DNA of 20,000 nucleotides from Parvularia atlantis (lineage: Eukaryota). Below the pieces are notes generated by a model that saw nothing but the letters and a program-made list of their open reading frames with translations, searched no databases and was not told where the DNA came from. Positions 1 through 20,000 of the stretch are shown here, one piece after another (position 1 is the first letter of the stretch; the number at the start of each line of letters is the position of its first letter). A program made the translations under genes and the position numbers. The DNA is taken from positions 50,304-70,303 of the forward strand of contig CALSCO010000711.1 of NCBI GenBank assembly GCA_943704415.1, in the 5' to 3' direction.

Positions 1-338
1 AGTCGAGGTGGATGCGCTCGGCCGGATCGAGCTGCACCGCGCACCGTCAGCGCCAGGCGCGCCGTCCATGCGCGCAACGCCACCGGCAGACGGCGCCCGA
101 GGAACGGGCCCCCGCGGAAGCCGCCGGCAAACGATCCGTTGCCTTTCGCGCGATGCGCGGCGTGAGGCACACGGCGCGGATGGGCGGCGAGGGGGTGCGG
201 CGTACCGGCGTGCAGCGGGATCTGCTGCGCGTAGATCCACTCGATGATGCTTGCGCGCTGCTTGGCGATCGTGTCGAGTGCGTCCATCAGGTCGAGCGCG
301 GCGATGGCGAAGAACACGACGGTCATGCTGCCGCGTGC

Positions 339-409
<71 letters not shown>

Positions 410-578
410 GCTCAGCACGCGCCCGTGCCTCGCCCGCCCGCCCGCGCGCGCACCGATTGACCTCGGAGCTCGTGGCGTGCGCGGGCAGCATGCGCAGCGT
501 GTACTTGAAGAAGGTCGCGTGGCGCTGCTTCTCGAGCACGGGCGCCGCATGAGCCGCGTCGGCGTCGGCTGTGTCCAT
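1..578 (-). CDS. PGGT1B: Geranylgeranyltransferase type-I beta subunit (5' portion; gene continues beyond the left edge)
   Basis: Exons 578-454, 327-206, 142-84 and 31-1 splice via GT-AG introns to MDTADADAAHAAPVLEKQRHATFFKYTLRMLPAHATSSEVNR/MTVVFFAIAALDLMDALDTIAKQRASIIEWIYAQQIPLHA/GNGSFAGGFRGGPFLG..., matching remembered GGTase-I beta N-terminal motifs (RH..FF...L..LP, FFA...LD, IIEWIY..Q, GFRG). Confidence 0.9.
339..409. repeat. (GCGT)17 tetranucleotide microsatellite inside PGGT1B intron 1
   Basis: 17 perfect GCGT units at 339-406 plus a partial unit, read directly from the sequence. Confidence 0.97.
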
Positions 579-604
579 CACAGTTGGCAATTTCGGCGTG
601 CCTG

Positions 605-3403
605 ATGGGCATCATCACGTACAAGTTCAAGGCGGAGGTCGCCGAGGACACGCTCACGTTTGACGGCTTCGGCCTCAAGCTGTCGGAGCTGAAGCGCCAG
701 GTGCCGCCGCGCGCCGTCACCGTGCAAGCGCGCCTCACGCGCGCGGCCGCGCAGATATTCCTCAAGAAGAAGTTTGGCAAGGAGCAGGACCTCGACTTCA
801 AGATCACCAATGCCGCGACCAACGACGGTGCGGCGAGACGCGCGCCGTCTTCGCCCCGCGCCGCGCTCAGCAGCCGCGCGCAGAGTACACGGACGAGGAA
901 CAGATCGTGCCGCGCAACACGACGGTCGTGGTGCAGCGTGTGCCGGCGGGGCCGCTGGGCGGGATCAAGCGCTACCTCGACGCGGCAACGTGCGCTCCAT
1001 GTTCTCTTTCGCCGGCGCACGACGCTTAACTGGCGCTGTCCGCCCCGCCAGCGCCGAGACGGCCTCGGCCGGCATGCAGAAGGTGCCGACGCACACGCGG
1101 CCGTGCACGCGGCTGACGCGCCCCCGTCGCGCAGTTCTCGTCCGCCTTTGCCGAGAGCGTCGTGAGTATCTCGAACCGCAACGCGTCTGAGCAGGAGCGC
1201 CTAAGCGAGATGCAGAAGATGCAGGCGCTCGAGCTGTCGGTCATGTGCGTCGCGCGCACGAGAGAGAGGACGCACGCGCGCACACGCTAACCCCGGCTGC
1301 GCCCGCCGCAGGTCCACCCAGCCAATGCCGCGCTCAAACTACGGCCAACGCGCCGTGCCGCCCGACTCGTACGTGTGCTACCGCTGCAACCTCAAGGGTG
1401 CGCACGCCGTGTCCGCGCACGTGCGTGGAGGAGCGCCTGAGCGTGGCGCGCGCGCAGGCCACTACAACCGCGACTGCCCGTACGCCAAGGATCTGCTCAT
1501 GAACCGGCCGAACGCGCTCGCGGAGAGGTTCGCGCGCGCGTGCGCCTGTGTGGTCCTGACGTGTGTGCGCCCCCCCTACAGCCAGCTGTTCCGCCCGGGG
1601 CTGTCTGCCGTGGTCAACCTGGACGACCTGCCGCACCCGGAGGGCCTGCGGTGCCCGATCGACCACCGGCTGTACGACAACGCCTCGTCGGTGCCGTGTT
1701 GCAAGAGCAACTTCTGTGATCATTGTAAGCCCGCGCCCGCACCCGTCTGCCTCCCCTCCCGGCCAAACGCCCTCTTTGCCCTGCCCCGCCCCGCCCTGCC
1801 CTGCCCTGCGCTCGCGTTTGCGTGTACGCGATCTCTTTTTCTCCCGCTTCAGACCTGCTGCATCTGCCGCGCGCGTGGGCGGCGACAGACGTACCGCAGG
1901 TGCCGACGGGAGACAGCCGAGCCGCGGGCAAGTCAGCGCCGTGGCCTCCCTCGCTGTCTAACCGCTTCCGCTGTTCCCGCTTGACGACGTGCGAGACGCC
2001 GCGCCACCTGTCTGACCGTGCGCGGCAAGGCATTCGTGACCACCTGGCCAAGAACGGCTTTCGATGCTTCGCCTGCTCAGCCGCGATCAAGATGGACGAC
2101 GTCGAGCCGAACCAGCAACTGCGAACGGCACGCGTCTTGGCGGCATGCGGTGGGCGTGCAGGCTGCTGACCTTGTCGCGCAGATGGTCACCGACTACCGG
2201 CGGCGCAAGATGGAGGAGATCCAGCGCGCACGCATGACCAAGACCGAGACTAAGGTGCGCCAGAGCCCGCCATGCAGCGGACGGCTCACGCCGTGCCTTC
2301 CAGGATGAGCCCGCGCCGCAGCCGAAGCCCGTGATCACCGTCGGCGCGCCACGACCGGTCATCACGATCGGCACACCGCTGCCCAACGCGGTCGCCGAGC
2401 CGCGGCCGGTCATCTCTATGGGTGCGCCTCGGCCGGCCATCACGATTGGCAGGCCGTCTGCTGCAATCGCGCGGCCAGTCGTTGCTGCGACTGCCGGCAT
2501 CAGTGCGCGCCCGGCGCCCACGGCCGTCAAGATTTCGGGCGCGATCTCGATGGGCGCGCCCCTGCCCGCGCCGGCTGTTTCGCTCGCCCCGGCCGCTGTG
2601 CCTGTGCCTCCGGCCGCGGCCGGGGCGATCAGCGTCAGCGCGCCCGCCAAGCCGGCGGAGGTGCTCGTCGATCGTGCGTTGCGCACGTCCGCCGCTGCGT
2701 GCGCTCGCTGACCGCCTGATTGTGCAGCGGTCAACGCCAAGGATCTGCCGTCCGTGCTTGACCCCTCGCTTGTCGACCCGGCCATCATGCAGGCCCTACC
2801 GCCGCTGTCCTCGGGCCCGCTCCTGCCGTTGGTGCAGGACCTGTACACTGGATATGGCGAGTACTACGTTGGTGCGTGCTGGCTGTAAAGCACGCACGCG
2901 CGCGTACTGAGACCCTTGCACTCGCGTCAGGCATGCCGATGCACATGATGATGTCGATGCTGCCGATGCCGGTGCGCCGCCGCCGCGGGGCTTGGCAGTG
3001 CTCTGTGCTGATGCGGCGCCCGCGCAGATGCCGTACCAAAACAGCTCGTTCTACGGGCCCGTGCTCCCGCAGCTGCAGCGGCCGCCCGAGCACCGCGACG
3101 ACCGCGATCATGACCGCGAACGCGACCGTGACCGCGACAAGGGCCGCGAACGCGACCGTGACAAGGACCGCGACCGCGACCGCGACAGGAGGCGGGACAA
3201 GGACAAGAGCCGCGACAAGGAGCGCGAGCGTGACCGTGATCGTGACCGTGATCGTGACCGTGGGCGCGACAAGGAGCGCGACAAGAAAGACCGCAGCCGC
3301 GACCGCAGCCGCGACCGCAGCCGCGACAGCAAGCGCGGCAAGGAGCGCGACGGCAAGGACCGCCGACGCAGCCGCAGCCGCAGCCGCAGCCCTAGCCGCT
3401 CGC

Positions 3404-3434
<31 letters not shown>

Positions 3435-3735
3435 CCACCACCGCCACCGCCACCGGTCGCGCAGCCACAGCAGCGAGAGCGAGCCCGAGGCCGCCGCACC
3501 CGCCGCACCCGTACCCGCGGCCGCGCCCGCGTTGCGTGCCGCGAGCCCCGAGCCGTCGCGCGCCCCGGCGCCGGACGACATCACAGTGTCTGTGCGCAGG
3601 GATCGGCAGCGCACGGTGAGCAGCAGCAGACCGGTCGCAGAGCGCGCGGCGTCGAACGGCGCGCCGCCGCCGCAGCCACCATCGAGTGCGGCCGACGAGC
3701 CCGAAGGCGAAGACGTTGTAGCTATCTACGACTGA
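605..3735 (+). CDS. RBBP6: RBBP6/Mpe1-like protein: DWNN ubiquitin-like domain, zinc knuckle, RING/U-box-like domain, Pro-rich region and RD/RS-rich tail (about 14 exons)
   Basis: Spliced product: MGIITYKFK...LSELKRQIFLKKKFGKEQDLDFKITNAATNDEYTDEEQIVPRNTTVVVQRVP (DWNN); YVCYRCNLKGHYNRDCP (CCHC knuckle); LRCPIDHRLYDNASSVPCCKSNFCDHCIRDHLAKNGFRCFAC (RING); RDRDRD/RSRSRS tail; stop TGA at 3733-3735. Confidence 0.93.
3091..3470 (+). repeat. Low-complexity coding repeats (Arg-Asp and Arg-Ser dipeptides, Q9 tract, His-Arg) in the last RBBP6 exon
   Basis: CGCGAC/CGTGAC hexamers, CGCAGC hexamers, and CAA(CAG)8 at 3406-3432. Confidence 0.9.
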
Positions 3736-3765
3736 TGTCATTAAAGCATGCTGGCGCATTTCCAA

Positions 3766-4897
3766 ATGTCGTCGGTCCAGGTTCGGCCTGGGCGTCTGTC
3801 GTTCAAGGGCGGGTGCGCACGGACCGCCGCGGCCAGGCGCGCACGCCGGCTGAGCGTGTGTGTGGCGCGCAGCGAGCCGGCGGCGGCTGCCAAGGCCAAG
3901 GGCACGAAGCGAAAGGCCGACAAGGTCGAGGAGGTCACGGACGGTGCACCGCGGGCGCGTCCCTGGCAGGCGACTGACGGGCGGCGGCGCGCGCCGGCAG
4001 TGTGGGTGCGGGTCGAGTCGCTCGCAGACTTCTCTGGGCCGCTGTTTGTGTGCATCGCGGGCGGGGCCAAGTGCGTCGCGGTGTGTGCAGGCGGACAAAC
4101 AGGCCAGCGACAACACTGCTGACGCGCCAGGCGCGCCAGAGCACCGAGGGCAACGAGGTCAAGCTCGTCAACACGCCCAAGACGCCCGAGGGCAAGGACG
4201 AGCCGGACGCGGTCGGTGCGCAGGCGGCGCGGCGCCCCCCTCGCCGCCGCAGCCGCGGCTGAGCGGCGCGCAGGCCAGGTGTTTGTGGCGCACCAGCTGC
4301 TGCCGGGCGTGGTCTCGCTCAAGTCGGCCCACGGACGGTACCTGAGCTCGGACAAGTTTGGCATCGTGTCGCTCGCGCGCGAGGCGGTGGGCCCGCAGGT
4401 GCGGCGTCGCGCGCTGGTCGGACACGGCCGACGTGCGTGTGCGCGCACTAGGAAGAGTGGACGGTTGTGCTGCGCGAGGACGGCGTCGCGTTCCAGAGCA
4501 AGTACGACAAGTTCCTCATGGCCGAGGAGGAGCGCGGCGGCCTGCGCGCCGACAGCGAGCACGTCGGCTTCGCCGAGACCTTCCTGGTCAAGTGCCAGGC
4601 CGCGCGCCGGCTCGAGCTGCGCAAAAAGCAGCAGGCCAAGGAGGAGAAGGCGGCGCGCGACCTCGAGCTCGAGACAGTGTGCGTGGCGCGTGCGAGGATG
4701 CACCGGGGTGCGCGTGCGCGTGACGCCCCGCCCGACCGCGACCGCGCAGCAAGAAGTTCCAGGCGTGGGGCGGCGGGCGCGTGCACATGACCAAGGAGGA
4801 CGAGGAGGAGCTGAAGCGGGCGCGGACCGAGGGCCAGCTGAACGAGCTGCTGCTGGACCGGCGCGCCAAGATGAAGTCTGACAAGCACTGCAAGTGA
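3766..4897 (+). CDS. FRG1: FRG1-like protein (fascin-like beta-trefoil, spliceosome-associated); 7 exons
   Basis: Spliced product: MSSVQVRPGRLSFKGGE...VSLKSAHGRYLSSDKFGIVSLAREAVGPQEEWTVV...VAFQSKYDKFL...VKKFQAWGG...ELKRARTEGQLNELLLDRRAKMKSDKHCK*, carrying the characteristic FRG1 motifs and C-terminus. Confidence 0.95.
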
Positions 4898-5176
4898 GCA
4901 CGTGTCCTGCAGGGGGGGTGCGGTTGCGTCAGCAGCCGGGTCGACCAGGCAAAGACAGGACGATTTAGGGCCTATTACAGAGGGGACTCGAAAGTCTTTG
5001 TTTTCTCTGCTCGTCCCGCCCCCGACACCACCCGACCGCGCGCCCCACCGCGCGCGACCGAGCCGTCAGGACCCGCGGCGACGAGACCAACGGAAGGGTC
5101 ACCGCACTCTCGCGCCATCTCAGCAGCCCGCTGAGGGGGACCGCCCCGTCCACCGACCGCCCCGAGCGAGGCCAGA

Positions 5177-5726
5177 ATGCCCGTCGGCGCGCCCGGCCCG
5201 CCGCGCCAGCCGCGTGCGGCGCCAAGGGAGCCCCGCGCCCCGAGCGCGACGGACGGCCTGCGGGCCGGCCACTTGAGCGAGCCTAGCCTCTCGCTGCAGT
5301 GGTCGCGCCTCGTGGGCCTGCTCCGTCAGCAGGAGGAGCGTGCGTGCCCCCTCGCGCCGTCTCCGACTGTGCAGGCAGGCTGCGCGTGCCCGCAGGACCC
5401 GGCCGCGTTCGCTCGGACGCGCGTCGTGGCGGGCGGCCTGCAGGAGTGCTACATCGAGCTTGAAAAAAAGTGCGTGCCGCCCCGCGCACGCACGTCTCAC
5501 ACGCGTTTCGAAGCAAGGCAGACCGCCGCGTTGGAGAAGGCTTCCTTCGCGGCCGCGGTCTCGGCGCGTGCGTTCGGCAACGGACGTGCGAGCCGGTTCC
5601 ATGGCACCCACACCCGGCCCCCGCGGCGGGCCGCGTCGTCGTCTGGTCGTCTGCAGGTGCGCGAACGCCTCGCCTTTCGTTGTTGTTCTGACCGCGGCCG
5701 AGCGCGCTCGGCGCGACACAACGCAG
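5177..5726 (+). other. Possible spliced orphan gene or non-coding transcript (boundaries uncertain)
   Basis: Intron-like segments at 5470-5517 (GTGCGT...CTCAC...AAG) and 5657-5726 (GTGCGC...CTGAC...CAG). Splicing the first gives LQECYIELEKKQTAALEKASFAAAVSARAFG; no family recognised. Confidence 0.3.
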
Positions 5727-6162
5727 CAATGTCGACGGCCGGTCGCGCGCGGCTGCGGCCCCGAGGGCCACCGTGGTCGTTCCCAACAAGCCTCCACGCG
5801 ATCACCTGCATGCGGGTGCGTGAGGCCCGTGCGGGGCCGCGTTTTTGTCGTCGCGCCGTGTCCGCGCCTCTGGACCTTTGCCTCGTGCTCTTCTGCTCGA
5901 CCGTCTGCCGCGCGCCTGCGCCCCCTGTGCCGATCTGCGGGTCGGTGCGGTGCGGGGCGGGCGTCGCCGGCGGGCGCCAAGGGCGAGGGCGCGGGCATCG
6001 GCGCCGGGGGGCGTCGGGCGCGTGCGGGGCGACGGCGGCTCTGCGCGGGACTGTGGAAGGGAGGGGCCACATCCCTGGCTGTGTCGAGCCCACCCCACCC
6101 ATGAGTGAGCACGGCAGCCTGTGTTGTGTCTGCCCCCCCAAGCGCGAAGCTGTCAGTTCCAC

Positions 6163-8751
6163 ATGCTCAGGCGCCTGCTGCGCCGCATCCGACGCACGAT
6201 GTCCATGACGGCCGATGCCCAACTGCAGGACGCGCGCGACGACGCCTTCTTCCGCGGCACGGCGCTACCGGGCCCGCGTGCGCGCGCGCTCAAGTCGGTC
6301 GCTGAGATGCGCCGCTGGACGGCCGCAGCCGACGACCCGCCGCGCGCGACGGTCGCGCCGCTGCAGCCGCGTGCGCGCGATGCCGACGGTGCGTGCGCCT
6401 TCGTGCGCCTGTCCCGTGCGCCCACGCCGCCGTGCGCACAGCCCCGCGCGTCATCCTCTGCCACGACATGATGGGCAACTTCCTGGCCGACGCGGCGCAC
6501 CAGACCGACCTCTCGCCGTTGCGTCCGTCATCGCTCGTTTGTTGTCGACGCCGCTCAACCCGCCCGACGCACCAACGCAGGGTGCAGCACTTCACGTTCC
6601 ACTACTGGCACATCGTCGACGTCTTCATCTACTTTAGCCACGACCGCTGCGCCATCCCGCCGCCGCAGTGGATCGACACGGCGCACCGGCACGGCGTGCA
6701 GGCGAGCGCGCACGACACACGCACACGTGCAGCATCGCACTCACCCTCAAAGCCGCGCCCAGGTCCTCGGCACGTTCATCACCGAATGGGACGACGGCAA
6801 GAAGGACAACCGCGCCGTGCTCGAGCGCGACCCGGTCACGGGCCGCTTCGTCATGATCCAGCCGTTTGGTGCGGGCGACGGCACAACGCGCGCCGCGGCT
6901 TGACGCCGCCGCCAGTCGACATCATGCTGCATTACCAGTTTGACGGCTGGTTCTTCAACGTCGAGAGCGCTCTCGACTCGGCTGAGCAGGTGCGCTGCGA
7001 CCGACCGCCCGCTCGCCCGCCACAGGCCCTCACACGGCGTCCACCAAAGGCCGAGGAGCTCGCGATCTTCCTGGGCGAGCTGCGCGAGGCGATGCATGCG
7101 GCCGCGCCCGGGTCGCTGCTCGTCTGGTGCGTCGCCGTGCGCACAACGGTGCCGCGCTGCGCCCGTGCTCACCAGCCCGCTGGCCCGCCTCCAGGTACGA
7201 CAGCGTCACCAGTGACGGCCGCCTCGCATGGCAGAACGAGCTCAACTTCCGCAACAAGGTCTTCTTCGACAACACCGACGCCATCTTCACCAACTACACG
7301 TGGAAGGCGCACCAGCCGGCGAGCTCGGCCGGTGCGCGGGCGCGGGCAGCTGGGCGCGGGCGGCTGGGCGTGCGCGCCTGACACACTGTCGCCTCGCAAG
7401 AAACCGCGGGGGCGCGCAGGCGCGACGTCTACTGCGGCATCGACTGCTTTGGCCGCAACACGTTTGGCGGTGGCGGCTTCGACGCGTGGAAGGCACGTGC
7501 GCGCGCGCGCTGCCGACCTTGCCCCGTCTCAGACGGCGCGCGCAGGCCGTCGACGTGTGCGTCAAGGCGAGGACGTCTGTTGCCGTGTTTGCGCCCGGCT
7601 GGACGTGGGAGGTCGTGTCTGACAAGGGCAGACTTGACTTTTTCGGCGTGACGCAGCGGCTCTGGGTCGCCGCTACGGGTGTGTGCGGCGTCTCTGTCGC
7701 AGGCACACGCGGTTCACGTCGCTGGCAGAGTCGATCGGGGCCTTGCTCGCGCCCCACAGCGCCCCGGGCACGTCCGAGTTCTTCACCAACTTTTGCCGCG
7801 GCACAGGCGCACGCTTCTTCCGAGCGGGCAGGGCCGTGCACGAGGGTGTGTGCACTGCTTGTTGCCGTGCGCGCGTGGCTGACGTGCGTGGGTGCAGGCC
7901 GCTGGTGCCACCTGGCGCTGCAGCAGCCGCAGCCCAGCTGGCCGGCGCGCCTGCGTCTGCACGAGTCGCCCGAGGGCGTCGACTTGGCCCTGCCCTGGCA
8001 CGCGCTGCTGTCAGACGAGGTGCGCGGTGGCTGTGGCGGTGGTGCATGCAGCAGCTGAGGGGTCGCGCGGCGCAGGACGCGTTCGAGGGAGGCCAGAGCC
8101 TGCAGCTGCGCGTCGGTGCCGCGGCCGGCACCGAGGCCATCGTCGCGCCGCTGTTCAAGCTGCAGCACACGGTCGCCGCGGTGCAACGCGTACGCGGCCG
8201 AAGCAATTGCTGACGGCGCCGGTGCAGGGCACGTGGCTCGTCGCGACCGTGCGCGCGGAGGGCACCATCGCGGCTGCCCTGCGTCTCACGGTGGACGGCG
8301 CGCCCGGCCCGCTGCTTTTTGGCGTCAAAGGCGCGGTAGACGGCGCCGCGGAGCCGTCGCAGAGCACCGCTGAAAACGGCGTGTGGCGCACGCTCGCGTT
8401 TGACGCGGGCGTTGCCGGCGTCGCCACCGAGCTGGCGGTCGTCATCCACCCGAGCGGCGCGCCGGGCACGCTGCACATCGGCCGCATCCAGGTGCGCGCC
8501 GAGGCCCGCCGCGTAACGACGGCCGACGCTGAGTGCGCGCGCAGCTGGGCCCGCACAAGCACTTTGCCGCCGAACGTGAGCGGCCGTCTGCCTCGCTCGA
8601 CGCTGCACGCACGCGCGTAACGTGGGCGGGCGACGGCACGGGCGGGCACGTCTTTGTGAACGACCGGTGGGCGGGCTTCACGATGGCCGAGCACTTTGTG
8701 CTGACCGCGCCCGTGGCCAACGATGCGACCGTGCGCGTTGTCGCACCGTGA
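6163..8751 (+). CDS. ENGASE: Endo-beta-N-acetylglucosaminidase, glycoside hydrolase family 85 (about 14 exons)
   Basis: Spliced motifs ILCHDMMGNF, WHIVDVFIYFSH, IPPPQWIDTAHRHGVQVLGTFITEW, YQFDGWFFNVE (catalytic N-x-E), LVWYDSVTSDGRLAWQNELN, IFTNYTW, VYCGIDCFGR, SVAVFAPGW. Start could be 6163, 6199 or 6205. Confidence 0.95.
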
Positions 8752-8811
8752 TGCTCTTGTGTTGTTCTCTCGCATGAAGACTCAGTGTGCACACAACTCG
8801 TGCGGCCGTCG

Positions 8812-11800
8812 TCAGTCGTCCTCCTTGTCGAGGTGCGCGAACGAGAAGGGCTGGAACTTGTACCCGTCGCCCTTGTAAAACTTGTTGTTGAACTCGACCC
8901 TGCCGCGTCGTGTCAGCGACGTATCTGGTGCGCACCACCGCACGCACCAGTGCAGGCGCAGCGCGTGCAGGAACGCCGACAGGCCTTCCATCACCAGCAG
9001 GATGAAGATCGTGAGCGCGAACCACCCGGCAAAGCCAGCAAACAGGCCCAGCGCAGCGATGAAGCTGGCAGGCCGCGTCAGTCACGCACGAGCGCGCGCG
9101 CACCCGCGGCGCAACCGCAGCGCACCCACTCATGCCGTAAAACTGGCTCAGCGTCATCGTCCACAGCACCTCCGCGAGCTCTGGCGCACGGGCGCGTCAG
9201 GCGTGCGAGCGCTTGCCGCGGGGGCAGACGCACGGGCGTGCGCGAGCGACAGCGCCCATAGCCGCAAGTACGAGGCCGTGTTGGAGATGCAGCCGAGACA
9301 GAACTCGATCGTGTGGATCGTCTGGTGCACAAAGATCTCGCCAAACTCAAACTGCGCGCCGCATCAGCACCCTTGCGCGCGCGCCGCCCTGCCATCGCGC
9401 CGCACCTCCTCGCCGTGCTCGCCGTGCGCGTGGCCGTGCCCGCCCGCGCTCTCGCCGTTGTGGTGCTCGTCGTCGGCGACCCCCTCGGCGGCCGGGTTGC
9501 GCATGGACGTGATGTGGACGTCGTCGCCGTCGTGTTGGTCGACTGGCGGGGCAGGCGGTCGGGCGTGAACACTGCGCACCGCACGCGCATGGCACGCACC
9601 CGTCACGCTGTGCAGGTGGTTGTAGTCCGGGCCGCTCTTCTTCTTGTTGTGGTAGTAGCGCAGCACAAACGGCTTGACGAGGAGCATCCACGGCACGCAG
9701 ATGACCGCGATGATCACGAGGATCAGCTGCAGCGAGCCCTGCGCGGTTGGTCGGCGGTCAGCGCACAGCTCCATGCCCGGCACGCGCGCGCACACCTGGC
9801 CCTCGTAGAGATGCTGGCCGTCCTTGACTTTGCCGGGCGAGAGGAACATGTTGATGAGCATGTTGAGCAGCGACGGCGGCGGGATGACGTCCCACGGTTG
9901 AGTCCACTTGTAGATGATCGTCGCGACGAGGTAGCCAAAGATCGCCTGCGCGCGGCGCGCATCAGCGCCCGGTGCCGCGCTCGCTGCGCGCGCACCTGCA
10001 GGAAGAGCATCTGCGGCACAAACTCGTTGATAATCGACAGCCAGTCCTTGCGGAAGAGCATGTTGTACAGGCTGAGGATGACGCCAAAGGTCATCTGCGC
10101 GCGGCGTCGTTCAGGCCTGCGTCTTTGGCATGCATGTGCGCCACACCTGAATTACGCCAAAGATCACCGACATCTTCATCTTGTACGAGTTGGAGAAGAT
10201 GAGCAGGTTGTCGGAGCCGTACCAGCCGGGGTCGACACTGATCCACCGCCGCGCGCGTCAGATGTGCGCGGGCGGCGCGGGCGGCGCGCACCCGACTGGG
10301 TAGACGTGTCCCGTGAAGTGGCCCTCCTGCAACGTCACGTTCGGGATGCGCTCAAACTCCCAGCCCGACTCGCCGAAGATCTCCGTCGACCTGGAAAAGA
10401 TGTCGTTGTAGATCAGGCCGGTGTAGATCGAGAAGATGCCCATGAGCAGCAGGATGTAGCGGCCGCCGTAGAGCATGTTGAAGATCTGCGCGGGCCGTAT
10501 GAGCCTCGCGCGACACACGCAGGCATTTGTGCGCTCCCGACGCGCCTCGTTGCCGCGCGCCGTCTCCTTCAGGTCCTTCTCCTTGATCACGATGTACACC
10601 GCGACTATCGTCACGAGGATGCCGTGGCCAAAGTCGCCAAACATGACCGCGAACAGGAACGGGAACGTGATGATGCTGCGCGCGGCGAGCCGTAAGCCCC
10701 CAGGGCGTCCAACGCCCCGCACACGCGCGCGAACCTGAACAGGGCCGGGTTGACCTCCTGGTACTGCGCGATGCCGTACGCGTCGACGATGACCTGCCCC
10801 CCCGGTGCCGTCAGCGGCCGACGATCGACCGCGCGCGCGCACCTGGAAGCCGTTGGTGAATTTGTTGGTGCGGTGGAACGTGGGCGGGGTCTCGTGCGTC
10901 TTGAGCACGTTGATCACGGTCGACACGACGGCTTGCGACTTTTCCTGCGTGTTGCACGCACGTCAGCCCCCGTGCAGCACGCCGAATCGCACGTGGTACG
11001 CACCCGGGCCGTCTCGAGCGCGACCTGGATGTCCACGAGCGACTTGGTCGGACACCAGCCCTCGGCCACGAGCGCCTTAGACGCGATGTCAAAGTTGAAC
11101 AGGTTGAGCGTGTGGAAGATGCTCTTCTCCTGCGGACAGGCCCGGCGGCAGCGTCAGGGCCGGGCTAGCAGCAAAGGTGGCGAGCACCATCAGCACGAGC
11201 GACGTAGCCGCGTCCATCTGCGCCGCGATAGCCAGCAACACGCGCTTGCGGTGTTCGTGCGTCTTGTCGATCACCTGCGGAGCGCGATCAGCTGCTCGCC
11301 CTGCGCCGTCGCGCGCCGAGGCCCACGCACGCTCGTGAGGTCCTCCAGGCGCGACGTCACATTCTGCAGCAGCGCGTGGCGGTCCGAGCCGCTGTCCGGG
11401 CACGGGTACAGCGTCGCGCCAAAGCTCTCGCTCAGCTGCGTCGCCGGGTCAGCACGCAAACACGCACACGCGCCCGACAGGGGGCGTGCTTTGCGGATCT
11501 TGCTCTGCAGGGTCGTGCCCTGGACAAAGACGACGAACGTGTTCTTCTCGACGGGTTTGTCGCTGCCAATCTCTTTAATCGGCTGCGCACGGCGTCAGAC
11601 CGGCTCGCACAGCACGCTGGCGAGGCACCCGACCTCGGTGATCTCGTCCGACTGCATGATCAGGTTGCCGCGCAGCGCACGCCACAGCACGCGCTCGAAC
11701 GTGTGCACTTTGGCGCGCGGGATCACGCCCGAGAGGAAGCCGAGGCGGTTCGAGTCGCCCGCGGCGGCAAAGTCGCCACTGCGCAGGTTGTCGAGCTGGA

Positions 11801-12658
11801 TGTCGCCCGCGCCAATCAGGCCCACGTTGTCGTCCTCAAGCATGCGGTGCTGGCCACGCTCGACCTGGCGGCGCACGCTGTCGGTGCCCTCGGACTGCCG
11901 CACCGCGCGGGGAGCGTGAGCGTGAGCGTGCGTGTAAGCGTGGCATAAAGTGCGGCGCACCTCGTTGAAGACCTTGTCGGCCGTCTGGAGCACATACTTG
12001 AGCTCGGTCAGCTCGATGAAGCTCTTGAGCAGCGCCTCCTCGTGCCGGTTCATGTTGATGATCTCGCCCTCGAGCCGAGCGAGCTTCTCCTGCGAGCGGG
12101 GCGCGGCGTGCGCACGAGTCACCGGCGTGCCGGGCAGGGCCAAAGTCGCCGCCACCTCCAGCTCCTGCGCCTCCTGCTGGGAGCGGTCGGTGCTCGTGTC
12201 GAGCATGAGGTGCGCGTCCTCCAGCTCGAGGTTGGCGCGGGCGATCTCCTTGGCCAGGAACCCTGACGCGCCAGCCGCGCGAGCCGCGCGGGTGAACGGC
12301 GCGCACGACAGACGAGAGAGAACGGCACGCACGAAGCTTGCGTTCCATCTCCTCGCAGCGGCGGATGTCGCCGACAAACTTGCGCTGGAACGGGTTGATG
12401 TGCGGGTTGAGCTGCAGAGGCGCGTGAGGGCTGCTGCGGCGGGAGGATTTCGGCAGGTGTGGAGCGCACGTCGCGGAACTGGACCATGCCCAGGTGGCCG
12501 AGCTCGTTGACGACGGCGTGCGCCGACTCAAACTGGATGAAGAGCTGGATCAGCGTCATGTCCTCGGAGCGGAAGAGGGCCCTTGGCACGCGGGCGCGAG
12601 GCGTCAGGTCGCGGGCCAGCAGGCGGATGCCGCGCGAGAGCCACGCGGCGCACCCCAT
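8812..12658 (-). CDS. ATP6V0A: V-type H+-ATPase V0 subunit a (Vph1/Stv1/ATP6V0A family); about 23 exons, first coding exon only 5 nt
   Basis: Spliced product: [17 protein letters not shown]...[24 protein letters not shown]...[31 protein letters not shown]...[15 protein letters not shown]...[13 protein letters not shown]...[26 protein letters not shown]...[35 protein letters not shown]. Confidence 0.98.
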
Positions 12659-12839
12659 GGCTGCTGCTTTCGGCGCGCGCGGACGGCGCCGTCCGCACGG
12701 TGCGGGAGCGGAAGGGGCGGCCTGTGCGTGTGTCGCGATGAGTGAGTGGGCGATAGCGGCCCAAAAGCAGGCAGGCGGGAGCGGGCGTGCGCGCGGTCGA
12801 CCCGCTGGTCGTTCGGCGCGATGCAGTTAGTGTGCGGGC

Positions 12840-14655
12840 ATGATGGACAGCGCGGCTCTGGACGAGACCGGCGACTCCACCGACAAGCGGCCGCTGCTCC
12901 TCGGCGAGAGCGCGAGCACGGACGCGAGCATCAACGCCGGGCCGCCGGGTGGCGCCGCGCAGGACGGCGATCACGTGACCAGCCTGCGCGACGTCGCGTG
13001 GCTCGCGCTCGCGTTCCTCTTCCTGTTTTCGGCGTTCACCGTGACCCAGGTGCGGACGAAAGCGACCACCCCGCGCGCCCGCCTGCCTGACCCTGCGAGT
13101 GCGCCGCTGCAGAACCTCGCCTCGTCGATCTTCGTCGGACAGGTCGGCTTCTGGAGCCTCGGGACGCTCTACATCGTGTTCGCGGTCGTCAACCTCGTCG
13201 CGAGCAGCATCACACGCGCGCTCGGGCTCAAGTGACGTGCCGCCCTTCAGCCGCCGCAGCGCACGCCTGACCCGCTCCGCGGCGCAGGTGGGCGCTCTTC
13301 CTCGGCGCGAGCACGTACGTCTGGTACGTCGTGGCCAACGTGATCGCGATCCGCAACGGCGACAGCGAGCTGGTGCAGTACGCGGTCATGATCCCCTCGG
13401 CCGCGCTCCTCGGCGCCGGCGCGGCGACGATCTGGACGGCGCAGGGCGCGTACGTGACGTACTGCTCGAGCACGGCCGACCTCGGCACAGCCAACGGCCT
13501 CTTCTTCTTCATCTTCATGGGCAACCAGATCCTCGGCAACGTCGGCGCGGCCGTCCTGTTCACGCTGAGCGTCAAAGTGGTGCGCGCGTGCATGGCCGAC
13601 GCCGCTCCCCCGGCCGCGCTCAGCGCCCGCTCGTGGCCGCAGGAGCTCGTGTTTGAGATCTTGGCGGGCGCGGGTGGACTCGGCCTGCTGCTGTTCCTGT
13701 GGCTGCGCGCCGTCGAGCGCGCGCCCGCGCCAAAGAGCCTGGACGACGTCGAGCCGCCGTCGCGCTGGCACACGCTGCTGGAGGTGCGGCGGCCTCTGGC
13801 GGCGCGTGCGGCAAGCCGCTGGCTGAGCACCTGTGCGCTGTACGCGCAGGTCGTCATGCTCATGGGCGACTGGCGCATGGTTGCGCTGATCCCGCTCATC
13901 GTCTACTCGGGCATCACCCAGACGTTCTTCGCGGGCAACATTCCGCTGTTCATCAACGACTACAAGGGCGACGGCAAGTGCACGCAGGACCTGGCGATCA
14001 AGCTGGTGCGTGCGCAAAACCGCTTGAGCTGCCCACTGACGCGTCGCAGTACGTGATGGCGTGCCTCGGCCTCGCCGCGTCGCTCGGCTCACTCGCCTTT
14101 GGCAAGCTGTCCGACCGGCTCGGGCGGCTGCCCGTGCTGAGCCTCGCGGGCGTGCTGCAGCTCGTGGGTGCGTGCATGTGTGCCTGTGTGCCTGTGTGCG
14201 GGTTGCTCACGCGTGCCGCGACAGCCTACTTCCTGCTGTACTTGATCGACCCGCGCAACCGCCTCGAGGTGCTCATCCCAACGGCGGTGCTGCTGGGCCT
14301 GGGCGATGCGATTATAAACACGCAGTCGTACGGCATCCTCGGCTTCCTCTTCCGCGACCGCTCCGAGGCGGCCTTTGCGACGTTCAAGTTCTTCCAGTCG
14401 GGAGCGACGGGCGTGCTCTTTTTCCGTGCGCGGTCTTCTTTGCCCAGCAGCGCTGGTGTGGGCTCACAGCGCCGCCGCCGCTCAGTGTCAGCGTTCCTCG
14501 TCGTCGTCAGCGGGACGTGTCAAGCGGCCGAGCAGAACTCGTCACCCGCGATGGACGTCTGGCTGCCGGTCCTGCTCGTCGCGCTGGGCGCGTCGGTCGT
14601 CGGCCTGGGCGTGCTGCGCTGGCACCGCGCGCCCATTGACGCCGTGTCTACATGA
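12840..14655 (+). CDS. UNC-93-like MFS membrane protein (UNC93A/MFSD11 family); 8 exons
   Basis: Spliced motifs FLFLFSAFTVTQNL, GFWSLGTLYIVFAV, LGLKWALFLG, LLGAGAATIWTAQGAYVT, FGKLSDRLGR, LLGLGDAIINTQ, AAFATFKFFQS, with about 12 hydrophobic segments. Confidence 0.88.
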
Positions 14656-14691
14656 TGGTGTACAACAAACATCAAAGAAAGTGCGCGCCCG

Positions 14692-16607
14692 CTACTGCTG
14701 CGGCTGCCGCTGCTGGAGACGCGAGATGAGCGCCTCCCAGTTGATCGGCCCCAGCCCGCGCTTGTGCACGACGAGGCTCAAGTCCATCTCGGGCACGTTC
14801 TCGTCGCGCGCTGCCTCCTCGTGCTCTATGTCCTCCCACGCGATCGCGCGCGCGTCTGCGATTAGCGACGCGAGTGTCGGCGACACGGCTCGCTCCTCGA
14901 TTGGCGGCGCCGGCGCGGTCGGGACGAGCCGTGGTGCTTCGATGACTTCGTCGTCGTCGTCGTCCGCGTCCTCAAACTCCGGGCGCCGCCGCTTGGACGT
15001 GGGAGGCAGCGCGACGGCGAGCCCGCCGCAGACGGACGCGGATCGTCGCGCGGGGCGCGGTCGCGGCCCCGGCTCAGCCGACGACGGGTTGCGCACCCAG
15101 AGTGGCGGCACCTGCGCGACACGGCGTGAGCGGCATGGGACGCGTGCGGCACGGCCCGGCGCGCACGGGGCTGATGTACTGGCGGAAGTGGCGCGTGACG
15201 TCGGCGAAGCGGTCTGGCACGATCGGCACAATCTCGCTCGGCTTGAGCCGGCGCACAAACTCGGCCATCTCGGCGAACGACGAGTGCAGCGAGTACGACA
15301 CGACCTGCGGCGCAGTCATCAGGCACGCAACACGCGCACGCGCACACAGGTCGCGCGCACGTGCATGTGCGGCGACGAGAAGGCCGGCGACTCGCCGCCT
15401 AGGATGTACTGCACACACGAAGGCAGGATGGCCACGGTCGGCGAGCCCTCACGGTTGCGCGCCTCGAGCCTGCGACGCGGTCCGCGCGTGTGAGAAACCC
15501 TCCCTTCAGCGCTACGGCGCGCGCGCACATGGCCGCGGTGACGAGGTGCTTCGGCAGGCAGTGCATGCGCGTCGCCGTGTAGTCGTCGGTGAAGTGCGCC
15601 AGCGGCAGGCCGAGCAGGCGTAGCGCCTCGAGCCGCCGCGGCGGCACGGCGACGGGCACGTCGCACTGCTGCGCCAGGTGCACCAGCAGCTCCTCCTTGC
15701 CGAGCGTGTCGACGGCTATGACGACGGTGGCGCCACGCGCGAGGTGCTCACGCGCGATCGCCGCGGCCTGCTGCGCCGCGACCTCCTGTGCGTGCGGACG
15801 GCCCCGCTCAGCAGCGCTCCCCGGCAACCAGCAGCCCCGCACTCGCGACGGCATGGTGCAGCGCGGGTCGCAGTACGTGTTGTCGAGGTAGAGCCGGTCG
15901 ACGTGGATCGACGCGAGCACGGTCTCGTCGACCATCGCCGGGTGGTAGCTGCGCGCCCGTCAGGCCCCGCGCGGGCGCAACGCGGGCGCGCGCACCGGAA
16001 GTCGCCCGTGTGCACGATCGTCCCGAACGCGCCCTGGAACACGAACATGACCGCGCCGGGGCAGTGGTTGGCGGGCACGAGCGTCACGGCCATGGTCGAG
16101 CGGTCCTCCTGCTGGTACTGCGCACGGGCGTGCGCCGCTGTCGTGAGCACGCGCGCAAGGCCACCTCTCGCGCGGCGTGCGCACGTAGTGCTGCCGCGCG
16201 ATGGCCCAGGCCGTGGCGCGCGCATCGGACGGCCCGTCGCGCAACAGGGAGACCGTTACGGGCTCGTTCTCGGGCAGGGCGTGCTTGCGCCGGGAGGGGG
16301 AGCGTGAGCGCGGGGGCGCCGGCGCATCGCTGCAGCCGCGCACCACCAGCGACGCATCGAAGCCCGCAAACTTGTGCAGCAGCAACGCGCGCGTCGTGGC
16401 CGAGCAGAGGATGCGGCCGCGGCGCCACCTGGGCGAGAGCCCGCTCGTGTGATCTGCCCCCCTTTCCGCATCAGCACGGGAGCCGCCGAGCGAGCGCGCG
16501 CGCCCCGCATCACCCTCGTGCAGGTGCGACAGGAAGAACAGGTGCACGTCGCCATCGCCGCCGTGGAACGCGTCGACCGCGACCGGCACCGTGACGTGCA
16601 GCCGCAT
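14692..16607 (-). CDS. DCLRE1B: SNM1-family metallo-beta-lactamase/beta-CASP 5' exonuclease, most like Apollo/SNM1B; 9 exons
   Basis: Spliced motifs [20 protein letters not shown] (HxHxDH), [49 protein letters not shown]. The catalytic domain begins at the N-terminus, unlike SNM1A; the paralog assignment is tentative. Confidence 0.85.
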
Positions 16608-16658
16608 CGGTTGCTGATTGGCTCTGATTGTCCCTTGCGATCTCGCCCGCAAACGGCC
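16608..16658. promoter_or_regulatory. Putative 51-nt bidirectional promoter with a CCAAT box
   Basis: Lies between divergent ATGs at 16607 (-) and 16659 (+). Contains CTGATTG twice (GCTGATTGGCTCTGATTGT); the first copy reads AGCCAATCAG on the minus strand, the NF-Y consensus. Confidence 0.55.
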
Positions 16659-19600
16659 ATGACCGCCGCCGACGCCGCCGCCGACGCCGACGCCGCGCCC
16701 GGCCCCGAGAGCAAGGACAGCCTCGCGCTCGACGTGACCAACGTCGCGCTGGGCCCCGAGGACGGCGCGCCCAGCTCGCCCCGCGACGGTGCGCGCACCC
16801 GTTCAACGCGGCTGCGCCCGGTTGACCTGCCGCACAGGCGACGAGGTCGACAAGGACTCGGCCTCGACGCGGGCGCACGTCGACGCGGGCAGCGACACGA
16901 GCTCGGTGCGTGGCCCGCCGCCGCCACCGCCTGCTGCCCGTCCGCGGCTGAGCCGCCTGAGCCACGCCCGTGCCGCCAGAGCCTGTCCAACTCGACCGCG
17001 GGCGCGTCAAGCGTGCACAAGGGCGTGCGACGCATCGCCCAGCGCATCGGCTACTCGCCGGCCTTCTCGCAGATCCGCCTGCAGGTGCCGACCGGCGCCC
17101 GCGCGCGCGCCTGTCCCGTGGCTCACGCGGCGCCCGCAGCGCGCGGTCGGCCTTGTCCCGCTCGTCCTGCTCACGCTCGGCGGCGTGCTCGACGGCGAGT
17201 ACTCGGGCTGGAACTTCGGCTCGACCGGTGCACGCGCGGGGCGCGGCGTACACGGGGATGGCGCACAGGCGCTGACGGCGGGCGGGGCGGCGCACACAGG
17301 CGGCGTCGGCGGGCTGCTTGCGGCGTTCCTCGTGATCTCGCTCATGTACGCCTGCTTCGTCAGCTCCCTGGCCGAGCTCGCGTCCGTGTTTCCCTTTGCC
17401 GGCGCGAGCTACGCCTACGTGCGCGGCACGATGGGCAAGTTGCCCGGCCTCCTGGTCATCCTCTGCGACATCGCCGAGTTTGTGATCGGTGCGGGTGCAC
17501 CTGCGAGAAGCAGCATCCGCTGAGCCTGCGCGCCGCACGCACAGGCGCCTCGGCCACGACGTTCACCAGCGGCGTCCTGCTCGGGCAGCTGTTCTTCGAG
17601 GGCGCGCGGCCGGAGCTGGACGTGCTGTGGGCGTTCCTGCTGGCTGGCTGCATCACGTCGCTGATGATCTTTGGCGGCACACGCCTTTACCAGGTGCGCG
17701 ACCTCGCGCTGCGCTCGGGCGCCCCTCACAGTGCCCACAGGTCATCTCTTCGCTGACGGGCGTGGCCCTCGTTGTGCTGTGCGTCTGGATCTTTGGCGGC
17801 TTCCACTTCATCAGCTTTTACGCCAACGCGCTCGCGCCGGTCGCACCCCCCGCCGGTCCGCCGTGCCTGCCTCGCCGCATGTCACGTCTTGACAGACTGT
17901 GCGCGCGCAGCCGACTCTTCTACGGAGCCGAGCGCGACCGAGCTTTGGTTCCCGCTGGGCGTGCCGGGCTTCTTCGTGAACCTGACGTTCGCCATCTGGT
18001 TCTACCTCGGCCTCGAGATTGTGCCGTTCGTGGCAGAGGTGTGCGCGCGTGGCTGCTGCTGCGTGTCCCGGCGCTGACGCCGCTCCCGCAGGACGTGCGC
18101 ACGCCGAGCCGCGTGGTGCCGCGCGCGCTGCTCATCTCTTTCGGCGTCCTGTTTGTCTTGGCCATCCTGACGCTCTTTGTCGGCGTGGCGCTGCCGCCGG
18201 GCATCGTCGTGCTGGTGCGTCGGGCCGGTCGGTGGTCGTGCACGTCGCGCTGACGGCTCCCGCGCGCAGGCGATCGAGAGCCTGCCGATGAACAGCGGCT
18301 TTGCGTTCATCTTCAGCACAGACAGCCTGCGCCTGTCAGCTGCGCTGCAGCTGGCCTCGTTCATCATCGGCTCCGCGGTCTTCCTCTTTGCCGGTCAGCA
18401 TGGCTGGAGGCGTGCACGCGGCGCCGCTTACCCTGTGTGCGCAGGCGTCCGCGCGCTGTTTGCCGCCAGCCGCGCGGGCTTCCTACCGCCATTCCTGTGC
18501 TTTGTCTACGGGCGGGCGGACGTGCCCGTGGGCTCGATCCTGTTTGCGAGCCTCGTGATGTACCTGGCCGTGCTCGTGAGCGCGCTGCCGAGCGACTCGA
18601 GCTCGTCCGAGGTGCTCATTGCCATGACCACGATCGGCACGGTGCGGTCAACGGCCACGCGCGTATTGCAGCGGCTCATGCGTTGCTCGCTCTCGCACGC
18701 GCAGCTCGTGTCGCAAATATTCAAGATGCTCGCGTTCATCATCCTGCGTGTCAAGTACCCGCGCGCCGTCCTGCACCGGTGCGCACGCACGCGCGCGCGC
18801 CCCGCCCTCGCCGTTCTCACGTAGGCGTGCATGCGTAGGCCGTTCTACAGCCCGCTGGGCATCGCGGGCGCCGTTGTCGCGCTCGTGCTCGCGGCCATCG
18901 CGCTCGTGTGCATCTTCGTCTACCAGAGCTCGTCGGCCCAGGCGGCGTACGCGCTGCTGGGCTTCGCGCTGTGGATCATCCTGGGCGTGCTGTACTACGC
19001 CTTTGTCGGACGCAAGCGCCTGTTCCTCAGCCCCGAGGAGCTTGCGGCGGTGCAGCTCAACTACCGCGACAACATTGAGCTCGTCCAGCGGCGCGTGCAG
19101 CGCGAGGCGCCGCTGCAGTTTGATGAGGTGTGCCGCGCCGCTCTCGTCTGCGCGTGCTGTGCTGACGGGCGTGTGCGGCGCAGATCGGCGCCGACTACTT
19201 CCGGCTGACGCAGGTGCTGCACGACCCCGTGCGTGCGAGCCTGTTTGAGGCGTATCTCAAGCAGATCTTCTGCCACGAGAATCTGCTCTTGTGCGTGGGG
19301 GGCGCGGGCCCGCGCACATGCCGCTCACACCAGCGTACAGCCACCAGGAGGTCGCGCACATCCGGCGGCTGGCACCGAGCACGGCGCAGCCAAAGTACCG
19401 CGCGGCGTGCATGCGCGTCTATGCCACCTACCTCGCACCCAACTCGGTCCTGCAGGTCAACATCACCGGGCCGGTGGCCGTGGACATCAAGGCGCGTGGT
19501 GCACACGCGTGCGCTTGCGTCTGAACCGCGCCCGCGCCTCCCTCCAGGTCGCGCTCGACAGCCAGGCCGACATCCCGCTCGACATCTTTGACAGGGCCGA

Positions 19601-19781
19601 CGCCGAAGTGCTGCACATGCTCAGCTACGGTGCGCGGGCACGCTGGGCTGCTGCGCGCGGCCCCGCCCACACGCGCGCGCCCTTGGCCCCAGACTGCATG
19701 CGCAAGTTTGAGGAGGCCGAGGCACAAGCGCGCAAAGCCAACCGCCCGCTGCTCTCGTCCTCGCTGGTCTTCTCCGCCTGA
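16659..19781 (+). CDS. APC-superfamily (ethanolamine/amino-acid permease-like) 12-TM transporter fused to a C-terminal RGS domain; about 17 exons
   Basis: Permease motifs LGGVLDGEYSGWNFG, LMYACFVSSLAELASVFPFAGASYAY, FAIWFYLGLEIVPFVAEDV, RALFAASRAGFLP, RPFYSPLG continue in frame into VLHDPVRASLFEAYLKQIFCHENLLF, VYATYLAPNSVLQVNI and IFDRADAEVLHMLSYDCMRKF (RGS signature). Confidence 0.88.
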
Positions 19782-19818
19782 CAGCCGCATGTCCAATCAT
19801 AAACCCGCTAGCATACTG

Positions 19819-19951
19819 CTACAACGCGTCAGACTCGCCGGTAGCACTCAGCCGCACGCGCGACGCGACCGCGCGCTGCGCCGCAGCCACGATATCGTCG
19901 GACGCGCCTAGTGCGCGCACAATGTCGGCGACCGGGAAGTCCTCGATATAG
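19819..19951 (-). CDS. Terminal exon of an unidentified gene entering from the right edge
   Basis: Minus-strand CTGAC branch site and GGCAG acceptor at 19952, followed by YIEDFPVADIVRALGASDDIVAAAQRAVASRVRLSATGESDAL and TAG at 19821-19819. Confidence 0.6.
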
Positions 19952-20000
19952 CTGCCGTGCACGCATCGCCGGCGTCAGCAGGCCCCCCCCCCCTCCCCCC

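Follow-up and report, generated by a model that had tools for sequence, protein, structure and literature searches.

Background

The closest described systems are the 7TM-RGS proteins, in which a polytopic membrane part is followed by a C-terminal RGS domain. Examples are AtRGS1 and the 28 7TM RGS proteins described for Naegleria fowleri (PMC9283941); proteins of this type are also described in PMC3386157. For AtRGS1 a derepression model has been put forward (PMC8584482), and the RGS domains of the Naegleria proteins are reported to act as GAPs (PMC9283941). Not every RGS domain has GAP activity, and the domain combines with many unrelated partners in a lineage-specific manner (71 architectures, PMC3971589).

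Here we describe a gene from Parvularia atlantis in which an RGS domain follows a permease of the APC family. The gene lies in a stretch of 20,000 nucleotides that was analysed as a whole (the window). Like the 7TM-RGS proteins, its product has a polytopic membrane part with a C-terminal RGS domain, and for both a nutrient input to G-alpha without a GPCR is proposed. Its membrane part differs from theirs: in place of seven helices it has the 12-helix fold of an APC transporter, with a defined site for binding. Filing it as a 7TM-RGS protein was rejected because of these twelve APC-type helices, although it may still work like one.

The yeast APC-family transceptors Gap1 and Ssy1 are carriers proposed to signal besides, or in place of, transport. 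To our knowledge neither has a fused signalling domain, and both signal to other pathways. In the gene product, by contrast, carrier and output domain share one chain, and the output would be aimed at G-alpha.

With Eat (TIGR00908) and the Eat-like amine permeases the gene product shares homology over the full length, the GWN motif in TM1, the SPEE motif after TM12 and two inner acids. In contrast to bacterial Eat it is eukaryotic and intron-rich, retains 59 of 115 conserved columns and carries a 171-residue tail with the RGS domain. The nearest solved fold to the Eat-like domain is GkApcT (5oqt, 6f34).

Gene structure and transcript evidence

Positions 16659-19781 of the plus strand form a single gene with 17 exons and 2208 coding bases, encoding 735 amino acids without internal stops (ATG at 16659, TGA ending at 19781). 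The window has a GC content of approximately 70% and is intron-rich. The 16 introns of the gene measure 47-74 bases each; 15 are of the GT-AG type and intron 15 is GC-AG. Its features are:

16659-16788, 16838-16905, 16980-17084, 17140-17227, 17300-17488, 17545-17693, plus strand: exons 1-6 (exon model and RNA joints)
17741-17855, 17911-18038, 18092-18214, 18270-18393, 18445-18641, 18705-18778, plus strand: exons 7-12 (exon model and RNA joints)
18839-19127, 19184-19290, 19341-19491, 19548-19629, 19693-19781, plus strand: exons 13-17 (exon model and RNA joints)
16659-17084, plus strand: exons 1-3, low-complexity N-terminal tail (residues 1 to about 94) and basic stretch up to TM1, predicted to be cytosolic
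17152-19004, plus strand: Eat-like APC permease domain with 12 helices, residues 106-552 (helix positions taken from the structural model of P0001, a bacterial relative)
19005-19204, plus strand: linker of about 48 residues, comprising the Eat post-TM12 motif and a helix and running on to the RGS domain, without Met or stop
19128-19183, plus strand: intron 13, the permease-RGS junction (phase 0, GT-AG; X1 joint)
19205-19709, plus strand: exons 14-17, RGS domain, residues 601-712 (Pfam hits of exons and alignment through P0144 to 1agr_E)
19492-19547, plus strand: intron 15, inside the RGS domain (GC-AG; exon model and X1 joint)
19710-19781, plus strand: C-terminal tail of 23 residues and the stop codon (exon model)

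Exons 1 and 3 match no convincing Pfam family. GC3 is 0.98 over codons 1-100, 0.92 in the permease part and 0.89 in the RGS part.

Four sequencing runs (X1-X4) cover part of the stretch. The label of X1 as RNA is a guess, but the exact excision of the introns demonstrates processed RNA. All 16 introns are seen as joints in one X1 contig of 3776 bases, of which the listed pieces show 0 letter differences to the window. The initial annotation had placed permease and RGS in one continuous spliced frame with a phase-0 intron at 19128-19183, and both statements hold: splicing connects exon 13, with TM11, TM12 and the greater part of the linker, in frame to exon 14, where the RGS domain starts, which is direct evidence for the fusion, and the runs contain no transcript that ends before about 19100 with RGS expressed separately. 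The X1 contig also covers the divergent upstream gene and extends beyond 19952. Because it spans both neighbour genes, the whole contig is by itself no proof of one full-length mRNA.

Of the remaining runs, X2 and X3 cover only small shares. X2 has one joint, at intron 2 (depth 2), and stops short of the permease-RGS junction. X3, which stops short of it as well, contains an identical unspliced piece across intron 1 (16709-16905) that represents DNA, pre-mRNA or intron retention. One unspliced X4 contig (18397-19997) contains the junction with 0 differences; X4 may be the window's own source.

The GC donor of intron 15 was missing from the first reading of the gene. Frame and domain spacing are preserved only with the GC donor at 19492, and the X1 joint (19489/19546) skips 56 bases, equal to the skip of this donor. 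Four nearby GT donors were rejected: they skip 74, 68, 52 and 49 bases against the 56 of the joint.

Methionine is absent between residues 480 and 653, and a separate, whole RGS would therefore have no start codon; a separate RGS gene was rejected for this reason. Retention of intron 13 would yield a 619-residue product without RGS. As the X1 evidence consists of contigs, which lose rare isoforms, such a permease-only form may exist at low abundance. Taken as a whole, permease and RGS are almost certainly one protein.

Neighbouring genes

A divergent gene on the minus strand has its start codon 51 bases from the ATG of the gene described here (16607-16659). Since the X1 contig crosses this gap without interruption, the two genes seem to share a promoter and to overlap at their 5' ends. 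Five introns of this neighbour are seen spliced. Pfam scans of three of its unspliced frames gave no match; its exon motifs are, we assume, those of SNM1/Apollo-type beta-CASP nucleases. Downstream, a convergent minus-strand frame ends near 19830. The X1 contig enters this frame and leaves the window sequence at 19952 (19781-19952), so that this frame and the gene described here probably overlap at their 3' ends. Further upstream, 12750-14655 of the plus strand holds an UNC-93-like MFS gene (PF05978, E 1e-12 and 2e-14 in two frames).

The permease domain

A complete APC carrier region is formed by residues 95-575. The best NCBIfam family is the ethanolamine permease TIGR00908 (E 7.6e-13 on 17140-17487). 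It is the top family in two of the five permease pieces scanned, with 48.1 and 19.6 bits; these scores stem from a gene scanned in pieces, relative to a curated cut-off of 381.75 that bacterial P0001, adjoining eutB, approaches with 371.7. On 17140-17487 alone PF00324 reaches 26.1 bits (cut-off 24.6). Residues 95-572 score 323.6 bits on a profile that we built from 53 Eat-like proteins, whereas four other APC proteins reach 107-117 bits on it.

Scanning metagenome contigs with exon 13 led to one locus (L001), a bacterial permease gene directly before eutB that encodes P0001; the gene model is 31% identical to it over 484 columns. In the Atlas, exon 13 matched mostly unnamed clusters, plus one AA_permease cluster. 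The structural model of P0001 has a pLDDT of 93.6 and GkApcT as best Foldseek match (E 5e-17), and its 12 helices map onto the 12 hydrophobic segments of the gene product. The twelve helices that had been annotated at about 17140-19010 can thus be placed at 17152-19004, and by homology TM1 and TM6 are predicted to be broken.

GkApcT itself is a 12-helix protein whose N-terminus lies in the cytoplasm (PMC5803215). Lysine and arginine number 19 in the seven segments predicted inside and 1 in the six outside loops. Homology to P0001 and GkApcT together with this charge bias predicts that both termini are cytosolic, in line with the C-terminus annotated before, and that the RGS domain would face G-alpha.

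A quick tree, built from 61 rows after exclusion of 3 that were partial or redundant, places the gene product inside the Eat-like group (SH-aLRT 99). The identity first assigned, an APC permease of the ethanolamine-permease group, is supported. Within this group it clusters with four eukaryote-type proteins (SH-aLRT 98); it has the longest end branch (4.85), and such long branches make the grouping unsure. The source labels only one of these four, P0093, as eukaryotic.

Columns conserved in 56 Eat-like rows were counted for each protein. The gene product keeps 59 of 115, compared to 78-82 of 119-121 for the four eukaryote-type relatives, 90-114 of 115-118 for five bacterial rows and 38-39 of 115 for three unrelated APC proteins. 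This drift of the permease is suggestive of a changed role, as would be expected of a sensor.

Two groups of permeases were also noted. P0030, P0086, P0093, P0084, P0041, P0046, P0061 and P0008 form an Eat-like group of eukaryote type in which SPEE is followed by an additional hydrophobic stretch; a literature search on ethanolamine permease and eukaryotes returned no paper on it. P0139, P0142 and P0143 are APC permeases of 834-886 amino acids that also contain PF00465, PF13685 and PF25137, which we take to be iron-containing alcohol dehydrogenase families.

The substrate site

Three acids of the permease could be located by alignment to GkApcT:

17197-17199, plus strand: Glu121, where TM1 is unwound, equivalent in position to GkApcT Gly44 (suggesting an amine-type site)
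17476-17478, plus strand: Glu190 in TM3, equivalent of GkApcT Glu115
18015-18017, plus strand: Glu317 in TM6, equivalent of GkApcT Asp237

In GkApcT the backbone of Gly44 binds the carboxyl group of the substrate, and Glu115 and Asp237 are both required for transport (PMC5803215). The gate aromatic of TM6, Phe231 in GkApcT, is Trp311 in the gene product. Since Glu121 occupies the carboxyl-binding position of Gly44, the substrate would be of the amine type: an acid at this site probably favours a small primary amine over an amino acid. The position holds Asp or Glu in many, not all, Eat-like proteins. There may be a parallel with monoamine transporters.

The initial annotation named an amino acid or ethanolamine as substrate. 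An amine-type permease is retained from this, an amino acid has become less likely, and the amine is not necessarily ethanolamine. Three bacterial Eat-like loci were inspected: one lies before eutB (P0001), one before a glutamine-synthetase-like gene with a peptidase C26 nearby, and one beside a short-chain dehydrogenase. Judged by these three gene contexts, the bacterial relatives do not all appear to serve ethanolamine. Ethanolamine was rejected as an established substrate.

The RGS domain

The RGS domain is divided over four short exons, which were scanned singly. Exon 14 matches RGS (PF00615) at model positions 2-29 (E 0.07-0.09, 13.7-14 bits), and exon 15 matches RGS-like PF09128 at positions 49-84 (E 0.07-0.27, 11.4-13.4 bits). 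The two weak matches are colinear. Each is the sole family match of its exon, and both lie below the curated cut-off, which is 23.9 bits for PF00615. Exons 16-17 gave no Pfam match in single-exon scans. PDB sequence searches with the RGS exons returned nothing usable. For exon 15 the Atlas held no usable match and no viral relative was found; its single-sequence model has a pLDDT of 59, and the Foldseek search with it was uninformative.

To test the domain as a whole, a reference RGS was sought among other sequences. PF00615 was not found in sets of 2 and 401 bacterial genomes, nor in 4 virus records, and three-motif DNA patterns gave no RGS candidate. Two-motif patterns gave 226 DNA loci in viral contigs with 22 open in-frame candidates, one of which is a true RGS (P0144, locus L036). 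P0144 passes the Pfam cut-off with 49.5 bits and matches 28 solved RGS-family sequences. Residues 625-718 of the spliced domain, to which all four RGS exons contribute, can be aligned to P0144 25-108 at a score of 77 and with two gaps. Shuffled sequences average 26.9 with a maximum of 58, and 0 of 5000 reach 77. Masking the motif residues used for selection lowers the score to 44, a value that 1 of 5000 shuffles reaches, and the 21 motif-bearing decoys picked by the same motifs score at most 34. These results support the RGS domain that had been annotated at about 19200-19715 and is now placed at 19205-19709.

Identity to P0144 amounts to 24 of 84 aligned residues, and a Tyr and an Arg of P0144 are replaced by His630 and Lys711. 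The domain is divergent, not fully canonical. Three contact positions can be assigned:

19280-19282, plus strand: Asn626, aligned to P0144 N26 (RGS4 Asn88)
19459-19461, plus strand: Asn669, aligned to P0144 N62 (RGS4 Asn128)
codon split by intron 16, plus strand: Asp707, aligned to P0144 D97 (RGS4 Asp163)

The RGS4 numbering follows from alignment of P0144 21-103 with 1agr_E 83-169 and holds if the four-residue gap sits as in RGS16 alignments. In this way Asn669, the asparagine of QVNI that had been equated with RGS4 Asn128, takes that position through P0144. RGS4-type Asn88, Asn128 and Asp163 are described as contacts critical for GAP action (PMC8252600). The three kept contacts would allow GAP activity, and we consider it likely that the protein is GAP-competent.

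The 278-kb viral contig that carries L036 encodes, at L230:736-1845 of the plus strand, an intron-less protein of 369 amino acids. Its N-terminal part is hydrophobic, and an RGS domain is located at its C-terminal end (Pfam E 6.7e-13). This viral protein resembles 7TM-RGS; other viral relatives were not found.

Distribution of the fusion

Relatives of the permease were scanned for an RGS domain. The 84 permease proteins found via exon 13 gave no RGS hit (28 scanned at E 0.01 and 56 at E 0.001), PF00615 occurred in none of the 59 proteins obtained with a eukaryote-weighted profile (which scored the best 7998 word-sharing candidates), and the RGS part matched none of 143 permease relatives. In the 128 relatives with the post-TM12 motif the tails measure at most 140 residues and lack RGS, against the 171-residue tail of the gene product. 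Word-based homologue searches with single exons, which constitute weak evidence, found nothing. The 143 relatives are mostly bacterial or fragments, and the absence among them indicates rarity, not uniqueness.

Similar outcomes were obtained from the literature. The initial annotation knew of no characterised APC-RGS fusion, and none appears in the literature searched. AA_permease occurs in none of the 71 RGS architectures listed by de Mendoza et al. 2014, of which the main text does not contain the word 'permease' (PMC3971589). Figures S6 and S7 of that paper do show two transporter-containing RGS architectures and nine RGS proteins with 11-15 predicted helices; these nine are counted there and unnamed, and one of them could be an unrecognised APC-RGS protein. 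Within this literature the APC-RGS pairing appears to be new. The principle of a membrane sensor with RGS is less so, because such fusions are common in protists.

Possible functions of the fused protein

The reading that we tentatively prefer is that of a membrane-bound GAP for G-alpha, whose output would depend on a small amine that the permease binds or carries. The RGS domain under the membrane would keep a G-alpha off, and occupancy of the permease site by the amine would change the access of the RGS domain to G-alpha. Coupling might proceed through the helix following TM12. Alternatively the substrate might cause the protein to leave the membrane, a mechanism that has been proposed for AtRGS1. 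If the protein is indeed GAP-competent, coupling to the ligand is reasonably probable. A more specific version seems doubtful: here the Eat-like domain would have become a sensor of amines, and the fused RGS would be gated directly by the alternating-access movement of this domain.

A first alternative is that the two functions are uncoupled: the permease carries its amine and anchors a constitutive RGS GAP at the membrane. The transport-critical acids and the gate aromatic of TM6 (Trp311) are kept, and the retention of Glu190 and Glu317 would be just as expected of a normal, active carrier. RGS domains are found fused to a wide range of unrelated partners that differ between lineages (PMC3971589), and no conserved APC-RGS family was found among the relatives. 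On the other hand, about half of the columns conserved in the family are lost, which is more than in any relative tested, and the short linker prolongs the conserved helix after TM12. Both points are no more than suggestive, and all together we regard a simple anchor as possible, though on the unlikely side.

Alternatively the signal might run in the reverse direction, or the RGS domain might serve for non-catalytic docking: activated G-alpha would bind the protein and control uptake or trafficking of the permease, which makes the protein a G-protein effector. Precedents exist, as some RGS domains have lost GAP activity and serve as scaffolds (PMC3971589) and RGS-RhoGEFs are effectors of G-alpha (PMC9283941). 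The divergence of the domain (24 of 84 residues identical to P0144) would fit such a role, but the equivalents of Asn88, Asn128 and Asp163 are all identical here, and we judge it rather improbable.

Finally, it is very improbable that the fusion is an artefact or minor product (an assembly or read-through joining of two genes, or a decaying fusion of which the permease-only form is the real one): although junction splicing comes from one run (X1) of contigs that lose rare isoforms, the X1 contig spans three genes and retention of intron 13 would give the 619-residue permease-only protein, the intron at the junction is canonical, keeps the frame and is spliced from the exon with TM11-12, the junction lies within the unspliced X4 contig 18397-19997 with 0 differences (X4 may be the source of the window), a separate RGS lacks a start codon, and GC3 is 0.92 in the permease versus 0.89 in the RGS part, with no stop or frameshift.

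Conclusions

Summarizing, the gene and its architecture are solid, and the signalling role is inferred from one gene in one organism. Through the fusion, a nutrient might adjust signalling by G proteins with no conventional receptor involved. In APC carriers the binding pocket and the gate residues are known, and uptake is simple to assay; as a result the fusion offers a candidate class of ligands (small amines), ready mutants and two readouts in one protein, which makes it unusually testable. It would tie the transceptor idea to heterotrimeric G proteins by a covalent link. If the version with an amine sensor that directly gates the RGS is true, heterotrimeric G proteins would have an off-switch that is controlled by a ligand and independent of GPCRs, and whose binding site is understood structurally.
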